Shown here: one piece after another, positions 1 through 64,000 of the stretch
How the letters are laid out: each line of letters starts with the position of its first letter
Position numbering within the stretch: the stretch's first letter is position 1
Assembly (NCBI GenBank): GCA_028289135.1
Contig: JAQGGW010000005.1
Location: forward strand, 139,219 to 203,218
Length of the DNA: 64,000 nt
DNA from: Candidatus Saccharimonadota bacterium
GTDB lineage: Bacteria > Patescibacteriota > Saccharimonadia > Saccharimonadales > JACDBH01
Direction of reading: 5' to 3'
Program-made: the position numbers and the translations under genes
The notes under the pieces: model-generated
Database searches by the model: none
Seen by the model: the letters and a program-made list of their open reading frames with translations, nothing else
What the model was told of the DNA's origin: nothing

Positions 1-133
1 AATAAGCTTACAAATTAGCGGTATTTATGTCTTAAACTATTCTTAATTACGCTATACTAATGACTATCTATTAGATGATAAGATAATCTAGTCTAGTATA
101 CCTTGATTGTTAAACTAAAACCTGAGGAATAAG

Positions 134-1384
134 ATGACTCTTTCAGAAGAACTTGCCTGGCGCGGCTTCGTAAACCAAACTACCTACAAAGATCCAAAAA
201 CACTTGACGGTGACGCTATAAGTTTTTATTGGGGGGTTGACCCCAGTGCTGCAAGTATGCAAGTCGGCAACCTGGCTGCCGCGATGATGGTACGGCATTT
301 TATTGATCATGGCCACAAGGCATTTTTATTGCTTGGCGGAGCAACCGGCATGATTGGCGACCCAGACGGCAAGGCCGAAGAACGCGACCTAAAATCTCTG
401 GACGAAATAGCCAAAAATAAGGCAGGGATTGCTGCCCAGTATAAATCGATTTTTGGCGGCAAAGATTTTACGATTGTAGACAACTACGACTGGTTTAAAG
501 ACATGAATTACCTCACATTTCTTCGTGAAGTGGGCAAGCACGTGCCTCTGCGCCAGATGGTTGGCCGCGATTTTGTCCAGTCGCGAATGGGCGAAGACGG
601 CGCTGGGATTAGCTATGCCGAGTTTAGCTACAGCCTTATCCAGGCCTACGACTTTTTGTACCAGCACGAAACTTATGGTGTCGATTTGCAATTATGCGGA
701 GCCGACCAGTGGGGAAATTGTATTGCAGGAGTTGACCTTATCCGGCGCAAAACTGGCCATGAGGCTCACATCTGGTCATCGCCGCTTATTATTAACAAAG
801 CAACAGGCAAAAAGTTTGGCAAAAGCGAAGATGGAGCCGTTTGGCTAGACCCAGAGCTCACAAGTGTCTACAAATTTTACCAATTCTGGCTCAATGTCGA
901 CGACGAAGGTGTTGAGGATTATATAAAAATTTACACATTGTTGGATAAAGACACTGTTGACGGAGTTATGCATGACTTCCGTGCCCGCCCCGGTGAGCGT
1001 TTGGCTCAAAAAACATTGGCATACGAAGTTACGGCTCTGGTGCACGGCAAAGAACGGGCTGATGCTGTTAAAAAAGTCAGCGAAACATTGTTTGGTGCGG
1101 GCGACTACAAGAATTTGTCGGCTGCAGATTTTGGGCTATTAGAAAACGAATTGCCTATGGTTGAAGCTAAACTTAATGAAACAGGTTTAATAGAGGTGCT
1201 GGTCAGTGCTGGTCTTGCTAGTTCAAACGGTGAAGCCCGCCGTTTTCTAGGCGATAGTGCTGTTTATATCAACGGCGAACAGTTTTCTAGCGACAAAACA
1301 ACCTTTGGCCCAGAAGACGTAATTAACGGATACGCAGTGCTTCGCCGTGGTAAAAACTCCCAAGTTATTGTAAAACTGTCTTAA
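134..1384 (+). CDS. tyrS: tyrosyl-tRNA synthetase
   Basis: 416-aa ORF. KMSKS-type loop (KFGKS), C-terminal S4-like module (SNGEARRFL), SD GAGGAA upstream. Confidence 0.93.
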   Translation: MTLSEELAWRGFVNQTTYKDPKTLDGDAISFYWGVDPSAASMQVGNLAAAMMVRHFIDHGHKAFLLLGGATGMIGDPDGKAEERDLKSLDEIAKNKAGIAAQYKSIFGGKDFTIVDNYDWFKDMNYLTFLREVGKHVPLRQMVGRDFVQSRMGEDGAGISYAEFSYSLIQAYDFLYQHETYGVDLQLCGADQWGNCIAGVDLIRRKTGHEAHIWSSPLIINKATGKKFGKSEDGAVWLDPELTSVYKFYQFWLNVDDEGVEDYIKIYTLLDKDTVDGVMHDFRARPGERLAQKTLAYEVTALVHGKERADAVKKVSETLFGAGDYKNLSAADFGLLENELPMVEAKLNETGLIEVLVSAGLASSNGEARRFLGDSAVYINGEQFSSDKTTFGPEDVINGYAVLRRGKNSQVIVKLS

Positions 1385-1428
1385 AAGTGCTATAGTTCTT
1401 TAGGATTTTTTATTGAGGAGATTTTGAG

Positions 1429-1695
1429 TTGTCTGAATTTAATGTGTCAAGATCTGATCGTGTGGAGCAAACACAATCCCTATCAGCGGGAAAGGTGGCT
1501 TGCATGAGTGCCGCTACGCAACACGGAAAAATTCCAGTTGGCTATGAGCCCGATGGATTTTGCTCATGGGAGACACCACTTAGTTCAGTTGATCTTACTG
1601 TTCCTCCGATAACACGTGATGGTGATAAGTACTATCATCATGCGGGCTCTCCTACGTTAAGCTTGGCTAACGATACTCCTCAACCTTTGAATTAG
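1429..1695 (+). CDS. hypothetical small protein (88 aa, ORFan)
   Basis: TTG start 8 nt after SD GAGGAG. No recognisable motif. Sits between tyrS and murT. Confidence 0.45.
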   Translation: MSEFNVSRSDRVEQTQSLSAGKVACMSAATQHGKIPVGYEPDGFCSWETPLSSVDLTVPPITRDGDKYYHHAGSPTLSLANDTPQPLN

Positions 1696-1719
1696 TTTTC
1701 TAGTATACTAAGTGCATTA

Positions 1720-3012
1720 ATGCGCTTTATTTCTTTATTAATTGGTAAAACTATTTTACGTGGGCTCAGGCTTCTCGGGCGAAGCGGTTCGGCGCTTCCT
1801 GGACTTGTTGTTGAGAAAATAAACCCCGGCTTTTTAAAAAAAATGCTTACTGATTTGCCGCAGGGCGTTGTGGTTGTAACTGGGACCAACGGCAAGACCA
1901 CGACCACCAAGGTTATTACGGAGCTTTTGGAAGTACAAGGGTTAAGGGTTCTTACTAATAAAACCGGCAGTAACTTTGTACGCGGTACCGTTACGACAGT
2001 AATTGATAAAGCAAAAATGAACGGTGCGCTGCCGTATGATATTGCCGTTTTTGAGCAGGACGAGGCTCATGCCGTGCATTTTGTGCACCAAATCAAACCC
2101 CGCGGGGTTTTGGCGCTAAACATTATGCGCGACCAAATGGACCGATTTGGCGAAATTGACACCACCGCCAAACTTATTGAAAAGGTCGTTGGCAGCGCAA
2201 CGTCCTGGGTGGTTTTAAACGCCAACGACGAACGGGTCGCAAAAATGCAGGTCCCAGAAGGCATAAAAACTTATTGGTATGGCCATTCAAAAGAGCTGCA
2301 GCATAGTTTTTTGACAGACGATGAGCTGCACCACCAGGATAAAACGGCATATACGCAGGCGGGTGAGATGACGACAGAGCTTACATCATATGATTCCCAA
2401 CAAGTAACATTTAAGATTGATGGGCAGGAAAAAGTTTTTAAAACCGCGCTAAGCGGCAGCCATAACGCCATTAACCTAAGCGCCGCTTTAACGGTACTAA
2501 GCGCCATAGTACCAACTGCAGACATGGCAAAAACTACCGAAGCAGTTGCCAAGCTGCAGCCTGCTTTTGGCCGCGGCGAAACTATCAAATTAAAAACAGG
2601 CGAAACTATAACGCTACAGCTTGTTAAAAATCCTGGCGGTTTTACGCACGCTCTGCGGATGCTCGAGCTGCGTTCTTATGACACAATTGGGATGGCAGTA
2701 AATGACGATTATGCCGACGGTCGCGACGTTTCGTGGCTGTGGGACGTGGATTTTGCTGTTCTTGAAGATACTGACAAGACAGTAGTATGCGGAGGCACGC
2801 GCGCCTATGATATGGCTGTGCGGCTTAAATATGACGGCGTAAAAACAACTGCCAACGAAAGAGAACTTGCGGCATTTGTAAAAACAATAAACCGCTCAGC
2901 CGCTGATTCAAGTACAAAGACGGCTATTATATTTTGTACCTACACTGCGATGCTTAAGATTCGGTCGGATTATAAAAACTACAGCGATGAAGTTTATGGA
3001 GTCACCGTATGA
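1720..3012 (+). CDS. murT: lipid II isoglutaminyl synthase, Mur-ligase-like subunit MurT
   Basis: 430 aa. Mur-ligase P-loop GTNGKTTTT, C-terminal DVSWLWDVDF motif, 4-nt overlap with the next gene. Confidence 0.85.
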   Translation: MRFISLLIGKTILRGLRLLGRSGSALPGLVVEKINPGFLKKMLTDLPQGVVVVTGTNGKTTTTKVITELLEVQGLRVLTNKTGSNFVRGTVTTVIDKAKMNGALPYDIAVFEQDEAHAVHFVHQIKPRGVLALNIMRDQMDRFGEIDTTAKLIEKVVGSATSWVVLNANDERVAKMQVPEGIKTYWYGHSKELQHSFLTDDELHHQDKTAYTQAGEMTTELTSYDSQQVTFKIDGQEKVFKTALSGSHNAINLSAALTVLSAIVPTADMAKTTEAVAKLQPAFGRGETIKLKTGETITLQLVKNPGGFTHALRMLELRSYDTIGMAVNDDYADGRDVSWLWDVDFAVLEDTDKTVVCGGTRAYDMAVRLKYDGVKTTANERELAAFVKTINRSAADSSTKTAIIFCTYTAMLKIRSDYKNYSDEVYGVTV

Positions 3013-3731
3013 GCAAGCAAAATTTACACATAGTGCATTTGTACCCCAAAGAAATGAATATATATGGTGATACTGGCAATACGTTGATTTTGCGACGGCG
3101 AGCTGAATGGCGCGATATTGATGTCCGGGTTAGTTTGGTAGGGATTGGCGACGAGGTTCCGCACGACGCCGACATAATCTTGGGAGGTGGCGGCCAGGAT
3201 GCTGGTCAGGATAAAGTACAGGCCGATTTGCAGGAAAAAGCTGATGCTTTGCATAAACTTGCATTTGATGGCACGGTGATGCTGATGATTTGCGGCATGT
3301 ACCAGCTGTTTGGCAGGGCTTTTAAGACTGGCAGCGGCAACGTCATAAAAGGGATTAGTATTTTGCCGCTAGAAACCACCGCGGGGCTGGAGCGCTTTAT
3401 TGGCAACACGGTGTACCAAACCGAATTTGGCGAAACTGTCGCATACGAAAACCATAGCGGCGTCACGTCGCTGGACGACAAGTCGCTTGCTCTTGGCAGG
3501 GTTGTCCAAGGGGCGGGCAACAATGGCCTCGATAAAACCGAAGGCTGCAGGATAAAAAACGTCTTTGGAACTTATTCTCACGGGCCGCTACTCAGCAAAA
3601 ATCCAGTGTTGGCAGACTTGTTACTTGAAATTGCCCTGAAGCGTAAATACGGTGAATCCGCAATGCTTGCGCTGTTGGACGACAGTTTGGAGCAAGAAGC
3701 CTACAAATTTGCCAAACAGCGCCCGCGATAG
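3009..3731 (+). CDS. gatD: lipid II isoglutaminyl synthase, glutamine amidotransferase subunit GatD
   Basis: 240 aa CobQ-type GATase. ICGMYQLFG (Cys nucleophile) and GTYSHGP. ATGA overlap with murT. Confidence 0.85.
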   Translation: MSKQNLHIVHLYPKEMNIYGDTGNTLILRRRAEWRDIDVRVSLVGIGDEVPHDADIILGGGGQDAGQDKVQADLQEKADALHKLAFDGTVMLMICGMYQLFGRAFKTGSGNVIKGISILPLETTAGLERFIGNTVYQTEFGETVAYENHSGVTSLDDKSLALGRVVQGAGNNGLDKTEGCRIKNVFGTYSHGPLLSKNPVLADLLLEIALKRKYGESAMLALLDDSLEQEAYKFAKQRPR

Positions 3732-3753
3732 TCATATATACTGTTTAGTACTA

Positions 3754-3918
3754 TGAACCCATTTCATATCTTATCCCTGTTCTGCGGTCAAAACTGGCGG
3801 AAAGCTAATAACTTTTTGCTTCGCACCATATCTAAAGATATGCCTTGTTGCAAGAAAGTCATTATCTTCCTAGCCAGTTTTACCCTCGAACTTCAGAGAA
3901 AGGTATGAAATGGGTTCA
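3754..3918. repeat. 165-nt whole-spacer imperfect palindrome (copy 1)
   Basis: Perfect 15-bp terminal inverted repeat TGAACCCATTTCATA (3754-3768) / TATGAAATGGGTTCA (3904-3918). Inner arms AAAACTGGC (3790-3798) / GCCAGTTTT (3873-3881). Apex CATATCT..AGATATG (3827-3842) lies at the geometric centre. The 3' arm covers the recG ATG. Confidence 0.8.
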
Positions 3919-5955
3919 ATGGAACTAACAGGGGGTCTGACTGGTTTAAAAGGCGTGGGGCCAAGCGTTGCGGCGCTTTTTAAGGGCATTGGCATTTCGA
4001 CAATTGCCGAGCTGCTGGATTACTTTCCGCGTACGTATAATGACTATTCCGAAATCCAGACGATTTCGAAGATCAAACCCGGGATGGTTACCGTTGAGGT
4101 CGAGATTAAACAGTCCACAGGGCGCTATGTCCGCCGCGGCATGCATATCACCGAAGCAGTTGCTTCGGACGCTACAGGCAGCGTGCGTTTGCTGTGGTTT
4201 AACCAGCCCTATAGAGCCGCAAGCATTAAAACAGGCCAAAAATACTTTGTTACCGGCAAGCTGGAGCTTAAGGCCCAGCGCTTTAGTATTACAAACCCAA
4301 GTATGGAACAATCAAGCGATTTTCCGCTTCACACGGCACGCATTGTTCCGGTTTATCGTGAAAGCAAGGGCATAACTTCAACACTTCTGCGGCGGGTTTT
4401 ATACCAAGTGATCAAGTCCGCTTATCTATTGCCCGAACCTTTGCCAGAAGAAATCCGACGTAAATATAAATTGTTAACTTACGGCGCTGCAATTAGCGAA
4501 CTGCATTTTCCAACTTCGCGCGAAAGCTTTGCGGCTGCACGGCGGACGATTGGTTTTATAGAAGTTTTTGAGCTGATGCTGGCGGCATCATTAAACAAAG
4601 CCCAGAACCAAAGCGAACCGGCTCCATCAATCCCTTTTAAAGAAAAACTGGCCCAGAAGTTTGTAAAGTCTTTGCCGTTTACCTTAACCAACGCCCAAAG
4701 AGTTGCCGCATGGCAGATTTACCAAGATATTGTCTTCCCGGTACCTATGAACAGGCTTTTGGAAGGCGATGTTGGCTCCGGCAAAACCGTGGTGGCGGGG
4801 ATGGCCGGTCTAATGGCTATGGAGGCCGGATACCAAGTTGCATTAATGGCGCCGACTGAACTTTTGGCGCGGCAGCATGCCGAAACTTTAACCGATTTGT
4901 TTAAGGCGACTGGGCATGATGAGGTCGTGAGCCTACTTGTCGGAAGTTTAAAACCGGCCCAAAAGAAGATAGCCCAGGAACGCATTGCTAGCGGGCATAT
5001 CAAGTTTATTGTTGGAACGCAGGCTTTGCTGCAAGAAAAAGTTGTCATGCAAAACTTGGGGCTGTTGATTGTGGACGAACAGCACCGTTTTGGCGTTGAC
5101 CAGCGTAAAAAGTTGCTAAAAAGTTCGGGGTATATGCCGCATGTGCTCAGCATGACGGCCACCCCAATTCCGCGCTCTTTAGCATTGACGCTGTACGGTG
5201 AGCTGGATATTTCGCTTTTGGATGTTATGCCTATGGGCCGCAAGCCGATTATTACCGAAATTGTATCGCCGAACAGCCGAGAACCGCTTTATAAAAAAAT
5301 CGACGACGAAATTACGCAGGGACGTCAGGTTTACATAGTCTGCCCAGTCATTAAGGAAGGTTCTGGCCTAAAAGCGCCAAGCGCCGAGCAAACATATGAA
5401 AAATTGCGTAAAACCACCTTTAAACATCGCCAGCTGAGGCTTTTGCATGGCAAAATGAAAGACGATGAAAAATCCGCTGTTATGGAAGAGTTCGCAGCCG
5501 GGAAAATAGACATCTTGGTGGCAACAACCGTAATTGAAGTTGGTATCAGCGTCGCTAATGCCAGCGTGATGGTCATAGAGGGCGCTGACAGGTTCGGTCT
5601 TGCCCAAATGCACCAGCTCCGCGGCCGTGTGGGACGGAGTACCGATCAGGGCTACTGTTTTATTGTGCCAAGTGATAGCAAAGCCCCCAGCCCTAGGTTG
5701 CGGGCACTGAGCCAGTCTACAGATGGATTTAAGTTGGCAGAACTTGATCTAGAGCTACGCGGACCAGGAGCTATTTATGGCACGCTGCAGCACGGTGAGC
5801 TTGACCTGCGGATAGCCAAGCTCAGCGATGCCAAACTGCTGGCCGAAAGCCGCAAAGCGGTAAATGACTTTATTAAGGCAAAAATTAAATTGAGCGATTA
5901 CCCCGAACTAAAACGTCGTGTGCGTGCCGCCCAAGCCGTCGTTACCCTGAATTAG
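3910..5955 (+). CDS. recG: ATP-dependent DNA helicase RecG
   Basis: 681 aa. Walker A GDVGSGKT, DEQHRFG, TATPIPR, QLRGRVGR. SD GAAAGG 6 nt upstream. Confidence 0.93.
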   Translation: MGSMELTGGLTGLKGVGPSVAALFKGIGISTIAELLDYFPRTYNDYSEIQTISKIKPGMVTVEVEIKQSTGRYVRRGMHITEAVASDATGSVRLLWFNQPYRAASIKTGQKYFVTGKLELKAQRFSITNPSMEQSSDFPLHTARIVPVYRESKGITSTLLRRVLYQVIKSAYLLPEPLPEEIRRKYKLLTYGAAISELHFPTSRESFAAARRTIGFIEVFELMLAASLNKAQNQSEPAPSIPFKEKLAQKFVKSLPFTLTNAQRVAAWQIYQDIVFPVPMNRLLEGDVGSGKTVVAGMAGLMAMEAGYQVALMAPTELLARQHAETLTDLFKATGHDEVVSLLVGSLKPAQKKIAQERIASGHIKFIVGTQALLQEKVVMQNLGLLIVDEQHRFGVDQRKKLLKSSGYMPHVLSMTATPIPRSLALTLYGELDISLLDVMPMGRKPIITEIVSPNSREPLYKKIDDEITQGRQVYIVCPVIKEGSGLKAPSAEQTYEKLRKTTFKHRQLRLLHGKMKDDEKSAVMEEFAAGKIDILVATTVIEVGISVANASVMVIEGADRFGLAQMHQLRGRVGRSTDQGYCFIVPSDSKAPSPRLRALSQSTDGFKLAELDLELRGPGAIYGTLQHGELDLRIAKLSDAKLLAESRKAVNDFIKAKIKLSDYPELKRRVRAAQAVVTLN

Positions 5956-5978
5956 TTTGTTAGGGGTAAAGAAGACGA

Positions 5979-6143
5979 ACACATTCCACACTTGAGCTAG
6001 TTTCGGTACGGCTGCGCGGAACGCAAGTTAGCTGTACGGGATGGTACTGCTAACGCGTACCGCAAGCGGCCAAGCCGAAAATAGCCAAGAGTTCAGCCAC
6101 GGCTCGGCTTTGCCGAGACCTGGATGAACGGTGTGGGATGTGT
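5979..6143. repeat. 165-nt whole-spacer imperfect palindrome (copy 2, with 3' side branch)
   Basis: 13-bp terminal helix ACACATTCCACAC (5979-5991) / GTGTGGGATGTGT (6131-6143), one G-U. Inner helix CTTGAGCTAGTTTCGG / CCGAAAATAGCCAAG. Apex GTAC-GGGATG-GTAC (6034-6047). Side hairpin CTCGG-CTTTG-CCGAG. Core CCGAAAATAGCCA at 6075-6087. Confidence 0.75.
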
Positions 6144-6157
6144 GTATACTAGGTGTA

Positions 6158-6973
6158 ATGTATTCTGGACTAACCCTAACTCGTTACTCTGGGCGGCTAT
6201 TTGGCGGCCATCAACATGTTGACCGTGTGGCACGCAGGCATTTGGCCGAGCTTATGCACCCAAAATCGGCCTTTCCAGGGATCCGTTCAATTTTGCATTT
6301 TGAAGGCAAAAACGGTCCGGACGGCATAAAGCGCAAAAGCCCCTCCCGCAATGAGCCGTGGCATTTTTTTGAACCGCTAAAAGGCGATACGACGGCATTT
6401 ATGAAACTCATAGAGCAACATTACAAGCAACTCGTTAAAGAGCTTAAGGCAAAGAACAAAGAACGGTCGGCATTTGAAGCCGCTTGGTTTGCACATACCA
6501 TTGTTGACGGCTTAACTCCGGCGCACCATTATCCGTACGAAGAAAAAATGGCTGAGCTTCGGGGAGGAGCCGCGAAAGATGACCGTACGACCGTTATGCA
6601 AAAGTGGATTTTTAAAGGAGATACCAAATCAAAAACACTGCAAAATGTGTTTAAAACCTGGGGTCCGCGCGGGCTGTATATTGCCCACGGTATGTTTGAG
6701 CTGGGGTTTGGCTTTATTATTAAACCTCTTCGCTTTCCAGATGCGCGCCCACGCCCAAGCGACATACTTTTGGCTAAAAAATTAGGTTATCACGAATATT
6801 ATTTGCGCCAGGCGCGTAAAGTTGCCCGCATGCAACTGTTTGATGCTTACATTAAAGATGGCTGGACGAGCAAGATCAGCCGTCAGGTACGCGAAGAGCT
6901 AGCGCCGACTATCGTAAAGACAATCACAATAATGTGGTACATAGCTGCCGAAGAAGCGGGAGTAGATAAGTGA
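6158..6973 (+). CDS. hypothetical protein (His-rich motif HTIVDGLTPAHH)
   Basis: ORF is open from GTG 6131. ATG 6158 lies 7 nt after TATACT (6145-6150), so the start is uncertain. No confident family call. Confidence 0.6.
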   Translation: MYSGLTLTRYSGRLFGGHQHVDRVARRHLAELMHPKSAFPGIRSILHFEGKNGPDGIKRKSPSRNEPWHFFEPLKGDTTAFMKLIEQHYKQLVKELKAKNKERSAFEAAWFAHTIVDGLTPAHHYPYEEKMAELRGGAAKDDRTTVMQKWIFKGDTKSKTLQNVFKTWGPRGLYIAHGMFELGFGFIIKPLRFPDARPRPSDILLAKKLGYHEYYLRQARKVARMQLFDAYIKDGWTSKISRQVREELAPTIVKTITIMWYIAAEEAGVDK

Positions 6974-7500
6974 GAATCATTGCTGGGTACTTAGGCGGTA
7001 GGATTTTTGATTCGCCAGAAACGGGCAATACACATCCGATGGGCGAAAAACCCCGGGGAGCGATCTTTAATGCCTTGGGCGATATTGAGGGCCTGACTGT
7101 TTTGGACGCCTATGCCGGCAGCGGAGCGCTAGGGTTTGAGGCAATTAGCCGCGGTGCAAAGTCGGTGGTGGCTGTGGAGCTGGATAAACAGGCCTATAAA
7201 ACAATTGTTGATAATATTTTTAAACTTGGTCTTGAGGATAAAGTCCATGCGGTGATCTCGACAATGCGCGCTTGGTCCAACAAAAACCAAAACCTAATGG
7301 TCGACATAGCCATCTGTGACCCGCCGTACGACGCAGTGCTGGCGCTTGAGATTGAGCGCCTCGTTAAGCATGTTAAGAAAAACGGCTTGCTGGTGCTTTC
7401 GTGGCCATCCAAGCTGGAAGCGCCGCCAATGCCAGGCTGCGAAATCTTAAATGAAAAAGAATACGCCGGTGCCAGGATTGTTTTTTATAGGAAGTCATAA
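6970..7500 (+). CDS. rsmD: 16S rRNA (guanine966-N2)-methyltransferase RsmD-like
   Basis: 176 aa. SAM-binding DAYAGSGALGFEAISRGA and catalytic DPPY. 4-nt overlap with the upstream ORF. Confidence 0.85.
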   Translation: MRIIAGYLGGRIFDSPETGNTHPMGEKPRGAIFNALGDIEGLTVLDAYAGSGALGFEAISRGAKSVVAVELDKQAYKTIVDNIFKLGLEDKVHAVISTMRAWSNKNQNLMVDIAICDPPYDAVLALEIERLVKHVKKNGLLVLSWPSKLEAPPMPGCEILNEKEYAGARIVFYRKS

Positions 7501-7503
7501 CAC

Positions 7504-8259
7504 ATGCAATTTCTTTTAATTATTCCATTTGTGTTTTTGATAGAATTTTTGAGGTCAGCTATTGTGATAGCAAAGTTACAGCACGACTTTTATAAGTCCT
7601 ACAAACCGCAGCAAGATTTATATACACTCGGCAAAGGCAAAGAATTCCATATTGTGCTGCTTGGAGACTCAGGAATCGATGGACACGCGAATAATAAGTT
7701 GAAGTTTGGCCCTGCCCAGACAACAATCGAGCAGCTGGCGCGGACGCATAAAGTTATTGTGCATATTTTTGCGAAAGAAAGTTCACGGAGTTACGACGTT
7801 ATTAACAAGCAGCTGCCAAAGGTAAAATTACTTAAAGATGTCGATATGATTTTTGTCTATATGGGCGCGAATAATGTTATCCGGCTTAGAAGCGCAAAAC
7901 GGGTTTATAAAGATTTTGTGACACTTGTTGATTATGCTGAGCAGCGCAAAGTTGCTTTGGTCGCTACGGCAGTTGCCGATTATCATCACTTAACTATGTT
8001 TTCGTGGCTGCAGCGCATTGTAATCTGGAGGCTCATCCGGAATTGCAATAGCAACCTGCAGAAACTAGCGGCTGAACGTAAAAATTTCGTGCTTGCAGAT
8101 ATGAGCTGGCTAACTAAAAAGTATGTTAGTTCTGACTGGATGGCTGACAGATTGCACCCAAACGATCCAATGATTAGGCTTTGGGCAGACAAAGCGTTCG
8201 AAGCGGTTAAGCAAAGCCCAGAGACAAAAGGCCTTTTCACTGATATAATAGCCAAGTAA
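7504..8259 (+). CDS. SGNH/GDSL-family hydrolase, N-terminal membrane anchor
   Basis: 251 aa. Blocks LLGDSG, GANN and DRLHPN. Hydrophobic N-terminus. Confidence 0.75.
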   Translation: MQFLLIIPFVFLIEFLRSAIVIAKLQHDFYKSYKPQQDLYTLGKGKEFHIVLLGDSGIDGHANNKLKFGPAQTTIEQLARTHKVIVHIFAKESSRSYDVINKQLPKVKLLKDVDMIFVYMGANNVIRLRSAKRVYKDFVTLVDYAEQRKVALVATAVADYHHLTMFSWLQRIVIWRLIRNCNSNLQKLAAERKNFVLADMSWLTKKYVSSDWMADRLHPNDPMIRLWADKAFEAVKQSPETKGLFTDIIAK

Positions 8260-8265
8260 TTTTAC

Positions 8266-8349
8266 GCGCGAGTGGTGAAATGGTAGACACGCTAGCCTTA
8301 GGAGCTAGTGCCGCAAGGTGTGCTGGTTCAAGTCCAGTCTCGCGCACCA
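8266..8349 (+). tRNA. tRNA-Leu (anticodon UAG), class II, CCA encoded
   Basis: Hand-folded cloverleaf. Acceptor GCGCGAG/CTCGCGC, anticodon stem CTAGC/GCTAG with loop CTTAGGA, 13-nt variable arm, T-arm GCTGG-TTCAAGT-CCAGT, 3' ACCA. Confidence 0.9.
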
Positions 8350-8364
8350 TCTTTGATTTTAAAT

Positions 8365-8628
8365 ATGTCAGAAATACACATAAGTCCACAGTGGTGCAGC
8401 AAGGACTTTACTCCAGGCGGAAGATCTACGTGGGCTACAGAAGTCAGCGCTTCTTTAGCATGCGCAAACTGCCGCACGGAGGGGCTTGGTGTCTTCATGT
8501 GGCCACCGATGGATAGCGAATTAATTGTAGGTACTGCACGTGAGGCTATTAAAGGAGCTACGGGGCTTGCCTTATCAGCTGCCCAAGTAGCTTGTCCTGC
8601 AGATTGCACAATCATTTGTAAACAATAA
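8365..8628 (+). CDS. candidate Cys-rich small protein (87 aa); could instead be non-coding
   Basis: ATG 8365 to TAA 8628 (MSEIHISPQWCSKDF...ACPADCTIICKQ), six Cys. No SD. Three overlapping ORFs on both strands are open here, so coding status is unclear. Confidence 0.3.
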   Translation: MSEIHISPQWCSKDFTPGGRSTWATEVSASLACANCRTEGLGVFMWPPMDSELIVGTAREAIKGATGLALSAAQVACPADCTIICKQ

Positions 8629-8695
8629 AAAGGTTGTGCTTAAACAGATCAAAACGCTATACTAAGACTAGAACAAAAAGTATAGGAATTTGTCG

Positions 8696-9901
8696 GTGAA
8701 AATATTAATGTTGGGCTGGGAACTACCGCCTCATAACAGCGGTGGGCTTGGAGTGGCGTGCATGAACTTATGCAAGGCCTTATCTGTTGCTGGCGCCGAT
8801 ATTCACTTTATTGTCCCTTATACTGCCGATCACAGCTCGATAGATTTTATGAAAGTTAGCGCTGCCACCCCAGTTGGAGTTAAAGAAGTACAACAATCTG
8901 GAATTGCTTATGACAGTTTTAAATTTACAGACACAAACGGCTACGAGGAATGGGTCAGCCTGTTTGATTATCACCGGATGTACGAAAAATCGATGGACAG
9001 CATAGTCGCAATGGGTGAATTTGACGTAATTCACGCCCACGACTGGCTAACGATGCGTGCCGCAGTCCGCGCAAAACAGATCAGCGGCAAGCCTTTGGTG
9101 GTACACATCCATGCCACGGAATTTGACCGCTCAGGCGGAAACCACGGCAACCCGATGGTCGAAGAGATCGAATACATGGGCATGATGATGGCCGACAAGA
9201 TCATTGCCGTGTCAGAACACACCAAAAAGGTGATTGTCGAGCATTACGGAATCCCGGCAGAAAAAATTGAAGTTGTATACAATAGCATCGACGTCGATAT
9301 TTATGACTCTGTCGTAGGCAAAAACGCCTACCCATATTTCGAAAAAATGCGCGAGCACGGCTATAAGGTCGTAATGAACTTTGGCCGCCTAACCGTGCAA
9401 AAAGGCCTTTATAACCTCGTGCAGGCAATGCGGATCGTTATCGAAAAACGCCCCAAGACGCTATTGGTATTTATGGGAAATGGCGAACAAGAGTTGGAGC
9501 TGCTGGAATTGGCTGCCGAGCTCGGAATTGGCGCTAATGTTATATTTACCGGTTTTCAGCGCGGCAAGAACTGGCGTGACATGCTGGACCAGTCCGATAT
9601 GTTCGTGATGCCTTCGATTAGCGAGCCTTTTGGGTTGACAGCGCTTGAAGCGGGGTCTTATGGAGTGACGACTCTCGTCAGCAAGCAGTCTGGCGTGGCC
9701 GAAGTAATGCGCAGTGCTCTGACGGTGGATTATTGGGATGTGAACGAAATGGCAAACCAGATCCTGGGTGTGCTAAATAGCAATGATCTGCAGGCGCAGC
9801 TGTCCGAAGATGTGCTGCGAGAAGTTTCAAAAATGTCGTGGCAGCACGAAGCCGATAAGCTCATGAATATTTACGCCCGCTATGATGGGGTGTACGCATG
9901 A
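8696..9901 (+). CDS. GT-B glycosyltransferase, glycogen-synthase-like
   Basis: N-terminus KILMLGWELPPHNSGGLGV, C-terminal EPFGLTALEA motif. GTG 8696 is 7 nt after AGGAA; the TTG at 8690 in the ORF track has no spacing for an SD. Confidence 0.8.
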   Translation: MKILMLGWELPPHNSGGLGVACMNLCKALSVAGADIHFIVPYTADHSSIDFMKVSAATPVGVKEVQQSGIAYDSFKFTDTNGYEEWVSLFDYHRMYEKSMDSIVAMGEFDVIHAHDWLTMRAAVRAKQISGKPLVVHIHATEFDRSGGNHGNPMVEEIEYMGMMMADKIIAVSEHTKKVIVEHYGIPAEKIEVVYNSIDVDIYDSVVGKNAYPYFEKMREHGYKVVMNFGRLTVQKGLYNLVQAMRIVIEKRPKTLLVFMGNGEQELELLELAAELGIGANVIFTGFQRGKNWRDMLDQSDMFVMPSISEPFGLTALEAGSYGVTTLVSKQSGVAEVMRSALTVDYWDVNEMANQILGVLNSNDLQAQLSEDVLREVSKMSWQHEADKLMNIYARYDGVYA

Positions 9902-11121
9902 GGCTCCACACAGAAGAACGCGCCATTGTGCTTTATCTGCACGTCCACCAGCCATTCCGCATCCGGCATTACACTATTTTTGACGCCGGCGAGAACCATG
10001 CCTATTTTGACGCGCCAGAGGGCGACGACACCAACAATGCTGACATTGTCCGCAAGGTCGCTGAAAAGTCTTATTACCCTATGAACGAGCGCCTTATGCG
10101 TATGATTAAGGACAACCCAGAGTTTAAGGTTTCGCTTTCCATCACCGGTACTGTGATAGAGCAGTTTGAACGCTACGCACCAGAAGTGCTTGAAAGTTTT
10201 AAAGCATTAGTTGCCACGGGCCGAGTTGAAATTTTAGCAGAAACCTATCATCACTCCTTAGCGTTCTTTTATTCCCGCCAAGAGTTTGAAGCCCAGGTAA
10301 AAATGCACCACGACAAGATAAAAGCTGTTTTTGGTCTAACGCCAACCGCATTCCGTAACACCGAACTTAGCTATAACAACGACATTGCCTACTGGGCCGA
10401 CCAGGCCGGCTATAAAGCGATCATATGCGAAGGCTGGGATCCAATCCTTGACTGGCGCTCACCGAATTTTGTCTACCGTCCTGCCTACACCGACAACATC
10501 AGGTTGCTGATGAAAAACTACAAACTCAGTGACGACCTGGCATTCCGTTTTGGCAATAAGGCATGGGAAGAATATCCGCTAGACACCCAAAAGTTTGTTA
10601 ACTGGGCCAATGCGGCATGGGACCAGCCAATTTTGAACCTTTTTATGGATTATGAAACTTTTGGCGAACACCAATGGGCTGACACCGGAATTTTTGACTT
10701 TATAGAAAACTTGCCAAAAGAATGGCTTAAAACAGCTGGGCATACATTTATGACCGTAACAGAGGCCGCTACTAATTTTGAACCTGTTGACCACATCGAC
10801 GTCCCGCACACAATCACTTGGGCCGACACTGAGCGCGACCTGACGGCGTGGCTTGGCAACCGCATGCAGCACGGCGCCATTACTGCCTTATACGCTTTGG
10901 AAAACGCTATTCTAGAAGCTAAAGATGAAGCCCTAACAGCCGACTGGCGCAAACTTCAAACCAGCGACCATTTTTATTATATGTGCACCAAATGGTGGAG
11001 TGACGGCGACGTCCACGCCTATTTTAGCCCCTACCAAACACCATATATAGCGTATATGAACTTTATGAACGCCTATCACGACATTAAATTCCGTTTAACC
11101 GAAAAAGGGGTGGAGGTTTAA
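9898..11121 (+). CDS. glycoside hydrolase family 57 (alpha-glucan-active)
   Basis: 407 aa. N-terminal LYLHVHQPFR signature typical of GH57. 4-nt overlap with the upstream GT. Confidence 0.8.
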   Translation: MRLHTEERAIVLYLHVHQPFRIRHYTIFDAGENHAYFDAPEGDDTNNADIVRKVAEKSYYPMNERLMRMIKDNPEFKVSLSITGTVIEQFERYAPEVLESFKALVATGRVEILAETYHHSLAFFYSRQEFEAQVKMHHDKIKAVFGLTPTAFRNTELSYNNDIAYWADQAGYKAIICEGWDPILDWRSPNFVYRPAYTDNIRLLMKNYKLSDDLAFRFGNKAWEEYPLDTQKFVNWANAAWDQPILNLFMDYETFGEHQWADTGIFDFIENLPKEWLKTAGHTFMTVTEAATNFEPVDHIDVPHTITWADTERDLTAWLGNRMQHGAITALYALENAILEAKDEALTADWRKLQTSDHFYYMCTKWWSDGDVHAYFSPYQTPYIAYMNFMNAYHDIKFRLTEKGVEV

Positions 11122-11122
11122 G

Positions 11123-13057
11123 ATGGGCAGGCCAGTAATTCTTGGTAACAATGCGCTAACGGTTGGGCTTAACGAACACGGGCTGGTGAACGATTTTTAT
11201 TATCCTTATGTTGGCTTAGAGAACCTAACAACTGCGCGTAGCCTGCATCACTCGGTTGGCGTCTGGGTAGACGGTGTGTTTTCTTGGGTAGATGACGAAA
11301 AATGGGATAAAAGCGTGGACTTCGAGGACGATGCGCTCATTAGTACCATTAGCATGCACAGCAAAGCGCTTGAGCTGGAGCTGTATTTTAAAGATTTTGT
11401 AGATTCGAGGGCAAATATTTTTTGCCGCCAGATTTATGTAAAAAACATGGCTAAAAAACAAAGAGATGTGCGGCTGTTTATGCACCAGGTCTTCCAGATT
11501 TCGGATTCTGGACGTGCTGACACGGCGCTGTTTGAGCCCGAAGAACATTATTTGCTGGACTACAAGGGCCGCTGCGTGCTTCTGATTGGCGGCATGAACG
11601 GAGACGGCGAACTTTTTGACCAGTACGCTGTTGGCAATTACGGCATGGAAGGCAAAGAAGGCACTTTCCGCGATGCAGAAGACGGCGAGCTGTCTGGCAG
11701 CGTTGTAGAGCACAGCGGCGTGGACTCGGTGATGCGTTTCCAAAAAATATTAGCCGCTGGAGCCGAACTTAAGGTTGACTATTGGATAGTTGCATCAGAC
11801 ACCCAGCAAGAGGCCGAAAAAATCCATATTATGCTCAAAGAAACAGGGCTGGATGAGCGGATAACCAGAACCCGGGCTCACTGGCAGCAGTGGCTGCTAA
11901 AATCCATTGAAAAACGCAGTGTAGTGAGCGATGAGCTCCAGCCATGGCTTACAAAGTCATTGCTACTAATTAAAGTGCACATCGATAAGCGCGGCGGGAT
12001 TATCGCCAGCTGCGACTCGTCTATATACAATTACGGCCGCGATTATTACAGCTATGTCTGGCCGCGTGACGGCGCCTTTGCGCTCTGGCCGTTGATCCGC
12101 CTGGGCTATTCGGCCGACGCCAAGCGCTTTTTTAGCTTTTGCAAAGACATTATGCACCCCGACGGCTACATGCTGCACAAATACCAGCCTGACCGCGCCA
12201 TTGGCAGCACCTGGCACCCTCTGCTGCATGGCAGGCACAAAGAGCTGGCCATCCAGGAAGACGAAACGGCAGTTGTTCTGTTTATGCTGGGTGAATTTTT
12301 GGACTACTGTGTGGACGAAGAATTTGTGCACGAAATGTATGATTCTTTCATCCGCCCGGCCGCCAACTTTATGTCAAAGTTTATAGACAAGCAAACCAAC
12401 TTGCCGCACGCATCGTATGACCTCTGGGAAGAAAAGTTTGCGACCCATACCTACACCACGGCCGTTACCTACGGCGCACTCAAAGTGGCAGCGCGGATTG
12501 CGGAAATGTTTAGCGAACACAACGACGCCGAAAAGTGGACGGCCGCAGCCAAACGGATTGGTGACGAGTCAAAAACATTCTTTAACGAAGAGCGCGGTAA
12601 TTATATTAAGGGCTTCTTGCTTGGCGATAACGACGAACTTGTCCTCGACAACACTCTCGATGTTTCGAGCACTTACGGCATATACATGTTCAACTACCCG
12701 GTCACAAAGGATCATCTTACGCTTAGCATTGCATCAATCGAAAAAGAACTGCTTAACTCAGCGCCAATTGGCGGCGTGCCAAGGTATGAATATGACAACT
12801 ATTTTGCCTCTACCCCGCCGTACAAAGGCAACCCATGGTTTGTCACAACACTGTGGCTGGCCCAGCTTTATATGCGCACCGGCGAATACGAAAAGGCCAT
12901 GCAGCTGCTTAAGTGGAGCACCGATCGAGCGGCACCAAGCGGAGCGTTGGCCGAGCAGGTAAACCCAGAAAGCGGCTTTGCAACAGGGGTGTCGCCGCTT
13001 GTTTGGAGCCATGCCGAACTGGCCAACACAATACTGGACGTCTCAAAAACCAAGTAA
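11123..13057 (+). CDS. glycoside hydrolase family 15 (glucoamylase/glucodextranase-like)
   Basis: 644 aa. YSYVWPRDGAF and C-terminal (alpha/alpha)6-type WSHAE segment. Confidence 0.8.
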   Translation: MGRPVILGNNALTVGLNEHGLVNDFYYPYVGLENLTTARSLHHSVGVWVDGVFSWVDDEKWDKSVDFEDDALISTISMHSKALELELYFKDFVDSRANIFCRQIYVKNMAKKQRDVRLFMHQVFQISDSGRADTALFEPEEHYLLDYKGRCVLLIGGMNGDGELFDQYAVGNYGMEGKEGTFRDAEDGELSGSVVEHSGVDSVMRFQKILAAGAELKVDYWIVASDTQQEAEKIHIMLKETGLDERITRTRAHWQQWLLKSIEKRSVVSDELQPWLTKSLLLIKVHIDKRGGIIASCDSSIYNYGRDYYSYVWPRDGAFALWPLIRLGYSADAKRFFSFCKDIMHPDGYMLHKYQPDRAIGSTWHPLLHGRHKELAIQEDETAVVLFMLGEFLDYCVDEEFVHEMYDSFIRPAANFMSKFIDKQTNLPHASYDLWEEKFATHTYTTAVTYGALKVAARIAEMFSEHNDAEKWTAAAKRIGDESKTFFNEERGNYIKGFLLGDNDELVLDNTLDVSSTYGIYMFNYPVTKDHLTLSIASIEKELLNSAPIGGVPRYEYDNYFASTPPYKGNPWFVTTLWLAQLYMRTGEYEKAMQLLKWSTDRAAPSGALAEQVNPESGFATGVSPLVWSHAELANTILDVSKTK

Positions 13058-13091
13058 AAAATATATAAAACTAGCGCACTATTGACATAAG

Positions 13092-13220
13092 TGGTATAAT
13101 ATCACCGTAATGAAATACTTTTTATCTAACCAGAACCATCTGCATATATCGCCGGAGCTTGTCGGTTAGTTTTCTATTTCTCTTGAATTATTAAAACGCC
13201 GATGAATTTCGGCGTTTTTT
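13092..13220 (+). promoter_or_regulatory. leaderless leader-ORF attenuator upstream of the his genes (His codons)
   Basis: Extended -10 TGGTATAAT (13092-13100). ATG 13110 opens the 19-codon ORF MKYFLSNQNHLHISPELVG (to 13169). TCGGTTAGTTTT (13162-13173) mimics the terminator 3' arm. Terminator AAAACGCCGA/TCGGCGTTTT plus T-run at 13193-13220. Confidence 0.55.
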
Positions 13221-13282
13221 ATACCCCTTGAACAATTTTCATGGGGCATTTTGATTTGTTTTAAATAATTTAGGAGAATGAA

Positions 13283-13984
13283 ATGAGTAATTTAGAAATA
13301 GAGGCGGCCAGGGAGGCTGCCTTAGAGGCACGACAGGTGCTTTTCCCGAACAGATACGAAGAGCCATTAATTGAAGCTTTCCAAGACTTAACGGGAATTG
13401 AAGTGCCTACACCAAAACCCAGGCAGATAACCGTTATGTCCAAAGGGGTAACCTTTGTTTTTCCGAGAGGGAGGAACATTCCATGGCTTACGGCACTTGC
13501 CAACAGGCAGCAAAATGCACCACCAACAATTGGTATGACTGGCTCAGAATGGTACGGCGAATATGCCATGGGAAGTCTTGGTAACTATAACCGTCCGCGA
13601 GTCAATGGGTTCCAAATAAGAGACAAAAAAATGGGTGAGGTTGCTTTGTTTACCCCATCTAATGTAGATAGTGAAGAAACAGCTTTGCAGTTCGCTTACA
13701 ACAAAAAAATAAGTGTTGTAACACCTTACCCCAAGCTGCTGGCGGCAATAGCAGTAAGCGATGGGTGGAGAATATATCAGGCTGAAATTTTTGACGACAT
13801 GCAAGAAACTATCAGCGGCGGTGTTGAAGCCGTAGCCGAGATGTTTGGTTTGCCTGGTGTAGACCTTGTCTGCAAAGGCGATACGCTGGACGCAAATAAC
13901 TGTACCTATATCGGAGTATTACGTGATGTTTTTCCAACGCTTGTTGCGGCAGGACGCTCGAGGTCAAATCGTGAAGCAATATAA
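13283..13984 (+). CDS. hisG: ATP phosphoribosyltransferase-like protein (divergent HisG)
   Basis: 233 aa. RGRNIPWL...IGMTGSEWYGE and ISGGVEAVAEMFGLPGVDLVCKGDTLDANN resemble HisG blocks; the N-terminus is atypical. SD AGGAGA. Confidence 0.6.
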   Translation: MSNLEIEAAREAALEARQVLFPNRYEEPLIEAFQDLTGIEVPTPKPRQITVMSKGVTFVFPRGRNIPWLTALANRQQNAPPTIGMTGSEWYGEYAMGSLGNYNRPRVNGFQIRDKKMGEVALFTPSNVDSEETALQFAYNKKISVVTPYPKLLAAIAVSDGWRIYQAEIFDDMQETISGGVEAVAEMFGLPGVDLVCKGDTLDANNCTYIGVLRDVFPTLVAAGRSRSNREAI

Positions 13985-15263
13985 AAACCCCCGACCAAAG
14001 GACTGGGCAAGCATATGTATGCGACCAGTTTTTGAACGCGCAAGTCTTGAAGATACTATTTCAAAAATCTTCGAGGATGTTCGGATAAACGGTGACAAAG
14101 CATTAAAAAGTCTAACTAAAAAATATGACGGTATAGATTTAGCGAATGTAATGCTTAGTAAAGAAGAGATATCAGAATTGGCTAGTACGACGCCTCCGGA
14201 TCTGAAAATGGCAATCTTGACGGCGTACAAGAATATCTTGTCATTCCACAGGCTCCAGGTTCCGTTAAACTTAAAACCTTACGAAACATCTAGGGGTGTT
14301 GTCTGTTGGCAAGAAAACAAGGCGATAGAAAAAGTGGGGTTGTATATACCTGGTGGTAGCGCCCCATTGATTTCAACAGTGTTGATGCTTGGCATACCGG
14401 CTAGGCTCGCTGGCTGTTCAGAGGTGATTCTTTGCACCCCGCCCTCAGCAGATGGTTTGGTTAATCCAGCCATATGTCTTGCTGCTCAGCTAGTTGGCGT
14501 TTCAAAAATAATCCGCGTAGGCGGTGTCCAGGCAATTGCGGGGCTAACTTTTGGAACCGAAAGCGTGCCAGCCGTAAATAAAGTTTTTGGTCCTGGCAAC
14601 CAATATGTTTCGGCCGCTAAAGAATATGCGCGGCGGTATGGGGTTGGTTTAGATTTGCCGGCCGGGCCATCTGAGATTATGGTGATTGCCGATGAAACCG
14701 CAATTCCAGCTTTTGTTGCAGCCGATCTTTTGAGCCAAGCGGAGCACGGTCCGGATAGCCAGGTCGTGCTCGTGGCATCAAAAACCGAAGTAATAGATAA
14801 GGTGCAGCGTGAAATTTTAAAACAGTTAAAAGATTTACCTCGTCGCGAGATCGTAATAAAGGCTTTAGAAAATTCGTTTTGCGTCTTGTTTAAAGATGTA
14901 AAAACAGCAATGGACTTTGCGAATACTTACGCACCAGAGCACCTTATTTTGAGTGTAGCGAACCCTGAAAAAATTGCTGGGCAGGTTATAAACGCCGGTT
15001 CGGTATTTCTTGGAAACTTTACGCCCGAAAGTGCCGGCGACTATGCAAGCGGCACAAATCACACATTGCCCACGGGAGGCTGGACAAAAGCATACGGGAG
15101 CTTGGGAGTTGATGATTTTCTAAAAAAGATCAGTTTCCAAAATATAAGTAAGGACGGCCTGGAAGGACTTGCTTCAATCATTACGACAATAGCGGAGGCT
15201 GAAGGGCTTGGAGCTCACGCCCGTGCTGTAATAAAACGGCTAAATTTTAAGGAGAACATATGA
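13971..15263 (+). CDS. hisD: histidinol dehydrogenase
   Basis: QAEHGPDSQ, APEHL and GDYASGTNHTLPT motifs. The ORF is open from 13866; GTG 13971 (14-nt overlap with hisG) or ATG 14019 fit HisD N-termini better, so the start is uncertain. Confidence 0.88.
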   Translation: MKQYKNPRPKDWASICMRPVFERASLEDTISKIFEDVRINGDKALKSLTKKYDGIDLANVMLSKEEISELASTTPPDLKMAILTAYKNILSFHRLQVPLNLKPYETSRGVVCWQENKAIEKVGLYIPGGSAPLISTVLMLGIPARLAGCSEVILCTPPSADGLVNPAICLAAQLVGVSKIIRVGGVQAIAGLTFGTESVPAVNKVFGPGNQYVSAAKEYARRYGVGLDLPAGPSEIMVIADETAIPAFVAADLLSQAEHGPDSQVVLVASKTEVIDKVQREILKQLKDLPRREIVIKALENSFCVLFKDVKTAMDFANTYAPEHLILSVANPEKIAGQVINAGSVFLGNFTPESAGDYASGTNHTLPTGGWTKAYGSLGVDDFLKKISFQNISKDGLEGLASIITTIAEAEGLGAHARAVIKRLNFKENI

Positions 15264-15664
15264 GTGAATTAAGGCTACTGACAAATATTGACAAACAACT
15301 CTGTTTTGATAAAGCCCCATTTACCGAAGCAGGCCAAGGTATGGTTTCGGCGATTGCAATAGATAGGTTAATGCTGGCGATAGACGGGCTTGCAGCAGTA
15401 CGCATGCAGGCCTATATGACCAGAGAGGCCGTTGAAGCGACTATTCTTGACGGATTTGTAACTTGGTTTTCGCGGTCCAGACAAGATCTTTGGCAAAAAG
15501 GTGAAACTACCGGCAACGTGTTACGGGTACGTGATGCCTGCAAAGGCGGTCTATTTTTGGGACGTGCGATCTGGGTAGACTGTGACGGCGATTCGCTGCT
15601 TATTGACGTCGAACCCATGGGCCCAACCTGCCACACTGGCGCACGTTCTTGTTTTGAAATGTAA
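15260..15664 (+). CDS. hisI: phosphoribosyl-AMP cyclohydrolase (HisI domain only)
   Basis: 134 aa. DCDGDSLLIDVEPMGPTCHTGARSCF signature. 4-nt overlap with hisD. Confidence 0.85.
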   Translation: MSELRLLTNIDKQLCFDKAPFTEAGQGMVSAIAIDRLMLAIDGLAAVRMQAYMTREAVEATILDGFVTWFSRSRQDLWQKGETTGNVLRVRDACKGGLFLGRAIWVDCDGDSLLIDVEPMGPTCHTGARSCFEM

Positions 15665-15684
15665 ACTATAGGAGAATAAACGTA

Positions 15685-16992
15685 ATGAGTCTTTCAACAC
15701 AACCGTACAAAGGTACCCGGGATTTTTATCCTGAGGACAAACGAATCCAGAAATATATGTTTAACAAATGGCGTGATGTCTTTGAGCTTTTTGGCTACGA
15801 AGAATACGACGCGCCGGTTTTGGAGCCGACTGAGCTCTATCTTGCCAAGGGCAATGAAGAGATCATCCAAGAGCAAACGTACACCTTTTTGGACCGCGGC
15901 GAGCGAAGTGTAACGCTGCGAACCGAAATGACGCCAAGTGTGAGCCGGTTGGTGGCGGCCAAGCGCCAAGAGCTGGCATATCCGCTGCGCTGGTACTCAA
16001 TACCAAACCTATGGCGTTATGAACGGCCGCAAAAAGGCCGATTGAGAGAGTTTTGGCAGCTTAATGTCGACATTTTTGGTGTTGCCGGAATTGAGGCCGA
16101 CCAAGAGATAATCCAGGTGGCCGATGCCACGGTACTTAGTTTTGGCGCCAAGCGCACAATGTATAGCATTAAGCTCAACAACCGGGCACTGATGAACTAT
16201 ATTAGCAATGATTTTTTAGGTCTTGATTCCGTTCAGTCCACTACGTTAATCCGCCTTATTGACCGCATGAATAAAATGAAGGCGCCCGAGTTTTGGGGTC
16301 TGGTGGAAGCAATATTTAGCCCCTCGCAGCGCGATGCAAAACTAACAGACAAACTAAAAAAGATTTTGAACGCTAAAACAATGAAAGCCCTTCCAAAAGA
16401 AGTTGCGGCATCTGAGCCGGCCCAAAAACTTGGTAAATTAATTGAGCTTCTGCACCTCCAAGGCATTAGTAATGCCGTTTACGACCCAACATTGATGCGC
16501 GGGTTTGACTATTACACGGACATTGTTTTTGAAGTGTTTGACACAGACCCAGAAAATAACCGCTCGATGTTTGGCGGCGGACGTTATGACGGCCTAATCG
16601 GCCAGTTTGGCGTAGAACCTGTTCCGTCGGTCGGTTTTGCTGCGGGCGATGTAACATTCCAGAACTTTTTAGAATCACATGAGCTTTTGCCAGTTCTTGC
16701 TAGCGAAACAGATGTGTACGTCATTCTGATTGGTGATGTGTACGAGCGTGCCATTAAACCAATACAAGAGCTCCGTGAAATGGGCGTGAAAGTTGCCGTG
16801 GATTTGACGGGCCGTAAAATGGATAAACAGATTAAAACTGCATTAAAAAAGAACATTCCGTATGCATTGTTTATAGGCGAGGAGGAGCTTAAAAAAGGCC
16901 AGTTCAAGCTTAAAGAACTTGCTAAGAACAGCGAAGAATCTTTGGCATTGGCTCGGATCGTGACCGTGGTAAAAGATTACCGCCGCAAGTAA
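15685..16992 (+). CDS. hisS: histidyl-tRNA synthetase
   Basis: 435 aa. GTRDFYP, class II motif 2 (RYERPQKGRLREFWQ), motif 3 (GGGRYDGL). SD GGAGAA. Confidence 0.92.
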   Translation: MSLSTQPYKGTRDFYPEDKRIQKYMFNKWRDVFELFGYEEYDAPVLEPTELYLAKGNEEIIQEQTYTFLDRGERSVTLRTEMTPSVSRLVAAKRQELAYPLRWYSIPNLWRYERPQKGRLREFWQLNVDIFGVAGIEADQEIIQVADATVLSFGAKRTMYSIKLNNRALMNYISNDFLGLDSVQSTTLIRLIDRMNKMKAPEFWGLVEAIFSPSQRDAKLTDKLKKILNAKTMKALPKEVAASEPAQKLGKLIELLHLQGISNAVYDPTLMRGFDYYTDIVFEVFDTDPENNRSMFGGGRYDGLIGQFGVEPVPSVGFAAGDVTFQNFLESHELLPVLASETDVYVILIGDVYERAIKPIQELREMGVKVAVDLTGRKMDKQIKTALKKNIPYALFIGEEELKKGQFKLKELAKNSEESLALARIVTVVKDYRRK

Positions 16993-17022
16993 GCGCTTAC
17001 GCTCGCAATCCTTAAGCCAATC

Positions 17023-17031
17023 TGTTAAAAT
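17023..17031 (+). promoter_or_regulatory. extended -10 promoter TGTTAAAAT of tig (recurrent ATCTGTTAAAAT motif)
   Basis: ATCTGTTAAAAT at 17020-17031. The tig ATG (17040) lies 8 nt after the -10 and there is no SD, so the transcript is probably leaderless. Confidence 0.55.
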
Positions 17032-17039
17032 CGTTAGTT

Positions 17040-18320
17040 ATGCATATAACCAAAGTCCAAAAGAACCCCAATTTAGTCGAACTAACTATTACCGCCAATG
17101 AAGCGGACTTGAGCCCAGTCAAGGCAAACACGCTTAAAAAACTAGCGCCAAACGTAAAACTCGCTGGTTTCCGCGAAGGCAAAGTGCCGCTTAATATGGT
17201 CGAAAAAAACCTCGACCAAGCGGCTTTCCAGAGTGAGTTTTTAGACATGGCTGTTAATGCACTTTACAACCAAGCCTTGACCCAAGAAGACCTCCGTCCA
17301 GTGGCGAACCCAGAGATGAACCTTAGTAAATTTGTACCTTTTACTTTGCTTGAGTTTACCTTGACCGTACCAGTGATCGGTACAATCAAGCTTGGCGACT
17401 ACAAAAGCATCAAGATGAAAAAGACGCCTGTGACGATTGAGGCTAAGCAGGTTAACGAAGTCGTGGCATCACTTCAAAAGCGGATGGCCGAGCGCGCGCC
17501 TGTGATTAGGGCCGCAAAAGACGGCGACGAAGTTATGTTGGACTTTAAAGGTACAGACGAAAAAGGCGAAGCCGTTGGTGGGGCCGAGGGTAAGGACTAT
17601 CCTTTGGCACTTGGCAGTAACACTTTTATCCCGGGCTTTGAAGAAAACGTAGTTGGGCTAAAGCCTACCGAAACTAAGACCTTTACAATTCCATTTCCTA
17701 AAGACTACGGCGTAAAAGCGCTGCAAGGCAAAAAAGTAACGTTTGAGATTACTGTTAACTCAGTCAACGAACTTGTTGAGCCAAAACTGGATGATGACTT
17801 TGCCGCCAAGGCTGGTCCGTTTAAGACTCTAGCAGAGCTAAAAGAAGACATCAAAAAGCAGCTTTTGGTTGAGCGCGAGCAAGAAGCCGAGCGCAACTAC
17901 GAAGAAGCGCTGCTGCAGGAAATTGCTAAAAAAAGTAAAATCAGCGTACCAAAAGAATTGGTGGACGAGCAGATTGAACGGATTGAAAACGAAGAAAAGC
18001 AGAATCTTGTCTATCGCGGCCAAACATGGGAAGAGCACCTCAAAGCCGAAGGCGTAACTGCCGATGAGCACAAAGAGCAAAAACGCGGTGCCGCAACCAG
18101 CCGGGTTGAGATTGGTATTTTATTATCCGAAATTGCCGAAGCCGAGAAAATTACCGTCGAGCCAAAAGAATTTGACGCCCGGATTAAGGCCATGAAAGCC
18201 CAGTATCAAGATGCCGCCGCCCAGTCGGAGCTAGATAAGCCAGAAGTCCAGCGCGACATCTTGGCGCGGATGATTACTGAAAAAACTATCAATAAGCTTG
18301 TTGGCTACGCTACAAAGTAA
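17040..18320 (+). CDS. tig: trigger factor
   Basis: 426 aa. FKBP-type segment FIPGFEENVVGLK; three-domain length and order typical of Tig. Confidence 0.9.
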   Translation: MHITKVQKNPNLVELTITANEADLSPVKANTLKKLAPNVKLAGFREGKVPLNMVEKNLDQAAFQSEFLDMAVNALYNQALTQEDLRPVANPEMNLSKFVPFTLLEFTLTVPVIGTIKLGDYKSIKMKKTPVTIEAKQVNEVVASLQKRMAERAPVIRAAKDGDEVMLDFKGTDEKGEAVGGAEGKDYPLALGSNTFIPGFEENVVGLKPTETKTFTIPFPKDYGVKALQGKKVTFEITVNSVNELVEPKLDDDFAAKAGPFKTLAELKEDIKKQLLVEREQEAERNYEEALLQEIAKKSKISVPKELVDEQIERIENEEKQNLVYRGQTWEEHLKAEGVTADEHKEQKRGAATSRVEIGILLSEIAEAEKITVEPKEFDARIKAMKAQYQDAAAQSELDKPEVQRDILARMITEKTINKLVGYATK

Positions 18321-18325
18321 AGCAT

Positions 18326-18580
18326 ATGGCAGACGACTCTGAGAGAGTGCAAGGCTTCATAGGAAATGGTGAAATGCTCGACATTTCACATATTGTCCGG
18401 CTGGGAAGATATGCTGCTAACGCGGGACTAACATTGCTTAGTTTGTATAGCATTGGCCTTTTGCGGCCGTTAGGTGAAAGTGATCCGCATAATGTAACCA
18501 GCCCTGACGGGTATACTTTAGGTGCAACATTGGTTCTCAGTATTGCAGAAGGAATAAGAAGAATTAGCACTCGGACTTGA
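18326..18580 (+). CDS. hypothetical small protein (84 aa) between tig and clpP
   Basis: ATG 5 nt after the tig stop, no SD. An antisense ORF is also open. Hairpin GCACTCG-GACTTGA-CGAGTGC follows. Confidence 0.3.
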   Translation: MADDSERVQGFIGNGEMLDISHIVRLGRYAANAGLTLLSLYSIGLLRPLGESDPHNVTSPDGYTLGATLVLSIAEGIRRISTRT

Positions 18581-18616
18581 CGAGTGCCAATTAGCAGATG
18601 TATAGTAATAAGCACT

Positions 18617-19225
18617 ATGAATATATCTTCTTCCACCCCATCAAATATGCTAATCCCAACAGTTATCGAATCCGAAGGCCGTATGGAGCGCGCCTACGAT
18701 ATTTACTCACGTCTGTTAAAAGACCGCATAATCTTTATGGGCGAAGATGTTAACCCGCACACCGCAAACCTTATCGTTGCCCAGCTACTTTTCCTGGACA
18801 ATACTAGCAGCACCGAACCAATCCACTTTTATATCAATAGCCCCGGCGGCTCCGTCTATGACGCACTCGCCATCTATGACACTATGCAGTTTGTGAAAGC
18901 CCCTGTGCACACCTACGGCATTGGAATGCAGGCATCAGCAGCGGCATTTTTGTTAAGCTCAGGCGAAAAGGGCAAGCGTTACGTATTGCCGCATTCGACT
19001 GTCATGATCCACCAGCCAAGCAGCGGCACCCGCGGTAAGGTAACCGACCAAGAAATTGACCTAAAAGAATCACTTCGCGTTAAGCATTTACTTGAAGAAA
19101 TTATGGCAAAAAACACTGGCCAAAAACCAGCCAAGATCCACGAAGACATGGAACGCGACAAATGGCTCAGCGCCGATGAAGCCAAAACTTACGGTCTTGT
19201 CGACAAAGTCATCCAAAAGCTTTAG
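18617..19225 (+). CDS. clpP: ATP-dependent Clp protease proteolytic subunit
   Basis: IPTVIE...ERAYDIYSRLLKDRIIFMG, active-site blocks GMQASAAAFLL and MIHQP. Start is ATG 18617 or 18647. Confidence 0.93.
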   Translation: MNISSSTPSNMLIPTVIESEGRMERAYDIYSRLLKDRIIFMGEDVNPHTANLIVAQLLFLDNTSSTEPIHFYINSPGGSVYDALAIYDTMQFVKAPVHTYGIGMQASAAAFLLSSGEKGKRYVLPHSTVMIHQPSSGTRGKVTDQEIDLKESLRVKHLLEEIMAKNTGQKPAKIHEDMERDKWLSADEAKTYGLVDKVIQKL

Positions 19226-19232
19226 ACATAAG

Positions 19233-19260
19233 TTAGTAATACTGTCTAAAAGACTATATT
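19233..19260 (+). promoter_or_regulatory. sigma70-type promoter TTAGTA-N16-TATATT
   Basis: -35 at 19233-19238, -10 at 19255-19260. ATG 19269 follows 8 nt later, so the transcript is probably leaderless. Confidence 0.5.
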
Positions 19261-19268
19261 CTATAGTA

Positions 19269-19964
19269 ATGGCTGAGAGAGTTACGTATACACTTGAAAC
19301 AGGCGGTGAGGTTATATTTTTCGATAATATTTTTGGGGAGCACCTAGGCTCTGAACAAGCATCCGCACAAGGTCAGGCGCTCAGGGCGCTGCTAGAAGAT
19401 AGCTATGGCGCAAAACCATATATACAGATAAGGGAACCAGTGTTTTCGGCGCCCGACTTTATTACCGAACAGCTAGAAAGGCTACATGACAACTCCCATC
19501 AAGGGTGGGCTGCCAGAACCGGTACGTTGGGCACGGCATATGATGTTCTGTTTATGTCCAAACAAGTACCTGCTGGGGAAAGTACAAAATTTCAGAGGAC
19601 TATGTTTGAGCCTGTGGAAGTTCTGGGAGGTAGAGTTAGTGAGCATAAGGTAGCAGCGGCGGGAGTGCTGTATCTTGCTTTAGCAACTTCTGAAGTCCCG
19701 AGCGAGGAAGAAAGTTTAAACTTGTCAGATGCGGAAAAAAGAGCGCGGCGTAGAGTACAAATAAGAGTCGATGACGGTGCTCCGGGAGATCGTAGATGGC
19801 TTGAGGCCATTGGTTTTGAATTTCAAGGTTTCAGACCACATAATAGCCGAGGCGAAGAAGATAAGTATGGCGCGCAGGTTTTTGGGGCGTACAGCCCAAT
19901 CGATGTTCGTGAAAAGATCCTTAGTGTATATCCAGAAATCGGTAATCTTCAACAAAATATATAA
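19269..19964 (+). CDS. hypothetical protein (231 aa, ORFan)
   Basis: Internal ATG of ORF 19092..19964, chosen because the upstream part overlaps clpP. No recognisable motif. Confidence 0.5.
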   Translation: MAERVTYTLETGGEVIFFDNIFGEHLGSEQASAQGQALRALLEDSYGAKPYIQIREPVFSAPDFITEQLERLHDNSHQGWAARTGTLGTAYDVLFMSKQVPAGESTKFQRTMFEPVEVLGGRVSEHKVAAAGVLYLALATSEVPSEEESLNLSDAEKRARRRVQIRVDDGAPGDRRWLEAIGFEFQGFRPHNSRGEEDKYGAQVFGAYSPIDVREKILSVYPEIGNLQQNI

Positions 19965-20051
19965 CGTTTAGATTAGTCCTAGAAGATTAGCACAAAGTAG
20001 ACAAAGTCATTAAAAAATTATAAAGTCTAGAAAACTTCATAAGGAGGCATC

Positions 20052-20411
20052 ATGGCGGCAGAATCATACGATATTAGTTTTAAGATAAGAGAAGTTAATA
20101 GTAATGTGACTTACTTGGAGATAGAGGTTGTTCCGCCTGTTTCTGAGACAACCCTCAAGAAGCTTTTTAGCGTTGCAGAAAGTAGCCTTCGCGGGCAGTG
20201 TAGCGTTCTCAGTATGCCTACAATTGCTGAAAACAGCCTTAGCTCATTCGGAGTAGCGCAAATCATTAACCCTGCTTCAGGACATGCTGAAGTTAAAACT
20301 GAAAAACAGAGTTTTATTAATGATATAAAATATTCCTTGTCTCCAACTGGTATGGTAGACACAAACATAGTAGCTTGTGATATTAAGTTATTGGAAGGGC
20401 AGATTGCGTAA
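20052..20411 (+). CDS. hypothetical protein (119 aa, ORFan)
   Basis: Strong SD AAGGAGG 5 nt upstream. AT-rich codons. No recognisable motif. Confidence 0.5.
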   Translation: MAAESYDISFKIREVNSNVTYLEIEVVPPVSETTLKKLFSVAESSLRGQCSVLSMPTIAENSLSSFGVAQIINPASGHAEVKTEKQSFINDIKYSLSPTGMVDTNIVACDIKLLEGQIA

Positions 20412-20424
20412 TAGATTTTAAAGC

Positions 20425-20453
20425 TTGACATTTATCTTTTAGTTCCTCACAAT
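20425..20453 (+). promoter_or_regulatory. sigma70-type promoter TTGACA-N17-CACAAT upstream of rpoB
   Basis: -35 at 20425-20430, -10 at 20448-20453. Followed by a ~185-nt leader containing hairpin TTCAGGC...GCCTGAA. Confidence 0.55.
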
Positions 20454-20639
20454 AGACCCTTAAGAAGTAGTAATGACGCGGCGTATTTAAGTTGTCTCAC
20501 AATTTTTATAAAAAATGCCATCGTCTAGGTAGCTTCGGCCGACAAAAACTGCAGTAATACAAAAATACAACAATTATCATCATTTCAGGCGGCCTGTTCT
20601 ATTCTAGTGGCCTGAATCATAAACGGAGTTCAACAAAGC

Positions 20640-23600
20640 ATGGCGAAAGCAACCGTTAAATCTGACCCACGTGGCAAGCGCGTGTATTTTACTAAAGTCG
20701 ATGATGTTTTGGATATGCCAAACCTCGTTGATCACCAGAACAAATCATTCCAATGGTTTGTAGACGAAGGCCTTGGGGAGCTTCTTGCTGAAGTCAGCCC
20801 AATCGACGACTACACTGGCGGCAAATTATCACTTACCTTCAAGGGCTACCACTTTGAAGAGCCAAAGATCACCGAATCTGAAGCTCGAGAGAACAACGTT
20901 AGCTACGACGTGCCATTAAAGGCAGTTGTTGAGCTAACAAACAAAGTTACTGGTGAGATCAAAGAGTCCGAAATCTACTTGGGCGACTACCCATGGATGA
21001 CTAAGCGCGGTACCTTTATCATTAACGGCGCGGAACGTGTTGTTGTATCCCAGCTGATCCGTTCGGCTGGAGTGTTCTTTACATCTGAACAACATGGCCT
21101 TAACAAGCTCTACGGAGCCAAGGTTATCCCTGGCCGTGGCGCATGGCTCGAATTTGAGACCGCCGCTGCAGGCGCTCTCTACGTTAAGATCGACCGAAAG
21201 CGAAAAATTGCTGTTACCACATTACTAAAAGCTCTTGGTATGACCGAAGCTCAGATCAAAGATGCATTTAAGCACGTTGACCAAGGCAAGCTAAACTACA
21301 TCGAGACAACATTGGATAAGGACCCATCTAAGGGTTCAAACGAAGCCTTGATCGAAGTCTATCGCCGTTTGCGCCCAGGTGACCTCGCGACCGTTGATAA
21401 TGCCCGAAGTTTGCTTGAAAACATGTTCTATAACTACAAGCGCTTTGACTTTAGCCGCGTTGGCCGCTACAAAATCAACAAGCGTCTTAACTTGGACGTT
21501 CCAAATGTGGCCGAAAACCGCGTTATGCGCCTTGAAGACCTTATAGCCATCATTGCCGAAGTTATCCGCATGAACAACACTCAAGAAGCAGCTGACGATA
21601 TCGACAGCCTTGCTAACCGCCGTGTTAAATTGGTTGGCGAGCTTGTACAGCGCCAGTTCCGTATTGGTTTGCTACGCATGGAGCGCAATGCCAAGGACCG
21701 TATGAGCATGAGCGACATCGAAAACGTTTCCCCAGGCCAGCTCATTAACGCCCGCCCAATTGTGGCTGCCGTTCGTGAGTTTTTTGCTTCATCACAGCTA
21801 AGCCAGTTCATGGATCAGATTAACCCATTGTCTGAGCTAGCCCACAAGCGCCGCCTTAGCTCTATGGGACCTGGTGGACTATCCCGTGAACGCGCTGGAT
21901 TTGAAGTCCGTGATGCCCACGCAACCCACTACGGCCGTATATGCCCTGTGGAAACGCCTGAAGGCGCCAACATTGGCTTGGTGCTAAACCTTGCATCATA
22001 TGCCCGTATTAACGACTATGGTTTTATTGAAACTCCGTACCGCCGTGTTGTTAACGCTGCGACCGCCAAAGACATTGTTGGCCATGTTGCCGGCGCTGAT
22101 TTGGAAGTAAACGGCAAAGTAGTTGTGAAAGCTGGTAAATTTGTTACCGCCGAGGACGCTAAAAAGCTAGCAACCGTTAAAGATCAGGTTACTTGGCCAG
22201 TTAAGGCCCGCGCATCCAAAGATGTTGTCTATATGGACGCATCCGAAGAAGAGCACGCGATTATTGCCAGTGCCGGTAGTGAGATCGACGAAGATGGCTA
22301 TTTCATTGACGAACGTCTTCCAGCCCGCCGTTTCTTGGTTGCCGCCGAAGTTGGCGCCGACGAAGTTACGCATGTTGATGCCGCCCGCCGCCAGGTGATC
22401 GGTTCCAGCGCAGGCTTGATTCCGTTTATTGAAAAGAACTATGTCTACCGAAGTTTGATGGGTAGTAACCAGCAGCGCCAAGCCGTGCCGCTAATCTCCC
22501 CGCAGAGCCCGATTGTTGGTACAGGTTTCGAAGGTACAGCAGCGCGCAACACCGGCCAGCTGATTGTGGCCGAAGGCGAAGGCGAAGTTGTGCAGGCCGA
22601 AGGCGCCCAGGTTACCGTTAAGTATACTGACGGCCAAAAAGTTGTCTACGAACCGTTGCACTTTGTGCGCTCTAACGAAGGCACCAGCATAAACCAAAAA
22701 GTTGTTGTTGCCACCGGTGACAAGGTTAAAATGGGTGATGTTTTGATCGAAGGTATGTCAGTCCAGGGCGAAGAACTCGCGCTTGGCAAGGACCTTGTCG
22801 TGGCATTTATGCCATGGAGCGGCTACAACTTTGAAGATGCGATCATTATTTCCCGCAAACTTGTCGAAAACGACACATTGACCAGCATTAACATTGTTGA
22901 CTATATGACCGAAGTCCGCGAGACAAAACTCGGGCCTGAAATCGTTACCCGCGACATCCCGAACGTATCAGAAGACGCTCTCCGCCACCTCGACGAAGAC
23001 GGTATTGTCCGCATTGGCGCCGAAGTCCATCCTGGCGACATCTTGGTTGGTAAGATTACGCCAAAGGGCGAACAGGAACTAAGCTCAGAAGAAAGACTGC
23101 TCCGCGCGATCTTTGGTGAAAAAGCCAAGGAAGTCCGCGATACTTCACAGCGTATGAGCAACGGCAAACACGGTAAGGTTGTGGGCGTAAAAGTCTTTAG
23201 CCGCCAGAATGGCCATGAACTTAAAGCCGGTGTTTTGATGCAAATCCAGGTTTTTGTGGCCCAAATGCGCAAGATCCAGGTCGGCGACAAGCTCGGTGGA
23301 CGCCACGGTAACAAGGGTGTTATTGCCCGTATTTTGCCAGAAGAAGATATGCCGTTTACCGAAGACGGTACGCCAGTTGATATCGTGCTCAACCCACTCG
23401 GTGTCCCAAGCCGTATGAACATCGGACAGCTGTTCGAAACCCACCTTGGTATGGCCGCACGAGCATTAGGCATGAAAGTTGCCAGCCCATCATTCAACGG
23501 TGTTCCAATCCAGAAAATCCAGGACCTTCTAAACGACGCTGGTTTGCCGCGCGATGGCAAGCAGCAGCTGTTTGACGGCCGCACCGGCGACGCATTTAAA

Positions 23601-24212
23601 GAGCGCACCACTGTTGGAAGCATGTACATGATTAAGCTAAACCACATGGTTACCGATAAGATTCACGCCCGCTCAACTGGTCCATACACCATGGTTACCC
23701 AGCAGCCACTCGGCGGTAAGGCACAAAACGGCGGCCAACGCTTTGGGGAGATGGAAGTTTGGGCTTTGGAAGCTTATGGCGCCAGCAACACTTTGCAGGA
23801 AATGCTTACTATTAAGTCAGACGACGTTTACGGACGTTCAAAGGCCTACGAAAGCATCATCAAGGGTACCGAAATTGTTGGGCCGAAGGTTCCAGAAAGC
23901 TTTAACGTGCTTGTGAAAGAACTTCAAGGCTTGTCACTTAAGGTTGACCTGCTTGATCTGCACACCAACAAATTGATCGATGCCGAACAAATTTTGGCCG
24001 AAAACATCAAGGACGAAGCAATGCACGGTGTTGAAATTGAAGTAGCACCGGTTGAGCTTGATATGGAAGAAATTACCGAAGAAACTATTGAAAATGAATT
24101 CATGACCGTTGGAGACGACGACAATTTGGACGGCGACGGCGTAGCTGTTACCGCGACCGATGACGATGGAGATGACACGACAACAGACGACAACGATGGG
24201 GAGGAAGCATAA
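20640..24212 (+). CDS. rpoB: DNA-directed RNA polymerase subunit beta
   Basis: 1190 aa, collinear with bacterial RpoB. Ends in an acidic tail (DDDNLDGDG...DDDGDDTTTDDNDGEEA). Confidence 0.97.
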   Translation: MAKATVKSDPRGKRVYFTKVDDVLDMPNLVDHQNKSFQWFVDEGLGELLAEVSPIDDYTGGKLSLTFKGYHFEEPKITESEARENNVSYDVPLKAVVELTNKVTGEIKESEIYLGDYPWMTKRGTFIINGAERVVVSQLIRSAGVFFTSEQHGLNKLYGAKVIPGRGAWLEFETAAAGALYVKIDRKRKIAVTTLLKALGMTEAQIKDAFKHVDQGKLNYIETTLDKDPSKGSNEALIEVYRRLRPGDLATVDNARSLLENMFYNYKRFDFSRVGRYKINKRLNLDVPNVAENRVMRLEDLIAIIAEVIRMNNTQEAADDIDSLANRRVKLVGELVQRQFRIGLLRMERNAKDRMSMSDIENVSPGQLINARPIVAAVREFFASSQLSQFMDQINPLSELAHKRRLSSMGPGGLSRERAGFEVRDAHATHYGRICPVETPEGANIGLVLNLASYARINDYGFIETPYRRVVNAATAKDIVGHVAGADLEVNGKVVVKAGKFVTAEDAKKLATVKDQVTWPVKARASKDVVYMDASEEEHAIIASAGSEIDEDGYFIDERLPARRFLVAAEVGADEVTHVDAARRQVIGSSAGLIPFIEKNYVYRSLMGSNQQRQAVPLISPQSPIVGTGFEGTAARNTGQLIVAEGEGEVVQAEGAQVTVKYTDGQKVVYEPLHFVRSNEGTSINQKVVVATGDKVKMGDVLIEGMSVQGEELALGKDLVVAFMPWSGYNFEDAIIISRKLVENDTLTSINIVDYMTEVRETKLGPEIVTRDIPNVSEDALRHLDEDGIVRIGAEVHPGDILVGKITPKGEQELSSEERLLRAIFGEKAKEVRDTSQRMSNGKHGKVVGVKVFSRQNGHELKAGVLMQIQVFVAQMRKIQVGDKLGGRHGNKGVIARILPEEDMPFTEDGTPVDIVLNPLGVPSRMNIGQLFETHLGMAARALGMKVASPSFNGVPIQKIQDLLNDAGLPRDGKQQLFDGRTGDAFKERTTVGSMYMIKLNHMVTDKIHARSTGPYTMVTQQPLGGKAQNGGQRFGEMEVWALEAYGASNTLQEMLTIKSDDVYGRSKAYESIIKGTEIVGPKVPESFNVLVKELQGLSLKVDLLDLHTNKLIDAEQILAENIKDEAMHGVEIEVAPVELDMEEITEETIENEFMTVGDDDNLDGDGVAVTATDDDGDDTTTDDNDGEEA

Positions 24213-24214
24213 AA

Positions 24215-27200
24215 ATGAGAAAATTTAACTACGGCACAAACATTGCTGATTTTGACGCGGTACGCTTGGCAGTTGCATCACCAGAAGACATTTTGGACTG
24301 GAGCTACGGCGAAGTAACCAAGCCAGAAACAATCAACTACCGCACACAGAAGCCTGAACGCGACGGTTTGTTTTGTGAGAGAATATTCGGACCGGTCAAG
24401 GACATTAACCCACACGACGCTAAATACAAAGGCCTAAGAAGCCGTGAAGCCGCAGTCGACAAAAACGGTGAACTTGTTACCCGTTCTATCGTCCGACGCG
24501 AACGCATGGCGCACATTACGCTTGCAACACCTGTAGCCCACATCTGGTTCCTCCGTGGGACTCCTTCAGCTATTGGTTTGTTACTTGGTATGACCGTTAA
24601 GAACCTTGAGCGCGTTGCATATTTTGCCAGCTACATTATTAAGAGTGTAGACACAGTAAAGCGCGACGCGTTACTTGGCGACAAAGAAGCTGAATTTGCA
24701 GCCGCAAAAGAAGCCATAAAGATCCGCTACGAAGCAGAAGCCGCTAAGGAAGACGCTAATGTTAAGGCTTTGGCCGAAATGCAGACCAAAGAGCTCGAAG
24801 AAGTTACCGTTGACTTTGAAACTGTTAAAGAACAGCTTTCAAACCTTGAAAAACTGCGTTTGCTCAGCGAGTCTGACTACCGTGGCCTTCCAGATGACCT
24901 TCGTAAGCTCATCACTGTTGGAATGGGTGGAAACGCTCTTAAAGACCTTTTGGTTGAAATTGAGCTAAAAGACCTGATTGCCGAGCTAAACACCGAGGCC
25001 GAAGAAGCCAAGGGTCAGCGTCGTAAGAAGATCATGAAGCGCCTTCGTTTGCTCGAAAGCATGCACAATGCCGGCATTAAGCCATCAAGCATGTGTGTAT
25101 CTGTTTTGCCGGTCATTCCTCCAGATCTTCGCCCTATGGTGCAGCTAACTGGTGGCCGTTTTGCCACATCTGACATGAATGACCTTTACCGCCGTGTCAT
25201 TAACCGTAACAACCGCCTTAAGAAGCTCATGGATCTTAACGCTCCAGAAGTAATCCGCCGCAACGAGCAGCGTATGCTCCAAGAAGCCGTTGATGCCTTG
25301 ATTGATAACAACTCCGCCCGTTCTGGCCGTGCTGTTGCCGCAACTGGCCAGCGCCGCCGCTTAAAGAGCCTTTCTGACCTTCTAAAGGGCAAACAGGGCC
25401 GTTTCCGCCAGAACCTTTTGGGTAAGCGCGTTGACTACTCTGGACGCTCCGTTATTGTTGCCGGACCTGAGCTAAAGATCAGCCAGTGTGGCTTGCCTAA
25501 AATGATGGCGCTTGAACTGTTTAAGCCGTTCATTATCGGTAACCTCATCGCCAATGACTACGCACACAACATTAGAAGCGCTACCCGCATGATCGAAACT
25601 GGTGAAATCGAAGTCTGGGACGCACTCGATGAAGTAATTAAGGGTAAATACGTTCTTTTGAACCGTGCCCCATCTCTTCACCGTTTGTCTATCCAGGCAT
25701 TTATGCCAGTGTTGATCGAAGGCCGCGCTATCCAGCTGCACCCACTCGTCTGTAAGGGCTTTAACGCCGACTTCGACGGTGACCAGATGGCCGTGCACCT
25801 TCCGCTCAGCGATGCTGCCCAGGATGAAGCCAAGAACATCATGGCTGCTAACAAGAACCTTTTGAAGCCAGCTGATGGCTCACCAATCTTGCACATCGAA
25901 CAAGACATTGTGCTTGGCTGTTACTACCTAACCTACGACCGCCCAGGAAACAAGAGCACCAAGAAGAGCTTTACCAGCCTTGAAGAAGCGCTTATGGCGT
26001 TTGAAAACAAAAGCTTGCAGCTTCAGGACTATGTCCGTTTGAACTTCCGTGGCACAATGCGCGAAACAACGCTTGGCCGTGTGCTATTTAACGAAATTTT
26101 CCCAGAAGACTTCCCATTCCAGGACGAAGCAATGACCAAAAAGAAGCTATCTGGAGTTATGGCACTTGCATACCAGCAATACGGCCAAGATAAAACTGCC
26201 GAGATTGCCGATGACCTAAAGGACATAGGTTTTGAATACGCGACAATGTCTGGCCTTTCAATGGGTATGGACGACTTCTCAGAAATTAAGGGCCTTGAAG
26301 GCATTCTTGAAAAGGGTGACGACCGTTCTGCAGAAATTAGCGACCAGTTTGAACAAGGTTTCATTACTGACGAAGAGCGCTACCGTTTGACAGTTGAAAC
26401 ATGGCAAGGAGTGGTTGGAACCGTGCAAAAGACTTTGAGCGACCAGTTCTCATCCGAAGACAGTTCTATGTCCATCGCCGTAGTCTCTGGCGCCCGTGGT
26501 AACATCGGCCAGGTTATGACCGCCGTTGGTATGCTTGGTGTTACAACCGATGCTACCGGTAAGGCGATTGAGCTACCGATTAAGAGCAACTATAAGGGTG
26601 GTTTGACATCGCTTGAATACTTTACAGCCACTCGTGGTGCGCGTAAGGGTATGATCGACACCGCGCTAAAGACCGCTGACTCAGGCTATTTGACCCGCCG
26701 CTTGGTTGATGTCTCTCAAGACGTCTTCACCATTGAGGACGAAGTTGAGGATCCAGGTTTTGCAATCTACCGTTCTGACTCCGAAGAAATCGGTGTTAGC
26801 TACGCTTCACGTCTCCAGGGACGTTTTGCCGCCGAAGATATTGCTAAGTACGTTAAAAAAGGCGAGCTCATTACGCTGGCCATTGCTACCCAGATTGATG
26901 CCGATGCTACTCTTGACGGTGTTAAGATCCTCAGCGTCCTTAGCGCAGCTACCGCCCGCGGTATCCCCGCTAAGAGTTACGGCCTTGACCCAGCTACTGG
27001 ACGTTTGGTCGCGTCACGCCACCCAGTTGGTGTCATTGCTGCCCAGTCCATTGGTGAGCCGGGTACTCAGCTGACCCTCAAGACCTTCCACAGTGGTGGT
27101 GTTGCCGGTGCTGATATTACAACCGGTTTGCCTCGTGTCGAAGAGTTGTTCGAAGTCCGCGCACCAAAGGGTGAAGCCTATGTTTCTGAAGTTTCCGGTG

Positions 27201-28030
27201 TTGTTACTGCCTTCGAAGAGGGTGAACACTATGTTGTTACAGTAACCAGCGACGAAGTCGAAAGCGTTAAGCTCAAACTAGACGGCCGCACTGTTAAGGT
27301 AGCATCAGGTTCAGACATTGCCATTGGTGATGTTATTGCCGAAAACGCTAAGGGTGCAGATCCATTGATTGCACCAATTGCCGGCAAGATTGACCTAACT
27401 GACAAAACTGTAACAATTAGCCCAGCTAAGCAAGCAGTTGAGCGTTACGAAATCCCAGCATTCAAGCAAATTGTTGTCAAAGACGGCGACAAAGTTGTTG
27501 CCGGACAGAGACTGACCAACGGTTCAATTAACCTCCATGACCTAATGCGTCTCCAGGGTGTAGAGCAAACACAACGCTACATCATGAACGAAATTCTTCG
27601 TATCTTTGCTTCACAGGGCCAGAACATTGCCGACAAGCACCTTGAAATCATAGTGCGCCAGATGTTTGGCCGTGTCCAGATCGAAGATGCTGGCGACAGC
27701 GAACTGGTTAACGGTGACGTTGCTTCTAAGCAAGCAATCTTGGTTCTTAACGAAGAACTCGTTAAAGCTAAGCGTAACCCTGTCCAGTACAACCAGTTAC
27801 TCCTTGGTATCACCAAGGCCAGCCTTTCAACTGACTCGTTCCTTAGCGCCGCAAGCTTCCAGGACACCACCCGTGTCTTGATTGCAGCCGCAACCAGTGG
27901 TAAGGTGGATAACCTCTACGGATTGAAGGAAAACGTTATCCTGGGTCGCCGTATCCCTGTGGGTACCGGTGCAAGATATACGGACGAAGAAGCTGCACGC
28001 GCAGATGCACTCGTAGAAGCAAACGTATAG
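24215..28030 (+). CDS. rpoC: DNA-directed RNA polymerase subunit beta'
   Basis: 1271 aa. Catalytic NADFDGDQM motif. Starts 2 nt after the rpoB stop. Confidence 0.97.
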   Translation: MRKFNYGTNIADFDAVRLAVASPEDILDWSYGEVTKPETINYRTQKPERDGLFCERIFGPVKDINPHDAKYKGLRSREAAVDKNGELVTRSIVRRERMAHITLATPVAHIWFLRGTPSAIGLLLGMTVKNLERVAYFASYIIKSVDTVKRDALLGDKEAEFAAAKEAIKIRYEAEAAKEDANVKALAEMQTKELEEVTVDFETVKEQLSNLEKLRLLSESDYRGLPDDLRKLITVGMGGNALKDLLVEIELKDLIAELNTEAEEAKGQRRKKIMKRLRLLESMHNAGIKPSSMCVSVLPVIPPDLRPMVQLTGGRFATSDMNDLYRRVINRNNRLKKLMDLNAPEVIRRNEQRMLQEAVDALIDNNSARSGRAVAATGQRRRLKSLSDLLKGKQGRFRQNLLGKRVDYSGRSVIVAGPELKISQCGLPKMMALELFKPFIIGNLIANDYAHNIRSATRMIETGEIEVWDALDEVIKGKYVLLNRAPSLHRLSIQAFMPVLIEGRAIQLHPLVCKGFNADFDGDQMAVHLPLSDAAQDEAKNIMAANKNLLKPADGSPILHIEQDIVLGCYYLTYDRPGNKSTKKSFTSLEEALMAFENKSLQLQDYVRLNFRGTMRETTLGRVLFNEIFPEDFPFQDEAMTKKKLSGVMALAYQQYGQDKTAEIADDLKDIGFEYATMSGLSMGMDDFSEIKGLEGILEKGDDRSAEISDQFEQGFITDEERYRLTVETWQGVVGTVQKTLSDQFSSEDSSMSIAVVSGARGNIGQVMTAVGMLGVTTDATGKAIELPIKSNYKGGLTSLEYFTATRGARKGMIDTALKTADSGYLTRRLVDVSQDVFTIEDEVEDPGFAIYRSDSEEIGVSYASRLQGRFAAEDIAKYVKKGELITLAIATQIDADATLDGVKILSVLSAATARGIPAKSYGLDPATGRLVASRHPVGVIAAQSIGEPGTQLTLKTFHSGGVAGADITTGLPRVEELFEVRAPKGEAYVSEVSGVVTAFEEGEHYVVTVTSDEVESVKLKLDGRTVKVASGSDIAIGDVIAENAKGADPLIAPIAGKIDLTDKTVTISPAKQAVERYEIPAFKQIVVKDGDKVVAGQRLTNGSINLHDLMRLQGVEQTQRYIMNEILRIFASQGQNIADKHLEIIVRQMFGRVQIEDAGDSELVNGDVASKQAILVLNEELVKAKRNPVQYNQLLLGITKASLSTDSFLSAASFQDTTRVLIAAATSGKVDNLYGLKENVILGRRIPVGTGARYTDEEAARADALVEANV

Positions 28031-28044
28031 CAGTAGAGAGTAGC

Positions 28045-28073
28045 TTGCGTAAGCAGTTACAATCTGTTAAAAT
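28045..28073 (+). promoter_or_regulatory. promoter TTGCGT-N17-TAAAAT (extended TG) of the rpsL unit
   Basis: AGCTTGCGTAA...ATCTGTTAAAAT. -35 at 28045-28050, -10 at 28068-28073. Followed by a ~113-nt structured leader (GTGGAG...CTCCAC). Confidence 0.65.
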
Positions 28074-28186
28074 CTAGGAAGAGTTTAAGTGTAGTGGAGT
28101 GTTTCGTGCTGAAATGCTCCACTGCGCGACTACATTTAATAACGCAGGCTTGGATCTAATCCACCCCTGTAATTTGGAGAAATAAG

Positions 28187-28600
28187 TTGCCAACAATTAA
28201 CCAGCTCGTTCGCAATGGACGCCACAGCACGCATCAGAAGACCAAGAGTCCTGCTTTGCAGCGCGTTACTAACAGCCTTAAGACTAAGTCATACGAAAAG
28301 CCAGCGCCATTTAAGCGCGGTGTTTGTATTAAAGTTACAACCAAGACACCCAAAAAGCCAAACTCAGCCCTCCGTAAAGTCGCCCGCGTTCGCTTGAACA
28401 ACGGCTACGAAGTCTGGGCATACATTGGCGGCGAAGGCCACAACCTTCAGGAACACGCCGTAGTGCTTGTCCGTGGTGGCCGTGTGCCCGATTTGCCAGG
28501 TGTTCGTTATCACATAGTTAGAGGCAGCCTTGACCTTCAGGGTGTTGCCAACCGCAAGCGCAGCCGTTCAAAGTACGGTGCCAAGAAAGACAGTAAATAA
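28187..28600 (+). CDS. rpsL: 30S ribosomal protein S12
   Basis: 137 aa, [12 protein letters not shown]... TTG start, SD GGAG. Confidence 0.96.
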
Positions 28601-28602
28601 TC

Positions 28603-28824
28603 ATGGGTGAAAGATTTGCCACTGATTTCGATATTGAAACTGGAGTTAACCGTAAAGAAACACCTATTATACAACCTGTAACTGATGGATTATTTGATCA
28701 AGCTGCATACGTTGAGGCTCTTGAACAAGGTAAAGCTCCAATAACAGCACGTCGTGCTGGTATCAATGCAGGGAGTGTCACAATGGCAGCGATTGTGACA
28801 GTAGAAGGAGTTCAAAATGCCTAG
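28603..28824 (+). CDS. hypothetical acidic micro-protein (73 aa) inserted between rpsL and rpsG
   Basis: ATG 2 nt after the rpsL stop. Its last codons contain the rpsG SD (GAAGGAG), and its TAG lies inside rpsG codons 2-3 (ATGCCTAG). AGA/TTA/ATA codons. Confidence 0.5.
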   Translation: MGERFATDFDIETGVNRKETPIIQPVTDGLFDQAAYVEALEQGKAPITARRAGINAGSVTMAAIVTVEGVQNA

Positions 28825-29293
28825 GAAAGTTACCAAAGCCCTCGTCCGCGAGGCCGCACCAGACCGCAAATACGGCAACCAACAGGTTACCCGTGTTATC
28901 AACCGCGTTATGATCGATGGCAAAAAGCAAACCGCCGAACGCCTTGTATACGAAGGTATGGAAATTGCAGCTAAAAAGCTTAAAGTAGAGAGCCCACTAG
29001 AAGTTTTCGAAAAAGCTCTTGGCAACATCCGCCCACATCTTGAAACCCGTTCCCGCCGTGTTGGTGGTGCAAACTACCAGATCCCATTTGAAGTTAAAGG
29101 CCAGCGCCAAAACCACCTTATGACTATGTGGTTTGTAAACGCAGCCCGCGCCCGCAAAGGCATTGGCATGTCAGATCGTATTGCTATGGAACTCGTTGAC
29201 GCCTTTAACGGCACCGGCACCGCTGTCAAAAAGCGTGAAGACGCACACAAGATGGCCGAATCTAACCGCGCCTTCGCTCACTTCGCTCGCTAA
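28817..29293 (+). CDS. rpsG: 30S ribosomal protein S7
   Basis: 158 aa, MPRKVTKA...; conserved S7 blocks (RRVGGANYQIP). Confidence 0.96.
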   Translation: MPRKVTKALVREAAPDRKYGNQQVTRVINRVMIDGKKQTAERLVYEGMEIAAKKLKVESPLEVFEKALGNIRPHLETRSRRVGGANYQIPFEVKGQRQNHLMTMWFVNAARARKGIGMSDRIAMELVDAFNGTGTAVKKREDAHKMAESNRAFAHFAR

Positions 29294-29297
29294 CAAA

Positions 29298-29777
29298 ATG
29301 AGTAGACAAAGCCGAGGTCGTTTTGACTGGCAAAGCGAAAGATCTCATATTGCAGCCAGAAAACCGGCAGCACCACGATGGGGCGTCGTAACTAGTGGAG
29401 AAACATTGCCCGAAGCAAAGATAGTGCTGAGCCGGCCGTTATACGCCAAGGCAAGTGGATGTATGGGGTGTTTGGCAATAGATTCTTGCATACAAAGAGC
29501 AAGAGAAGCTTTTGATTCGATAGCAGCTCGCGGCGATATTATATTCGAAGATGTTGAGCAGAATAAAAAAGTGATTGTCGACCCTAAAAAAGTATCGGAA
29601 GATTTAGCTCAAATGATCGGTGGCTTTAATGATGCAAAAGAACAATATACTCAGCTTGCACAAGTTTGTAGAGATTCGGACACGGGCAAAATAGATCTTT
29701 ACGATGAGGGTGCCGTAGTTGGTTATATTTGCGGTGCTACTCAAGAAGAGTATAAGATAACACCAACAGAGAGTTAA
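29298..29777 (+). CDS. hypothetical protein (159 aa, ORFan; CxxC-containing)
   Basis: ATG 4 nt after the rpsG stop (internal start of ORF 29163..29777). GCMGCLAIDSC cluster. Followed by an intrinsic terminator. Confidence 0.5.
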   Translation: MSRQSRGRFDWQSERSHIAARKPAAPRWGVVTSGETLPEAKIVLSRPLYAKASGCMGCLAIDSCIQRAREAFDSIAARGDIIFEDVEQNKKVIVDPKKVSEDLAQMIGGFNDAKEQYTQLAQVCRDSDTGKIDLYDEGAVVGYICGATQEEYKITPTES

Positions 29778-29779
29778 AT

Positions 29780-29806
29780 ACAGGTAGGGAACTGCCTGTT
29801 ATTTTT
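29780..29806 (+). terminator. intrinsic terminator inside the str region
   Basis: 8-bp stem ACAGGTAG/CTGCCTGT (one G-U) with GGAA tetraloop, then TATTTTTATT. Confidence 0.65.
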
Positions 29807-29936
29807 ATTAATAGCAATTCTCCAGATTGTATGTGATAATATTGGCAAGTTCGTTATTTCTAAAGGTTTACTTTTTAGGATGCGATAGGTGGTGGAAGAC
29901 TATTAAGTTCGATACTTTTTTTGAAAGGATTTCACA

Positions 29937-30389
29937 ATGCCCGGTTACACAGAAAAGGGGCCAAGCTCAATGTCATCAGGCAATCAAGTTCAGTCAGTTT
30001 TGCCCATGAACATTGAAAAATGGAACCTAACTATTTCGAATCATATTGGACATCCCTCTAATGATGGCTACCCCGCGCTTGGAGTGCAGGGTGAGATTGT
30101 TTGGTTTGACTATACAGGTATGCAAATACCTCCTCTTTATAACCCTTATACTACTCAAGCCTCTGCACCCACAACAGCTAACAGGCTTTCACGCCGTGTT
30201 GAATCTAGTTCGTCCCGAGTAACGGCACTAGACTTAAGCCCACAACAAATTTGTGAGCAAGCGTGTTCGAGCAACCGAAGAAGTGGTTATCGTTGCGACG
30301 GCGCACAACTTGACAAGGACTTTGGAGATTTTAAGTGTTCAGTCACGGGTGATTATGAATCTTTGCCGGTAAGTTTAAGATTTAGGTAA
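29937..30389 (+). CDS. hypothetical protein (150 aa, ORFan)
   Basis: SD AAAGGA 8 nt upstream. First of three ORFs separated by 1 nt each. Confidence 0.5.
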   Translation: MPGYTEKGPSSMSSGNQVQSVLPMNIEKWNLTISNHIGHPSNDGYPALGVQGEIVWFDYTGMQIPPLYNPYTTQASAPTTANRLSRRVESSSSRVTALDLSPQQICEQACSSNRRSGYRCDGAQLDKDFGDFKCSVTGDYESLPVSLRFR

Positions 30390-30390
30390 T

Positions 30391-30879
30391 ATGGTAGATC
30401 CTGAAATTACCGGAGCTGTAGAGCCTTGGCAGGAATCTGCTGACCGCGATTATCCTGGATATGATGGTGGTTTCGTAGGCCATGAAGCTATAAAAAATTA
30501 TTATAACGCGTTAGCTTTGGACATCGTGACAGCAAATATCAAAAACTATTTTCAGGTAACTGGCAGTTATGCTGAAGCTAACGGAGTGGTCACTCACGAA
30601 GATTTAGCAGCAGGCTATGCGGCTCTGATTGTTTCTATCGCTGAAAGTGCTGCCCTGAGCGCACAAGCGGAAGATACTAAAAATGGTGGTAATGCGCGTT
30701 TGCGCCTTATGATTGATATGAAGCAAGATTTAATAGATGCTGAAGCAAAGAAGAAGGCAGCAGCGGCCAAAGCGGACGAACTAAAAGAAGCAATACGAAG
30801 GATTAATGAAGACAGCATATTGCGACAAGCCGCAGTCATAACAGCGAGCCGTGCCGAAATAGTGGAGGTAACAGAATAA
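30391..30879 (+). CDS. hypothetical protein (162 aa, ORFan; Ala/Lys-rich helical C-terminus)
   Basis: Starts 1 nt after the previous stop. DAEAKKKAAAAKADELKEAIRR segment. Confidence 0.5.
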   Translation: MVDPEITGAVEPWQESADRDYPGYDGGFVGHEAIKNYYNALALDIVTANIKNYFQVTGSYAEANGVVTHEDLAAGYAALIVSIAESAALSAQAEDTKNGGNARLRLMIDMKQDLIDAEAKKKAAAAKADELKEAIRRINEDSILRQAAVITASRAEIVEVTE

Positions 30880-30880
30880 T

Positions 30881-31255
30881 ATGGCAGGCCAAGAAACATC
30901 TATTAGAGCTGGAGAGGAATCAGCAGCTGAACAACCGCGATACGCTCGAGTTTTATCTGAAGTTGAAAGAATCCAAGGAGAAGAGGCTAAGCGTATCATA
31001 AGTCTTTCAAAACTTGCTTGGGTATTTGAATTAACACAAAAGCAAGTAAATTTGCATTCTCATTTAGAGGTTGCCGCCGAACGGCTAGCTAGAGGTATCG
31101 CTTCAATTCCAGTATTACCTGAGATATTGGCAGTATTCCAAGAAAATTACACGACTCCGCTTGTTGATGTTCTTGGAGCTGATAGATTCGCCACCATAGT
31201 TGCAGAATGTTCAGATCAAACTAACATTGTTCAATCACAGCCTGAGCTTGCGTAA
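30881..31255 (+). CDS. hypothetical protein (124 aa, ORFan)
   Basis: Starts 1 nt after the previous stop. Its 3' end overlaps the -35 of the fusA promoter. Confidence 0.5.
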   Translation: MAGQETSIRAGEESAAEQPRYARVLSEVERIQGEEAKRIISLSKLAWVFELTQKQVNLHSHLEVAAERLARGIASIPVLPEILAVFQENYTTPLVDVLGADRFATIVAECSDQTNIVQSQPELA

Positions 31256-31276
31256 CACCTCTAAAACTGCTAAAAT
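31248..31276 (+). promoter_or_regulatory. promoter TTGCGT-N17-TAAAAT (extended TG) upstream of fusA
   Basis: AGCTTGCGTAA (same 11-mer as the rpsL promoter) ...CTGCTAAAAT. -35 at 31248-31253, -10 at 31271-31276. Confidence 0.6.
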
Positions 31277-31364
31277 TACAGGGAATATGTGAGTATGGGC
31301 TGGTTTTATACGGCCAAAATCTTACAGATAACAAGTAACTAAAAAATAACCAGGAACCGACCAT

Positions 31365-33455
31365 ATGGCAGACGCAAAGAAAACACCAATGAAAGACATC
31401 CGCAACTTGGGCATTATCGCCCACATTGACGCGGGTAAAACCACTACCACCGAAGGTATTTTGTACCGCACTGGCATCAGCCACAAGATTGGCGCCGTGC
31501 ACGAAGGCGAAACCACTACCGACTGGATGGCTCAGGAGCGTGAGCGCGGTATTACCATCGTTGCTGCCTCTGTTACGTGTTTTTGGAAGGGTAATCAGAT
31601 TAACATTATCGATACTCCTGGTCACATTGACTTTACGGTTGAAGTCGAACGTTCACTCCGTGTGCTTGACGGCGCCTGCGTTGTGTTCGACGGCAAGATG
31701 GGTGTCGAAAGCCAGTCCGAAACTGTTTGGCGCCAGGCCGACAAATACGGCGTGCCTCGTATCTGTTTTATCAACAAAATCAACCAAACCGGTGGCGATT
31801 TCTACAAGAGCCTCGAATCAATTCATAACCGTTTGAGCAAGCGTGCTTTCCCAGTCCACATTCCAATTGGCTTTGAACAGAGCATCAACGGTCTTGTTGA
31901 CCTAGTTGAAATGAAGGCCTATACCTACACCGAATTCCACGACAAAGAATTAGTTGAAGCGCCAATTCCAGAAGACATGATGGATCAGGTTAAAAAAGCC
32001 CGCAGCCTGCTGGTTGAAAACGCCGTTGCCGAAGACGAAGCAATTCTTGAAAAATACTTTGAAGTTGGCGAAGAAGGTCTTAGCGTTGCTGAAATCAAGC
32101 AGGCGATCCGTACCGCAGTATTGTCTGGCAAGTTCTTTGCCGTTACCGGCGGCGATGGCCGTGGTGTTATCGTTGAAAAAGTTTTGGACATGGTGAATGA
32201 CTACCTCCCAAGCCCGCTGGACAAGGGTTCAACTTGGGGCACGCATCCAAAAACTGGTGACGAAGAAGAGCGCAAGCCATCCGAAGCTGAGCCGTTTTCA
32301 GCACTTGCGTTCAAGATTACTACCGACCCATTTGTTGGTAAGCTGGCATACTTCCGCGTTTATTCCGGAACTGTTACCGCTGGTTCATACATTTTAAACA
32401 GCTCAAACGGTGAAAAAGAGCGCGTTGGCCGTATTGTCCGCCTCCAGGCCGACAAACGTGCTGACGTTACCGAAGTGGGTGCTGGTGACATTGCCGCAAT
32501 CGTCGGCCTAAAGGCTACAACTACTGGCCATACCCTTTGTGACCCTGCGCACCCAATTGTGCTTGAAAGCATCGAATTCCCAGAACCACCTGTTTCTATC
32601 GCCATCGAACCAAAGACCAAGTCTGACCAAGAAAAAATGGGCATTGCTATGCAGCGCCTTGCCGAAGAAGATCCAACATTTAGAATCCGTGTCGACGACG
32701 AAACCGGCCAAACGGTTATCTCTGGAATGGGTGAGCTTCACCTCGAAATCCTGGTTGACCGCATGAAGCGCGAATTTGATGTTGAAGCCAACATTGGCGC
32801 GCCGCAGGTTGCCTACCGCGAAACTGTCCGCAAAGCAGGCGTTGAAGCCCAAGGTAAGTTTATCCGCCAATCTGGTGGACGTGGCCAATACGGTGACGCG
32901 TGGCTCAGAATTTCTCCAAACGAACAAGGCAAGGGCTTTGAGTTCAAAAACTCCATCAAGGGTGGTGTTATACCTGGTGAATACATCAAGCCAGTTGAAG
33001 CTGGTGTTGTTGAAGCCATGAGCACCGGTACCGTCGCTGGTTACCCAGTTGTTGATGTTATTGTTGAGCTGTTTGACGGTTCTTACCACGAAGTTGACTC
33101 CAACGAAATGGCCTTCAAAATCGCCGGCTCAATGGGCTTCCAGGCCGCAATGAAAGCCGCTGGACCAGTTTTGCTCGAACCTGTCATGAAAGTCGTTGTT
33201 GTAACTCCTGAAGAGTTCATGGGTGACGTCATCGGCGACCTAAACTCCAAGCGCGCACGCATTGAATCCATGGAAGACCTAAGCTCCGGCATCAAAGAAA
33301 TTACTGCTTTTGTTCCTCTTGGCGAAATGTTTGGCTACACAACCGCGCTACGTTCTTCTACCAAAGGCCGCGCAAGCAGCTCAATGGAGCTTGACCACTA
33401 CGCTGACGTTCCAAACCACGTTGCCGAAGCAATTGCATCTAAACGAGCAAAATAA
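31365..33455 (+). CDS. fusA: elongation factor G
   Basis: 696 aa. G1 AHIDAGKTT, DTPGHIDF; full five-domain length. Confidence 0.97.
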   Translation: MADAKKTPMKDIRNLGIIAHIDAGKTTTTEGILYRTGISHKIGAVHEGETTTDWMAQERERGITIVAASVTCFWKGNQINIIDTPGHIDFTVEVERSLRVLDGACVVFDGKMGVESQSETVWRQADKYGVPRICFINKINQTGGDFYKSLESIHNRLSKRAFPVHIPIGFEQSINGLVDLVEMKAYTYTEFHDKELVEAPIPEDMMDQVKKARSLLVENAVAEDEAILEKYFEVGEEGLSVAEIKQAIRTAVLSGKFFAVTGGDGRGVIVEKVLDMVNDYLPSPLDKGSTWGTHPKTGDEEERKPSEAEPFSALAFKITTDPFVGKLAYFRVYSGTVTAGSYILNSSNGEKERVGRIVRLQADKRADVTEVGAGDIAAIVGLKATTTGHTLCDPAHPIVLESIEFPEPPVSIAIEPKTKSDQEKMGIAMQRLAEEDPTFRIRVDDETGQTVISGMGELHLEILVDRMKREFDVEANIGAPQVAYRETVRKAGVEAQGKFIRQSGGRGQYGDAWLRISPNEQGKGFEFKNSIKGGVIPGEYIKPVEAGVVEAMSTGTVAGYPVVDVIVELFDGSYHEVDSNEMAFKIAGSMGFQAAMKAAGPVLLEPVMKVVVVTPEEFMGDVIGDLNSKRARIESMEDLSSGIKEITAFVPLGEMFGYTTALRSSTKGRASSSMELDHYADVPNHVAEAIASKRAK

Positions 33456-33634
33456 TGTCTCCTAAAACTCCCGAATATATTAATCCTGCCGAAGCACCTG
33501 TTGACCTTGTTCGCGATAGTGAAACACGATCAACTCTTTATGTAGTCGGCGGCGCAATTTTATTTGCAGCAGTTGCTGCTGGTGCAGTAATGATCGGTGC
33601 GCCAAAGAAATTGTTCAGATTCGAAAGTGACTGA
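33455..33634 (+). CDS. hypothetical single-pass membrane micro-protein (59 aa)
   Basis: Below the ORF-track cutoff. Its ATG overlaps the fusA TAA (TAATG). MSPKTPEYINPAE...LYVVGGAILFAAVAAGAVMIGAPKK has one clear hydrophobic helix. Confidence 0.45.
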   Translation: MSPKTPEYINPAEAPVDLVRDSETRSTLYVVGGAILFAAVAAGAVMIGAPKKLFRFESD

Positions 33635-33664
33635 TAATTAATAACTGGGTGGCGGAGAATTGAC

Positions 33665-34264
33665 ATGCCTACTCATCCCGAACTTGTAGCACAAACACTT
33701 TTGACACTTGAGGCACATCGCCAGGCTCCCCATATAATTGATGATGCCTATGAAGATGGCATTATTGATGATGCTCATCATCTAGTAATTACTTCTAAAG
33801 GCAACTCGCAAACTGCAGTAGTGACACCGATGTATAGGGGCTTCGTGTATGGTTCAAGCCTGCTCGAACGATTTGATATGGCGGCATTATGTAATCGAGT
33901 TTTTGTCGAGGCGCGTATTAAAGTGGCTTCAAATGATCGTAAACAACTTGAAACAGCCAACGTAACGCTTAGATATGCTTTTGCACCAAAATTCCTACAA
34001 CCAAATAAGGTTCTAGAAACCCAGGCTCGCTACCCATTAGATCCAGAGGCCGAATATGGCACTATGGAAAGAGTTATTGCTGCAATTGGCGAAGTAGGTG
34101 TTGAAGGGGCAACAGTTCCAAATACTAGTGGTTATGTAGAGGTACCTGATGACCCGTACAGAAAAAATAACGACCGCTGGGTTGTAACTGATCACATGAG
34201 CGGTTTAGTAGTTGCTGAATGTATCCATGAAGCAGTGAGCCGGTTGCATTTTACGGAGCTTTAA
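33665..34264 (+). CDS. hypothetical protein (199 aa, ORFan)
   Basis: SD GGAG ~8 nt upstream. No recognisable motif. Sits between fusA and tuf. Confidence 0.5.
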   Translation: MPTHPELVAQTLLTLEAHRQAPHIIDDAYEDGIIDDAHHLVITSKGNSQTAVVTPMYRGFVYGSSLLERFDMAALCNRVFVEARIKVASNDRKQLETANVTLRYAFAPKFLQPNKVLETQARYPLDPEAEYGTMERVIAAIGEVGVEGATVPNTSGYVEVPDDPYRKNNDRWVVTDHMSGLVVAECIHEAVSRLHFTEL

Positions 34265-34267
34265 CCC

Positions 34268-34297
34268 TTTACAAACACCTATAGTTTGAGGTATATT
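34268..34297 (+). promoter_or_regulatory. promoter TTTACA-N18-TATATT upstream of tuf
   Basis: CCCTTTACA block (also present at the infA promoter). -35 at 34268-34273, -10 at 34292-34297. ~105-nt leader with CCATCT...AGATGG helix. Confidence 0.5.
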
Positions 34298-34403
34298 AAG
34301 ACCATCTCGCGTGAGGGCATTGTTAGGTTTGCTCCAGATGGAGCGGCCGAGCAGTAAGATCGCGGAAATAATAACAAATTATCATAACAAGGAGACTCTC
34401 CAC

Positions 34404-35588
34404 ATGGCAGAGAATTTTGATCGAACAAAGCCTCACGTTAACGTAGGTACTATGGGTCACGTTGACCACGGTAAAACAACTCTAACAGCTGCAATTACTA
34501 CTGTTTTGGCAAAGCGTATGCCAAGCAAAGTTAACCAACCAATTGCTTACGACCAGATCGACAACGCACCTGAAGAAAAAGCTCGTGGTATCACGATTGC
34601 TACTTCCCACCAGGAATACGAATCAGAAAAGCGCCACTACGCGCACGTCGACATGCCAGGTCACGCCGACTACGTTAAGAACATGATTACCGGTGCCGCT
34701 CAGATCGACGGCGCAATCTTGGTTGTTGCTGCAAACGACGGTCCACTTCCACAGACTCGTGAGCACGTATTGCTCGCCCGCCAGGTCGGTGTTCCAAGCA
34801 TCCTCGTATTCATGAACAAGATGGACCTTGCTGATCCAGAACTCATCGAACTTGTTGAGATGGACATCCGCGAACTCTTGGCCAAGAATGGTTATGACGA
34901 AAACGCTCCAATCATCAAGGGCTCAGCTACAAAAGCTATGGCCGGCGACAAAGAAGCTGAAGACGCTATTATGGAACTCGTTAAGGCTATGGACGACTTC
35001 GTTCCAGAACCAAAGCGCGAACTCGATAAGCCATTCTTGATGAGCATCGAAGACGTATTCTCGATCAAGGGTCGTGGTACTGTTGCAACCGGTCGTATCG
35101 AAACTGGTATCGTTAAGGTTAACGAAGAAGTTGAAATCGTCGGTCTTAAGGACACTCGTAAGAGCGTTGTTACCGGTGTTGAAATGTTCAAGAAGAACCT
35201 CGACCAAGGTCAGGCTGGCGACAACGTCGGTATCCTCCTCCGCGGTATCGAGCGTGAAGATATCGAGCGCGGCCAAGTTTTGGCTAAGCCAGGTACTATC
35301 ACTCCTCACACCGAATTTGACGCTGAAGTTTATATCTTGACCAAAGAAGAAGGCGGCCGTCACACTCCTTTCTTCAAGGGCTACAAGCCACAGTTTTACT
35401 TCCGCACAACGGACGTAACTGGTGAAGTTGAACTCCCAGCTGACAAAGAAATGGTTATGCCTGGTGACACTATCACTTTCAAAGTGAAGCTTCTCCAGCC
35501 AATCGCCATGGAACAAGGTCTCCGCTTCGCTATCCGCGAAGGTGGCCGTACTGTTGGTGCTGGTGTTGTTACTAAGATTACTAAGTAG
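34404..35588 (+). CDS. tuf: elongation factor Tu
   Basis: 394 aa from [34 protein letters not shown] 8 nt upstream. The longer ORF-track start (34311) is not supported. Confidence 0.97.
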
Positions 35589-35718
35589 GTTCTCGCCCAT
35601 TTATCAGGGTACATTGCAGGCTAAAACCTGCGACAGAAAAAGGAGCAGTACGTTTGTACAGCTCCTTTTTCGTGCTCGGCCTTAGCTCTGCACTGCACTC
35701 CTGAAAATGACCGAGAAC
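35589..35718. repeat. 130-nt whole-spacer imperfect palindrome (copy A) directly after tuf
   Basis: Outer arms GTTCTCGCCCATTT (35589-35602) / AAATGACCGAGAAC (35705-35718). The 5' half and the reverse complement of the 3' half align along the whole length. Apex is the terminator hairpin. Homologous to copy B. Confidence 0.75.
35637..35670 (+). terminator. intrinsic (bidirectional-looking) terminator of tuf
   Basis: AAAAAGGAGCAGTAC-GTTT-GTACAGCTCCTTTTT, with an A-run and a T-run flanking the stem. Confidence 0.8.
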
Positions 35719-35870
35719 GGCTCAACTACGCTTCTATGCACGGCAAGAAACGAAAAACTGCATCCAAATGCATCGGCCAGTGACATGTTTGAATTGTTCC
35801 AGGAAATGAGATTTTGTTATTTTAGTCAAAACTATGCTAAAGTAGGTTTAATTAAATGAGGTTAATTGAG

Positions 35871-36215
35871 ATGGCGGAATTTTGTCCTGGATGCGATAGA
35901 GCGGGAATGGTTGTAGGTGATGTAGCTATAAGTATAAAAAAAGACGAACTTAGAAGTCCTTTAACAGATCTAGCTATAACTTTTACAGACGAAGATGGTT
36001 TTTTGCAACGCGGTTTTTTTGGTAGAGTTGTAGACCAAGAAGCAGACCTGGATACCAGCCTACTTGGCGAACGTCTTCTCAGCCGTATAGATCGCTGTAA
36101 AAGCCCAATGAGAAATGGTACATGCCCAGCCTTTAATCATGAGGTGGTTGAACAGTTAATACGATCTCAAGTAAGCCAGGAAGCAATAACTGAGCCTGAC
36201 CAGCCAGGAATTTAG
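35871..36215 (+). CDS. hypothetical protein with two Cys pairs (possible zinc-ribbon-like)
   Basis: MAEFCPGCDRAG...RCKSPMRNGTCPAF. ATG 35871 has GAGG 9 nt upstream; ATG 35856 is also possible. Confidence 0.45.
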   Translation: MAEFCPGCDRAGMVVGDVAISIKKDELRSPLTDLAITFTDEDGFLQRGFFGRVVDQEADLDTSLLGERLLSRIDRCKSPMRNGTCPAFNHEVVEQLIRSQVSQEAITEPDQPGI

Positions 36216-36295
36216 AAAAGCAAAAATACCATCGTGTAAAGAAGCTCACTGACTTATCTAGATAGACATTCATAATAAGTATCTTAGGAGTGCTT

Positions 36296-36628
36296 ATGTC
36301 TGTAGAGTTTAAGGGGCCTGTTATACCTGTTAGAATTGATGGCGAAAATGCTTCGCTACGTATTGTGCGTGATATGTCGTATAACATCGAAGCCGCCAGC
36401 GTGCTGTCTAACCCCGATGCAAATCCACCTTATGTCCAGCTAACACTGATATCTCCTCCAGGACCGCATTATAAAGAAGTTTGTGCAGATAAAATTACAG
36501 GTGATCCTGAGCCAAACCGTGCTCGCCTTATGTTTAACGAGCCATTTGGCGTTGATAAACTTATAGCTAACGCAATGAAAAGAGTAAGCAAGTCCAGGCA
36601 CCCAGCAGGAAGAGGAAATGCGAATTAA
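36296..36628 (+). CDS. hypothetical protein (110 aa, ORFan)
   Basis: SD GGAG 5 nt upstream of ATG 36296. No recognisable motif. Confidence 0.5.
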   Translation: MSVEFKGPVIPVRIDGENASLRIVRDMSYNIEAASVLSNPDANPPYVQLTLISPPGPHYKEVCADKITGDPEPNRARLMFNEPFGVDKLIANAMKRVSKSRHPAGRGNAN

Positions 36629-36687
36629 TTAAATTGCTTGACAGTAGGAATATAATTAAAGCATAAGTATTAATAAGGAACACAAAA

Positions 36688-36918
36688 ATGAAAAATGGAT
36701 TTGAGGATTCGGTAGCTCCAGTAGCTTATGGAGCTGATTTCGCTGGGCGAGTTGCTGTTGCAAGAGTTAATATGGATCAAGTATTAGAAACTCATCCTAA
36801 ACCAGATGTAAGATCTGTTGCAGCTCATGCGGGCAAAGTAATATTTCGAGAAATTGTATTTGCAGGTGCATGGTTAAACGCTGAAATTCATGGCGTAGAT
36901 CTTAGCCAAGTTGGTTAG
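36688..36918 (+). CDS. hypothetical protein (76 aa, ORFan)
   Basis: SD AAGGAA 8 nt upstream. No recognisable motif. Confidence 0.45.
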   Translation: MKNGFEDSVAPVAYGADFAGRVAVARVNMDQVLETHPKPDVRSVAAHAGKVIFREIVFAGAWLNAEIHGVDLSQVG

Positions 36919-37047
36919 GCTTTTCTTTTAAAGAAAAATGTTGTAAGATAACAGGGTAAATTAATGACGATGACTAAAAGTCGTTGTCCCGCTCTCTATA
37001 ATGGGCCAAAGATGTTACATCGCACGTGAAGAAAGGTTTTATATATT

Positions 37048-37410
37048 ATGGCTGAAGAAAAAAAGCCCGCAGCAACCAAAGCAGCTGCACCAGTAAAAAC
37101 TGAAGGCAAGCAACGCATCCGTATCCGTCTCAAGGCATACGACCACAAAGTAATCGACCAGTCTGCTAAGCAGATTGTTGATACCGCGCTCCGCACAGGT
37201 GCTACCATTGCTGGTCCAATCCCTCTCCCAACCCGTCGTAACACCTTCACCGTTGTTACCAGCCCGCACGTGTTTAAAAAAGGTCGTGAACAGTTTGAAA
37301 TGCGTATTCACAAGCGCCTGATTGACGTTTTTGACCCAACTCCAAAGACAATCGACAGCCTCATGAACTTGAGCCTGCCAGCCGGCTGCGACGCTGAAAT
37401 CAAAATGTAA
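37048..37410 (+). CDS. rpsJ: 30S ribosomal protein S10 (with A/K/P-rich N-terminal extension)
   Basis: 120 aa; core [19 protein letters not shown]... Perfect TATAAT at 36997-37002 upstream and a terminator immediately downstream. Confidence 0.95.
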
Positions 37411-37420
37411 CCATCTAAAG

Positions 37421-37450
37421 GGGCCTGGGAAACCGGGCCTTTTACTTTTT
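37421..37450 (+). terminator. intrinsic terminator right after rpsJ
   Basis: GGCCTGG-GAAA-CCGGGCC (7 bp, one G-U, GNRA loop) followed by TTTTACTTTTT. Confidence 0.8.
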
Positions 37451-37789
37451 ATGATTCACTTTCATGCTAATTATTTCGAAGGCACGACACAGCTCGGCCC
37501 TCATGTTACTCGTACTTTTGTTATTAACGAGGCTGGCTTCAGCGTGCCTGGTGCAATAACCGCATTTGAGGAATTAGAGTTAGCACGTGTCATTACATTC
37601 GCGCCTCATGTACATTTCGACACAAATGTTGAGCATCCAAGTATTCTTGTCCGCAATTCCGTGAAGGCCGGGAAACATATTGCTAAAGTCTTACGGCTAA
37701 GCGATTGGGGGGTTGGTAACTTCTCGAATGTATTCAACACAGATGCACTAGATTTTTGGCGTCCACAACAAGCTGACGATGATCTCTAA
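37451..37789 (+). CDS. doubtful hypothetical protein (112 aa)
   Basis: The ATG abuts the T-run of the rpsJ terminator and there is no SD or promoter. No motif recognised. Confidence 0.3.
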   Translation: MIHFHANYFEGTTQLGPHVTRTFVINEAGFSVPGAITAFEELELARVITFAPHVHFDTNVEHPSILVRNSVKAGKHIAKVLRLSDWGVGNFSNVFNTDALDFWRPQQADDDL

Positions 37790-37804
37790 GAGTGGTAAGT
37801 TAAC

Positions 37805-38158
37805 AAAAAAATAACCCCGGGCCTGATAAGCTTCGGGGTTATTTCGTATTCCGTCAGATGTATTCTTCGCGCATAGCCAGCTATTTCGAATTATTGCTGA
37901 GCAGGGTTATCAGCCCTCTTTTTCACGCTAGTCTGAGTCTCGCGCCGCACGGATACAATTTGCCGCTTAGCGATGGTGCCGGAGGTAAAAGGTTGGTCAA
38001 CTCTTGTCCATGGAACAAGCCGCCGCCTCTATTTTTACAACCTTCCTACAATAGCAGCTCACAACCAGTTTGGGCCGTACCCTCGCCGCATTGCTTATCA
38101 CCCTCCCAAAACAGAAGAATGCTCCTTAAACATACACTGGAACCATAACCAAAATCAA
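37805..38158 (-). ncRNA. candidate ~350-nt structured non-coding RNA, unclassified
   Basis: No credible ORF on either strand. Minus-strand TTGACC (38192-38187), 16-18 nt, then TATATAAA (38170-38163). Minus-strand terminator AACCCCG...CGGGGTT (37840-37813) plus T7. The transcript ends pair: 38114-38142 with 37849-37868 (4+4+7 bp). Confidence 0.45.
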
Positions 38159-38209
38159 CTATTTTATATATGAAAAAACTTACAGCGGTCAAAATGGTAT
38201 ATTAAAGTC

Positions 38210-38683
38210 ATGAATAAAGTTGTTGTGGCCGCAGAAGCTTTGGACCTTAGGCGGGGAATTGATTATATTGGTATTTCGGCTAATTTTGTCATTCACGATG
38301 GCAAAGGCAATATTTTATTACAAAAACGGAGCCAGAACTGCCGTGATGAACAGGGCAACTGGGACATTGGCGGCGGGGCTTTAGAATTTGGCGAAACTCT
38401 AGTAGAAGGCGTACGGCGCGAAGTTAAAGAAGAACTAATGACCGAAGCATTGGAAATAAAACTTCTAAAAGCCTACGAAGCCATCCGTGACAACAACGGT
38501 ACGCCTACGCACTGGATGGCGTTTACCCACGCCGTGCTGGTTGATCCTAAATCTATAAAAATTGGCGAACCACACAAGATTGATGAAATTGGCTGGTTTA
38601 CATCCGCGAACTTACCGAGTCCGCTGCACAGCCAGTTTTATAAGTCTTTTGATATTGCCCGCGAGCTCGGAATTGTGCATTAA
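38210..38683 (+). CDS. NUDIX hydrolase
   Basis: 157 aa. Nudix box GGGALEFGETLVEGVRREVKEELM. Extended -10 TGGTATATT (38195-38203) lies 6 nt before the ATG. Confidence 0.88.
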   Translation: MNKVVVAAEALDLRRGIDYIGISANFVIHDGKGNILLQKRSQNCRDEQGNWDIGGGALEFGETLVEGVRREVKEELMTEALEIKLLKAYEAIRDNNGTPTHWMAFTHAVLVDPKSIKIGEPHKIDEIGWFTSANLPSPLHSQFYKSFDIARELGIVH

Positions 38684-38738
38684 TCCAACTGTGGCATATC
38701 TAACAGCTTATGCTAAAGGGTTTTGATAACTTTATTAG

Positions 38739-39035
38739 GTGGAGTTTCCCCCATACGAAGCAGGTGAAGACGAACTTCTAACGGCCGCCAGAGGTGCTGT
38801 ACCTGAACTTTGCGGTGGATGTGAAGATATTAATGAGTTGGCATTTAGTTTATATAAACATGCTGCATATGAACGTGATTTTTTTAGACGTGATAGGCGT
38901 TCCAGATATCCTGATACTTTACGGATGCAACCTCCAAATCCAGAGCGCCTAGCCAGACACATATCCCTTGTTATTGTGGCAAAATGTTTATCACAGTGTC
39001 CATACGGCGTCCCTGTGCGAATAAGAACTTCTTAG
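38739..39035 (+). CDS. hypothetical protein with CGGC and CLSQC pairs (98 aa)
   Basis: GTG start without a convincing SD. Two Cys pairs. Confidence 0.3.
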   Translation: MEFPPYEAGEDELLTAARGAVPELCGGCEDINELAFSLYKHAAYERDFFRRDRRSRYPDTLRMQPPNPERLARHISLVIVAKCLSQCPYGVPVRIRTS

Positions 39036-39050
39036 TGCTACACTTAATTT

Positions 39051-39944
39051 ATGAAATTTGGCGCTACTTTTTCATATAAATATGCCCTGGAAATGAGCGT
39101 TGACCCCAAGGAGTGTCTAAAAGCGGCACTGGATGATCTGGGTGTAAGGAGATTGCGCCTTATGAGCTACTGGGATCTCCACGAACCCAAACAAGGCTCC
39201 TACGACTTCACAGAGCTCGACTGGCAGGTTGATATGGCCGAGCAGTCTAATTGTGCTGTTTTGCTATGCCTTGGCCTCCGGCAGCCCCGTTGGCCCGAGA
39301 GCCATTGGCCGGCTTGGGCAAAAGTGTTACCGGATGCAGAGTGGCAAAAGGCGCTGGACGACTACATTACAGTGGTGGTTAACAGATATAAAGGCCGGAA
39401 ATGTATCTTAAGCTATGAGTTAGAAAACGAAGCACTGCTAAAAGCCTTTGGACTAGATGGTAACTATGACCGTAACAGATTAAAACGTGAGTTTAAACTG
39501 GTTAAAACATTGGATCCAAGCCGGATAGTCATAATGAGCACCAGCGACTCCGGCGGTTTCCCATTATTTGGCCCAAAACCAGATATGTACTCCTACACAA
39601 TCTACCGTTACTTCTTTAGGCGCGGCAAGTACCGCCACTCTGTCCGCCCAGCTTGGACATACCACCTGCGGGCACAAATTATCTATCTGTTTAAGCGCCG
39701 TAAATCTTTCATCCATGAGCTCCAAGCTGAACCGTGGGGTCCAGAAGGCACTTCAAAGTTAACTGTCGAAGAGCAGTTTAAGAGTATGAACAGGGAAAGA
39801 GTCCAGGAAGCTGTGGCATACGTGCGCCGTACGCAACTGCTTCCAGCTGACCTTTGGGGCTTGGAGTGGTGGTACTGGCTAAAAACGGCTCAAGATATGC
39901 CGGAAATATGGAATGACCTAAAACCTATATTCGCTGAGGAATAA
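39051..39944 (+). CDS. glycoside hydrolase, clan GH-A TIM-barrel-like (family unassigned)
   Basis: 297 aa. SYELENE (acid/base-type NE) and IHELQAEPWG (nucleophile-type E) spaced as in clan-A enzymes. Confidence 0.6.
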   Translation: MKFGATFSYKYALEMSVDPKECLKAALDDLGVRRLRLMSYWDLHEPKQGSYDFTELDWQVDMAEQSNCAVLLCLGLRQPRWPESHWPAWAKVLPDAEWQKALDDYITVVVNRYKGRKCILSYELENEALLKAFGLDGNYDRNRLKREFKLVKTLDPSRIVIMSTSDSGGFPLFGPKPDMYSYTIYRYFFRRGKYRHSVRPAWTYHLRAQIIYLFKRRKSFIHELQAEPWGPEGTSKLTVEEQFKSMNRERVQEAVAYVRRTQLLPADLWGLEWWYWLKTAQDMPEIWNDLKPIFAEE

Positions 39945-39949
39945 CAGTT

Positions 39950-40495
39950 CTACTCTCCAAATAAACTGGTGGTGGTTGCCATACCAACAGTAACCGTTGC
40001 TAACATCTGTAGTGGGTGCTTTTTGCCATCCTGGTTGCCTACGCGTATAAATCTATCAAAAAATGCCGCTCGCGCACCCCAGTAAGAGGTAAATCTTGTG
40101 TCCACGTGCGCTGCTCTGCGTGGATCTACTTTTGCACTTCTAGCTGCCGCACCTAGAGCGTTTAGTGAAGTTAAAAACCCGCCGTATTCGTTGGGAGCAT
40201 ATACGGGAGGGTAGCCAAGCTGCGCCTGGACCATTTCAACCAAAGTAGACGAAATTCCACAGGCATCCGCCGGGAGGTCTTGGTGGTTGTCGTTTATAAT
40301 CGCGGTTTTGATCCCAACTTCGGCCAATTCCTCAAGCAATGTCTGTGCATGCTCATGTACATCATAAGTGTTACTACCATGAGCTAGCATCAAACTACCA
40401 AGTCCAAAGGTAACCAGGCCAATACCGCCTTGCTCAAACCCTTTTGCGTTAAGTTTGCTTAAGTCGACGCCTACTTCTATTCCAGTTCTTAACAT
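39950..40495 (-). CDS. hypothetical protein (181 aa)
   Basis: Only sizeable minus-strand ORF inside the r-protein region that does not overlap a plus-strand gene. No motif recognised. Confidence 0.5.
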   Translation of the reverse strand: MLRTGIEVGVDLSKLNAKGFEQGGIGLVTFGLGSLMLAHGSNTYDVHEHAQTLLEELAEVGIKTAIINDNHQDLPADACGISSTLVEMVQAQLGYPPVYAPNEYGGFLTSLNALGAAARSAKVDPRRAAHVDTRFTSYWGARAAFFDRFIRVGNQDGKKHPLQMLATVTVGMATTTSLFGE

Positions 40496-40584
40496 GCGTA
40501 CAAGTGTAGGGCAGCCTTATATTAAAGTAAAACGCTAAAGCTAATGTAAAATATGCTGCAACACGCAGTAGAATGCACAACGTC

Positions 40585-40614
40585 TTGACAGGGGTAGTGT
40601 TAGCATGGTAATCT
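40585..40614 (+). promoter_or_regulatory. promoter TTGACA-N18-TAATCT (extended TG) of the rplC operon
   Basis: -35 at 40585-40590, TGG at 40606-40608, -10 at 40609-40614. Confidence 0.6.
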
Positions 40615-40647
40615 GTAGTGGTATATCAACAAATTGTGTACGCAGCA

Positions 40648-40701
40648 CTTGGTAAATTGGCAGGTCTAACAGATTAGAAACCGCCTCCTACCAAGGTTTT
40701 T
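40648..40701 (+). promoter_or_regulatory. terminator-like hairpin in the rplC leader (possible autoregulatory attenuator)
   Basis: Three stacked helices: CTTGGTA/TACCAAG, GGC(A)GG/CCGCC and TCTAA/TTAGA. Followed by GTTTTT, 55 nt before the rplC ATG. Confidence 0.5.
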
Positions 40702-40756
40702 AATAGCTGTGCCTCACAGAGATATCGAAAGATAACTCATAAAAAATAAGGAATCT

Positions 40757-41374
40757 ATGAAAGCACTTATTACTCGAAAGGTCGGCATGACAAGCCTAGT
40801 ATCTGATACTGGTGTTGTTACTGCTGTTACCTTGCTTTCCGCTAGTCCTTGCGTCATTACGCAAGTGAAGACCATTGATACTGATGGGTATCAAGCGGTC
40901 CAAATTGGCACAGAAGTTGCCAAGAACGCCAGCAAGCCGGCTCAAGGCCACGCTACCAAAGCTGGTGTAGCACCATCAAAAATTACACGCGAAATCCGCG
41001 TGGACGAAATCACAGAAGAATTAACCGTCGGCACCGAACTCAAGGCCGACGTTTTTAGTGTCGGTGATTCCGTCCAAGTTACTGGGACAAGCAAGGGTAA
41101 AGGCTTTGCCGGAACCATCAAGCGCCACAATTTTAAGCGCCAGCGCAAAACCCACGGTGGTAAGGGTGATACCCGCAAGCCAGGCTCAATTGGCTCAATG
41201 TACCCACAGCGTATTTTTAAGGGCAAGCGTATGGCTGGCCGCATGGGCGGTGACCAAGTTACTGTTCGCGGTCTCAAGATTGAACTTGTTGACACAGAGC
41301 TAAACGTTATCGCTGTCAGCGGAGCCGTTCCTGGCCCGCGTAAAAGCATTGTGCTACTGAAAGGAACCAACTAA
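40757..41374 (+). CDS. rplC: 50S ribosomal protein L3
   Basis: 205 aa, MKALITRKVGMTS...; conserved L3 blocks. Confidence 0.96.
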   Translation: MKALITRKVGMTSLVSDTGVVTAVTLLSASPCVITQVKTIDTDGYQAVQIGTEVAKNASKPAQGHATKAGVAPSKITREIRVDEITEELTVGTELKADVFSVGDSVQVTGTSKGKGFAGTIKRHNFKRQRKTHGGKGDTRKPGSIGSMYPQRIFKGKRMAGRMGGDQVTVRGLKIELVDTELNVIAVSGAVPGPRKSIVLLKGTN

Positions 41375-42042
41375 TGAGCGTCCCTACTTATACCAAGGCC
41401 GGCGTTAAAGCTACGACCGCCGCAAAGCTTCCAAAAGGCATTTTTGACCTTGAAGTAACTTCCCACGAACTTTTAAAGCAGGCTTACACCGCTTATATGT
41501 CCAACAGCCGCACCGTAAATGCTCACACGCTCAAGCGCGGTGAAGTATCTGGTGGTGGCCGCAAACCATGGAAGCAAAAGGGAACTGGCCGCGCACGTTT
41601 TGGTTCGATCCGCGTTCCAATTTGGCGTGGCGGTGGTATTACTTTTGGTCCAACTGGCAACGAAAACTTTACCAAAGAACTTCCAGTTAAGACCAAGCGC
41701 CAGGCTATCCGCCAGGCACTCAGCGTCAAGAACGACGTTATCTCTGTTATCGACGAAATTGATTTCAAAGACGGCAAAGTTGCACCAGTTGCAGCACTTC
41801 TAAGCAAACTTGGCGCTACCAAGAAAGTATTGATTGTTGTTGACGCTAAGGACGAAATGTCAGTCCGCGCAACCCGCAACCTGGCTGACGTTAAGGTTAC
41901 CCAAGCCCGCTACCTAAATGTGTATGACCTGCTTAATGCCGACTCAGTCATCATTACTGCAAAATCACTCGACATCATTGCTGAATGGCTTGCTCCAACT
42001 TCTGCTGCCGCAACTGGCAAAACAGCTAAGGAGACCAAATAA
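41374..42042 (+). CDS. rplD: 50S ribosomal protein L4
   Basis: 222 aa. GGGRKPWKQKGTGRAR motif. TAATG overlap with rplC. Confidence 0.96.
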   Translation: MSVPTYTKAGVKATTAAKLPKGIFDLEVTSHELLKQAYTAYMSNSRTVNAHTLKRGEVSGGGRKPWKQKGTGRARFGSIRVPIWRGGGITFGPTGNENFTKELPVKTKRQAIRQALSVKNDVISVIDEIDFKDGKVAPVAALLSKLGATKKVLIVVDAKDEMSVRATRNLADVKVTQARYLNVYDLLNADSVIITAKSLDIIAEWLAPTSAAATGKTAKETK

Positions 42043-42422
42043 TGAAAGATCTCATGTTAATTCCTAGAATCTCCGAAAAGGCATATGCCATGAGCCAGCG
42101 CGACAACATTAAGACCTATGTCTTTGAAGTCCCAACCGGTTCAAACAAGCATTCTGTTGCCCGCGCCGTGACCATGCAGTTTGACGTTGTTGTTACCAGT
42201 GTCCGCACAACTACTGCTAAGGGCAAGGTTAAGCAAAGTTACCGCAAGGGCGGCCGCCCAATTACCGGAACCCGCAGCGATGTTAAAAAGGCATATGTAA
42301 CACTCCGTGAAGGCGATGTTTTGCCATTATTCATAGAAGAGCAGCAAGAAGAAGAAAAGCAGCTTAAGGCTGACCAAAAAGCTGCTAAAGAAGCCAAAAA
42401 GGCTAAGAAGGAGACCAAGTAA
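42042..42422 (+). CDS. rplW: 50S ribosomal protein L23 (Lys/Glu-rich C-terminal extension)
   Basis: 126 aa. L23 core plus tail EEQQEEEKQLKADQKAAKEAKKAKKETK. Confidence 0.93.
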   Translation: MKDLMLIPRISEKAYAMSQRDNIKTYVFEVPTGSNKHSVARAVTMQFDVVVTSVRTTTAKGKVKQSYRKGGRPITGTRSDVKKAYVTLREGDVLPLFIEEQQEEEKQLKADQKAAKEAKKAKKETK

Positions 42423-42679
42423 TGGCTATTCATAACCAAGACCCTTTTGTCTTACATATTGACGATGTTCTTGCACATAATTCTATCGCAACTGGCATAA
42501 AAGACGCTACGGGATTAGATACGGTTTTTGTACCAGCAAATCCTAGCAATACACCTAAAGAAAATGCTATGTTTGCTGGAAAAGCTGCTCTAGCTAGTTC
42601 AATTAATAATGGTGGTTTAGTAAGAGCTGCAGAAGCTATTATTGAAGAACGTGGTGGTTTATTTGGGGAGGCAATCTAA
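42422..42679 (+). CDS. hypothetical acidic micro-protein (85 aa) inserted between rplW and rplB
   Basis: TAATG overlaps at both ends. Its first 10 nt (ATGGCTATTC) are identical to the first 10 nt of rplB. Carries the rplB SD (GGGGAGG). TTA/AGA/ATA codons. Confidence 0.5.
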   Translation: MAIHNQDPFVLHIDDVLAHNSIATGIKDATGLDTVFVPANPSNTPKENAMFAGKAALASSINNGGLVRAAEAIIEERGGLFGEAI

Positions 42680-43533
42680 TGGCTATTCGCGCTTATAAGC
42701 CTACAACTCCTGGCCAACGTGGCATGACCACCCAGGACTTCGATACAATCACGACTAAGAAGCCTCTTAAGAGCTTGATAGTTGTAAAAAAGAAACAGTC
42801 AGGACGAAATAACCAGGGCCGTATTACAACCCGCCACCAAGGTGGTGGTGTCCGCCAGTTCTACCGTTTGGTAAACTTTAACCTTCCTGCCGGCACCAAA
42901 GCTACCGTTGAAGAGATTGAATACGATCCAAACCGCAGCGCCCGTATTGCCCGCATAAAAGACCAGGACAACAAGTACCACTATATCTTAGCCGGCACCG
43001 GAATTGTCCAGGGCCGCGTTATCCAGGCTGGCGAAGACGCTCCTGTTGAAGCTGGCAACCGTTTGCCAATCAAGAACATCCCAGTTGGTTCAACTATTTA
43101 TGCTATCGAAATCCAAGTTGGTAAGGGTGCCCAAATGGTGCGTTCTGCCGGTAACAATGCCCAGCTAATGGCTAAAGAGGGTGAATACGCCCAAGTCCGT
43201 TTGCCATCTGGCGAAATCCGTTTGATCAATGTTGATTGTATGGCTAGCTTGGGTACCGTTGGTAACGAACAGCACCAGAACATCAAGATTGGTAAAGCTG
43301 GACGCAACCGCAAGAAGGGCATCCGCCCATCTGTACGTGGTGTTGTTATGAACGCTGTTGATCACCCGCACGGTGGTGGTGACGGTGGTCGGCACGGTGT
43401 TGGTGGTGGTAAAAACCATGGTTCTGCTCCGCGCACTCCATGGGGTATTAAGACACTTGGCTACAAGACCCGTAAGCGTAAGTCTACAAGTAAGATGATC
43501 GTAAAGAGCCGTCACGCGGCGAAGAGGAAATAA
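42679..43533 (+). CDS. rplB: 50S ribosomal protein L2
   Basis: 284 aa, MAIRAYKPTTPGQRG...; VMNAVDHPHGGG motif. Confidence 0.97.
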   Translation: MAIRAYKPTTPGQRGMTTQDFDTITTKKPLKSLIVVKKKQSGRNNQGRITTRHQGGGVRQFYRLVNFNLPAGTKATVEEIEYDPNRSARIARIKDQDNKYHYILAGTGIVQGRVIQAGEDAPVEAGNRLPIKNIPVGSTIYAIEIQVGKGAQMVRSAGNNAQLMAKEGEYAQVRLPSGEIRLINVDCMASLGTVGNEQHQNIKIGKAGRNRKKGIRPSVRGVVMNAVDHPHGGGDGGRHGVGGGKNHGSAPRTPWGIKTLGYKTRKRKSTSKMIVKSRHAAKRK

Positions 43534-43535
43534 CC

Positions 43536-43832
43536 ATGATGTTCCCTAATACTTTAGTAGAAAAAGAAATGAACAGATTTACAGAAAGAGTTGTATCGTA
43601 CGCTAATGGATCTGATCCAAGAACTCGTGATGGTATGCTTTCTGTTGTTGCTGAGGAAATTGCTATAAGTGCTGTTGACAGTCCTTTGGCCCATCCAATA
43701 GCGTGGAAAAAAGATGCCTACGATGCTATCGGTGGTTATAACCGAATAGCGGCACCGGTTATTGAGAACGCTGTTGACTTTGTATTAAAAGAAATTGGAA
43801 GAACAGCAAGCTTAGGAGGCCGATATGTCTAG
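43536..43832 (+). CDS. hypothetical micro-protein (98 aa) inserted between rplB and rpsS
   Basis: ATG 2 nt after the rplB stop. Its 3' end supplies AGGAGG for rpsS, and its TAG lies within rpsS codons 2-3 (ATGTCTAG). Several AGA codons. Confidence 0.5.
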
Positions 43833-44094
43833 ATCATTAAAGAAAGGTCCGTTTATCGATCCAAAGCTTGCAAAGAAAATTGCAGCTTTGTCTAATGACG
43901 ACCGTACCATCATCAAAACTTGGGCACGCAGCAGTACAATCTCACCAGATTTTGTTGGCCGCACCTTGGCTGTACACAACGGCAAAGTCCACGTTCCAGT
44001 GTTTGTAACCGAAAACATGGTTGGCCACAAGCTTGGTGAATTTAGTCCAACACGTAAGTTCCGCTCACACGGCGGTAAGATGGCGAAGGGTTAA
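43825..44094 (+). CDS. rpsS: 30S ribosomal protein S19
   Basis: 89 aa, [15 protein letters not shown]... Confidence 0.96.
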
Positions 44095-44098
44095 AATT

Positions 44099-44521
44099 AT
44101 GCCAGTACAAGCAATTGCCAAAGGTGTTAGTATCTCTCCACGCAAAGTATCAGTTGTTGCAAGCCTTGTTCGCGGCCGTACTGTTGCAGACGCATTAGTT
44201 ATCTTAAGCCACACTCCACGTAACTCAGCCACATCTGTAATTAAGGTCATCAACAGCGCAAAAGCCAATGCTGACCACAACCATGGCTACAAGCCCGACA
44301 CACTTCGTATTACCGAAATTTCCGTTACTCCTGGCCCACGCAGCAAGCGTTTCCGTCCAGTCTCACGCGGTATGGCACACCCATACCAGAAGCGTACCAG
44401 CCACATCAAAGTGGTTGTAGACGGCGAAATGCGCGCAGCTAAGAAGCCAGCTGTATCTACCGCTAAAGCATCTGATGCCAAGGCCGCTAAACCAGTAACC
44501 ACAAAGAAGGAAGCAAGGTAA
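44099..44521 (+). CDS. rplV: 50S ribosomal protein L22 (A/K-rich C-terminal tail)
   Basis: Starts at MPVQAIAKGVSISPRKV (internal ATG of ORF 44021..44521, 4 nt after the rpsS stop). Confidence 0.95.
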   Translation: MPVQAIAKGVSISPRKVSVVASLVRGRTVADALVILSHTPRNSATSVIKVINSAKANADHNHGYKPDTLRITEISVTPGPRSKRFRPVSRGMAHPYQKRTSHIKVVVDGEMRAAKKPAVSTAKASDAKAAKPVTTKKEAR

Positions 44522-45150
44522 TGGGACAAAAAGTAAACCCAATCAGCATGCGCCTTCAGGTCAACAAAGACTGGCGCAGCAAATGGTTTGTTAGCAAGCG
44601 TGATTACGCTGACTACCTAACCAAGGACCTTAGTGTCCGCCGTATGATCGAAAAGAAAACTGGTTCACGCGCTGCTATTAACAAAGTTGATATTGAACGC
44701 AGCCCAAACCTTGTCACGGTTACTATCGTTACTGCTAAGGCTGGTGTTGTCATCGGCCGTGGTGGTGCGGGCGCCCAGGAGCTTAAGGCAGCAATTGAAA
44801 AGATCTACGCCGTTCCTGTGAGAGTGAACATTGAAGAAATCAAGAAGCCTGAGCTGTATGCCAAGCTTGTTGCTGAGAACATTGCTCACCAGCTTGAGCG
44901 CCGGATTGCATTCCGCCGTGCTATCAAGAGCTCATCAGCTGCAACTATGCGTGCCGGTGCTAAGGGCATCCGTATTCAGATGTCAGGCCGTTTGAACGGC
45001 GCTGACATGTCCCGCACCGAAAAAGAAGTCCAGGGTTCTGTCCCGCTTCATACACTCCGTGCAGATATTGACTACGCACAAGTTGGCGCACAAACCCCAG
45101 CTGGTGTCATTGGCATCAAAGTATGGATTTACAAGGGTGAGGTAGCCTAA
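44521..45150 (+). CDS. rpsC: 30S ribosomal protein S3
   Basis: 209 aa, [12 protein letters not shown]...; KH domain. Confidence 0.96.
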
Positions 45151-45151
45151 C

Positions 45152-45565
45152 ATGTTAATGCCTAGCCGAACCAAGTACCGCAAGGTACGAAAGGGTAAAA
45201 TCCGTGGTGTTGCAACCAGTGGTAACTACATCGCTCACGGAACTTACGCCTTACAGTCACAAGAAAACAAGCGGATTACATCCCGTCAAATTGAAGCATC
45301 ACGTCAGGCTATGACCCGCTATATCAAGCGCGGCGGCCAGATCTGGATACGCATTTTCCCTCATACTCCTGTTACCAAAAAGCCGCAGGACGTAAAAATG
45401 GGTAGCGGTAAAGGTTCTCCAGAATACTTTGCAGCGAAAGTCCACGCCGGTACCATCTTGTTTGAGATGGACGGTATTTCCGAAGAAGTCGCTCGTGAGG
45501 CAATGCGCCTTGCAGCACACAAACTGCCTGTCAAGACTAAGTTTCTTGTCAAGGAGGTGAAATAA
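45152..45565 (+). CDS. rplP: 50S ribosomal protein L16
   Basis: 137 aa, [11 protein letters not shown]... Confidence 0.96.
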
Positions 45566-45567
45566 TT

Positions 45568-45768
45568 ATGAAAATTACTGATATCCGTAAACAATCAACT
45601 GCCGAACTGGCAACCGCTGCTACAGAGCTTCGCGAAGAAATCGCGGATCTAAAGCGCCGGATGCACGTTGGCGAGGTTCAGAACGTCCGGATTGTACGAG
45701 TCAAACGTAAAGACTTGGCAAGAATATTAACTGTCTTAAGCGAACAGCTTATGAAGGAGGCCCTATAA
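45568..45768 (+). CDS. rpmC: 50S ribosomal protein L29
   Basis: 66 aa. Position and helical L29 pattern (ELREEIADLKRR). Confidence 0.92.
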   Translation: MKITDIRKQSTAELATAATELREEIADLKRRMHVGEVQNVRIVRVKRKDLARILTVLSEQLMKEAL

Positions 45769-46079
45769 TGTCGCGCACACTAGTTGGTATTGTCACGAGC
45801 GACAAGGGCGAAAAAACCATTGTCATTACCGTGCATACCCGTAAAACACACCCGATCTATAAGAAGCAGTATTCTGTAACTCAAAAGATCATGGCTCATG
45901 ACGAAAAGAATGAAGCAAAGCTTGGGGACAAGGTTGAAATCAGCGAATGCCGTCCGCTTAGTGCACGCAAGCGCTTTACGCTCGCACGGGTCGTTGAAAC
46001 AGCCAAGATCCTGCACGTTGAACCAGAAGAAGTTAAGGCAAAAGCTCCTAAAGAAGCTGCCGTAGAGGAGACAAAGTAA
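45768..46079 (+). CDS. rpsQ: 30S ribosomal protein S17
   Basis: 103 aa, [18 protein letters not shown]... C-terminal extension. Confidence 0.94.
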
Positions 46080-46447
46080 TGATCCAACAAGAATCAAGAC
46101 TCCTCGTTGCCGACAACTCTGGCGCCAAAGAAATTCTTTGCATCCGCGTCCTTGGCGGCACCCGTCGCCGCTACGCGCACGTTGGCGACGTTATCGTCGC
46201 TACCGTTAAACAAGCCAACCCAAGCGGCGGCGTTAAGAAAAAGTCAGTTGTTAAAGCAGTTGTTGTCCGCACCCGTAATGCCATCCGCCGCCCGGATGGT
46301 TCAACAATCCGTTTTGACGACAACGCCGCAGTAATTATTGGCGATGACAGATTGCCAAAAGGCACGCGTATCTTTGGCCCAGTACCCCGCGAACTTCGCG
46401 ACCAGGGTTATGCCAAGATCATCAGCCTTGCGCCGGAGGTCCTATAA
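46079..46447 (+). CDS. rplN: 50S ribosomal protein L14
   Basis: 122 aa, [17 protein letters not shown]... Confidence 0.97.
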
Positions 46448-46794
46448 TGTATAACTTAGAGAAGAAAAAAACTGTGTTTAACATCCGCCTTAAGATTGGC
46501 GACACTGTTGTTGTCCGCAGTGGCAAGTACAAAGGCAAAACCGGCAAGGTTACCGCCACACACCCAAGCCTCAACAAAGTAACCGTCGAAGGCATTAACA
46601 TCGTTAAAAAGCATGTTAAGCCAAACCGTGCGCACCCACAGGGCGACATTGTCGAACTGACAAAGCCAATTTGGGTTAGTAAAGTCGGTATTGTTGAGCC
46701 AACTAGCAAGAAGGCAAGCAAGATAGAGCACAAAATTGACGCTAAAGGTGTTAAAACCCGTGTATTTAAGAGCACCGGCAAGGAGATAAAGTAA
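46447..46794 (+). CDS. rplX: 50S ribosomal protein L24
   Basis: 115 aa. KOW motif IGDTVVVRSGKYKGKTG. Confidence 0.94.
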   Translation: MYNLEKKKTVFNIRLKIGDTVVVRSGKYKGKTGKVTATHPSLNKVTVEGINIVKKHVKPNRAHPQGDIVELTKPIWVSKVGIVEPTSKKASKIEHKIDAKGVKTRVFKSTGKEIK

Positions 46795-47390
46795 TGGCTA
46801 CTGCAACTAAAACCGCTAAACCAGCGAAGCAAGCAACTACAGAAGCCCGCTTGAAGACCCTCTATAACACAGAGTACGCTAAAGAGCTTTTGAAGGACTT
46901 GGGTCTTACCAATGTCCACCAGGTACCAAAGCTTGAGAAAATTACTCTCAACGTTGGCCTTGGCCGTGCTAAGGATGACAAAAAGCTGATTGAGATTGCT
47001 GCTAATACCCTAAAGAAAATTACCGGCCAACAACCTGTTGAAACTGTTGCCAAGCTTTCAATCGCGAGCTTTAAGCTCCGTGAAGGCAACAAAATTGGTC
47101 TAAAGGTTACTCTCCGTGGTGACCGTATGTACGAATTCATGGACCGTTTGATCAACATCGTTTTGCCTCGCTTACGTGACTTCCACGGTGTTAGCGCAAA
47201 AGCGTTTGACCGCCAGGGCAACTACGCGCTTGGCCTGACAGAACAGTCAGTTTTCCCAGAACTAACATTCGAAGAAACTACGACCCCTCACGGATTACAG
47301 GTAATATTTACGATTAAATCAGCAGAACCAGCACATGCACGTGCACTATTAACCAAATTCGGTATGCCATTTGAAAAGGGAGACAGATAA
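46794..47390 (+). CDS. rplE: 50S ribosomal protein L5
   Basis: 198 aa. Conserved L5 blocks (LPRLRDFHG). Confidence 0.96.
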
Positions 47391-47391
47391 T

Positions 47392-47661
47392 ATGGCTAAG
47401 AAATCTAGCATTGTACGCGACGAAAAGCGTAAGAAAATGATCAAGCAGTACGCCGCAAAGCGTGCTGAGCTTAAAGCGCTTGGCGACCTTGACGGCTTGG
47501 CTAAATTGCCTCGCAATAGCAGCCCAACCCGTTGGAAGAACCGCTGCACAGAAACCGGCCGTCCACGTGCCTACATGCGCATGTTTGGTCTGAGCCGTTT
47601 AAGCTTCCGCGAACATGCTGTCAAAGGCGAAATTCCGGGTGTAACGAAAGCGAGCTGGTAA
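47392..47661 (+). CDS. rpsN: 30S ribosomal protein S14 (long, Cys-less form)
   Basis: 89 aa from [18 protein letters not shown] 1 nt after the rplE stop; the ORF-track start 47371 overlaps rplE. Confidence 0.94.
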
Positions 47662-47665
47662 TAAT

Positions 47666-48070
47666 ATGAGCATAATCACGACCGATCCAATCGCTGACAT
47701 GCTAACCCGCATACGTAATGCCATTGGTGTACGTAAGCACACCGTTACTATGCCGCACAGCAACCTCAAAGAAGCCGTTGCGAAAGTATTAAAAGACCAG
47801 AACTTTGTTGATGGCTACTCTGTTGATAACGATGCTTCTGGCTACAAAGTCTTGACCGTTAACATCAATAGCGAAGACAGCAACGCCCGTATTACAGAAA
47901 TCGAACGCCTCAGCCGCCCAGGCCGCCGCTGGTATTCATCAAGTGAGGAAATCCCAGTTGTTAAGCGCGGACGCGGCATTGTCGTTGTCAGTACTTCCAA
48001 GGGTCTTATGATTGGCAAAGATGCCAAGCAGCAGCACCTTGGCGGTGAATTAATTTGTAAAGTGTTCTAA
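47666..48070 (+). CDS. rpsH: 30S ribosomal protein S8
   Basis: 134 aa, TDPIADMLTRIRNA... Confidence 0.96.
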   Translation: MSIITTDPIADMLTRIRNAIGVRKHTVTMPHSNLKEAVAKVLKDQNFVDGYSVDNDASGYKVLTVNINSEDSNARITEIERLSRPGRRWYSSSEEIPVVKRGRGIVVVSTSKGLMIGKDAKQQHLGGELICKVF

Positions 48071-48079
48071 GGAGATCAT

Positions 48080-48619
48080 ATGAGTCGTATAGGAAAACAA
48101 CCTATTGCTATCCCATCAGGAGTGACAATCACTGTCGACACCGATCTTATTACCGTTGCCGGTGGTAAAGGAACTTTGAGCCAAGCAACGCTCGAAGGTG
48201 TAACAGTAACTGTAGCTGATGGCGTTGCAACCGTAACAAGAATTAATGACGAGCCAAAAAACCGTGCCAAGCATGGTTTGATGCGCACACTAGTAAACAA
48301 CATGGTCGTTGGTGTAACCACCGGCTTTAGCAAACAGCTAGAAATCAACGGTGTTGGTTACCGCGTTGCCGCCCAAGGCCAGGACCTTAAGCTAAACCTT
48401 GGCTTTTCACACGATGTTATTTTTAAGATTCCTGCAGGCATCCAGACCAAGCTTGAACAAAACGTCATTACCATCAGCGGTATCGACAAACAGCAAGTTG
48501 GCCAGATTGCCGCAGACATCCGCAAGCTTAAGAAGCCAGAGCCATATAAGGGCAAAGGCATTAAGTACGTCGGCGAACGTATTATCCGCAAGTCCGGTAA
48601 GTCAGGTAAGGAAAAATAA
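48080..48619 (+). CDS. rplF: 50S ribosomal protein L6
   Basis: 179 aa, MSRIGKQPI... Confidence 0.96.
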   Translation: MSRIGKQPIAIPSGVTITVDTDLITVAGGKGTLSQATLEGVTVTVADGVATVTRINDEPKNRAKHGLMRTLVNNMVVGVTTGFSKQLEINGVGYRVAAQGQDLKLNLGFSHDVIFKIPAGIQTKLEQNVITISGIDKQQVGQIAADIRKLKKPEPYKGKGIKYVGERIIRKSGKSGKEK

Positions 48620-48975
48620 TGAATAATTTAGCCAAAAAACTACACACCCGCACTCAACGCAAAAACCGTATCCGTTCAACCGTTACCGGTACGACCGAAC
48701 GCCCGCGTCTTAGCGTTTTTGTCAGCAACCTGAACATTACCGCCCAGATTATCGACGACAGCAAGCAAGTAACACTTGTTGCCATCACTACCGTTGGTGA
48801 AAAATCTGTTAAGGGAACAATGACCGAAAAAGCTGCTTGGGCAGGAACCGAAATTGCTAAAAAAGCCAAAACCGCAAAAGTTACGAAAGTAGTTTTTGAC
48901 CGCGGTGGCCGGCAGTATCATGGACGCGTTAAAGCACTTGCGGAAGCCGCACGTGCAGGAGGATTGGAATTCTAA
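48619..48975 (+). CDS. rplR: 50S ribosomal protein L18
   Basis: 118 aa. VFDRGGRQYHGRVKALAEAAR motif. Confidence 0.95.
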   Translation: MNNLAKKLHTRTQRKNRIRSTVTGTTERPRLSVFVSNLNITAQIIDDSKQVTLVAITTVGEKSVKGTMTEKAAWAGTEIAKKAKTAKVTKVVFDRGGRQYHGRVKALAEAARAGGLEF

Positions 48976-49556
48976 TGAACCCATCAAGAAACAATGACCG
49001 CAGACGTCCGCAAGAACCAATGGAAGAAAAGCAGTTTGACGAGCGCATTATCCACGTCAACCGTGTCGCACGTGTTGTTAAGGGTGGCCGCCGTTTCCGT
49101 TTCCAGGCACTCGTTGTCGTTGGAGACCGCAAGCACAAAGTTGGAATTGGCGTAGCTAAAGGCGCGGATGTTACCGCTGCCGTTACAAAAGCCACTGACG
49201 TTGCTAAAAAGCACATGATGACTGTAAACCTTTACAAAGGCACTGTCCCGCACGAAGCCCTCGGCCGCGTTGGCGGCGCCAAGATTTTGATCAAGCCAGC
49301 AAGCGCTGGTACCGGTCTGATCGCTGGCGGTGTCGTCCGTACAATTTTGGAAGTTGCCGGTGTTAGCAACGTGCTTAGTAAATCACTCGGTTCAACCAAC
49401 AAAATTAACACTGCCTACGCTGTTTTAAATGCCCTTGAGCAGCAAGTACCAAGCAAGAACTGGGTCACAACCCGTCTGGCTGGCAAAGACGACGCGGCCA
49501 AGAAAATTGCTGCAAAAGCTAAGCCTGCAGCAGAAGCTGTAGCGGAGGCTAAATAA
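48975..49556 (+). CDS. rpsE: 30S ribosomal protein S5 (extended at both ends)
   Basis: 193 aa. VNRVARVVKGGRRFRF core. Confidence 0.95.
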   Translation: MNPSRNNDRRRPQEPMEEKQFDERIIHVNRVARVVKGGRRFRFQALVVVGDRKHKVGIGVAKGADVTAAVTKATDVAKKHMMTVNLYKGTVPHEALGRVGGAKILIKPASAGTGLIAGGVVRTILEVAGVSNVLSKSLGSTNKINTAYAVLNALEQQVPSKNWVTTRLAGKDDAAKKIAAKAKPAAEAVAEAK

Positions 49557-50036
49557 ATGAAATTTCACGAACTTACAACTACCACCAAATCCGGCAAAGG
49601 CAAAAGCCGTGTCGGACGCGGTATTGCTGCCGGACAAGGTAAAACTGCCGGGCGCGGTACCAAAGGCTACGGCTCCCGTACAGGTTCGACCCGCAAGCCA
49701 GGTTTTGAAGGCGGCCAGAACCCGCTTATGCAGCGCCTGCCAAAACTCCGCGGTTTTAAGAGCAAGCACATTAAGCCAGAACTCGTAACGCTCGCTGACC
49801 TTGCGAAAATCAAAGGTACTGTCGACAACTTTAGCGCCTTTGAAGCTGGTCTTGTTTCCAGCCCGCACGTCATGACAAAGCTCATCAGCAACGGCAAAGT
49901 TACTGCCAAGCATGTTGTTAAATTGCAGTTGGCTACCAAGTCCGCAATCGAGGCCGTAACAGCGGCTGGCGGCACCTTTACGCCGACCATCCAGGTTGCC
50001 CGGGTTGCTAAAAATACCGAGAAGACACAGGCTTAG
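49557..50036 (+). CDS. rplO: 50S ribosomal protein L15
   Basis: 159 aa. Starts the base after the rpsE stop, so there is no room for an L30 gene. Confidence 0.95.
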   Translation: MKFHELTTTTKSGKGKSRVGRGIAAGQGKTAGRGTKGYGSRTGSTRKPGFEGGQNPLMQRLPKLRGFKSKHIKPELVTLADLAKIKGTVDNFSAFEAGLVSSPHVMTKLISNGKVTAKHVVKLQLATKSAIEAVTAAGGTFTPTIQVARVAKNTEKTQA

Positions 50037-50100
50037 TCTGGCATTAGTTGCCAAAATACGTTTAAATACTAGAGAGTAAAAAATAAAGGGGTCTATTTCC

Positions 50101-51594
50101 GTGAACTGGAAGACGATAAGTTTGTCGTTAAAAAGCTCAGATATGCGCAAACGCATTTTTGCGGTCTTAGGCATGCTTTTAGTTTTCCGCTTTTTAGCGC
50201 ACGTTCCTATCCCGCTCAGTAACCCCGAAACCCTTAAGCAGATTATCCAGAACGCTTTTAACTCTGCCCAGTCTTCGTCACTAGTCAGCTTTATTAATGT
50301 TCTATCTGGCGGTGCCTTGGCTAACTTTTCTATCATGTTGGTTGGTATGGGGCCGTACATCAACGCCTCTATCATTATCCAGCTGCTTACCCGCGCTATT
50401 CCGAAGCTTGAAGCCCTCAACAAAGAAGGCGAATTTGGCCGCAAGAAGCTGAATCAATATACCCGTATGATAGCCTTTCCGCTGGCTCTTATTCAGTCGG
50501 TTGGTATGATCTACCTCGTCCGTCAGGTTGCCAGCAGCTACTCTGGCCTTGGTGATATTACTGCCGGGGCAACGCTTTCACAGTGGGTGTTAATGGTCGC
50601 TGCCCTCACCGGTGGCTCGATGATTCTTATGTGGCTCGGTGAGCTTATTACCGAACAGAGCGTTGGAAACGGGATTAGCTTGGTTATTACTGTTGGTATC
50701 GTTAGTGGACTGCCGCGCACCATCAGCAGCATTGTTGGTAGCGTTTATGACGGTGCGCACAAGTGGCACATCCTGGGCGTTAATATGCCTTTTAACCGTA
50801 CAGCCTTTTATTATGCCGGTATCCTGGTTTTGTCGATTGTGACGGTGACCTGGCTGGTGGTTAAGATCAACGAGGCGGCGCGAAACGTCACTGTCAACTA
50901 TGCCAAACGCGTACAGGGTTCACGGGCTTATGGCGGCGTGACTACTATCTTGCCGATTAAGCTGATTGCTGCCGGCGTTATCCCGATTATCTTTGCCGTG
51001 GCGTTTTTGAGCGTGCCGAGCTACGTTGGCCAGATCCTGAGCTCTTCGACAACCGTTAAGTACCAGCAGCTGGGGACTCATCTTGTCAGCTGGTTCCAGA
51101 ACCCAAGCTCCACAACCTTCGCGGCTGGTGGCTTTACCCCGTATATTTATCCAATTGTCTATTTTGTCTTGGTTGTTGTGTTTACGTTCTTTTACACCAG
51201 CGTCACATTCAATGCCAAGGAAATTGCCGAAAACCTCCAGCAACAGGGTGGCTTCATTGGCGAAGTCCGTGCTGGCAAACAGACGGAAAAGTACTTGAGC
51301 AAGGTCGTTAACCGCCTAACACTTTTTGGTTCGTTCTCACTCGGTCTCTTAGCCTTGCTACCAATCCTAGCCCAAGCGTTCTTGAAAGTTAACATTGCCA
51401 TTGGCGGTACCAGCATCTTGATCCTTGTATCTGTAGCCCTTGAGACACTCCGTGCGGTTGAGTCACGTGCATTGATGGTAACTTATGACCAATACTCTGA
51501 GCCAGGCTACTTTGGCGGTGAAAATGAAGAACCAACCAACAACAAAAAACGCCTCTTCAGACGCTCCAAAAAAGCCAAAACTGTAACAGAGTAA
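50101..51594 (+). CDS. secY: preprotein translocase subunit SecY
   Basis: 497 aa, GTG start. Ten-TM SecY pattern (GMGPYINASIIIQLL). Basic C-terminal tail. Confidence 0.95.
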   Translation: MNWKTISLSLKSSDMRKRIFAVLGMLLVFRFLAHVPIPLSNPETLKQIIQNAFNSAQSSSLVSFINVLSGGALANFSIMLVGMGPYINASIIIQLLTRAIPKLEALNKEGEFGRKKLNQYTRMIAFPLALIQSVGMIYLVRQVASSYSGLGDITAGATLSQWVLMVAALTGGSMILMWLGELITEQSVGNGISLVITVGIVSGLPRTISSIVGSVYDGAHKWHILGVNMPFNRTAFYYAGILVLSIVTVTWLVVKINEAARNVTVNYAKRVQGSRAYGGVTTILPIKLIAAGVIPIIFAVAFLSVPSYVGQILSSSTTVKYQQLGTHLVSWFQNPSSTTFAAGGFTPYIYPIVYFVLVVVFTFFYTSVTFNAKEIAENLQQQGGFIGEVRAGKQTEKYLSKVVNRLTLFGSFSLGLLALLPILAQAFLKVNIAIGGTSILILVSVALETLRAVESRALMVTYDQYSEPGYFGGENEEPTNNKKRLFRRSKKAKTVTE

Positions 51595-51600
51595 TTACCC

Positions 51601-51629
51601 TTTACATTAGTGCCCAGATTTGGTACACT
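51601..51629 (+). promoter_or_regulatory. promoter TTTACA-N17-TACACT (extended TG) of infA
   Basis: CCCTTTACA block. -35 at 51601-51606, TGG at 51621-51623, -10 at 51624-51629. Confidence 0.55.
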
Positions 51630-51643
51630 GAGTGTTGATATTT

Positions 51644-51865
51644 ATGGCCAAGAACAAGGAAGTCATCGAACTAGCCGGTACCATCACCGAGACACTACCG
51701 GGCACCCAGTTCCGTGTTGAACTCGAGAATGGCCATCAAATCATTGCACACGTTGCAGGTAAGATGCGAAAGCACTTTATCCGTATCGTGCCAGGAGACA
51801 GCGTGACGGTAGAATTGACACCTTACGATCTCACCAAAGGTCGTATAACCTACCGCAAATCTTAG
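51644..51865 (+). CDS. infA: translation initiation factor IF-1
   Basis: 73 aa from [16 protein letters not shown]... S1-like fold pattern. Confidence 0.95.
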
Positions 51866-51869
51866 CTTT

Positions 51870-51978
51870 CGTAGCTTGCACATTTCAGGCCAAAATCTGC
51901 GTCAAAAAGTCTCAATGTACTTCTTTGTACATCTCAACTTTTGTGCTCGATTATGACTCTGAACTGCGCTAAGCTACG
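51870..51978. repeat. 109-nt whole-spacer imperfect palindrome (copy B) directly after infA
   Basis: 8-bp outer helix CGTAGCTT (51870-51877) / AAGCTACG (51971-51978). Apex ATGTAC-TTCTTT-GTACAT with A-/T-run flanks. Aligns with copy A over ~150 nt (CATTTCAGGCCAAAATCTGCG vs CATTGCAGGCTAAAACCTGCG, and so on). Confidence 0.7.
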
Positions 51979-52120
51979 CAACCTAAGATGGTTGCACGAC
52001 AGAAACTTTACAAGAAAAGACATAGCAAGGTCCTAAAAGACCAGAGATGTAGTTTCTTGCAAAGAGTCTAATTATTAATAACTAACGCAGTGTGTCACCC
52101 CTTTGAAAGGAGCGATCCGT

Positions 52121-52237
52121 ATGAAAGTACGTGCGAGTATCAAAAAAATGAGCCCAGACGACAAAATCGTCAAGCGAAAAGGACGTTTATACGTCATCAA
52201 TAAGTTCAAACCTAAGCACAAGCAAAGGCAAGGTTAA
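52121..52237 (+). CDS. rpmJ: 50S ribosomal protein L36 (Cys-less form)
   Basis: 38 aa, [38 protein letters not shown]. Below the ORF-track cutoff. SD AAGGAG upstream. Confidence 0.9.
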
Positions 52238-52240
52238 TTT

Positions 52241-52627
52241 ATGGCACGTATTGCTGGTGTTACTATTCCATCCGAAAAGCAGATTGGTATTGCTTTAACC
52301 TACGTCTACGGCATTGGACCAAAGACAAGCGAGCTCGTTATCGCCAAGGCTAAAGTTGACCCGACTGTCCGTGTAAAAAACCTAACCGACGACGAACTCG
52401 GCCGCATTACAGAAGTAATTGCCGCTGATTACACCGTTGAGGGTGAATTACAGCGCATTGTTGTCGCAAACATTAAGCGTTTGAAAGATATCAAATCATA
52501 CCGTGGCCTGCGCCATACGGCCAACTTGCCATCACGTGGCCAGCGAACCCGTACCAATGCGCGTACCCGCCGTGGTAAGAAAATCACTGTTGGTGGTACA
52601 GCGAAGAAAGTAGCAGCGAAGACTTAA
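52241..52627 (+). CDS. rpsM: 30S ribosomal protein S13
   Basis: 128 aa, [10 protein letters not shown]... Confidence 0.96.
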
Positions 52628-52631
52628 TATT

Positions 52632-53087
52632 ATGGCTGAAGATACAACTACAACAACACCAGAAGAAGTCGTTACGACTACCGAGCAGGCAGAAGCTCCA
52701 GTTGCTGCCGCTCCAAAGCGTAAGAAGATCAAGCGTGCGGTCCCAGTGGGCCAAGTGCACATTCTTGCAACATTTAATAACACGATCATTACTGTTACTG
52801 ACCTAAACGGCGGCGCATTAACATTTTCTAGCGCTGGTGCCTGCGGTTTCCGCGGTTCCAAAAAAGGTACAGCATACGCAGCCCAGGTTGCAGCAGAAAA
52901 AGCCCTTGGTGAAGCAAAGCAGAACCACGGTGTCGCTAAAGCTGATGTATATGTCAAAGGCATCGGCCTTGGACGCGAAGCTGCAATCCGCGCTATGCAG
53001 ACTGCCGGCATTGCATTAGACGGTATCCATGACGTAACAGGCGTGCCGCACGGCGGCGTCCGCCCAAAGAAAGCACGGAGGGTCTAA
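52632..53087 (+). CDS. rpsK: 30S ribosomal protein S11 (Thr/Ala-rich N-terminal extension)
   Basis: 151 aa. Core HILATFNNTIITVTD... Confidence 0.95.
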   Translation: MAEDTTTTTPEEVVTTTEQAEAPVAAAPKRKKIKRAVPVGQVHILATFNNTIITVTDLNGGALTFSSAGACGFRGSKKGTAYAAQVAAEKALGEAKQNHGVAKADVYVKGIGLGREAAIRAMQTAGIALDGIHDVTGVPHGGVRPKKARRV

Positions 53088-53090
53088 ACT

Positions 53091-53705
53091 ATGAGCAAAC
53101 CATCTATCGTTAAACAATCCCGCCGTGAAGGCTACGCGCTGCATCCTAAAGCTGCAAAAGCTATGGTTAAGCGCAGTACGCTTCCTGGTATGCAGGGCGG
53201 CCGCAACCAACGCAACAAAGCTAGCCAGTATTCACTGCAGCTCCGCGAAAAGCAAAAGGTTAAAAGACTTTACGGTCTGTTGGAAAAGCAATTTTCTAAC
53301 CTTATGGCTGAAGCAAACCGCGGCAAAGGCCAATCTGGCCAGACACTGCTCCGTTTGCTAGAACAACGCATGGACAATGCTGTTTACCGTGCCGGTTTTG
53401 CACCGTCACGTCCAGCTGCGCGCCAGCTTGTAACCCATGGCCACTTTATGTTGAACGGCCGCCGTGTTGACATTCCTTCTATCCGCCTAAAAGCCGGAGA
53501 CGAAATTACAGCCCGTCCGCACAGCGCCAGTAACAACTACTTCCAGAAAATTGACGAAGTCAGCCCAGAAGTTCCAGACATCAGCCTCAGCTGGTTAAAG
53601 GTCAACCGCAAAAAGTTGTCTATTACCGTTACTGGGTTACCAACCCGAGAAGAAGCCGAACCTGAGATCAAAGAGCAATTAATCGTAGAATATTACTCAC
53701 GCTAG
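53091..53705 (+). CDS. rpsD: 30S ribosomal protein S4
   Basis: 204 aa. S4 domain ARQLVTHGHFMLNGRRVDIPS. Confidence 0.95.
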   Translation: MSKPSIVKQSRREGYALHPKAAKAMVKRSTLPGMQGGRNQRNKASQYSLQLREKQKVKRLYGLLEKQFSNLMAEANRGKGQSGQTLLRLLEQRMDNAVYRAGFAPSRPAARQLVTHGHFMLNGRRVDIPSIRLKAGDEITARPHSASNNYFQKIDEVSPEVPDISLSWLKVNRKKLSITVTGLPTREEAEPEIKEQLIVEYYSR

Positions 53706-53723
53706 GGAGGCGGGAAATACATT

Positions 53724-54662
53724 ATGTCAAAGCAAATTCACACACCAACATTGAGCCGCATCGACGATCACAGTGCAACCAGCACAACTTTCGTTATCGA
53801 GCCACTACACACCGGTTACGGTATGACACTAGGTAACTCGCTTCGCCGCGTTTTGCTCAGCAGCATCTCCGGTGCCGCAATCACCGCCTTCAAGATCGAA
53901 GGCGCAACTCACGAGTTCACCACTGTTAAGGGCGTCAAAGAAGACGTAGTTGACATTATGTTGAATCTTAAAAGCATCCGTTTCCGTGTTTACAGCCAAG
54001 AACCGCAAACACTTCGTATTGTTAAAAAAGGCAAGGGAACGGTTACAGCCAAGGATATCCAGGTTAACGCCGATGTCGAAATAGTAAACCCAACCCAAGT
54101 CATCGCGACTATTGACGACGACAAAGCAACTTTTACCATGGATCTAGTTATCGAAACAGGCCGAGGTTACCGTTCAATCGACGAAAGCGCCACCAAGAAG
54201 GCCAGCGACATGATTGCACTTGATGCAATCTTTAGCCCAGTCCTCCGCGTTCGCTACAAAGTTGAAAACACCCGCGTTGGCCAGGCAACTGACCTCGACA
54301 AGCTACTTTTGACCGTTGATACCGACGCTTCAATCACTCCGCGTGATGCTTTTGAAGAAGCCAGCGCTATTTTGGTTAACCAGTACACCGCGCTTGCCGG
54401 CCAGACCCGCGTTGAAGCTCCAGCCCCACTTATCGACAGCGCCACCAAAGCCGCTGACGAAGGTGACGAAGCTCCAGCACTCATGACCCCAATCGAAGAC
54501 CTTAACCTTAGTGCCCGCACAACTAATGCCCTCATCAATAACGAAATCCACACCCTAAAAGACTTGTTCTCTCTTGGTGACGCCGAGCTCCGCGACCTCA
54601 AAGGTTTTGGCAGCAAAGCTTTGGACGAAGTTAAAGAGAAGATGGCGGAGTTGGAGCTTTAG
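53724..54662 (+). CDS. rpoA: DNA-directed RNA polymerase subunit alpha
   Basis: 312 aa. NTD plus CTD (LSARTTNALINNEIHTLKDL). Confidence 0.96.
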   Translation: MSKQIHTPTLSRIDDHSATSTTFVIEPLHTGYGMTLGNSLRRVLLSSISGAAITAFKIEGATHEFTTVKGVKEDVVDIMLNLKSIRFRVYSQEPQTLRIVKKGKGTVTAKDIQVNADVEIVNPTQVIATIDDDKATFTMDLVIETGRGYRSIDESATKKASDMIALDAIFSPVLRVRYKVENTRVGQATDLDKLLLTVDTDASITPRDAFEEASAILVNQYTALAGQTRVEAPAPLIDSATKAADEGDEAPALMTPIEDLNLSARTTNALINNEIHTLKDLFSLGDAELRDLKGFGSKALDEVKEKMAELEL

Positions 54663-54664
54663 TC

Positions 54665-55120
54665 ATGCACCGTCACGGATATAAAGGCCGCAAATTCGGC
54701 CGCGAGAACGACCAGCGCACAGCCCTCATTAAGGGCCTTGCCACATCGCTCGTTGAACATGGCAGCATCGAAACTACTTTGCCAAAAGCAAAGACCTTGC
54801 TTCCATACACCGAAAAGCTCATTACCAAGGCAAAAAAGGGCGATTTACACAACCGCCGTATGATTGTTAGCTCACTTAACACCCTTGCTACCGCCCACAA
54901 GCTAGTAGACGAGATCGCTCCAAAGCTCACCGGCCGCGTTAGCGGACACCTTCGTATTGTCAAAACTGGCCTACGCCGCGGCGACAACACCCAGATGGCA
55001 CGGATCAGTTTTGTTGATGACCTTTCTGCAGCACCTGTCGCAAAAGCCGCAGCTGCTGTTGCTAAGCCGAGCGTTAAACCTGCTGTCAAAAAGCCGGTTG
55101 CCGCAAAGGAGACAAAATAA
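54665..55120 (+). CDS. rplQ: 50S ribosomal protein L17 (A/K/P-rich tail)
   Basis: 151 aa, MHRHGYKGRKFGR... Confidence 0.95.
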   Translation: MHRHGYKGRKFGRENDQRTALIKGLATSLVEHGSIETTLPKAKTLLPYTEKLITKAKKGDLHNRRMIVSSLNTLATAHKLVDEIAPKLTGRVSGHLRIVKTGLRRGDNTQMARISFVDDLSAAPVAKAAAAVAKPSVKPAVKKPVAAKETK

Positions 55121-55584
55121 TGCAAACTACTTATTCTGCTAAGCCTGCGGACGTCACCCGCAAATGGTACGTTGTTGACGCTTCAGAAGCACCACTTGGC
55201 CGCGTTGCTACCCAAATTGCAACATTGCTAACTGGCAAAGGCAAGCCACAGTTTACCAAGCACATCGACTGCGGCGACTTCGTCGTAGTTATCAATGCTG
55301 GCCAAACAGTTGTTACCGGCCAAAAGAACGATGACAAAATGTACTACCACCATAGCCACTACCCAGGCGGATTAAAAGAACTTACTTTCAAAGAAGTTAT
55401 GGTTAAAGATCCTACCAAGGCTCTTACCCTTGCTGTCCGCGGTATGCTGCCTGTTAACAAGCTACGCCCAGAGCGCTTACAGCGCCTTAAGGTCTATGCC
55501 GGTGCCGAACACAACCACGCCGCCCAGCAGCCAGTTGCTGTTAGCGTTGCTAGCAAAAAGACTGTTCAGAAAGGAACTAAGTAA
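55120..55584 (+). CDS. rplM: 50S ribosomal protein L13
   Basis: 154 aa, RKWYVVDASEAPLGR... Confidence 0.95.
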   Translation: MQTTYSAKPADVTRKWYVVDASEAPLGRVATQIATLLTGKGKPQFTKHIDCGDFVVVINAGQTVVTGQKNDDKMYYHHSHYPGGLKELTFKEVMVKDPTKALTLAVRGMLPVNKLRPERLQRLKVYAGAEHNHAAQQPVAVSVASKKTVQKGTK

Positions 55585-55586
55585 TT

Positions 55587-55982
55587 ATGGCTAAAGATAC
55601 CTATTTTTACGCCCTCGGCCGCCGCAAGCGCGCGACTGCCCGTGTCCGCCTTCAGAGCGGTAAAGGCAACATTACCATCAATAAGAAAACTGCTGCTGAA
55701 TATTTTAGCGACAGCGAATACTTGCTGAACGAACTCAAGCTGCCTTTTGCAGTTATCGAAAAAGATACTTTTGACGTTAGCGTCGTTGTCTCTGGTGGCG
55801 GCATGGCCGGCCAGGTTGATGCAATCCGCCTTGGCATTGCCAAGACACTTGCGCTCATGAACGAAGATCTTAAAGGCACACTTAAGCGTGCCGAGCTTCT
55901 TGGCCGCGATCCACGCGAAAAAGAACGCAAGAAGTACGGTCTTAAAAAAGCAAGAAAGCAAAGACAATTTACGAAACGCTAG
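55587..55982 (+). CDS. rpsI: 30S ribosomal protein S9
   Basis: 131 aa, GRRKRATARVRL..., C-terminal KQRQFTKR. Confidence 0.95.
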   Translation: MAKDTYFYALGRRKRATARVRLQSGKGNITINKKTAAEYFSDSEYLLNELKLPFAVIEKDTFDVSVVVSGGGMAGQVDAIRLGIAKTLALMNEDLKGTLKRAELLGRDPREKERKKYGLKKARKQRQFTKR

Positions 55983-56000
55983 TTTTGTAAGGTTTTATGT

Positions 56001-56029
56001 AAAGAGGCTCCAACCGGAGCCTCTTTTTT
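56001..56029. terminator. bidirectional intrinsic terminator between rpsI (+) and the AlaX-like gene (-)
   Basis: AGAGGCTCC-AACC-GGAGCCTCT, 9-bp stem with A-run and T-run flanks. Confidence 0.85.
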
Positions 56030-56031
56030 GT

Positions 56032-56757
56032 TTACGCAACAGCGTAGGATACGCGGATTACGCCGTCTTTTTCTTTAATTTTTCTAATTGTTTCCTGCCC
56101 AATATCTTTAAGCTCAACAACGTGAGTGCCGCCGCACGGGACTCCAAAATCACCATACAAAACCACACGGCTTGGCTTATCTTTCGGTAAGAATTCTGGT
56201 ACGTGGCGGCACAGAGCAGCCATTTCGTCTTTTGAGACAAAACGGATCTCAGTTTTTATGTTCCGTGCAAGTATCTCGTTAATCTTGCTGCCAATTTTAT
56301 CAGCAACAGCTTCTGGAGTTTCTTCACCTAGAGTGCCAGAATACTCAACGTATGGCCCTTCAGGGAAATGAAAGCCTTTGCCGGGCGTCCAGGTATAGCC
56401 AAGTTCGTTTATAGCCATATCTACAACATGCCCGCCGGAATGAAGCCGCGTATTTAACGCTCGGCGTTCTGCATCCACTTTGCAAGACACGTCCTCGCCC
56501 TGCATAAACCGGCCTTTCTCAAAGTGTCCAATATGCGAAACAATGCCTTCTCCAAAGCGTACTTCTTCAACCACAAAAGTGGCATTGTCGTTAGAAATTG
56601 TGCCGTTGTCATAGGGCTGTCCGCCGCCTTGCGGGTAAAAAACTGTTTGGTCGAGCGTAACGACAACATTGCCGTCTTTATCTTCAACATCCTCAACATA
56701 AGCACTGCACTCAAGCAGCTGCATATCGGTCATATAAAGTAATTTTGTCGGTTCCAT
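56032..56757 (-). CDS. alaX: alanyl-tRNA editing protein AlaX-like (Thr/Ala-tRNA synthetase second additional domain)
   Basis: Zinc motifs RLHSGGHVVD and PCGGTHV. Start taken at MEPTKLLYMTD (56757) rather than the ORF-track 56802. Confidence 0.8.
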   Translation of the reverse strand: MEPTKLLYMTDMQLLECSAYVEDVEDKDGNVVVTLDQTVFYPQGGGQPYDNGTISNDNATFVVEEVRFGEGIVSHIGHFEKGRFMQGEDVSCKVDAERRALNTRLHSGGHVVDMAINELGYTWTPGKGFHFPEGPYVEYSGTLGEETPEAVADKIGSKINEILARNIKTEIRFVSKDEMAALCRHVPEFLPKDKPSRVVLYGDFGVPCGGTHVVELKDIGQETIRKIKEKDGVIRVSYAVA

Positions 56758-56832
56758 TTTTATCCTTCTCGTTAGTCTTAGTAATATATTAACAAAAAAC
56801 ATCTATAAACATTTAAATTTGTATATTAATAT

Positions 56833-57078
56833 CTAGTGAATCCAGGTTTCTTGTTCGGGAAGTACTTCGTCAGCTTTTAGCTGGTTTAGTCGTCCAAGTA
56901 TAGCGTTTCTCCCAATCCGTTGTGTGTGCAGGTTCGCCCTTTCAGCGGCTAATGCAACTTCGTCTATGGGCTTGTTAGCCAACACTTCTTTTACTGCCTC
57001 ACCGCCTAAATGCACGGCCATATTGGCAGCATAAAGCTCTCGTCCTACTTCTTCTATTTTCGGGTTTCCGTTATTCAT
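56833..57078 (-). CDS. hypothetical protein (81 aa)
   Basis: SD AGGAGA 7 nt upstream. Its translation-initiation region is near-identical to that of hisG. Confidence 0.5.
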   Translation of the reverse strand: MNNGNPKIEEVGRELYAANMAVHLGGEAVKEVLANKPIDEVALAAERANLHTQRIGRNAILGRLNQLKADEVLPEQETWIH

Positions 57079-57101
57079 TTCATTTCTCCTAAATTATTTA
57101 A

Positions 57102-57267
57102 AATAAAAAAGCCTCCTGGTTGGAGGCTTAAGGTTCGTTAGTTTGTGCTAAATTACAATGTAAAGTAAGCAATGCCTCCGTGGGTCGAAGACGTAAAGAA
57201 ATTGTTTAACTGGATTGAGACTGTTCTCATAGCGAGAAATAATAACATATACATTTTATAATAGCAA
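57102..57267 (-). promoter_or_regulatory. leaderless leader-ORF attenuator (Phe-Phe codons), minus strand
   Basis: Minus strand: TTGCTA (57267-57262), 17 nt, TATTAT (57244-57239). ATG at 57230 opens the 25-codon ORF MRTVSIQLNNFFTSSTHGGIAYFTL (to 57153). GGAGGC (57179-57174) competes with the terminator AAGCCTCC-AACCA-GGAGGCTT plus T-run (57129-57105). Confidence 0.5.
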
Positions 57268-57283
57268 ACACTATTTTTGTCGA

Positions 57284-57595
57284 ATGCTTATGCTCTGTAC
57301 GAAATACACCTTAGGAACTATACTATGTGTAATGTACAAGCTTGAGCATATCCGCGAAGAAGACTACTGGCTGTTTCCAATAGTATTTATCAACATCGTC
57401 TGCGTAGCCGTCGCTGTCTATGCTTCTGTCCTGATGTTCCGCGCCCCAGCCATAGTCCTAGGTTTCTTAGGCATATGGTTTACATCCTCAAAAGTACGGA
57501 AAGGCTACTCCGCCAAGCGTGCGCAGATTCATATTGGCCTAACACTGTTTTTTGGACTTCTTTTGGCATATGTTATTTATTTGTTGACAAATTAA
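57284..57595 (+). CDS. small membrane protein (two or three predicted TM helices)
   Basis: Hydrophobic stretches FPIVFINIVCVAVAVYASVLMF, IVLGFLGIWF and IGLTLFFGLLLAYVIYLL. Start uncertain (several ATGs). Confidence 0.5.
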   Translation: MLMLCTKYTLGTILCVMYKLEHIREEDYWLFPIVFINIVCVAVAVYASVLMFRAPAIVLGFLGIWFTSSKVRKGYSAKRAQIHIGLTLFFGLLLAYVIYLLTN

Positions 57596-57739
57596 AATAC
57601 GGAGTGTATATTAGACAAGTTATGAGAATTATTGCAAACGTATCATATTGGTTTACCGACACTGCTGTGGCGGTTTCTTCTGTGCGATAAAGCATAAATC
57701 AAAAGATAAGAAAACCAACCGCCACCAAGGCGGTTTTTT
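57584..57739 (+). promoter_or_regulatory. leaderless leader-ORF attenuator W1 (Trp codon)
   Basis: TTGACA (57584-57589), 17 nt, TATATT (57607-57612). ATG 57622 opens the 22-codon ORF MRIIANVSYWFTDTAVAVSSVR. X GTGGCGGTT (57667-57675), Y AACCGCCAC (57717-57725), Z GGCGGTT plus T-run (to 57739). Confidence 0.65.
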
Positions 57740-57760
57740 AATGCATAATAAGGAGTTAGT

Positions 57761-57931
57761 GTGAATACAGATCCAACAAAACAGCCAACAGACGAAGAGC
57801 TAGGAATGCCTACTGCCCTCTGGAATGCACAAGCCCTAGAAGGTGGAGTCAATATTGGAGATATTGTTGCCCTGGAGCGTCAAAGGAGAATGGCTTTACT
57901 TGAAGTTCAACAACAGGAAAGCACGATCTAA
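57761..57931 (+). CDS. hypothetical protein (56 aa)
   Basis: Below the ORF-track cutoff. GTG start 5 nt after AAGGAG. Its TAA overlaps the ATG of the next ORF (TAATG). Confidence 0.45.
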   Translation: MNTDPTKQPTDEELGMPTALWNAQALEGGVNIGDIVALERQRRMALLEVQQQESTI

Positions 57932-58227
57932 TGACAAGCGAGATGGGTAAGGTACCAAAGATTCCAACTGAACAAATTGAGAGGGCAACATGGATACGTA
58001 GCGACTTCCATAGGGTAGTTGGCCAATATGCGGATAGAATGGGCCATCCCGTTGAGAAAGCAGGCAGAATGCGGCTTGTACGCGATGAGCTACTTGTTTT
58101 GACAGGGCTTTTAATCGATCAAAGCAATCAAAACATTGAGGCTGAAGTAGCACGATTTGACCCCGACAGAGTATTTCCAGTAGTCGAAAGAAGAGAGTGT
58201 CCATATTTAGTAAAAAACGAAGGATAA
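57931..58227 (+). CDS. hypothetical protein (98 aa)
   Basis: Translationally coupled to the 56-aa ORF. No motif recognised. Confidence 0.5.
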   Translation: MTSEMGKVPKIPTEQIERATWIRSDFHRVVGQYADRMGHPVEKAGRMRLVRDELLVLTGLLIDQSNQNIEAEVARFDPDRVFPVVERRECPYLVKNEG

Positions 58228-58236
58228 GAAAATAAT

Positions 58237-58350
58237 ATGAAAACAACAGTTCAACAATTCATCTGGCGTTACCACCTAAAATGTTGGCGGTACTGATCGA
58301 ATTGCTCAGATTTTTTTAGAATTACCGCCAACATGGGCGGTTTTTAATTT
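58237..58350 (+). promoter_or_regulatory. leader-ORF attenuator W2 (Trp codons) upstream of the trpS operon
   Basis: 19-codon ORF MKTTVQQFIWRYHLKCWRY (58237-58296). X TGTTGGCGGTA (58282-58292) pairs over 11 bp with Y TACCGCCAACA (58323-58333). Terminator ACCGCC-AACATG-GGCGGT plus TTTTTAATTTTT (58324-58350). Confidence 0.65.
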
Positions 58351-58366
58351 TTAAAGGAGAAATGAA

Positions 58367-58621
58367 ATGAATTTACAAGAAGCAGGTCAATTATTACGAG
58401 CAAAGGGCATAGAAGTTGACCCTACTGATCCTCGTGACGTTATACAAATCGGTCTAGATATGGGTCATATAGGACTCAAGCATCGACTGACCGAATTAAC
58501 GGGCAGTTACGATCGTGCAGACATAGCAGCTATGCGAAGAGGTGGGCTTGTGGTGGAAGCTGTCGGCTTCGGCCAGGCGGTATATGAAGCAGTATTTATC
58601 GATCAAATTACCCAAATTTAA
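58367..58621 (+). CDS. hypothetical protein (84 aa)
   Basis: SD AAAGGAGA upstream. First ORF after attenuator W2. Confidence 0.5.
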   Translation: MNLQEAGQLLRAKGIEVDPTDPRDVIQIGLDMGHIGLKHRLTELTGSYDRADIAAMRRGGLVVEAVGFGQAVYEAVFIDQITQI

Positions 58622-58629
58622 GGAGTTAT

Positions 58630-59320
58630 ATGAAGAATAATAGAACAATTGGAATTATAGGTGGCATGGGTCCGCAGGCAGGCCTGTTTGCACATGAGTT
58701 AATTTTAGAGCATGCGAGGTCTCTTTGGGCCAGCAACCTTGCTAAATTTCCCTACCGTCGTTCATCTTACGCTGCCGGTTACAAACTTTTTTGCTAATCC
58801 TGAACACGCGCAGAAAGGAGTGGCGACGATATTCTCTGGGATCGAAAAGCATTCACTTGCAACTTGTGATGATGTTATTATAGCCTGCAATACTGCGCAT
58901 ATATTAGCCGAAGAGATCACAGATAAGACGAGGATCAAGCTACGATCGCTCATTGAACGAACGCATAAAGAAATAGTAGTAAGAGGACATAAAAGAGTTG
59001 GAATTATTGCCTCTCCCACCACTTTAAAGAAGCGGCTTTTTGCATTTTCGGGTGTTGATCTTGTGTTGCCTACTACAAAAGAAATAAATACCCTTGAACG
59101 CATTATAGGAGAAGTCATAAATGGCAAAAGTACTTCGGAAGTTAAAGAAGAAGTTGAAGAAATTGTAAGTAGGCTTTTTAGTCTCGGGGTAGATGCTGTA
59201 ATTCTTGGTTGTACAGAATTGGAAATGATACTTCGGGATAGCAAACATACGGATCTGATAAAACCACTTAATCTAACAATTAAGTCGATATTTGAAGGCA
59301 CAATAGAAAACGCAGAATAA
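58630..59320 (+). pseudogene. aspartate/glutamate racemase family gene with a +1 frameshift
   Basis: N-terminal MKNNRTIGIIGGMGPQAG... is in the frame of ATG 58630, which stops at 58797. The rest (NFPTVVHLTLP...IIACNTAH...ILGCTE) is in the frame of ORF 58712..59320. Confidence 0.75.
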
Positions 59321-59335
59321 GGTATACTGTATCTA

Positions 59336-60364
59336 ATGAGTAAAGAAGTAATCTTGACTGGCATTAGGGCGAATAATGACCTGACTTTGGGCAACTATTT
59401 TGGGGCGATTTTGCCTATTGTGGACATGGCTAAGAAGCGGGCAAATGAATATCAAATTAACTTGTTTGTACCTGATTTGCATAGTTTTACGACGCCAATC
59501 GATCATAGCCAGCTGCAAGAACAAATCATGCACAATCTGCGTTTGTTTGTTGCGGCTGGCTTACCGCTTAACCACCCAGATGTGCACATTTATAGGCAGA
59601 GTTATATTCCTGCTCATAGTGAGCTTGCATGGATTCTGGATTGCTTTACCGGTTTTGGAGAAATGAGTCGGATGATTGAATTTAAAGATAAATCGGCAAA
59701 ACTAGGTGAAGAACGGGTTGGCGTGGGGCTTTTTAATTACCCTGTTCTGATGGCGGCCGACATACTGCTCTACAATGCAACATATATACCTGTCGGAGAC
59801 GACCAAACCCAGCATCTTGAGTTTACCCGGGACATCGCAGAGCGCTTAAATACACGTTTTGGCGACCTATTTTCCGTGCCGTATCAGGTAAAAAAACAGC
59901 ATGAATTCTTTGGCAACGACCAAGGCTTGCGCATTAAGGACCTTCAAGATCCAACCAAAAAGATGAGCAAAAGTGACGAAACTGGCAAAGGTGTCATTTT
60001 CTTAGGTGACACTCCAGAGGTGGCTGCCAAAAAGATTATGAGCGCTACAACGGACTCCCTGGGAGTAATTAAGTTTGACTGGGCAGAACAACCCGGCATA
60101 ACCAATCTGTTGCAACTTCTTGCGCTGGCTACAGAACGCCCTCAAACAGAGGTAAATAAGCAATGGGAAGGCAAAACAGCATATGGTGAGCTCAAGAAAG
60201 CCGTTGCTGAAGCCATTACGGGCTTTTTGCAGGGGTTGCAGGGGCAGTTGGTTCTTGTGGACGATTCTGCGCTGCTGGCCAAGCTCGGCGCATCTGAAAA
60301 AGCTATGAATGAAGTTGCTAACAAAACACTCTATAAAGTCCAAAAAGCCGTCGGACTGCGCTAG
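59336..60364 (+). CDS. trpS: tryptophanyl-tRNA synthetase
   Basis: 342 aa. HIGH-region variant TLGNYFGA, KMSKS present (KKMSKSD). Confidence 0.93.
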   Translation: MSKEVILTGIRANNDLTLGNYFGAILPIVDMAKKRANEYQINLFVPDLHSFTTPIDHSQLQEQIMHNLRLFVAAGLPLNHPDVHIYRQSYIPAHSELAWILDCFTGFGEMSRMIEFKDKSAKLGEERVGVGLFNYPVLMAADILLYNATYIPVGDDQTQHLEFTRDIAERLNTRFGDLFSVPYQVKKQHEFFGNDQGLRIKDLQDPTKKMSKSDETGKGVIFLGDTPEVAAKKIMSATTDSLGVIKFDWAEQPGITNLLQLLALATERPQTEVNKQWEGKTAYGELKKAVAEAITGFLQGLQGQLVLVDDSALLAKLGASEKAMNEVANKTLYKVQKAVGLR

Positions 60365-60526
60365 GGCTTTTCCCCTAAGTAAATTATGAGACATAAAATG
60401 AGATATTTTCGAGACAAAATAGTTAAGGTGCGACAAAAGGTAGTAGATGCTACATTGCGAAGCGGCTTAGCTGTTTTGTCCGAAAATAGCCATTTTAGGG
60501 CCACAATCTTGCTTGGGGAGAAGCCC
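60364..60526. repeat. 163-nt whole-spacer imperfect palindrome (copy 3)
   Basis: Outer helix GGGCTTTTCCCCTAAG (60364-60379) / CTTGGGGAGAAGCCC (60512-60526): 15 bp, one G-U, one bulge. Nested helices TAAAATG/CATTTTA, TATTTTCG/CGAAAATA and GACAAAATAGTTAAG/CTTAGCTGTTTTGTC. Core CCGAAAATAGCCA at 60480-60492. Confidence 0.8.
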
Positions 60527-60528
60527 TG

Positions 60529-61395
60529 ATGCCGCGGCAATGGATCACCGTCACCGAAGAACTGGTCGGTAAAAGAACAGATAAGCTGATTGCCGACTAT
60601 TTTCCTTCATACCCTCGCGCCGCGCTGCACAAACTATTTGAAAGCGGCGATATTGAGATGAATGAAAAACCTGTTAAGCCAGGAATAAAAGTCCGGCTGG
60701 GTGATAATCTTCGTATTGATCTTTCGCCGCTTGATATAACGATTGAGGATATCGAACTGCCTATTTTGTATGAAGATGATGACGTTTTGGTTGTAAACAA
60801 GCCGGCGGGTATAATCTCCCATGCGCGAGGCAAGTATTTTGATGAGCCGTCGGTGGCGTCTTTTGTCCGTCAAAAAGTTGCTTCTTTAACGGGTGAGCGG
60901 AGCGGGATTGTTCATCGCCTTGACCGTGCGACTAGCGGTGTTATGGTCTGTGCCAAAAACCCTGAAAGTTTGAGCTGGCTGCAGCAGCAGTTTAGCGGCC
61001 GTAAAGTCCAAAAGACTTATATGGCGATTGTCGTCGGCAGTATGCCTACCGAAGAAGGGAAGATCGATATGCCGATTGCGCGCAACCCGGCCAAACCGGT
61101 GACATTTCATGTTGACCCGGGAGGTAAAGATTCGGTCACGAACTTTAAGGTCGTTTCAAGCCACAAGAACTACACTTTGCTTGAACTCAAACCAGTTACA
61201 GGGCGCACTCACCAGCTGCGCGTGCATTTGAGCCATCTTAAACATCCAATTGTTGGGGATGACCTTTATAGCGGCGAACCGGCTGAACGGCTCATGCTGC
61301 ATGCTTATTCTTTAGTTATTACTTTGCCTTCAAAAGAAGTGGTAACATTTGAAGCGCCTATCCCTGAGGAATTTAAAAAGTACACGGACGCCTGA
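60529..61395 (+). CDS. rluD: RluA-family pseudouridine synthase (RluD-like, S4 domain plus catalytic domain)
   Basis: 288 aa. Catalytic HRLDRATSGV. N-terminal S4-like segment. Confidence 0.82.
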   Translation: MPRQWITVTEELVGKRTDKLIADYFPSYPRAALHKLFESGDIEMNEKPVKPGIKVRLGDNLRIDLSPLDITIEDIELPILYEDDDVLVVNKPAGIISHARGKYFDEPSVASFVRQKVASLTGERSGIVHRLDRATSGVMVCAKNPESLSWLQQQFSGRKVQKTYMAIVVGSMPTEEGKIDMPIARNPAKPVTFHVDPGGKDSVTNFKVVSSHKNYTLLELKPVTGRTHQLRVHLSHLKHPIVGDDLYSGEPAERLMLHAYSLVITLPSKEVVTFEAPIPEEFKKYTDA

Positions 61396-62270
61396 TGTTC
61401 GAGGATTTACTTTTACACCCCAGAACCCGCACGCAGCTGGAACAGTTTGCAGCCAATCCTTCACATGGGTTAATTTTGATCGGGCCTGAGGGTTCAGGAA
61501 AAAAGACTTTAGCCCATGCTGTATCGGCCGTTTTGCTTAGCGTCGAGAATGACAAGCTTGCAAATCATCCATACTATTCTTTAACAAACCCAGACGACCC
61601 AAGCATCACAATCGACGAAATCCGTGCCTTGCAGCGCCTTCTAACACTTAAAACACCCAAAACTAATGACAACATCCGCCGCGTTCTGACCACAATAGAC
61701 GCTGGCCGGATGCGTTTTGAAGCCCAAAATGCCTTTTTAAAAAGCCTCGAAGAACCGCCAACCGACACATGCATTATATTGACAGTCGACGCTACTGGAG
61801 ATCTGTTAGAAACAATGTATTCTCGCGCCCAGAAGATCGATATTTTGCCTGTTTCCGAAGCTATGGCTAAAGAATATTACTCCAAAAAAGGAATAACATC
61901 GGTGGAACTTGCCAAAAACTATGCATTATCACAAGGCCAGGTTGGCTTATTGAGCTCATTATTGTCAGTTGATACAAATCATCCCCTTAAAGAATGGGTC
62001 GAGACTGCGAAAGGCCTCTTGGCGCAACCAGCTGGTGAGCGCATTATGCAGACCGATGTTTTAAGTAAGGACAAGCTGGGTGTGTTGCTACTTTTGAACG
62101 CTTTTGGCCGGATTGCCCACGCGGCCTTAACTTCAGCTGCAAAAACAAGCAATGCCAAGGCAATCGAAAGATGGAAAGACTCTCTTGAGGCTGTGCAGAA
62201 TGCGCACGAGGCCATGACCCACAACGCCAACACAAAGCTCATGCTCGACCACTTACTGCTATCAATCTAA
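61395..62270 (+). CDS. holB: DNA polymerase III delta' subunit-like AAA+ protein
   Basis: 291 aa. LILIGPEGSGKKTLA P-loop and SRAQ (SRC-like) motif. TGATG overlap with rluD. Confidence 0.75.
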   Translation: MFEDLLLHPRTRTQLEQFAANPSHGLILIGPEGSGKKTLAHAVSAVLLSVENDKLANHPYYSLTNPDDPSITIDEIRALQRLLTLKTPKTNDNIRRVLTTIDAGRMRFEAQNAFLKSLEEPPTDTCIILTVDATGDLLETMYSRAQKIDILPVSEAMAKEYYSKKGITSVELAKNYALSQGQVGLLSSLLSVDTNHPLKEWVETAKGLLAQPAGERIMQTDVLSKDKLGVLLLLNAFGRIAHAALTSAAKTSNAKAIERWKDSLEAVQNAHEAMTHNANTKLMLDHLLLSI

Positions 62271-62289
62271 GGATGATATACTATAGGCT

Positions 62290-62943
62290 ATGTTTGAACT
62301 CGTGTTTATCGCAGGATTTGGTTTTTTAGCTTTCCGTACAGCTAAGATACAAAGCACCGAACTCAGCGGCGTGTCGCAGCGCATTAGTGATCGCATGGGC
62401 AAGCTGTGGGACATCGCCCAGACTGGCATGCGCGAAAACCGCTTTTTGCGAGCCGAAAAGGCCCTCTTAACCATTCTTAAAATCGACCAAAAAAATGCCG
62501 CCGCCTATAACCGCCTTGGGATCTTGTACGCCAAGCAAAAAGAATACAAAGACGCGATCGACTGTTTTGAAATTGCCAGCAGCATCCAGCCAAGCGCTTC
62601 CTCACTTCATAACTTGGGGCTTATTTATTTTGAGACAGAAAATTATGATAAAGCTGCCCAGGCATTTGAAATGTCACTAAAGCTCGAAAGCAACCTTGCT
62701 GCCCGGCACATTGCCTATGCCAAAGTCCAAGAAAAGCTTGGCAACGAAAAACTTATGATTATTGAGCTAGAAAAAGCATCTGAGCTGGAACCAAATCCAG
62801 AGACCTTAGGATTATTACTGCGGGCATATGAAGCAAATGACATGCACGCCGAAGCAGATGTTATTAAGTCAAAACTCGACAAGCTAATCATGCCAGCCGG
62901 CAAACCTCGCCGCGTTTTAAGGCCGCGTAAAGTCGTAATCTGA
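62290..62943 (+). CDS. TPR-repeat protein with N-terminal membrane anchor
   Basis: 217 aa. Repeated A..Y..LG..Y....Y..A...F..A pattern. Confidence 0.7.
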   Translation: MFELVFIAGFGFLAFRTAKIQSTELSGVSQRISDRMGKLWDIAQTGMRENRFLRAEKALLTILKIDQKNAAAYNRLGILYAKQKEYKDAIDCFEIASSIQPSASSLHNLGLIYFETENYDKAAQAFEMSLKLESNLAARHIAYAKVQEKLGNEKLMIIELEKASELEPNPETLGLLLRAYEANDMHAEADVIKSKLDKLIMPAGKPRRVLRPRKVVI

Positions 62944-62947
62944 CATC

Positions 62948-63940
62948 ATGGCAGAAGAAAAAGCATCTGCGGGCTCGGTTCATTATATGCAGACGGATGC
63001 TTGGGCGGCTGTTAAAGCGGATTATGGTTGGCCATCCGATTCATTGACTTGCGAACTAGTAAATAGCGGCATACTTCGTATCTACAAACGCTCTGTTCCA
63101 GGTGTCGGAAAACTTTTTTACAGCCCTGGCGTGGCAGGCATAACAGCGCTGTCTGCTCCAATGTTTACGCAGCAACTTAAAAAACAATACAAAAGACGTG
63201 GATTTGGTGTGCGTTTGGAATTAAACCAGGCATTTGACGATGAATTATTAACTTCGCTTAAACAAGCCGGTTGGCGCAAAGCCCAGAGCCATGTCCAGTA
63301 CCGTGACACGATAGTGGTTGACCTTAGCCAGAGCGAAGACGATGTTTGGATGAGTTTAAAGTCACGCGGGCGTTATGAAATTTTGCAGGCCCAAAAGTTT
63401 GGCGTGGAAGCTTTGGAAGTTGAACCAACAGATGAAAACCTTAATAAAATGTATGATCTTTTGCAGACAACATCCACTCGCAACAAGTTTTATATACGGG
63501 ACAAAAAGTTTACTATGGATTATTGGCGCCAATTTAGCGAAAAGGGAATGTTACGGCTGTTTTTTGCAACTCATGAAGGTGATCTTTTGGCCGGCGCGAC
63601 AATTATTGTTAACAAAGACCAGGCTTGGTATAAGGAAGGCGGTTCAGTCCGGGACAAATCACACATGATGGCAGCACGCTCTTTGCAATGGGAAGTTATG
63701 AAAGCATTAAAGAAGGCCGGCGTAATGACATATGACCTTGGCGGGATTCCAGCGCCAAGCAGCCAGCAAACCAGCTCCATGCACGGTATATACGTTTTTA
63801 AATCAGCCTTTTCTAAACAAACTGTTGAGCTTATGCCAACACTTGAACTGCCATTGAGCGTACGCTATAAATTGTGGCCAAAAGCCGAAAAGCAATGGCT
63901 CCGAGCCTATAACCTGTTCGCGCACAGCCTTTGGTGGTAG
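62948..63940 (+). CDS. FemAB-family peptidoglycan interpeptide-bridge transferase-like protein
   Basis: 330 aa. Twin GNAT-like halves with FATHEGDLLAG and YKEGGS segments typical of FemX/MurM proteins. Confidence 0.75.
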   Translation: MAEEKASAGSVHYMQTDAWAAVKADYGWPSDSLTCELVNSGILRIYKRSVPGVGKLFYSPGVAGITALSAPMFTQQLKKQYKRRGFGVRLELNQAFDDELLTSLKQAGWRKAQSHVQYRDTIVVDLSQSEDDVWMSLKSRGRYEILQAQKFGVEALEVEPTDENLNKMYDLLQTTSTRNKFYIRDKKFTMDYWRQFSEKGMLRLFFATHEGDLLAGATIIVNKDQAWYKEGGSVRDKSHMMAARSLQWEVMKALKKAGVMTYDLGGIPAPSSQQTSSMHGIYVFKSAFSKQTVELMPTLELPLSVRYKLWPKAEKQWLRAYNLFAHSLWW

Positions 63941-63950
63941 GCTTATTTGG

Positions 63951-63979
63951 TTGAAAGAGACGGCCATATCTGTTAAAAT
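63951..63979 (+). promoter_or_regulatory. promoter TTGAAA-N17-TAAAAT (ATCTGTTAAAAT motif) at the window edge
   Basis: -35 at 63951-63956, -10 at 63974-63979. The transcript it drives runs off the window. Confidence 0.55.
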
Positions 63980-64000
63980 TGCTCGGTACGCCGCCTTAGC

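Follow-up and report, generated by a model that had tools for sequence, protein, structure and literature searches.

In this Saccharibacteria genome the S10 operon is split between rpsJ and rplC, and this split is the normal arrangement among the 73 related species that we examined. The operon has probably been permanently divided into two transcription units, each with a conserved leader, with a permissive boundary for accessory genes between them.

The DNA analysed, here called the window, is a stretch of 64,000 nt from a Saccharibacteria (TM7) genome. Within it, rpsJ (37048-37410, plus strand; Pfam PF00338 Ribosomal_S10, 4.7e-34, residues 25-119) is separated by 3,346 nt and five unrelated genes from rplC (40757-41374, plus strand; Pfam Ribosomal_L3, 7e-14), in line with the approximately 3.3 kb of the original prediction. 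For comparison we used 80 species-level loci, all of Saccharibacteria type and chosen as the nearest by S10 similarity, a sample that stops short of more distant Saccharibacteria (such as the oral TM7x) and of other Patescibacteria. Gap statistics refer to 73 Saccharibacteria species representatives; in two further loci rplC does not lie within 8-10 kb of rpsJ.

All 73 representatives have a gap of 134 nt or more (median 1,226 nt, maximum 7,641 nt); it reaches 1 kb or more in 44 of them and falls below 100 nt in none. The 3,346 nt of the window fall in the upper quartile and are unexceptional. Thus, the canonical placement of rpsJ immediately upstream of rplC, at a distance of tens of nt, is found neither in the window nor in any of the 73 relatives. 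Even where the gap is shortest (134-198 nt), the conserved rplC promoter is still present, as is the leader hairpin in most cases (the exceptions are L055, L070 and L074). The order fusA-tuf-rpsJ-rplC is collinear in the relatives, and all three junctions are open, with medians of 511, 523 and 1,226 nt. The genes that follow rplC are packed as in a canonical S10 operon, at medians of -1 nt (rplC to rplD), -25 nt (rplD to rplW), 2 nt (rplW to rplB) and 6 nt (rplB to rpsS), such that rplC heads a tight operon, rplC-rplD-rplW-(orf85)-rplB-(orf98)-rpsS and onward. Two small ORFan cistrons are interposed inside this operon in the window.

The original prediction implied that some peculiarity of this genome had stranded rpsJ, an account that it considered incompatible with the split being ordinary across the lineage. 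Our synteny comparison finds the split in 73 of 73 species of the sampled lineage, and the stranding interpretation is therefore unsupported.

Sequences flanking rpsJ

The rpsJ product has 120 residues, including an N-terminal extension of about 20. Upstream of the gene, a terminator-like hairpin with a T-run (36901-36928, plus strand; stem 36901-36919, tail CTTTTCTTTT) closes the ORFan unit orf76 (36688-36918). Some relatives, for example L019 and L060, show a similar layout of terminator followed by promoter upstream of rpsJ.

The likely -10 element of rpsJ is of the extended type, TG followed by TAAGAT (36942-36949, plus strand, with the hexamer itself at 36944-36949), an assignment made from conservation rather than by mapping. 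The TGTTGTAAAAT / TTGTACAAT / TTGTAAGAT block is conserved and lies at constant spacing 5' of the rpsJ leader across loci, and TG plus TAAGAT is unchanged in the close relative L082. The original prediction had instead placed the promoter at TATAAT (36997-37002). This hexamer exists, but it has no usable -35 element, is not called by the promoter scan, falls in P3, the variable apical part of the conserved leader described below, and reads TATAGT in L082, the closest relative. We therefore rejected it as a sigma-70 promoter.

The leader is a conserved structured RNA of about 66 nt (36962-37027, plus strand) that comprises helix P1, helix P2 with a bulged G, and the variable P3. Our covariance model of it, R2, matches the window once (46.5 bits, E = 3e-08) and 61 loci once each, in every case 5' of rpsJ; the leader is missing where rpsJ adjoins tuf at less than 60 nt. 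Five of the six P1 pairs covary, and in P2 a G.U pair in 38 sequences is matched by C-G in 19, with none unpaired. Both this leader and that of rplC thus show the covarying conserved structure in the 5' untranslated region that characterizes ribosomal protein leaders. A cmscan search of Rfam 15 returned no match to the rpsJ leader at E <= 10, and across the whole window the only family at or above its gathering threshold was a tRNA-Leu at 8266. Searching the E. coli 16S/23S/5S operon with the two leader models gave terminator-like noise only and no rRNA mimic of either leader.

The rpsJ leader could alternatively be a boxA-type site for NusB-NusE, a site for another transcription factor or simply a stabilizing 5' structure, and not an operator for S10 or L4. 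We consider this somewhat unlikely. In its favour, S10 is also NusE, and autoregulation through boxA is considered common among the genes for Nus factors (PMC10931766). The leader also contains, on its 5' side, a single-stranded stretch that is conserved, GUAAAUUAAU. However, our comparison of the leader with the boxA consensus gave no obvious match, and the covariation favours a helical recognition element over a single-stranded one.

An intrinsic terminator (37418-37450, plus strand; stem-loop 37418-37443 followed by a T-run) begins 8 nt past the rpsJ stop codon. It has an 11-bp stem with six GC pairs, a GAAA loop and the tail ACTTTTTATG, and its folding energy of -18.3 kcal/mol (z -3.5, 0 of 200 shuffles) is lower than expected by chance, as befits the GC-rich hairpin and U-tract of a Rho-independent terminator. 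It is also the top terminator match between 33 and 46 kb. The original prediction had recognized this GAAA-tetraloop terminator and T-run, and we refine only its start, to 37418. The accompanying description of rpsJ as monocistronic fits this genome, where the strong terminator would make it so, but does not extend to the lineage. About 30 of 82 genomes (approximately 37% of species) have a recognizable terminator directly 3' of rpsJ; the other approximately 63% lack one, including the closest relative, in which we looked for a comparable hairpin after rpsJ and found none. The monocistronic state is for this reason a local one, and, for the same reason, rpsJ may often be co-transcribed with the first cargo gene, so that the units may be leaky. 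From sequence alone, the rpsJ of this genome looks like an insulated single-gene unit, because it has a hairpin upstream, its own -10 element and leader, a strong terminator, and a separate promoter for rplC beyond.

The region upstream of rplC

The strong promoter that the original prediction had assigned to rplC is recovered at exactly 40585-40614. It consists of a -35 TTGACA (40585-40590), an 18-nt spacer and a -10 TAATCT preceded by TGg (40606-40614), within a promoter region (40568-40614, plus strand) that opens with a GTAGAAT..CAAC block (40568-40581). The same architecture, TTGACN-N17/18-TRNNNT, is present in all 67 loci that have the downstream hairpin, with an exact TTGACA in 58, and 43 of the 67 carry an extra -10-like block upstream. 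These conserved hexamers at 17-18 nt predict a sigma-70 promoter.

Were the S10 operon functionally intact, with transcription from the rpsJ promoter continuing past leaky terminators and cargo genes into rplC, this element would be an internal booster. Such read-through is suggested by the 79% of gap ORFs that share the orientation of the ribosomal protein genes, by the majority of species that have no recognizable terminator after rpsJ and by orf112, the first gene of the gap, which starts within the terminator U-tract with no Shine-Dalgarno sequence of its own and so seems to depend on it. We nevertheless judge this explanation improbable. The gap in the window contains two strong hairpin terminators (37418-37450 and 37809-37844, at -18.3 and -18.6 kcal/mol) and a convergent minus-strand gene (39950-40495), and 36 of 174 gap ORFs in the relatives lie on the opposite strand. 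Retention of the full consensus promoter in 67 of 67 loci would also be hard to explain if upstream transcription were enough. Together with the rplC promoter, the terminators and the convergent gene argue, at the sequence level, against a single rpsJ-rplC transcript.

The promoter is followed, after 14-40 nt across loci, by a hairpin that resembles a terminator and has a U-run after it (40646-40704, plus strand), a candidate attenuator. Its covariance model, R1, matches the window once (59.8 bits, E = 2e-14) and 69 loci once each, without exception 5' of rplC. Compensatory changes support 10 of the 14 pairs, and 93.4% of cells are paired compared with 31-49% in slid controls, a value matched by 0 of 500 shuffles (MFE -17.2, z -3.0). 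As for the rpsJ leader, cmscan against Rfam 15 gave no match at E <= 10. In several species the U-run is only 18-31 nt from the rplC ATG, which leaves no room for another promoter; the hairpin therefore belongs to the rplC leader. Because the stem is irregular and the U-run begins 1-2 nt past it, the hairpin might have no terminator activity. An enclosing helix may form between part of the leader and downstream sequence, which would be in keeping with a role that is structural or translational only.

The promoter, hairpin and U-run might also constitute a separate gene for a small RNA (about 85 nt) or an insulator terminator, given that a promoter followed after about 25 nt by a structured hairpin and a U-run is how small RNA genes are built and that the element has no Rfam family. 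This is most unlikely, as the position of the U-run would deprive rplC, and no fewer than 10 essential genes downstream of it, of a promoter, and the element is found nowhere but immediately 5' of rplC. The two roles need not exclude each other, since attenuation within a leader likewise yields a short RNA.

Genes in the rpsJ-rplC interval

The first gene after rpsJ, orf112 (37451-37789, plus strand; NCBI JWO47_696), had been dismissed as a doubtful ORF. It is a real gene for a conserved hypothetical protein, with a 62%-identical homologue of 119 residues directly 3' of rpsJ in L082/L083; searches of Pfam, NCBIfam, PHROG and PADLOC gave no match. The ORF-free locus that follows is indeed free of ORFs but spans 420 nt (37790-38209) and not the approximately 350 nt first estimated. 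It is a lineage-specific insert absent from L082, in which orf119 and the NUDIX gene are 10 nt apart. Folding of the insert scores z +1.6 / +1.0, and it carries two terminator-like hairpins, at 37809-37844 (-18.6 kcal/mol, z -3.8) and at 37903-37917 with a T-run. Rfam matches, repeats and a second copy of the insert were sought and not found.

The four remaining genes were all identified correctly at the outset, as judged from Pfam, PDB and ORF evidence. The NUDIX hydrolase (38210-38683, plus strand; Pfam 1.2e-17) is the one recurrent cargo gene of the interval, with homologues in the gap of 8-9 other species and 13 of 139 gap ORFs in the relatives belonging to this family. The Cys-pair ORF, a conserved hypothetical gene also numbered orf98 (38739-39035, plus strand), has a 42%-identical homologue at the same position in L083 and no match in family searches. 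It is followed by a clan-A (GH10-like) glycoside hydrolase (39051-39944, plus strand; Pfam GH42 6e-06 / GH10 2e-05), which has PDB endo-xylanase matches down to 1.4e-06 and is 87% identical in L082. The minus-strand gene orf181 (39950-40495) is a near-ORFan, with three matches among 1.84 billion representatives. It lies on a 624-nt segment (39944-40567) inserted between the glycoside hydrolase stop codon and the rplC promoter block; L082 lacks this segment, and there 4 nt separate the glycoside hydrolase stop from the conserved block. L082 thus keeps the order rpsJ-orf112-NUDIX-orf98-GH-rplC without the 420-nt insert and orf181.

Gap content varies across the relatives. Singletons make up 96 of 180 gap ORFs, and the Pfam families represented include NUDIX, CTP synthase, VanY, adenosine deaminase, HAD and the like; the 25 commonest of the 55 families contain neither integrases nor transposases. 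That a recent mobile or horizontally acquired island, confined to this genome, pushed rpsJ off rplC is scarcely credible and already largely refuted: the two segments lacking in the closest relative (37790-38209 and 39944-40567) and the near-ORFan status of orf181 would fit it, but the split is already there in 73 of 73 related species, orf112, NUDIX, orf98 and the glycoside hydrolase are syntenic in a close relative, and we found in the interval no integrase, transposase, flanking repeats, tRNA or shift in composition (GC 0.43-0.50, as in the surroundings), with PHROG and PADLOC matching a generic NUDIX fold only. The DNA between the two units would instead be an ordinary permissive operon boundary, at which accessory genes, mostly co-oriented, are gained and lost by single-gene insertions and deletions.

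Known operons and leaders, and a model for the divided operon

In cyanobacteria, plastids and archaea, the S10 gene is linked to the str/tuf cluster and not to the gene for L3; in most cases rpsJ has joined the tuf unit, and the two clusters occupy separate places in the genome. The Saccharibacteria arrangement is similar in that rpsJ follows tuf and is apparently transcribed separately from the rplC-led operon. It differs in that fusA-tuf-rpsJ-rplC are collinear and rpsJ mostly has its own predicted promoter and leader.

The E. coli S10 leader, which combines L4-responsive transcription attenuation involving NusA with translational repression, resembles the rplC leader in having a terminator-like hairpin in a structured 5' leader that all transcripts cross. 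However, it precedes rpsJ and serves one transcript from rpsJ to rpsQ, whereas here rpsJ is detached and the hairpin precedes rplC. It has no sequence or structure match to the leaders described here (Rfam 15), and it is confined to Gammaproteobacteria (PMC3616713). The Archaeoglobi L4 leader candidate, an RNA motif directly upstream of an rplC, rplD, rplW, rplB operon (Eckert & Weinberg 2020, PMC7247131), is like the rplC leader in placement and is the only leader described in that position, but it is archaeal, is a different motif (no cmscan match at E <= 10) and is not described as a terminator hairpin. The study that reported it includes no CPR/Saccharibacteria leaders (PMC7247131). Terminator-type leaders of Firmicutes, such as that of B. 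subtilis L10, share with the rplC leader an irregular hairpin, conserved internal loops and a U-run, and protein binding to them is thought to promote termination (PMC10931766). They belong to another operon and are another motif without homology to the rplC leader, for which a regulatory function is a prediction.

We infer that both RNAs are autoregulatory leaders of ribosomal protein genes and that the rplC leader is an attenuator. In the proposed model, the first unit would be rpsJ, transcribed from the extended -10 promoter TG-TAAGAT through the structured leader. The second would run from rplC onward, starting at the TTGACA-N17/18-TAATCT promoter, and all of its transcripts would have to cross the irregular hairpin and U-run. 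Both leaders would be operators through which ribosomal proteins control their own synthesis. The rplC hairpin would act as a protein-stabilized transcription attenuator in the manner of the L4- and NusA-responsive E. coli leader, and the rpsJ leader would permit separate adjustment of S10 (NusE).

More tentatively, two lineage-specific and previously undescribed cis-acting RNAs may replace the single control of the S10 operon, and the gap and the operon junctions may be preferred landing sites for inserted genes. If so, the rpsJ leader would let S10, also NusE, be set independently and the rplC attenuator would gate the whole large ribosomal protein operon, while fast-turnover accessory and ORFan genes would exploit the strongest transcription of a very small genome.

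Separation of rpsJ from rplC

This part of the Saccharibacteria (TM7) genome is its str-S10 region. The plus strand carries, in this order, fusA (31365-33455), tuf (which ends at 35588), rpsJ (37048-37410; Pfam S10, 4.7e-34) and rplC (40757-41374; Pfam L3). The original prediction had placed rpsJ about 3.3 kb from rplC, and the measured distance is 3346 nt; the adjoining rpsJ and rplC that characterize a canonical S10 operon are not found here. The same prediction treated this split as an anomaly of the genome. We scanned one genome per species and used tblastn to place the neighbouring genes in 80 loci, which represent the 80 closest species, carry labels that are essentially all Saccharibacteria or Saccharimonadales, and reach rplC identities as low as ~53%. 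In all 73 loci with both genes, rpsJ and rplC are separated by at least 134 nt (median 1226, upper quartile 2395, maximum 7641 nt), with gaps of at least 1 kb in 44 loci and at least 3 kb in 13. For two further loci, no rplC was found within 8-10 kb of rpsJ. Thus, the split is the ordinary architecture across the lineage as sampled by these closest species. The anomaly reading was not borne out, and the prediction had itself named this outcome as one that would refute it. The split represents a variant, shared across the lineage, of an already known kind. Median distances at the junctions that follow are -1 nt for rplC-rplD, -25 nt for rplD-rplW, 2 nt for rplW-rplB and 6 nt for rplB-rpsS. The fusA-tuf and tuf-rpsJ junctions are open too (median distances 511 and 523 nt, respectively).

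Transcription of rpsJ as a monocistronic unit had also been proposed, on the basis of a terminator behind the gene. This terminator is present: the hairpin at 37418-37443 (-18.3 kcal/mol, z -3.5) and its T-run form the best terminator candidate in the 33-46 kb interval. A terminator-like hairpin at 36901-36928 lies upstream of rpsJ, and by its sequence rpsJ looks like a single-gene unit in the window, where these two structures flank the gene. The proposal does not hold lineage-wide. About 30 of 82 genomes have a terminator no more than 100 nt past the stop codon of rpsJ, and in others a cargo ORF begins within a few nucleotides of that codon. After rpsJ, the closest relative found (L082/L083; rplB 97.5% and rplC 92% identical to the window) has only a weak, non-canonical structure. 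Monocistronic rpsJ is therefore a frequent but local state.

Accessory genes in the interval

The NUDIX hydrolase (Pfam 1.2e-17) and the clan-A glycosidase anticipated between rpsJ and rplC were both recovered, the latter through a weak Pfam match and a PDB sequence search that places it near GH10 xylanases. An ORF that had been considered doubtful is a real gene, orf112 (NCBI JWO47_696), with a 62%-identical homologue at the same position in L082. The ORF-free locus previously estimated at ~350 nt exists but extends over 420 nt (37790-38209). The closest relative and the window have the series orf112-NUDIX-orf98-glycosidase in common, and L082/L083 lack both the 420-nt insert and a 624-nt segment containing orf181, a nearly ORFan gene on the minus strand. 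We conclude from this comparison that the rpsJ-rplC interval evolves by precise insertions and deletions of single modules at gene boundaries.

A mobile-element origin of the gap was rejected, as the gap has neither repeats nor a tRNA gene, an integrase gene or a shift in GC; GC content in the gap is unremarkable, and a search around it for flanking repeats found none. The possibility that the ORF-free insert encodes a non-coding RNA was likewise rejected (fold z +1.6/+1.0, no Rfam match). Searches with 37790-38209 found no homologue in the 80 loci or the close relative; the sequence occurs only once, blastx gave no trace of a former gene, and we treat it as a lineage-specific non-coding insert. 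Reading of the sequence also shows a TGgTATATT motif (38195-38212) whose end is 6 nt from the start codon of the NUDIX gene; transcripts initiated there would be nearly leaderless.

When the gap ORFs of all loci were clustered, 96 of 180 were singletons. The recurrent families are the NUDIX hydrolase, found in the gap of nine species including that of the window, and a two-helix membrane protein of ~90 residues found in the gap of 35 species (motif HEHFxIDRKIEYAxLL in alignment A4; for example, 10621-10890 in L001 and 10863-11144 in L010). The membrane protein has no Pfam match, and the 64-kb window does not encode it. Among the remaining 139 gap ORFs, Pfam identified ordinary enzymes, including NUDIX (13), CTP synthase, VanY, adenosine deaminase and HAD proteins, and no mobility genes were present among the 25 most frequent of the 55 families. 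Co-orientation was seen for 79% of gap ORFs.

ORFans also occur at other junctions. Within the r-protein operon, the window has two small ORFan cistrons with start/stop overlaps, orf85 (42422-42679) between rplW and rplB and a different orf98 (43536-43832) between rplB and rpsS; the operon of L082 carries non-homologous ORFs (4759-4995 and 6876-7127), one of them at a different junction. Insertions of at least 200 nt at rplB-rpsS are found in 12 of 64 species, each with an unrelated acidic ORF of 80-168 residues. The fusA-tuf and tuf-rpsJ intervals (33455-34400 and 35589-36918) hold ORFans of 59, 199, 119, 112 and 76 residues for which no family match was found, and only orf119 has an L082 counterpart (40% identical).

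Candidate leader RNAs of rplC and rpsJ

When the regions preceding rplC were aligned, they showed a strongly conserved block composed of GTAGAAT..CAAC, a TTGACA -35 element, a 17-18-nt spacer and a TAATCT or TACTCT -10 element, with an irregular hairpin and then a U-run 14-40 nt downstream of the -10. The rplC promoter predicted for the window matches this pattern (TTGACA at 40585-40590, 18 nt, TAATCT at 40609-40614 preceded by TGg), as do 67 of 67 loci with the hairpin. The GTAGAAT..CAAC block (40568-40581 in the window, just 5' of the -35) includes a -10-like hexamer in 43 of the 67 loci, and may serve as a binding site for a regulator or as another promoter in tandem with the first.

RNAalifold analysis of a MAFFT alignment of 49 sequences gave a hairpin of 14 pairs, 10 of them with compensatory changes. 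With the structure made explicit, 93.4% of cells are paired, compared with 31-49% in controls whose partners are shifted by 1-3 columns, and none of 500 shuffles reached the observed values. A covariance model of the hairpin (R1) finds a single copy in the 64-kb window (40646-40704, 59.8 bits) and one copy per locus in 69 loci, in every case immediately 5' of rplC. Each of the seven loci with the shortest gaps (134-198 nt) retains the rplC promoter and most retain the hairpin, which is missing from L055, L070 and L074. In several species the U-run lies just 18-31 nt from the rplC ATG, leaving no space for a further promoter, which puts the hairpin within the rplC leader. The stem bears a conserved bulged A and a 3' AA internal loop, and the U-run begins 1-2 nt beyond it, an anatomy matching that of a conditional terminator. 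By analogy, we infer that this leader may mediate protein-dependent attenuation of the E. coli L4/NusA type; attenuation involving L4 and NusA has been described for the E. coli S10 leader (PMC3616713; PMC10931766).

An outer helix might enclose the hairpin. In the window, sequence 5' of the hairpin can pair with sequence 3' of the U-run (-13.7 kcal/mol), and duplexes between a hairpin's own flanks are modestly better than cross-species ones (-8.6 versus -7.1 kcal/mol, p 7e-04). RNAalifold returned no consensus helix for this region (window 40620-40740).

Most of the original prediction stood; beyond the anomaly reading, its error was in naming the rpsJ promoter. The TATAAT hexamer assigned to this role (36997-37002) is present, but it has no -35 element, was not called by a promoter scan, sits in the variable tip of a leader and is replaced by TATAGT in the closest relative. 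The conserved layout upstream of rpsJ in relatives is a putative TG-extended -10 (TGTTGTAAAAT and variants), then GUAAAUUAAU, then a helix, P1, followed by an internal loop, a second helix, P2, and a variable apical hairpin. The -10 counterpart in the window is TG+TAAGAT (36942-36949). P1 shows covariation at five of six pairs, and one of its column pairs is CG in 25 cases, AU in 16, UA in 7, GC in 5 and GU in 2, and is never broken. P2 occurs as AAGUC/GAU(G)UU or, in a second variant, AACUC/GAG(G)UU, a switch between G.U and C-G without unpaired cases. For the window leader, RNAfold prefers a local GAC-UAAAA-GUC hairpin; we discarded it as a candidate for the conserved fold, since the variant GAGAACUC is unable to adopt it, whereas P1 and P2 covary. 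With a covariance model of this leader (R2), the window yields a single match (at 36962-37027, scoring 46.5 bits), as does each of 61 loci, always upstream of rpsJ. The leader is missing from loci in which rpsJ abuts tuf (gap below 60 nt), where rpsJ is presumably co-transcribed with tuf.

The leader usually lies 20-50 nt from rpsJ; in L001 (9513-9579) and L024 (9705-9771) it lies 240-420 nt upstream, which suggests an insertion between leader and gene. The S10 protein itself has a Lys/Ala-rich N-terminal extension of ~20 residues (37048-37110) ahead of the Pfam domain (residues 25-119), common to relatives and variable in length.

Relation to known systems and significance

Rfam 15 gave nothing relevant to either leader at the gathering threshold over the whole window, and at E<=10 over 36600-40800 neither leader was matched, the weak matches being terminator look-alikes. 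Looking for rRNA mimicry, we searched the E. coli rrn operon with R1 and R2 and obtained only noise. The papers searched contain no earlier description of the split or the leaders in Saccharibacteria or CPR. A 2020 survey of r-protein leaders includes no CPR motif, and for Archaeoglobi it describes a leader of the L4 type that precedes rplC (PMC7247131). Judged from their sequences, both elements have the structural features of r-protein leaders, and as candidates the two are well supported.

The Saccharibacteria system resembles the classical S10 operon in split form, with control relocated. It would share the logic of the E. coli L4 leader, with a different position and an unrelated RNA; the rplC-proximal L4 leader candidate of Archaeoglobi is among the closest analogues. 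Another close analogue is found in cyanobacteria, plastids and archaea, in which the S10 gene is linked to tuf instead of L3.

The split matters little for the window alone because it is normal for the lineage. However, the S10-spc cluster is regarded as the most stable synteny block of bacteria and underlies CPR phylogenies; in Saccharibacteria its head is nevertheless an open and highly variable boundary. The gain lies in documenting a hypervariable boundary where the most conserved gene cluster begins, together with two covarying candidate regulatory RNAs, absent from Rfam, in 61 (rpsJ) and 69 (rplC) species. Saccharibacteria have reduced genomes, and to our knowledge their gene regulation is almost unstudied. 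Genetic tools exist for cultivated members, and the candidate RNAs are therefore open to testing. The uncoupling of rpsJ may reflect the fact that S10, besides being a ribosomal protein, doubles as the transcription factor NusE.

Follow-up and report, generated by a model that had tools for sequence, protein, structure and literature searches.

A predicted structured non-coding RNA gene between rpsJ and NUDIX in Saccharibacteria

The genomes of Saccharibacteria, as of other CPR bacteria, are tiny, and little of their DNA is non-coding. The question raised by the locus described here is what a region without any credible coding frame, 37805-38160 of the window (the whole stretch of DNA that was analysed, 64,000 nucleotides long), is doing between two genes of the plus strand, a 112-aa ORF (ORF112, 37451-37789) and a NUDIX gene (38210-38683). 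An earlier reading made from the letters of the sequence, hereafter the sequence-only reading, had proposed an independent, ORF-free RNA gene of the minus strand lying outside the known families. Our analysis supports the core of this idea by means of homologues, of terminators kept among them, of covarying helices, of a strand-specific excess of G·U pairs and of the lack of any identity in Rfam or by ARAGORN. We regard it as probable that a structured non-coding RNA of about 350 nt is encoded here by a gene of its own; this RNA is predicted to belong to a small, new and narrowly distributed family. The coordinates of this gene and of its parts are collected in Table 1.

Table 1. Positions, in the window, of the predicted RNA gene, of its structural elements and of the neighbouring signals
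Feature	Position	Strand	Details
Predicted structured ncRNA, subfamily A, about 350 nt	37805..38157	-	ORF-free; homologous to L127:2-323; no Rfam match
Promoter-like site TTGACC-N16-TATATAAA	38163..38192	-	TTGACC 38192-38187, TATATAAA 38170-38163, 16 nt spacer
Conserved 5' motif GUGUAUGUUUAA	38126..38137	-	family consensus GUGUAUKUUUA
Hairpin P2	38099..38121	-	CAUUCUUCU-GUUUU-GGGAGGGUG; 3' arm with family-wide Shine-Dalgarno-like GAGG(G/U)
Conserved motif UUGUAGGAAGG	38041..38051	-	family consensus CUGUAGG; four-way alignment
Long hairpin P3/P4	37988..38045	-	P3 GAAGGUUG/CAACCUUU (38045-38038 / 37995-37988); P4 CUUGUUC-CAU-GGACAAG (38019-38003); minimum-free-energy fold
Pseudoknot helix PK	5' arm 37949..37956; 3' arm 37846..37854	-	5' arm GUAUCCGU; 3' arm ACGGAAUAC; covaries in A
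Hairpin P6	37903..37918	-	GAGGG-CUGAUAA-CCCU, loop 37913-37907
Self-complementary hexamer UUCGAA	37885..37890	-	between P6 and 3' conserved block
Intrinsic terminator	37805..37844	-	11-bp stem AAAUAACCCCG/CGGGGUUAUUU (37844-37834 / 37819-37809), 14-nt loop, U7 (37811-37805)
Terminator-loop heptamer UUAUCAG	37823..37829	-	complementary to P6 loop CUGAUAA; proposed kissing contact
11-nt imperfect direct repeat, left copy TGGTAAGTTAA	37793..37803	+	right copy TGGTATATTAA at 38195-38205; brackets the insertion of about 400 bp
Putative NUDIX extended -10 promoter TGGTATATT	38195..38203	+	ends 6 nt before the ATG; sequence inference only

The only long frame of the region is a 96-aa ORF on the plus strand (37858-38148). 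It has no Pfam match, its comparison with 1.84 billion representative proteins returned just two matches, both weak and made of several stretches, and no ORF matching this frame is present in the homologous region of L082. The earlier view that no credible coding frame exists here is therefore borne out. The same reading was mistaken in calling the ORF at 37451-37789 doubtful: ORF112 is a real conserved gene, with 62% amino-acid identity in the related locus L084. When the flanking ORFs were examined with Pfam and PADLOC, the NUDIX domain was the single identification. S10 and EF-Tu assign the window to Saccharibacteria (TM7), and an NCBI MAG of Saccharibacteria contains an identical NUDIX protein. 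On a larger scale, the locus lies between rpsJ (S10, 37048-37410) and rplC/rplD (40757-41994), which are separated by about 3.3 kb of accessory genes. A synteny search of Saccharibacteria loci through S10 shows that the rpsJ-NUDIX interval is variable: in relatives, NUDIX comes directly after rpsJ or after unrelated small ORFs.

Does the region then belong to a known class of RNA? With Rfam 15 (4227 families), the element was matched neither at the gathering threshold nor in a permissive scan at E<=10. The former run, made with cmscan over the whole window, reported the tRNA at 8266 only; the latter, over 37400-38400, returned just terminator look-alikes of at most 23 bits, and the homologues described below (L127, L129, L212 and L211) have no Rfam match at E<=1. 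A tmRNA was rejected with ARAGORN, which finds only tRNA-Leu (8266-8349) across the whole window. The statement that the region carries no signature of RNase P, tmRNA, SRP or 6S RNA has thus withstood both the Rfam check and ARAGORN. Sponge RNAs of the CsrB/RsmZ type carry many GGA motifs, above what is expected by chance; each copy of the element has 5-8 GGA, to be compared with shuffle means of 5.9-7.3, and this class was discarded. So was a riboswitch or cis-regulatory leader, the minus-strand RNA ending at its terminator and the next gene, ORF112, being convergent. A pseudogene was rejected as well: tblastx of four copies against 130 loci and the window detected no protein-level similarity. 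TIGR or CRISPR-like guide arrays are known in CPR bacteria (PMC12045711). Tandem Repeats Finder returned no row at 37000-39000, where one can notice just short scattered direct repeats, and such an array was set aside. Scans of viral contigs with two conserved motifs gave chance 16-mer matches or none, and a search of the full-text literature found no published description of such an RNA, nor of any other sRNA or structured ncRNA in Saccharibacteria or CPR bacteria at large.

Five related copies were found in four other metagenomic organisms, which makes six copies from five organisms in all. They form two subfamilies: subfamily A, which consists of the window copy and of L127:1-345, and subfamily B, which consists of three full copies and a partial one. 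The window element matches the first 323-345 nt of contig L082/L127 (nhmmer E = 3e-9 to 1.6e-11, about 60% identity), and on this contig a second ORF-free unit, belonging to B, stands in tandem between the A copy and NUDIX. Further B copies are found in L129 (E = 8e-47), in L212 (full length) and in L211, where the copy lies downstream of NUDIX and is truncated as the contig stops; the B copies are interrelated at E = 8e-47 or better. In the window, in L127 (two copies), in L129 and in L212, one finds the same kind of unit, i.e. about 350 nt without ORF, antisense to the neighbours and provided with an intrinsic terminator, and this is also true of L211 as far as the contig reaches. The HMM of subfamily B matches the A copy of L082/L127 at about 1e-5, and a covariance model made from B only recognizes the A copy of L127 with E = 0.004 for the 3' domain and E = 2e-4 for the 5' domain. 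The window copy is the most divergent of the six. The B-only model gives it 9.2 bits (E = 1.2 over the window, rank 2), which is not significant, and the 5'-domain covariance model misses it. The covariance model R2 reaches 61 bits at 37850-37980 of the minus strand, a score obtained with the window sequence itself included in the model. The four-way alignment of A and B is colinear, with 5' domains of 152-165 nt and 3' domains of 177-182 nt, and the blocks conserved in tblastx comparisons among the copies fall in differing frames.

Where would the transcript begin and end? The sequence-only reading had described a promoter on the minus strand. Its two parts, TTGACC and TATATAAA, are indeed present with 16 nt between them, but the site is weaker than described and does not appear in our consensus scan. 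It is missing from that list for want of a T at position 6 of the -10, which none of the candidate hexamers TATATA, ATATAA and TATAAA has. The case for a real promoter comes from an exact positional match in the homologue L127, since the window site aligns base for base with TTGTTG-N16-TATATATT, that is, TTGTTG-N16-TATATA(TT). In the B copies the -10 is poor. A 19-mer, TTGTTGCnGATACTACAAC, spans the -35 and the spacer and is common to all copies but that of the window; it occurs twice in each of L082, L127 and L128, also in L129, and is visible in the sequences of L212 and L213. Allowing as many as 3 mismatches did not reveal it in the window, where TTGACC-N16 stands at the aligned place. Furthermore, the complement of the NUDIX extended -10 (TGnTATATT) reads TAATAT on the minus strand and could be an alternative start signal. 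Given these promoter alternatives, the 5' end of the RNA is uncertain by about 40 nt and may lie anywhere from about 38155 to 38195. At the other extremity, the strong minus-strand terminator that had been claimed is well established, an 11-bp stem followed by U7 being found here and its counterpart on the same strand of every homologue. L127 retains the stem, one pair of which is compensatory; an equivalent stem followed by a run of U is present in each of the B copies; and the U-run follows every terminator on the minus strand only. This terminator probably also stops the convergent rpsJ-ORF112 transcript.

The sequence-only reading had proposed to look in relatives for conservation with compensatory changes. 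Homologues of this kind do exist, and several of their helices are compensated. The helix PK joins the loop of P5 to the segment preceding the terminator; as it crosses P5, it makes a pseudoknot. All 9 of its 9 pairs are kept in L127 (GUAUCUGC/GCAGAAUAU), two of them through double changes, and its equivalent in B by topology, GCGCUG/CAGCGU, also shows 2 double changes. The stem of P6 becomes GCCG/CGGC in L127 by 3 double changes while the loop remains identical, and each of the B copies has a hairpin there. In the two A copies taken alone, pairing is complete (100%) in PK, in P6 and in the terminator, and double changes number 6 (4/500 shuffles; 0-2 in slid controls). In B, the 3' domain contains P5 (GAUGUCC/GGAUAUC), PK, P7 (AUCUUG/UGAGAU) and the P6 hairpin, plus the terminator. 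The helices P5, PK, P7 and P6 of this subfamily are 94-100% paired, and their double-compensated pairs number 2, 2, 2 and 1 respectively; for the B 3' domain overall we counted 8 double-change pairs, where shuffles give 4.0 (7/500) and slid controls 0-3. When A and B were fitted together, 91.7% of the cells were paired versus 77% in shuffles, and there were 11 double-change pairs versus 5.0 (0/500), the alignment leaning here towards the model. P5 and P7 are clear in B and in the A copy of L127. In the window copy, two registers are possible for them (CGCUA/UAGCG; GCGUG/UAUGC or GCGCG/UGCGC), and the alignment that the covariance model gives for P5 is poor.

In the 5' domain, reading of the sequences places a hairpin of differing sequence where P3/P4 stands, both in L127 (GUCUUUGAUC/GAUUAAAGUC) and in B, with 6 double changes in B. 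The equivalents of P2 are GUACC...GGUAC in L127 and GGUAUCACC-GAGGA-GGUGUACC in B, the correspondence with the window hairpin being one of position only. A further helix, P1, had been predicted for B between the GUGUAU and CUGUAGG motifs; a check by hand found the differences in subfamily A uncompensated, and the helix was rejected. The hexamer UUCGAA occurs in both A copies, and UCUAGA is found at the aligned place in 4/4 B copies. The folding energy of the single sequence is that of shuffles on both strands (z = -0.1 and 0.05). As the copies are few (6 from 5 organisms, three of them fairly similar), the covariation statistics are low in power.

Which strand is the RNA strand? In the paired columns, G·U is found 16 times and A·C 5 times, and this excess favours the minus strand. 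The point matters for a reading in which the element would be a plus-strand 5' leader, or another regulatory element, of NUDIX. Such a reading would agree with the position of the element directly upstream of NUDIX in the window, in L127, in L129 and in L212; but in L211 the element is downstream of that gene, and the NUDIX genes of L084 and L121 have no such leader. NUDIX has moreover its own conserved extended -10 (TGnTATATT is kept 6-7 nt ahead of the ATG in L082, L129 and L212), and the place of this signal in the window, 6 nt from the ATG, would imply a leaderless or nearly leaderless mRNA. With the terminator U-runs and the G·U pairs also lying on the minus strand, we consider a NUDIX leader extremely unlikely.

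The loops of P6 and of the terminator appear to contact each other. A Watson-Crick run of 7 nt, such as CUGAUAA/UUAUCAG in the window, is obtained in 41/20000 loop shuffles; the two heptamers are also an inverted repeat. At the same two loops, B has CUUUACC/GGUAAAG, again 7 nt (21-31/20000 shuffles). The complementarity extends over 5-7 nt in B and in the window copy and is weaker in L212 and L211; in the A copy of L127 only a run of 4 nt is left, which is not significant. Since the same two loops are complementary through differing sequences in A and in B, this looks like a conserved tertiary contact. Another long-range pairing, that of the transcript ends with each other, had been put forward by the sequence-only reading and does not hold. 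Its 15 pairs out of 15 in the window fall to 7/15 in L127, none of them compensated, and 111/500 shuffles do equally well; besides, the GGAA arm of this pairing sits inside the covarying PK helix (37956-37949 / 37854-37846).

A terminator with a loop engaged in long-range, covarying pairing might be a conditional terminator, or "orphan riboswitch", that senses a ligand or a protein and in which contact of its loop with that of P6 tunes read-through. Read-through would then be antisense into the convergent ORF112/rpsJ in the window, into NUDIX in L211 and into the A copy in L127, and each cassette does converge on the gene that lies upstream of its terminator. A possible alternative partner is UGAUAAGC (38100-38093), which is also complementary to the terminator loop over 8 perfect nt; however, it is not at the homologous place in the other copies. 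The loop contact and the terminator stem are not in competition and no antiterminator is obvious, no aptamer family matches in Rfam, and the strong 11-bp stem with its U7 suggests efficient and constitutive termination. We therefore hold a conditional terminator to be rather unlikely.

The Shine-Dalgarno-like motifs (GAGG/AAGGAGG), which are conserved, call for the examination of a different hypothesis: the transcript could be the mRNA of a tiny protein, such as a peptide resembling type I toxins, with structured untranslated regions that would explain the fold. The mRNAs of type I toxins have a small ORF, usually hydrophobic, whose position and frame are conserved, and a conserved long-distance pairing between 5' and 3' ends. 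Compared with type I toxin-antitoxin loci (hok/sok, aapA/isoA type), the element has a similar predicted transcript of about 350 nt, a strong terminator, Shine-Dalgarno-like motifs sequestered in hairpins and copies that occur in tandem and are patchily distributed, which recalls such loci; but it is devoid of a conserved small ORF and of conserved end pairing, and a gene for an antisense partner RNA was not detected. Short frames can certainly be read, namely AAGGAGG-N5-AUG followed by 13 codons in the A copy of L127, GGGAGGG-N10-AUG followed by 10 codons in the window, and, in 3/4 B copies, a common frame of 15-16 codons ending in ...LYQLF... and a stop. Over the five copies inventoried, however, no small ORF is kept in position, frame or sequence, whether A is compared with B or A with A. 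The B frame is broken and then restored by two indels in L212, its substitutions coincide exactly with those that compensate each other in the P6 stem, and the peptides of the window are not hydrophobic. A small-protein mRNA is, in our opinion, very unlikely.

How did the element come to stand at this place? It corresponds to an insertion/deletion of about 400 bp in the variable region between rpsJ and NUDIX, and its orientation is opposite to that of the flanking genes. In L084, rpsJ, the homologue of ORF112 and NUDIX follow each other in the same order with 51 nt between the last two genes, and at this empty site TGGTAAGATAA occurs just once in the interval from the ORF112 homologue to the NUDIX ATG. 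The extra 400 bases or so of the window are bracketed by the imperfect repeat of Table 1 where L084 has a single one, which marks them as an insertion/deletion cassette. Within a clade of soil Saccharibacteria, it is an accessory insertion of the variable rpsJ-rplC region. Most of the nearest relatives by NUDIX protein do not have it, and seven of the nearest relatives examined lack it; among the loci without a copy are L121, L122, L124/L125, L126, L130 and L214. The 80 Saccharibacteria loci collected by synteny through S10 contain no copy, and when rpsJ/NUDIX neighbourhoods of Saccharibacteria (about 1.1 Mb) and the rest of the window were searched with a model made from the six copies, no other member was revealed. 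Missing as it is from seven of the nearest relatives examined and from these neighbourhoods, the family is dispensable and rare.

One may then ask whether the cassette does anything as RNA. It might be inert, or act at the level of DNA, as a piece of variable intergenic DNA with a bidirectional terminator and promoters, subject to recombination at a hot spot, in which case the helices would be due to chance or to palindromes. The patchy distribution, with loss in seven of the nearest relatives examined, would be expected of such a piece of DNA, as would the 11-nt imperfect repeat that brackets the insertion, the unrelated small ORFs met in the rpsJ-NUDIX interval of other genomes and the folding z-score of about 0. 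What an inert cassette does not account for is that homologues of about 60% identity keep the length, the order of hairpins and, via double substitutions in several helices, the pairing; that B re-invents the loop-loop complementarity with another sequence; and that G·U exceeds A·C in a strand-specific manner, which is unexpected for DNA palindromes. We judge the inert cassette improbable.

If the element is, as we favour, a structured RNA, its function may be sketched as follows. The RNA would be transcribed from TTGACC-N16-TATATA and would end at the U7 tract; it would adopt a compact fold in two domains, with the terminator hairpin docked onto P6. It may act in trans as a folded RNA, by binding a protein or a small ligand or by serving as a scaffold, and not as a simple antisense regulator. 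A folded, trans-acting role of this sort is suggested by what A and B have conserved in common, namely architecture and tertiary pairing and no extended single-stranded seed. The cassette would also, as a by-product, give the upstream operon a terminator, and it is placed back to back with the NUDIX promoter. The boldest reading goes further. The A and B elements would form a new class of compactly folded "ornate" RNAs of CPR bacteria, in which orthogonal loop-loop pairs and hexamers (UUCGAA versus UCUAGA) would serve self-assembly into dimers or higher-order forms, or which would have a new ligand-sensing or catalytic fold; carried by a cassette that is gained and lost, they would rewire the transcription of neighbouring genes. 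We mention this as a possible but doubtful extension.

It is useful to compare the element with RNAs that have been described in other bacteria. Like OLE, GOLLD, ROOL and the raiA motif RNA, it would be a stand-alone RNA without ORF, several hundred nt long, with many conserved helices, long-range tertiary pairing and a narrow or patchy distribution. Unlike them, it is known from six copies in one clade of Saccharibacteria, and it has no sequence or structure match to them through Rfam 15; it is also smaller than OLE, GOLLD and ROOL, and its architecture is unrelated to theirs as far as can be judged. The genes of trans-acting sRNAs, with their own sigma-70 promoter and a Rho-independent terminator that forms part of the RNA, have the same layout, being intergenic, with tandem paralogues and rapid gain and loss. 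The element is, however, 3-4 times longer than typical sRNAs of the base-pairing kind, and what it conserves is helices, a pseudoknot and a loop-loop contact instead of a single-stranded seed.

Through its pseudoknot and its covarying loop-loop contact, an RNA of this size (about 350 nt) would be more elaborate than ordinary base-pairing sRNAs, and it would extend the short list of large bacterial RNAs without assigned function. Its cassette, in the split rpsJ-rplC region, would offer a concrete case of turnover of an accessory non-coding gene. Even if it were inert, it would still document that an operon of ribosomal-protein genes, normally rigid, can contain a variable hot spot.

The S10 ribosomal-protein operon is split in the window: about 3.3 kb lie between rpsJ and rplC/rplD, and this interval holds ORF112, the cassette of the predicted structured RNA, the NUDIX gene, a 98-aa ORF, a glycosyl-hydrolase-like gene and, on the minus strand, a 181-aa ORF. 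The tuf-rpsJ gap, too, differs widely in length among 78 Saccharibacteria loci, ranging between 32 and 2545 nt. In the window this gap measures 1.46 kb and contains three small ORFs (119, 112 and 76 aa), none of which matches a Pfam family or has a homologue among 80 related loci. ORF112, judged doubtful in the sequence-only reading, is a genuine, conserved gene: the related locus L084 encodes, at the equivalent position, a homologue that shares 62% identity over 106 aa. Neither Pfam nor PADLOC gave a family match for ORF112.

Features of the cassette and its surroundings (window positions unless a related contig, L, is named)
Feature	Position
S10 operon, split	37048-41994
rpsJ	37048-37410
rplC/rplD	40757-41994
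tuf-rpsJ stretch with three small ORFs	35589-37047
ORF112	37451-37789
ORF112 homologue	L084:1854-2171
19-mer TTGTTGCnGATACTACAAC	L127:355-373 and 762-780; L129:585-603; also in L212 and L213
NUDIX extended -10 region	38195-38210; L082:~797-816; L129:~634-653; L212:~424-443
Self-complementary hexamer	37885-37890; B copies, e.g. L127:~481-486
Complementary 8-nt segments	38093-38100 and 37824-37831
B-type element	L211:728-861
rpsJ-NUDIX spacer of L126	L126:793-965

The most conserved block of the A/B family, to which the cassette belongs as an A copy, is a nearly invariant 19-mer that spans the -35 and the spacer in every member but the window copy. This conservation suggests a putative regulator-binding site. 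Upstream of NUDIX an extended -10, TGnTATATT, is conserved; as it ends 6-7 nt from the ATG and no Shine-Dalgarno sequence is present, the NUDIX mRNA may be leaderless. On the opposite strand this element reads TAATAT, a possible -10 from which the RNA would be transcribed divergently.

Within the RNA, a self-complementary hexamer occupies one aligned position in all copies (UUCGAA in A, UCUAGA in B), which could be a dimerisation loop or else a coincidence. The UAG inside the B motif is also the stop of an ORF of 15-16 codons found in the B copies of L127, L129, L211 and L212 (MDIDLEKELYQLFLRF, MLITKQGLYQLFPGLF, MPVLKKGLYQFFLMF); in L212 its frame is shifted, then restored, by two indels, and the A copies have no counterpart of it. 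In the window copy UGAUAAGC and GCUUAUCA show perfect complementarity over 8 nt, the former directly 3' of hairpin P2 and the latter in the terminator loop, of which the P2-side segment is a possible second partner. The homologous positions of the other copies have no equivalent.

The rpsJ-NUDIX spacer of one relative, L126, is 170 nt long and ORF-free, with two terminator-like hairpins on the plus strand and a sequence unrelated to the A/B family. In L211 the B-type element lies downstream of NUDIX and convergent with it, not upstream, which means that the cassette is able to occupy different intergenic sites.

Follow-up and report, generated by a model that had tools for sequence, protein, structure and literature searches.

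A small orphan gene framed by a duplicated stop/start junction between rplW and rplB in a Candidatus Saccharibacteria S10 operon

The rplW-rplB junction and its 12-nt repeat

Few gene arrangements of bacteria are as conserved as the S10 operon, and at its L23/L2 junction the two genes normally overlap by 1 nt. In the Candidatus Saccharibacteria MAG studied here, this junction is occupied by an 85-codon open reading frame, orf85, which bridges rplW and rplB. The window, i.e., the whole stretch of 64,000 nt that was analysed, contains the following features at this locus:

42042..42422, plus strand: rplW (L23), Pfam Ribosomal_L23, E = 6.9e-21
42420..42431, plus strand: left copy of the 12-nt repeat TAATGGCTATTC, made up of the L23 stop and the original rplB start with its first three codons, now the start of orf85
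42422..42679, plus strand: orf85, 85-codon bridging ORF between rplW and rplB, acidic, pI 4.8
42432..42688, plus strand: inserted DNA, 257 nt, comprising 245 nt of unique sequence and one copy of the repeat
42665..42671, plus strand: GGGGAGG, the new rplB Shine-Dalgarno, carried by the insert's 3' end and spaced as the native one
42677..42688, plus strand: right copy of the 12-nt repeat, made up of the orf85 stop and the functional rplB start
42679..43533, plus strand: intact rplB (L2), Pfam L2 N- and C-terminal domains
43536..43832, plus strand: orf98, second bridging ORF, between L2 and S19, no known family, GC3 0.27

The first-pass annotation had described a 12-nt direct duplication of the rplB start around orf85, and this was borne out by both positions: TAATGGCTATTC occurs at 42420-42431 and 42677-42688, 257 nt apart, and these two are its only exact copies in the 64-kb window. 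When up to one mismatch was allowed, four matches were found, against 0.45 expected from shuffles. The TAATG coupling claimed for both sides was seen as stop/start overlaps flanking orf85, orf85 and L2 both begin with MAI as had been pointed out, and the new Shine-Dalgarno attributed to the insert lies 7 nt upstream of the second ATG. The native Shine-Dalgarno, GGAG at 42410-42413, is located in the 3' end of rplW; it appears to have once served rplB and to serve orf85 now. The repeat search also returned an imperfect 22-mer extension of the repeat, GGAGACCAAGTAATGGCTATTC versus GGAGGCAATCTAATGGCTATTC, which is 82% identical and carries GGAG at identical spacing in both copies. The original duplication could thus have been longer, about 22 nt, and have diverged since. 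The register of the insert boundary inside the 12-nt repeat can be fixed only approximately from the letters.

The repeat itself carries less weight than its length implies. The junctions of the operon have a common design, GGAG-N6-TAATGGCT, and the L24/L5 and L23/orf85 junctions share 12 nt in the same register (AAGTAATGGCTA); therefore the L2-specific part of the repeat is just about 4-7 nt, for which we estimated a chance probability of p ~1e-3, not an astronomically small one. As the stop of L23 shares bases with the start of L2, no insertion would be viable unless TAA and ATG were restored at either end, so five of the twelve repeated bases are explained by viability alone. The decisive evidence for insertion is the empty site in relatives, and not the statistics of the repeat.

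Empty sites in relatives and the nature of the inserted DNA

The empty site predicted from the window, ...TAATGGCTATTCG..., is present in three related genomes, L002, L082 and L090, whose junctions read AAAAGTAATGGCTATTCGCACC, ACTAAGTAATGGCTATTCGAGC and AAAAATAATGGCTATTCGCGCAT, respectively. The left repeat copy has the same letters as the junction of these three genomes, and the insertion reading with the empty site ...AAGTAATGGCTATTCGCGC... is supported, the relatives' junctions reading as predicted. L2 of the window and of L002 share 96% amino acid identity. The junction is likewise uninterrupted in L003, L091, L095 and L096. A plain TAATG overlap was found in 62 of 78 species representatives, and an L23-L2 insert of at least 60 nt in only 2 of the 78 (5 of 89 when all loci are counted); the other 84 loci have no insert, and most of them show the 1-nt overlap and no remnant. 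Just 3 of 80 species have the L2 start ATGGCTATTC, which identifies the left copy as the clade's own L2 start. Two findings were named beforehand as speaking against an insertion, namely an ORF shared by all relatives without any repeat, or a real L2 paralogue; instead, orf85 is missing from 84 of 89 loci and has no L2-like sequence beyond MAI. The proposed search for further copies of the 245-nt sequence (blastn and tblastx, 64-kb window and about 100 related loci) returned only the sequence itself. Taken as a whole, the case is a real insertion.

All five L23-L2 inserts span from the upstream stop to the downstream start. The independent ones have duplications of different lengths, about 6 nt in L088, about 2-3 nt in L083 and 5 nt in L061; an Ala codon was lost in the L083 event, and the L083 and L088 inserts have independently captured L2 start codons.

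The GC content of orf85 by codon position is 0.56/0.42/0.17 (chi-square p = 1e-6), GC3 of the neighbouring genes is 0.46-0.50 (rplB 0.49), and intergenic GC is mostly 0.32-0.43. Only the orf85 frame is open through the insert, the other five of the six frames having 2-10 internal stops. The insert therefore looks like genuine coding DNA from an AT-richer source, and it is its composition that suggests a foreign origin, no donor having been found. No family was found for orf85, orf98 or eight other small ORFs in Pfam, PHROGs, PADLOC and NCBIfam. A word-indexed search of 5.8 billion clustered proteins with orf85 returned the identical protein only, and an exhaustive phmmer search of 1.8 billion representatives returned orf85 itself and one repeat protein. 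The latter, P0002, is a 1062-aa tandem-repeat protein with E = 7.9e-7 summed over 10 repeats, and a profile HMM of its repeat unit scored 16 bits for orf85 (shuffle maximum 7.2) and -1.3 for the L061 relative described below; this match was held to be chance because it was picked post hoc from 1.8 billion sequences with a score inflated by the repeats. At this junction, L061 encodes a weak relative of orf85 that is 35% identical over 37 aa (E = 2e-4), with a similarity score reached by 1 of 2000 shuffles. A two-sequence profile search returned nothing beyond orf85 itself, and viral contigs, as well as phage and plasmid collections searched by tblastn/blastn, gave no match. Apart from the L061 relative, orf85 is an ORFan. 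Its AlphaFold2 model has low confidence (pLDDT 50.6), too poor for a fold search.

The insert has no Rfam match and its RNA fold is no more stable than that of shuffles (z = -1.33), and a structured RNA, intron or leader was rejected. A consensus scan of 42432-42676 found no promoter-like or terminator-like site. As orf85 lies on the same strand as the native genes, overlaps them by 1 nt on both sides and has no promoter or terminator, it is predicted to be co-transcribed with them. The likeliest role of the product is that of a small, acidic accessory protein, real but dispensable, which would ride on the expression of the ribosomal operon.

This rarely occupied site carries an insert in the sister genome L088 as well. 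Between the window genome and L088, 22-31% of four-fold degenerate sites differ and the last 60 nt of rplW are nearly the same, yet the two L23-L2 inserts show no similarity above shuffles, either at their ends or overall, and neither do orf98 and the 100-aa ORF of L088. Low neutral divergence with dissimilar inserts at both junctions indicates replacement, not divergence. The flanks of the two genomes differ by 0 to 17 per 60 nt everywhere, and a search of these flanks for recombination tracts gave no interpretable pattern at the junctions. A structured element of 74 nt in the L088 insert recurs, with 88% identity, at another ribosomal junction in a different species, L055. Because L088 is occupied as well, the 12-nt duplication could be inherited from an older event, the cassette having been swapped since.

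Bridging ORFs at other ribosomal junctions

Bridging ORFs are also found at other junctions of the window, one of them in the S12-S7 region:

28603..28824, plus strand: 73-codon bridging ORF between S12 and S7, GC3 0.19, overlapping the S7 start by 8 nt

The second bridging ORF of the S10 operon, orf98, begins 2 nt past the stop codon of L2, has an 8-nt overlap with the start of S19 and is the sole member of its 90% cluster. Unrelated ORFs stand in its place in L088, L082, L003, L091 and L095, and the ORF is missing in L002 and L096. Across Saccharibacteria, 30 of 88 loci have a bridging ORF at the L2-S19 position. Most of the 27 listed L2-S19 inserts begin 1-5 nt past the L2 stop and 24 of these 27 end in a 4- or 8-nt overlap with the S19 start, and the cassettes are wholly different between genomes whose flanks are 82-92% identical. 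One five-member family with an MLxF..PP motif occurs among the L2-S19 ORFs (7 proteins in the whole database); besides this family, blastp and a local HMM search found none common to all inserted ORFs. The ancestral S19 start ATGAGY opens 6 of 28 L2-S19 ORFs, the L063 cassette begins with MAIRY as L2 does, and the starts of o162, o124 and fusA in the window resemble one another. Small orphan ORFs at ribosomal-operon junctions apparently represent a wider and so far undescribed habit of Saccharibacteria; in the open-access literature, we found no description of ORFs inserted in their ribosomal operons.

Origin of the insert and its meaning

The explanation that we favour, and consider probable, is that a foreign mini-gene was inserted in the rplB start by illegitimate recombination and kept by selection. 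About 245 nt of foreign, AT-richer coding DNA would have entered a few codons into rplB, at the TAATG overlap of rplW and rplB. The junction anatomy points to illegitimate, microhomology-type recombination as the route of entry and not to transposition, and this would have left the 12-nt junction on both sides; the lengths of the duplications, which vary between independent events, argue for illegitimate recombination with selection and against a transposase cut. Through the left copy, the newly arrived frame would acquire the native rplB Shine-Dalgarno together with the ATG and the first three codons, and the 3' end of the insert brings its own GGAGG and a second TAATG, by which rplB would be restarted. 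Transcription of orf85 would start at the operon promoter, its translation would be coupled to that of L23, and L2 translation would become coupled to the termination of orf85. Selection would retain only those inserts that keep a frame open between the upstream stop and the downstream start, as others would break the expression of essential downstream ribosomal proteins.

Homology-facilitated illegitimate recombination was reportedly described in naturally transformable bacteria by de Vries and Wackernagel in 2002. Illegitimate recombination in transformable bacteria has been shown in experiments, usually with deletion of recipient DNA. The present locus is similar in that foreign DNA appears to be joined via short variable microhomologies with no dedicated recombinase; it differs from the experimental cases in that the rplB junction is duplicated and that we infer the mechanism from sequence. 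The concept of homology-facilitated or microhomology-mediated illegitimate recombination is summarised in the abstract of PMC3240628.

The first alternative, which we regard as unlikely, is that the cassette was imported ready-made, through homologous recombination in the rplW and rplB flanks, from a donor Saccharibacterium that already had the order L23-ORF-L2, in which case the 12-nt duplication would go back to an earlier event among the donor's ancestors. It is in line with the occurrence of the sole detectable orf85 relative at the same junction of a distant species (L061), with the occupation of the rare site by unrelated sequences in the two closest genomes, and with L2-S19 cassettes that are fully different despite flanks with 82-92% identity. 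However, the flanks of the insert look native, being nearly the same as in L088 without a patch of foreign divergence. The match of the left copy to the clade's unusual L2 start limits the donors to close relatives, and a GC3 of 0.17 does not fit a donor of the same clade. An original insertion that duplicated the junction would still be needed, so that the event is moved and the explanation is not replaced.

A poorer candidate still, to which we give little credence, is a non-autonomous MITE-like transposable element of 245 nt, with the 12-nt repeat as a true target-site duplication from a staggered transposase cut. A perfect 12-nt direct repeat does bracket an insert missing from relatives, and the 74-nt element shared by L088 and L055 shows that small mobile DNA does reach these junctions. 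The likeness to a target-site duplication, as proposed in the first-pass annotation, holds in form but goes no further, since terminal inverted repeats, a second copy and a transposase are all lacking, and duplication lengths differ. The repeat search of 42380-42730 returned two inverted pairs, both weak and both located within the insert, one with 11-nt arms at 82% complementarity and one with 8-nt arms, and none at the insert ends. Against such an element also speak the lack of a second copy in the 64-kb window and about 100 related loci, the lack of phage, plasmid or viral matches, and the strong gene-like codon periodicity without a significant fold. The variation in duplication length between events (12, 6, about 2-3 and 5 nt) is suggestive on this point, as the inserts may not be one family. 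The orf85 insert thus resembles the target-site duplications of IS and MITE elements in the short direct repeat of the target that flanks it, and differs from such elements in its single copy, coding-type composition and inconstant duplication length, besides the missing inverted repeats and transposase.

That orf85 is an ancestral S10-operon gene lost in most Saccharibacteria, MAI being convergence on the start context or chance, is very improbable and already largely refuted. The weak homologue at the same junction in L061 and the use of TAATGGCT as a common junction design, e.g., at L24/L5, would agree with it, but 84 of 89 loci lack the insert, most with a 1-nt overlap and no remnant, the sister genome L088 holds an unrelated sequence, the GC3 of orf85 is far under that of resident genes and intergenic DNA, and L083 and L088 independently show inserts that capture L2 start codons. 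A tandem duplicate of the first 257 nt of rplB, decayed to an L2 N-terminal fragment, can practically be dismissed: starting at TAATG it would give exactly an 85-codon first copy that ends with the TAA within the second TAATG, but there is no L2 similarity past the first 10 nt, a Pfam search with E values up to 1 gave no L2 match, the composition is wholly different (GC3 0.17 vs 0.49), and the neutral divergence from L088, about 25-30%, is far too small to erase homology. The identity of orf85 as an L2 paralogue or fragment was therefore refuted by composition and by the absence of similarity beyond the 12-nt repeat.

Among known systems, phage morons are reportedly extra genes between conserved phage genes, as described by Hendrix and colleagues in 2000. 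Morons have their own promoter and terminator. Like them, orf85 is compositionally deviant and lies between two conserved co-oriented genes in one genome and not in its relatives; unlike them, it has no promoter or terminator, would depend on operon transcription and coupling, and is outside any prophage. The bridging ORFs resemble integron cassettes as small promoterless ORFs at a fixed position with an upstream promoter and a diverse, mostly orphan pool, and successive inserts may stack, the starts of o162, o124 and fusA being alike. They differ in that insertion occurs into gene starts and not at attI and that the immediate neighbours are ribosomal protein genes, with no integrase seen; no attC-like inverted repeat or folded site was found at the 3' end of the insert by repeat search or by comparison of its fold with shuffles.

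Price, Arkin & Alm 2006 (PMC1480536) described ORFan genes inserted into pre-existing operons, e.g., E. coli sdhCDAB-b0725-sucABCD; those ORFans were mostly placed downstream of native genes, and a duplicated-junction anatomy was not described. Similar to them, orf85 is short, AT-rich and homologue-free, adjoins native genes and is missing at the corresponding position of sister taxa, and it would be driven by the native operon promoter. It differs in where it landed, amid the core S10 ribosomal-protein operon and within the opening codons of an essential gene, and in the duplicated stop/start junction, by which translational coupling is kept on both sides. The case is an orphan-gene insertion into an operon, with a junction anatomy that PMC1480536 does not describe.

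A broader reading, which we put forward as speculative, is that the ribosomal and translation-factor junctions of Saccharibacteria are acceptor sites for a pool of promoterless mini-genes. Such cassettes would enter an essential gene just past its start codon, take over the ribosome-binding site and the first codons of that gene, and supply a replacement start for it, and they would be swappable between strains and stackable. This reading fits with the occupancy of 30 of 88 L2-S19 positions by mutually unrelated ORFs, and with the ATGAGY starts (6 of 28), the MAIRY start in L063 and the like starts of o162, o124 and fusA. If it is true, the synthesis of the small acidic cassette proteins would keep pace with that of the ribosomal proteins, and the cassette proteins could be strain-specific ribosome-associated, host-interaction or anti-phage factors and not passengers.

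The locus gives a base-by-base view of an essential, tightly coupled operon that can still gain a new gene: landing among the opening codons of the gene downstream, the insert makes use of that gene's start signals and provides new ones. The ribosomal and translation-factor operons of Saccharibacteria appear to hold many strain-specific orphan mini-genes. This is relevant for annotation, as ribosomal operons with inserts double as phylogenetic markers and binning scaffolds. The mini-genes bear on the question of how orphan genes acquire expression, and may point to highly expressed small proteins in this episymbiotic lineage.

The duplicated junction between L23 and L2

The insert lies in the str/S10/spc ribosomal gene cluster of this Saccharibacteria contig, and the usual gene order is found downstream of S19.

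40757-41374, L3
41374-42042, L4
42042-42422, L23 (rplW)
42422-42679, orf85, the inserted ORF of 85 codons
42679-43533, L2 (rplB)
43536-43832, orf98, an ORF of 98 codons
43825-44094, S19

As the first-pass annotation described, an exact 12-nt duplication surrounds the insert: the only two copies of TAATGGCTATTC in the whole window lie at 42420-42431 and 42677-42688. Counting imperfect matches further upstream, the repeat is 22 nt long (GGAGACCAAGTAATGGCTATTC vs GGAGGCAATCTAATGGCTATTC), so that GGAG is equally distant from both ATGs. The junctions of this operon are built alike, and L24/L5, too, agrees with L23/orf85 at 12 nt in register (AAGTAATGGCTA); the L2-specific portion of the repeat is therefore short, and repeat statistics by themselves are not decisive for an insertion.

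A scan around L2 with one genome per species covered 80 Saccharibacteria loci. The L23 stop and the L2 start overlapped as TAATG in 62 of 78 loci, and an L23-L2 insert of at least 60 nt was present in two species only. In L002, the closest species representative (L2 with 96% amino acid identity), the junction reads ...CAAAAGTAATGGCTATTCGCACC and the alignment shows a clean 257-nt gap at the insert position, which is the empty site that had been predicted. Closer relatives were recovered via L23 and L2 protein clusters and metagenome contigs and agree with this, the site being empty in L090, L082, L003, L091, L095 and L096; relatives with an empty site make the earlier insertion reading essentially right. 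The L2 start ATGGCTATTC was found in only 3 of the 80 species, so the left copy of the repeat is the own L2 start of the window's clade and not a generic sequence. The identical insert, base for base, was present in a separate Logan assembly of run SRR13312994 (L001), which argues against an assembly artefact.

Nature of the inserts at the L23-L2 junction

By codon position, orf85 has a GC content of 0.56/0.42/0.17 (chi-square p = 1e-6), against a GC3 of 0.46-0.50 in the ribosomal genes on either side and a GC of mostly 0.32-0.43 in the window's intergenic regions. Such a composition is typical of a real coding sequence, one that probably evolved in an AT-richer genome, and not of decayed or non-coding DNA. 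The orf85 frame is the sole one open through the insert, with 2-10 internal stops in the five others, and the encoded protein is acidic (pI 4.8). No fold of any confidence was predicted and no family was found in Pfam, PHROGs, PADLOC or NCBIfam; the sole database match was 'hypothetical protein JWO47_703 [Candidatus Saccharibacteria bacterium]', and two very large protein collections contained no homologue beyond the protein itself and one discounted repeat-protein match. The insert contains no promoter-like or terminator-like sites, no Rfam match, no significant RNA fold and no terminal inverted repeats, and the proposed search for other copies, run over the window and about 100 related loci, found none. 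The one detectable relative of orf85 is a 103-codon ORF, likewise with coding-type periodicity, at the same junction of the distant species L061 (35% identity over 37 ungapped residues, pairwise E = 2e-4); the local score was 53, compared with 25.3 ± 4.6 for shuffles, and 1 of 2000 shuffles reached 53.

This junction was occupied in five of the 89 loci, and every insert was an ORF running from the L23 stop to the L2 start. The nearest genome to the window (L088/L089, two independent datasets, about 90% nucleotide identity in ribosomal genes) carries a 206-nt insert that is unrelated to orf85, lacks codon periodicity and has a significant fold (z = -3.0); its duplication is ATGGCT only, and L2 restarts after TAG-TT. 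In L083, a more distant relative, a 54-codon ORF starts with ATGGCAATT (MAI, the L2 start) and L2 restarts with TAATGATCCGC (MIR), one Ala codon being lost. The repeat in L061 is TAATG only, and the 36-codon ORF of the distant species L059 has an ATGA overlap with both neighbours. Three independent cases (window, L088 and L083) have their left breakpoint 6-10 nt into L2, each with a different duplication length. Such variable lengths fit microhomology-type illegitimate joining plus selection, not a fixed-stagger transposase; the suggested likeness to a target-site duplication holds for the direct repeat, and a transposase origin is unlikely.

Separately, a 74-nt GC-rich element with a hairpin (…TTGAGAGGGGATATTCCCCTCTCAA…) is 88% identical between L088 (3487-3560) and the locus L055 (4698-4770), lying within the L23-L2 insert of the former; in the latter, from another species, it lies just ahead of L14, where S17 is extended in frame at its 3' end. 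It had no match in Rfam or viral contigs, and has the look of a small mobile or structured element with ribosomal-operon junctions, too, among its landing sites.

Bridging ORFs elsewhere in the translation operons

Occupancy of S10-operon junctions (inserts of at least 60 nt; occupied/total loci)
L3-L4: 2/84
L4-L23: 4/86
L23-L2: 5/89
L2-S19: 30/88
S19-L22: 3/85
L22-S3: 4/85
S3-L16: 8/81
L16-L29: 1/72
L29-S17: 2/70
S17-L14: 0/72
L14-L24: 0/54

The L2-S19 junction is a hot spot, the remaining junctions being occupied in 0-10% of loci. The ORFs inserted there span 31-172 codons, have tight coupling to both neighbours and for the most part lack any homologue; most of them start 1-5 nt past the L2 stop, and 24 of the 27 listed end in a 4- or 8-nt overlap with the S19 start. 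They are unrelated to each other by blastp except for one five-member family, nearly all acidic (median pI 4.9), and usually lower in GC3 than the host L2. The ancestral S19 start, ATGAGY, opens 6 of 28 of these ORFs, several with ATGAGT, and in the window's clade S19 starts with ATGTCTAGA at occupied sites vs ATGAGTAGA at empty sites. In place of orf98 (GC3 0.27), close relatives have wholly unrelated ORFs of 82-103 codons (L088, 4444-4746; L082, about 3491-3743; L003, 3858-4106; L091, 3358-3642; L095, 3358-3669), and L002 and L096 have none. Divergence at four-fold degenerate sites is 22-31% between the window and L088, yet at both junctions the similarity of their inserts is not above shuffles, so these were replaced or independently acquired and did not diverge where they stand. 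The cassette is stable within a single strain, being identical in four contigs from four samples. The L2-S19 ORF of the locus L063 (3835-4029) begins with MAIRY, an N-terminus typical of L2 and not S19, which would fit a cassette once at the L23-L2 junction and later moved. L095, a close relative with its L2 in the same 90% cluster as that of the window, has a 41-codon ORF between L29 and S17 (5691-5816) that is absent from the window.

Low-GC3 ORFs of this kind are also present at other junctions of the window.

28603-28824, S12-S7, ORF of 73 codons, GC1 0.62, GC3 0.19
29937-31255, S7-fusA, three orphan ORFs of 150/162/124 codons
33455-34264, fusA-tuf, orphan ORFs of 59/199 codons
35856-36918, tuf-S10, orphan ORFs of 119/112/76 codons

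The S12-S7 ORF begins 2 nt past the stop of S12 and shares 8 nt with the S7 start (ATGCCTAG), the layout of orf98 and S19. The ORFs at the other three junctions have a GC3 of 0.17-0.36 and matched nothing in Pfam-type libraries. The 124-codon ORF has a start (ATATGGCAGGCC…AAGAAA) that resembles the one of fusA (ATATGGCAGACGCAAAGAAA), ranking 5th of 1953 start-region pairs, and the 162-codon ORF begins in a similar way, suggesting that the fusA start received insertions one after another. The start region of the 150-codon ORF (29925-29957, aaggatttcacaATGCCCGG) resembles that of S7 (28805-28837, aaggagttcaaaATGCCTAGG) in 15 of 17 bases up to ATGCC, and 643 nt without a convincing ORF (29294-29936) separate S7 from this ORF. 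Between S10 and L3 lies a 3.3-kb block (37451-40495) with a glycosyl-hydrolase-like gene, several small ORFs and one minus-strand gene; the median S10-L3 distance in other Saccharibacteria is about 0.7 kb, so this link is generally broken in the phylum and especially expanded here.

Proposed origin of orf85

The L23 stop and the L2 start have the bases TAATG in common, so both genes are intact only when the L23 stop and the L2 start flank the insert. An insert landing just 3' of the L2 ATG would come under the native ribosome-binding site (GGAG, 42410-42413) and be coupled to L23, and viability would need it to stay open and to supply a ribosome-binding site and start for L2. The insert supplies GGGGAGG at 42665-42671 and a second TAATG, in accordance with the new SD for rplB and the TAATG coupling preserved on both sides that had been noted before. 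By the viability demand, 5 of the 12 repeated bases are required; the event left its footprint in the other seven (GCTATTC). L2 translation would now depend on orf85 termination. Quite probably, orf85 is an orphan bridging gene that arose when foreign coding DNA was inserted, in a single illegitimate event, among the first codons of rplB, the outcome being filtered by selection for an uninterrupted, coupled reading frame.

The main alternative, a ready-made cassette imported via recombination in the conserved flanks, seems rather unlikely, and a transposon origin, for all the direct repeat, is less likely still. An IS element or MITE was rejected because of the lack of terminal inverted repeats, the lack of further copies in the window and about 100 related loci and the variable duplication length, a moron because the insert has no promoter or terminator of its own, and an integron cassette for want of an attC site.

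It is generally established that orphan genes can enter existing operons, where the native promoter serves them (Price, Arkin & Alm 2006, PMC1480536), and by its sequence features orf85 appears to fit this category. It departs from those ORFan insertions in lying in the S10 operon core, in having its insertion point within the start of an essential gene, and in the duplication of a junction that retains coupling to either side. No description of ORFs inserted in Saccharibacteria ribosomal operons was found in the open-access literature, which is absence of evidence only. The interest of orf85 lies in a clean mechanism-level footprint within a very conserved operon, and strain-specific mini-genes, apparently undescribed so far, are abundant in the translation operons of Saccharibacteria.

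Follow-up and report, generated by a model that had tools for sequence, protein, structure and literature searches.

The 16-gene ribosomal-protein block is regarded as the most stable and syntenic piece of the bacterial genome, and it forms the backbone of CPR phylogenomics. In the window analysed here (a stretch of 64,000 nucleotides from a Candidatus Saccharibacteria MAG) the whole gap between two genes of this block, rplB and rpsS, is occupied by an open reading frame of 98 amino acids, orf98. The locus raises the question of whether orf98 is a gene at all and, if so, how it came to stand between the genes for L2 and S19 and what it could do there. The best explanation, which is given a probability of about 0.62, is that orf98 is a genuine small coding gene, horizontally acquired, a hitch-hiker coupled translationally to its neighbours in an accessory slot that recurs in the S10 operon of Saccharibacteria. 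The features of the locus, numbered along the window, are the following:

42679..43533, + strand: rplB (L2), sharing 96-66% identity in translation with its counterparts of 80 Saccharibacteria loci
43522..43528, + strand: SD-like AAGAGGA in the rplB tail, 7 nt ahead of the orf98 ATG
43536..43832, + strand: orf98, 98 aa, acidic (pI 5.3) and predicted to be helical
43814..43819, + strand: AGGAGG in the last codons of orf98, replacement SD for rpsS
43825..43832, + strand: stop/start overlap ATGTCTAG of 8 nt, with the rpsS ATG and the orf98 TAG
43825..44094, + strand: rpsS (S19), the conserved downstream gene

An earlier, sequence-only reading of this DNA had placed a micro-ORF between L2 and S19, and the frame of 98 codons is confirmed at 43536..43832. 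The rplB stop TAA (43531-43533) is followed by CC and then by the ATG of orf98 at 43536, so that the distance of 2 nt given in that reading holds, whereas position 43534, from which the ORF had been counted, immediately follows the stop and lies ahead of the start. The ribosome-binding site of S19 had been located correctly in the 3' end of the ORF (AGGAGG, 43814-43819), although the spacer to the rpsS ATG (43825) measures 5 nt (CCGAT) instead of 6. As that reading had also proposed, the stop TAG (43830-43832) lies within ATGTCTAG and is made by codons 2 and 3 of rpsS, both genes overlapping by 8 nt. The orf98 frame differs from that of rplB, and the conserved rplB stop stands between them.

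The signals by which translational coupling is recognised are found on both sides of orf98: upstream, an SD inside rplB (in its final codons AAG AGG AAA TAA) and an ATG 2 nt past the TAA; downstream, a stop that overlaps the rpsS start and an SD in the 3' end of orf98. According to the mechanism proposed here, ribosomes ending rplB would re-initiate 2 nt further on at the orf98 ATG via the SD of the rplB tail, and those ending orf98 would stop at the TAG overlapping the rpsS ATG and re-initiate on the replacement SD AGGAGG. Because of coupling at both ends, orf98 would be expressed without its own promoter or terminator, and L2-to-S19 coupling would stay unbroken. The scan of positions 42300-44300 detected no promoter-like site (0), nor anything resembling a terminator in or beside the insert. 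Besides, a 12-nt inverted repeat is present at 43806-43817 and 43860-43871 (GCAAGCTTAGGA / TCCAAAGCTTGC, 92% complementary, 42 nt apart), which might possibly pair part of the rpsS SD with rpsS codons 12-16 as a coupling-enforcing hairpin; it is apparently not conserved in a close relative (L002) and could be due to chance.

The same stop geometry had been pointed out for the insert between rpsL and rpsG, and this insert (28603..28824) does end 8 nt into rpsG (start 28817). However, the 'ATGxCTAG' geometry is set by the own codons 2 and 3 of the downstream genes and, as read from these codons, is no signature of inserts. The conserved 5' end of rpsS (ATGAGT.. or ATGTCTAG..) carries stops in both alternative frames, and any ORF coming from upstream therefore ends 4-16 nt from the ATG.

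The foreign-looking use of arginine codons described for orf98 was recovered by counting: AGA accounts for 4 of its 7 Arg codons, versus none of the 25 in rplB (24 CGN, 1 AGG) and one of the 6 in rpsS. Its G+C contents at the three codon positions (0.53/0.42/0.27 for GC1/GC2/GC3) follow the order GC1 > GC2 >> GC3, the GC3 of rplB being 0.49. The open frame exceeds what is expected by chance, since after mononucleotide shuffling the insert keeps one frame open in just 0.12% of cases. The product is identical to the NCBI 'hypothetical protein JWO47_705'.

When 1.84 billion cluster representatives were scanned exhaustively with HMMER, one true homolog emerged, P0002 (100 aa, phmmer E = 3e-12), which BLASTP aligns with orf98 from end to end over 100 columns, with 40-41% identity and two one-residue gaps. 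P0002 is encoded exactly between L2 and S19 in four independent assemblies (L083-L086), its gene starting 3 nt past the rplB stop and ending in ATGTCTAG, and its sequence is the same in ENA, JGI and Logan assemblies. The host genome is distant, with an rplB 70.5% identical to that of the window. Full-length collinear similarity, together with the location between rplB and rpsS, places both proteins in one slot family. A word-indexed search of 5.8 billion proteins, made with orf98 alone and with the two-member profile, gave no protein other than orf98 itself and P0002, and a metagenome scan with orf98 peptides gave no match. Two further candidates from the HMMER scan, P0003 and P0004, were rejected as homologs, as they are tandem-repeat proteins in which many weak stretches sum up.

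Identities at the first, second and third codon positions of orf98 and P0002 are 0.57/0.62/0.43, and the flanking rplW, rplD, rplB and rpsS display a similar profile. The NG86 method gives dN/dS = 0.59/1.33 (dN < dS) for what is one saturated pair, selection on orf98 being gauged on this pair because the family has only two known members. The sequence-only reading had named conservation of the frame in relatives as a check, and the frame is indeed found in the same slot of a relative with a coding substitution pattern, which demonstrates, at the level of sequence comparison, that orf98 evolves as a protein-coding gene. From the two-sequence alignment, AlphaFold2 predicts a five-helix model of orf98, a helical bundle with pLDDT 77 and pTM 0.69.

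A clear match to a known protein family, which the same reading had considered as evidence against its proposal, did not appear. No significant match to orf98 was obtained in Pfam (best E = 0.028, short of the cutoff) and none in NCBIfam, and Foldseek comparisons of the orf98 model with PDB and BFVD gave a best E of about 0.9. The orf98 region has no Rfam match at E <= 1, and RNA folding of the insert gave a z-score of -0.88, that is, no unusual stability; a cis-regulatory RNA or r-protein leader was rejected on these two counts. Neither tblastn against phage and plasmid collections nor a viral-contig scan detected relatives of orf98, and no donor was found among phages, plasmids or viral contigs. 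A near-identical copy in a distant host was not found, and neither the window nor the 88 loci contain other copies. Terminal or flanking repeats at the insert are short and at chance level only, and a MITE/IS-like element was discarded in view of the lack of terminal inverted repeats, target-site duplication and multiple copies. In the literature, we found neither ORFs at the rplB|rpsS junction nor inserts in the r-protein operons of Saccharibacteria described.

The junction was followed through other genomes with rplB as bait, which provided the best 80 Saccharibacteria species loci of more than 586 matches. Junctions were counted in the 79 sequences in which both genes could be mapped (78 fetched loci plus the window), and an insert was called where the gap was at least 90 nt. 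Among these sequences, drawn from the best 80 of more than 586 matches, 24 of the 79 have an rplB|rpsS gap of 100-511 nt, versus 0-10 such gaps at each of 17 other junctions of the S10-spc cluster. Each rplB|rpsS gap is filled to 96-103% by a single + strand ORF, for which the chance probability, summed as log10 over the loci, is about -52. The insert ORF starts with an ATG 1-5 nt past the rplB stop in 23/25 cases, and an SD-like tetramer is found 4-19 nt ahead of the rpsS ATG in 22/25 inserts. A strong SD-like hexamer is present in the rplB tail of all 25 insert-bearing loci versus 35 of the 55 insert-less ones (Fisher p = 2e-4). Insert-less relatives have just 0-3 nt between rplB and rpsS, with the same rplB-tail SD directly ahead of the rpsS ATG. 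As this SD serves rpsS in such relatives, the insert would take over the original initiation context and supply a new one for S19. More than 25 independent assemblies share the slot architecture, the complete genome CP025011.1 (L047) being one of them. The recurrence of inserts at this junction is thus established among the loci examined, where about 30% of Saccharibacteria species appear, from their sequences, to have it occupied.

The slot ORFs are mostly unrelated to each other, all-vs-all BLASTP, phmmer and tblastx detecting two families only. Family 1 consists of orf98 and P0002, and family 2 ('MLxF..PP') has seven members, all seven located within the rplB|rpsS slot; this confinement to the slot is equally expected under vertical inheritance with frequent loss. 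hhalign found no link between the two families. In family 2, the L033 and L087 proteins share 76% identity with dN/dS = 0.155/1.31 = 0.12, and the dN of the inserts exceeds that of rpsS by a factor of about 7-10. The AF2 model of family 2 has a pLDDT of 78, and Foldseek found no structural analog for it in PDB, with none better than E about 0.9. Searches of 26 slot ORFs against Pfam, PHROGs and PADLOC gave nothing at E <= 0.01. A motif of the type hydrophobic-x-x-G-hydrophobic-x-x-G, present in many inserts but missing from orf98, was tried and dropped.

What the slot proteins do have in common is acidity (23/26, median pI 4.86). Net charge per residue is -0.047 in frame versus +0.07 to +0.08 in other frames or shuffles (24/25 loci, p about 1e-7). 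The GC3 of the insert is below that of the adjacent rplB in 24/25 loci, with a mean drop of 0.18, which could mean weak codon selection on young genes rather than foreign origin. With about a third of the related species having a small, acidic and mostly unrelated gene at this place, the junction behaves as a swappable accessory-gene slot.

Comparison with the closest relatives reveals how fast the content of the slot changes. The closest one (L001, rplB 96% identical) has an rplB|rpsS gap of 3 nt and no insert, and L002 (rplB 93% identical) contains an unrelated ORF of 82 aa. A DNA-pattern scan of the rplB tail provided two further close relatives: L081, with a gap of 2 nt and no insert, and L082, with yet another unrelated slot ORF of at least 117 aa. 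The flanks in this clade are 85-97% identical right up to the razor-sharp boundaries of the insert. The inserts of the window, L002 and L082 show no similarity to one another in DNA or in any frame, including a tblastx check for frame shifts, and in the family-2 calibration orthologs at this host divergence keep 61-76% identity; these three slot ORFs are therefore non-orthologous occupants. Turnover is thus cassette-like, the closest relatives being either empty or provided with unrelated inserts. On an NJ tree of r-proteins from 78 taxa, presence and absence of the insert need at least 19 changes, and the root state is absence.

From these sequences, orf98 has most likely been acquired horizontally and not by vertical inheritance, and the probable route would be homologous recombination in the flanks, which are highly conserved. 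A comEC DNA-uptake system is present in Saccharibacteria (PMC12102498). Over the first 18 nt of rpsS the window clusters with L002 (both with insert), apart from L001 and L081 (both without); the rest of rpsS and the r-protein tree pair the window with L001 instead. The variable sites within this stretch (window 43825-43842) are rpsS sites 4, 5, 13 and 18, which read ATGTCTAGATCATTAAAG in the window and L002 versus ATGAGTAGATCACT.AAA in L001 and L081. Such a pattern could be a recombination joint, for which four sites are a small hint, or it could reflect convergent or overlap-linked codon choice. As for the codons, Ser2 is TCT in 5/6 inserts ending at the +8 TAG versus 5/54 insert-less loci.

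Other explanations of the slot have to be weighed against horizontal acquisition of a coding gene. The ORF could be a spacer with no protein function, its frame being kept open only for L2-to-S19 coupling or to cover the mRNA; this would agree with inserts that always consist of exactly one ORF with coupling signals at both ends, that are mostly unrelated orphans without known domain and that turn over rapidly between close relatives. Nevertheless, orf98 and P0002 keep 41% amino acid identity and conserved first and second codon positions at the same time as their third positions are as diverged as those of the r-protein genes (0.43 vs 0.39-0.46). The dN/dS of 0.12 in family 2, the confident compact AF2 models of both families and an acidity that is specific to the reading frame are also contrary to a spacer, and we consider it quite improbable. 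That the insert is not a gene, but an S19 leader or cis-regulatory RNA, a product of faulty assembly, or an extension split off from L2 or S19, finds its one favourable point in the position, in an operon known elsewhere for RNA-based autoregulation. The lack of an Rfam match at E <= 1, the folding z-score of -0.88, the same architecture in more than 25 independent assemblies (CP025011.1, a complete genome, among them), the identical P0002 in ENA, JGI and Logan assemblies and an orf98 frame different from that of rplB and placed behind a conserved stop all speak against it, so that an RNA element or artefact is effectively refuted.

The two remaining alternatives accept a gene and dispute its origin. 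If an expanded junction spacer, automatically transcribed and translated, had become a gene in situ, genes would originate in the slot rather than arrive there from elsewhere. Inserts that are orphan, low in GC, short and lineage-restricted would be in agreement with such a birth, and a mini-insert of about 110 nt, described below, shows that small insertions at junctions can instantly yield read-through ORFs. This origin is unlikely, however: there is no orthologous non-coding precursor, because insert-less relatives have 0-3 nt between rplB and rpsS; the GC1/GC2/GC3 pattern and the foldable helical models resemble those of mature genes; and the 41%-identical homolog is in a distant lineage while missing from nearer ones. 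The strict definition of a de novo gene does not apply to orf98 either, as the insert-less relatives hold no corresponding DNA. On the other hand, all slot ORFs could come from a single ancestor by vertical descent, with ultra-fast divergence and many independent losses. The insert dN of about 7-10 times the rpsS dN, the fall of insert identity from 76% to 24-31% while r-proteins hold 87-97%, and the geometry, acidity and size range common to the slot ORFs would be accounted for in this way. Yet at the divergence between the window and L002 (rpsC 94%, rplP 96%) family 2 is still 61-76% identical, whereas the inserts of the window, L002 and L082 have no similarity in DNA or any frame and the more distant L083 retains 41% identity to orf98. 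Since, moreover, parsimony puts absence at the root and hhalign does not link family 1 to family 2, common descent of this kind is held to be rather improbable.

Several known systems resemble orf98 in part, taken as the horizontally acquired, coupled gene of the preferred reading. Phage 'morons', a concept of Hendrix and Juhala, are reportedly extra genes between two genes that are adjacent in related phages. Like them, orf98 stands precisely between conserved neighbours, its presence varies among close relatives, and the slot products are small orphan proteins of atypical base composition (lower GC). Unlike them, it resides in a cellular chromosome, in the S10 ribosomal operon, and not in a phage or prophage; it appears from the sequence to be translationally coupled on both sides, without promoter or terminator of its own; and no phage homologs of it were found. 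Of the features that define a moron, insertion between adjacent genes and atypical composition are thus present in orf98, whereas its own promoter and terminator and residence in a phage are absent.

Passenger genes are also known in r-protein operons. Those of the spc operon (secY, adk, map and infA) are non-ribosomal, ancient and universally conserved housekeeping genes, co-transcribed with the r-protein genes and often coupled by overlapping stop/start codons as the slot ORFs are; the latter, in contrast, are orphan, variable and dispensable at species level. Horizontal-transfer hotspots are sites flanked by core genes whose content is exchanged by homologous recombination in the flanks. 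The slot is likewise one site between two core genes with different accessory content in each lineage, and the start of rpsS (18 nt) hints at a recombination joint, but the scale of the slot is that of one small ORF and not of islands of several kb, and it is located within an operon, at a stop/start junction, with no integrase, tRNA or repeats. Finally, orf98 is short, fast-evolving, patchy and without detectable family, as ORFan small proteins and proto-genes are. It differs from them in that no non-coding precursor exists at the syntenic site, and purifying selection and confident fold predictions suggest a mature slot gene.

With regard to function, our guess, made with low confidence, is that the orf98 product would be an abundant, acidic, compact and helical protein, made together with strongly basic neighbours, that binds a basic partner, be it L2, S19 or the ribosome within the translation apparatus, or a component of a conflict system. 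A broader idea, speculative and unlikely as things stand, is that the slot encodes interchangeable, lineage-specific ribosome-associated proteins, near-stoichiometric with L2 and S19 and swapped as cassettes through the conserved flanks. If this were true, the slot proteins could be accessory subunits, chaperones dedicated to their basic neighbours, or a protection from toxins with which hosts or competitors attack the ribosome, and they would give the ribosome of this epibiotic lineage of reduced genome a 'variable accessory module'.

The importance of the locus lies in the fact that, in about 30% of Saccharibacteria species among the loci examined, orphan genes occupy one junction of the 16-gene block, a slot with high turnover. 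The genes in it are under purifying selection and would be expressed by pure translational piggy-backing. The slot therefore offers a natural system for the study of how new or foreign genes enter essential operons without upsetting stoichiometry, and its ORFs are candidate highly expressed, lineage-specific proteins of poorly annotated epibionts. It also calls for caution in marker-gene pipelines which presume a contiguous ribosomal block. The phenomenon would gain interest if it proved to be general or linked to the ribosome.

Other inserts are found in the same gene region of the window, two of which, single inserts like orf98, are these:

28603..28824, + strand: orf73, insert between rpsL and rpsG, overlap ATGCCTAG, GC3 0.19
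42422..42679, + strand: orf85, insert between rplW and rplB, 1-nt overlap at each end, GC3 0.17, absent from L001 and L002

The suggestion that the three single inserts might be distant paralogs was not borne out. The hhalign probabilities of orf98 with orf73 and orf85 are 0.2% and 0.06%, respectively, BLASTP gave no alignment at E <= 100, and orf73 and orf85 are not detectably related to each other. Orphan + strand ORFs pepper the str/S10 region between rpsL, rpsG, fusA, tuf, rpsJ, rplC, rplW and rplB (28603-28824, 29937-31255, 33665-34264, 35856-36628, 37451-37789, 38739-39035 and 42422-42679), all of them without Pfam match and most of them acidic. The GC3 of eleven orphan ORFs in this region of the window is 0.17-0.38 versus about 0.45-0.57 in ordinary genes, and AGA makes up 31% of the Arg codons in a ten-ORF subset of the window orphans versus 4-5% in ordinary genes.

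A different kind of insertion, a conserved mini-insert of about 105-125 nt, occurs at varied r-protein junctions of different Saccharibacteria and twice in one genome:

L083:6222-6347 and L072:8768-8881: mini-insert at rpmC|rpsQ
L034:10625-10738 and L061:10417-10533: mini-insert at rplE|rpsN
L061:7514-7618: mini-insert at rplV|rpsC
L047:4885-5001: mini-insert at rplC|rplD
L020:101-127: core of the mini-insert only

Its core is AGGGAAAAGAGCAGCCAGAG-hairpin-CCCTGCGCGATGAGAAAAACCGTAGGTTTGT, the hairpin showing compensatory changes, and each copy is flanked by a duplication of about 17 nt of the local SD-stop-ATG junction, owing to which the mini-insert is read through as an ORF of 34-41 aa with coupling preserved. 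No Rfam family matches the mini-insert, and the window has no copy of it; it resembles a structured mobile element of small size that targets stop/start junctions. Like orf98, it is inserted in these operons precisely where the stop of one gene meets the start of the next, and it is likewise read as a small ORF that leaves coupling intact; unlike orf98, which has no repeats, duplicated junction or further copy, it is a multi-copy conserved DNA/RNA element with a covarying hairpin and a junction duplication of about 17 nt.

Some minor observations concern the same genomes. The rpsJ|rplC interval (62 loci; window 37411-40756) is never tight, with gaps of 178-4093 nt and a median of 1.6 kb, and it holds several conserved ORF families, the largest of which number 40 and 48 members, one on each strand; the interval of the window contains a NUDIX gene and a glycosyl-hydrolase-like gene. 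Three loci labelled Nevskiaceae, Burkholderiaceae and Candidatus Nomurabacteria (L034, L036 and L075) have r-protein operons of Saccharibacteria type, with rplB 69-73% identical to that of the window, and this similarity suggests mis-binned or mislabelled MAGs. Elsewhere in the window, an ORF of 119 aa (20052-20411, GC3 0.34, no Pfam match) is situated about 230 nt upstream of an ORF of 1190 aa at 20640, which we take to be a putative rpoB.
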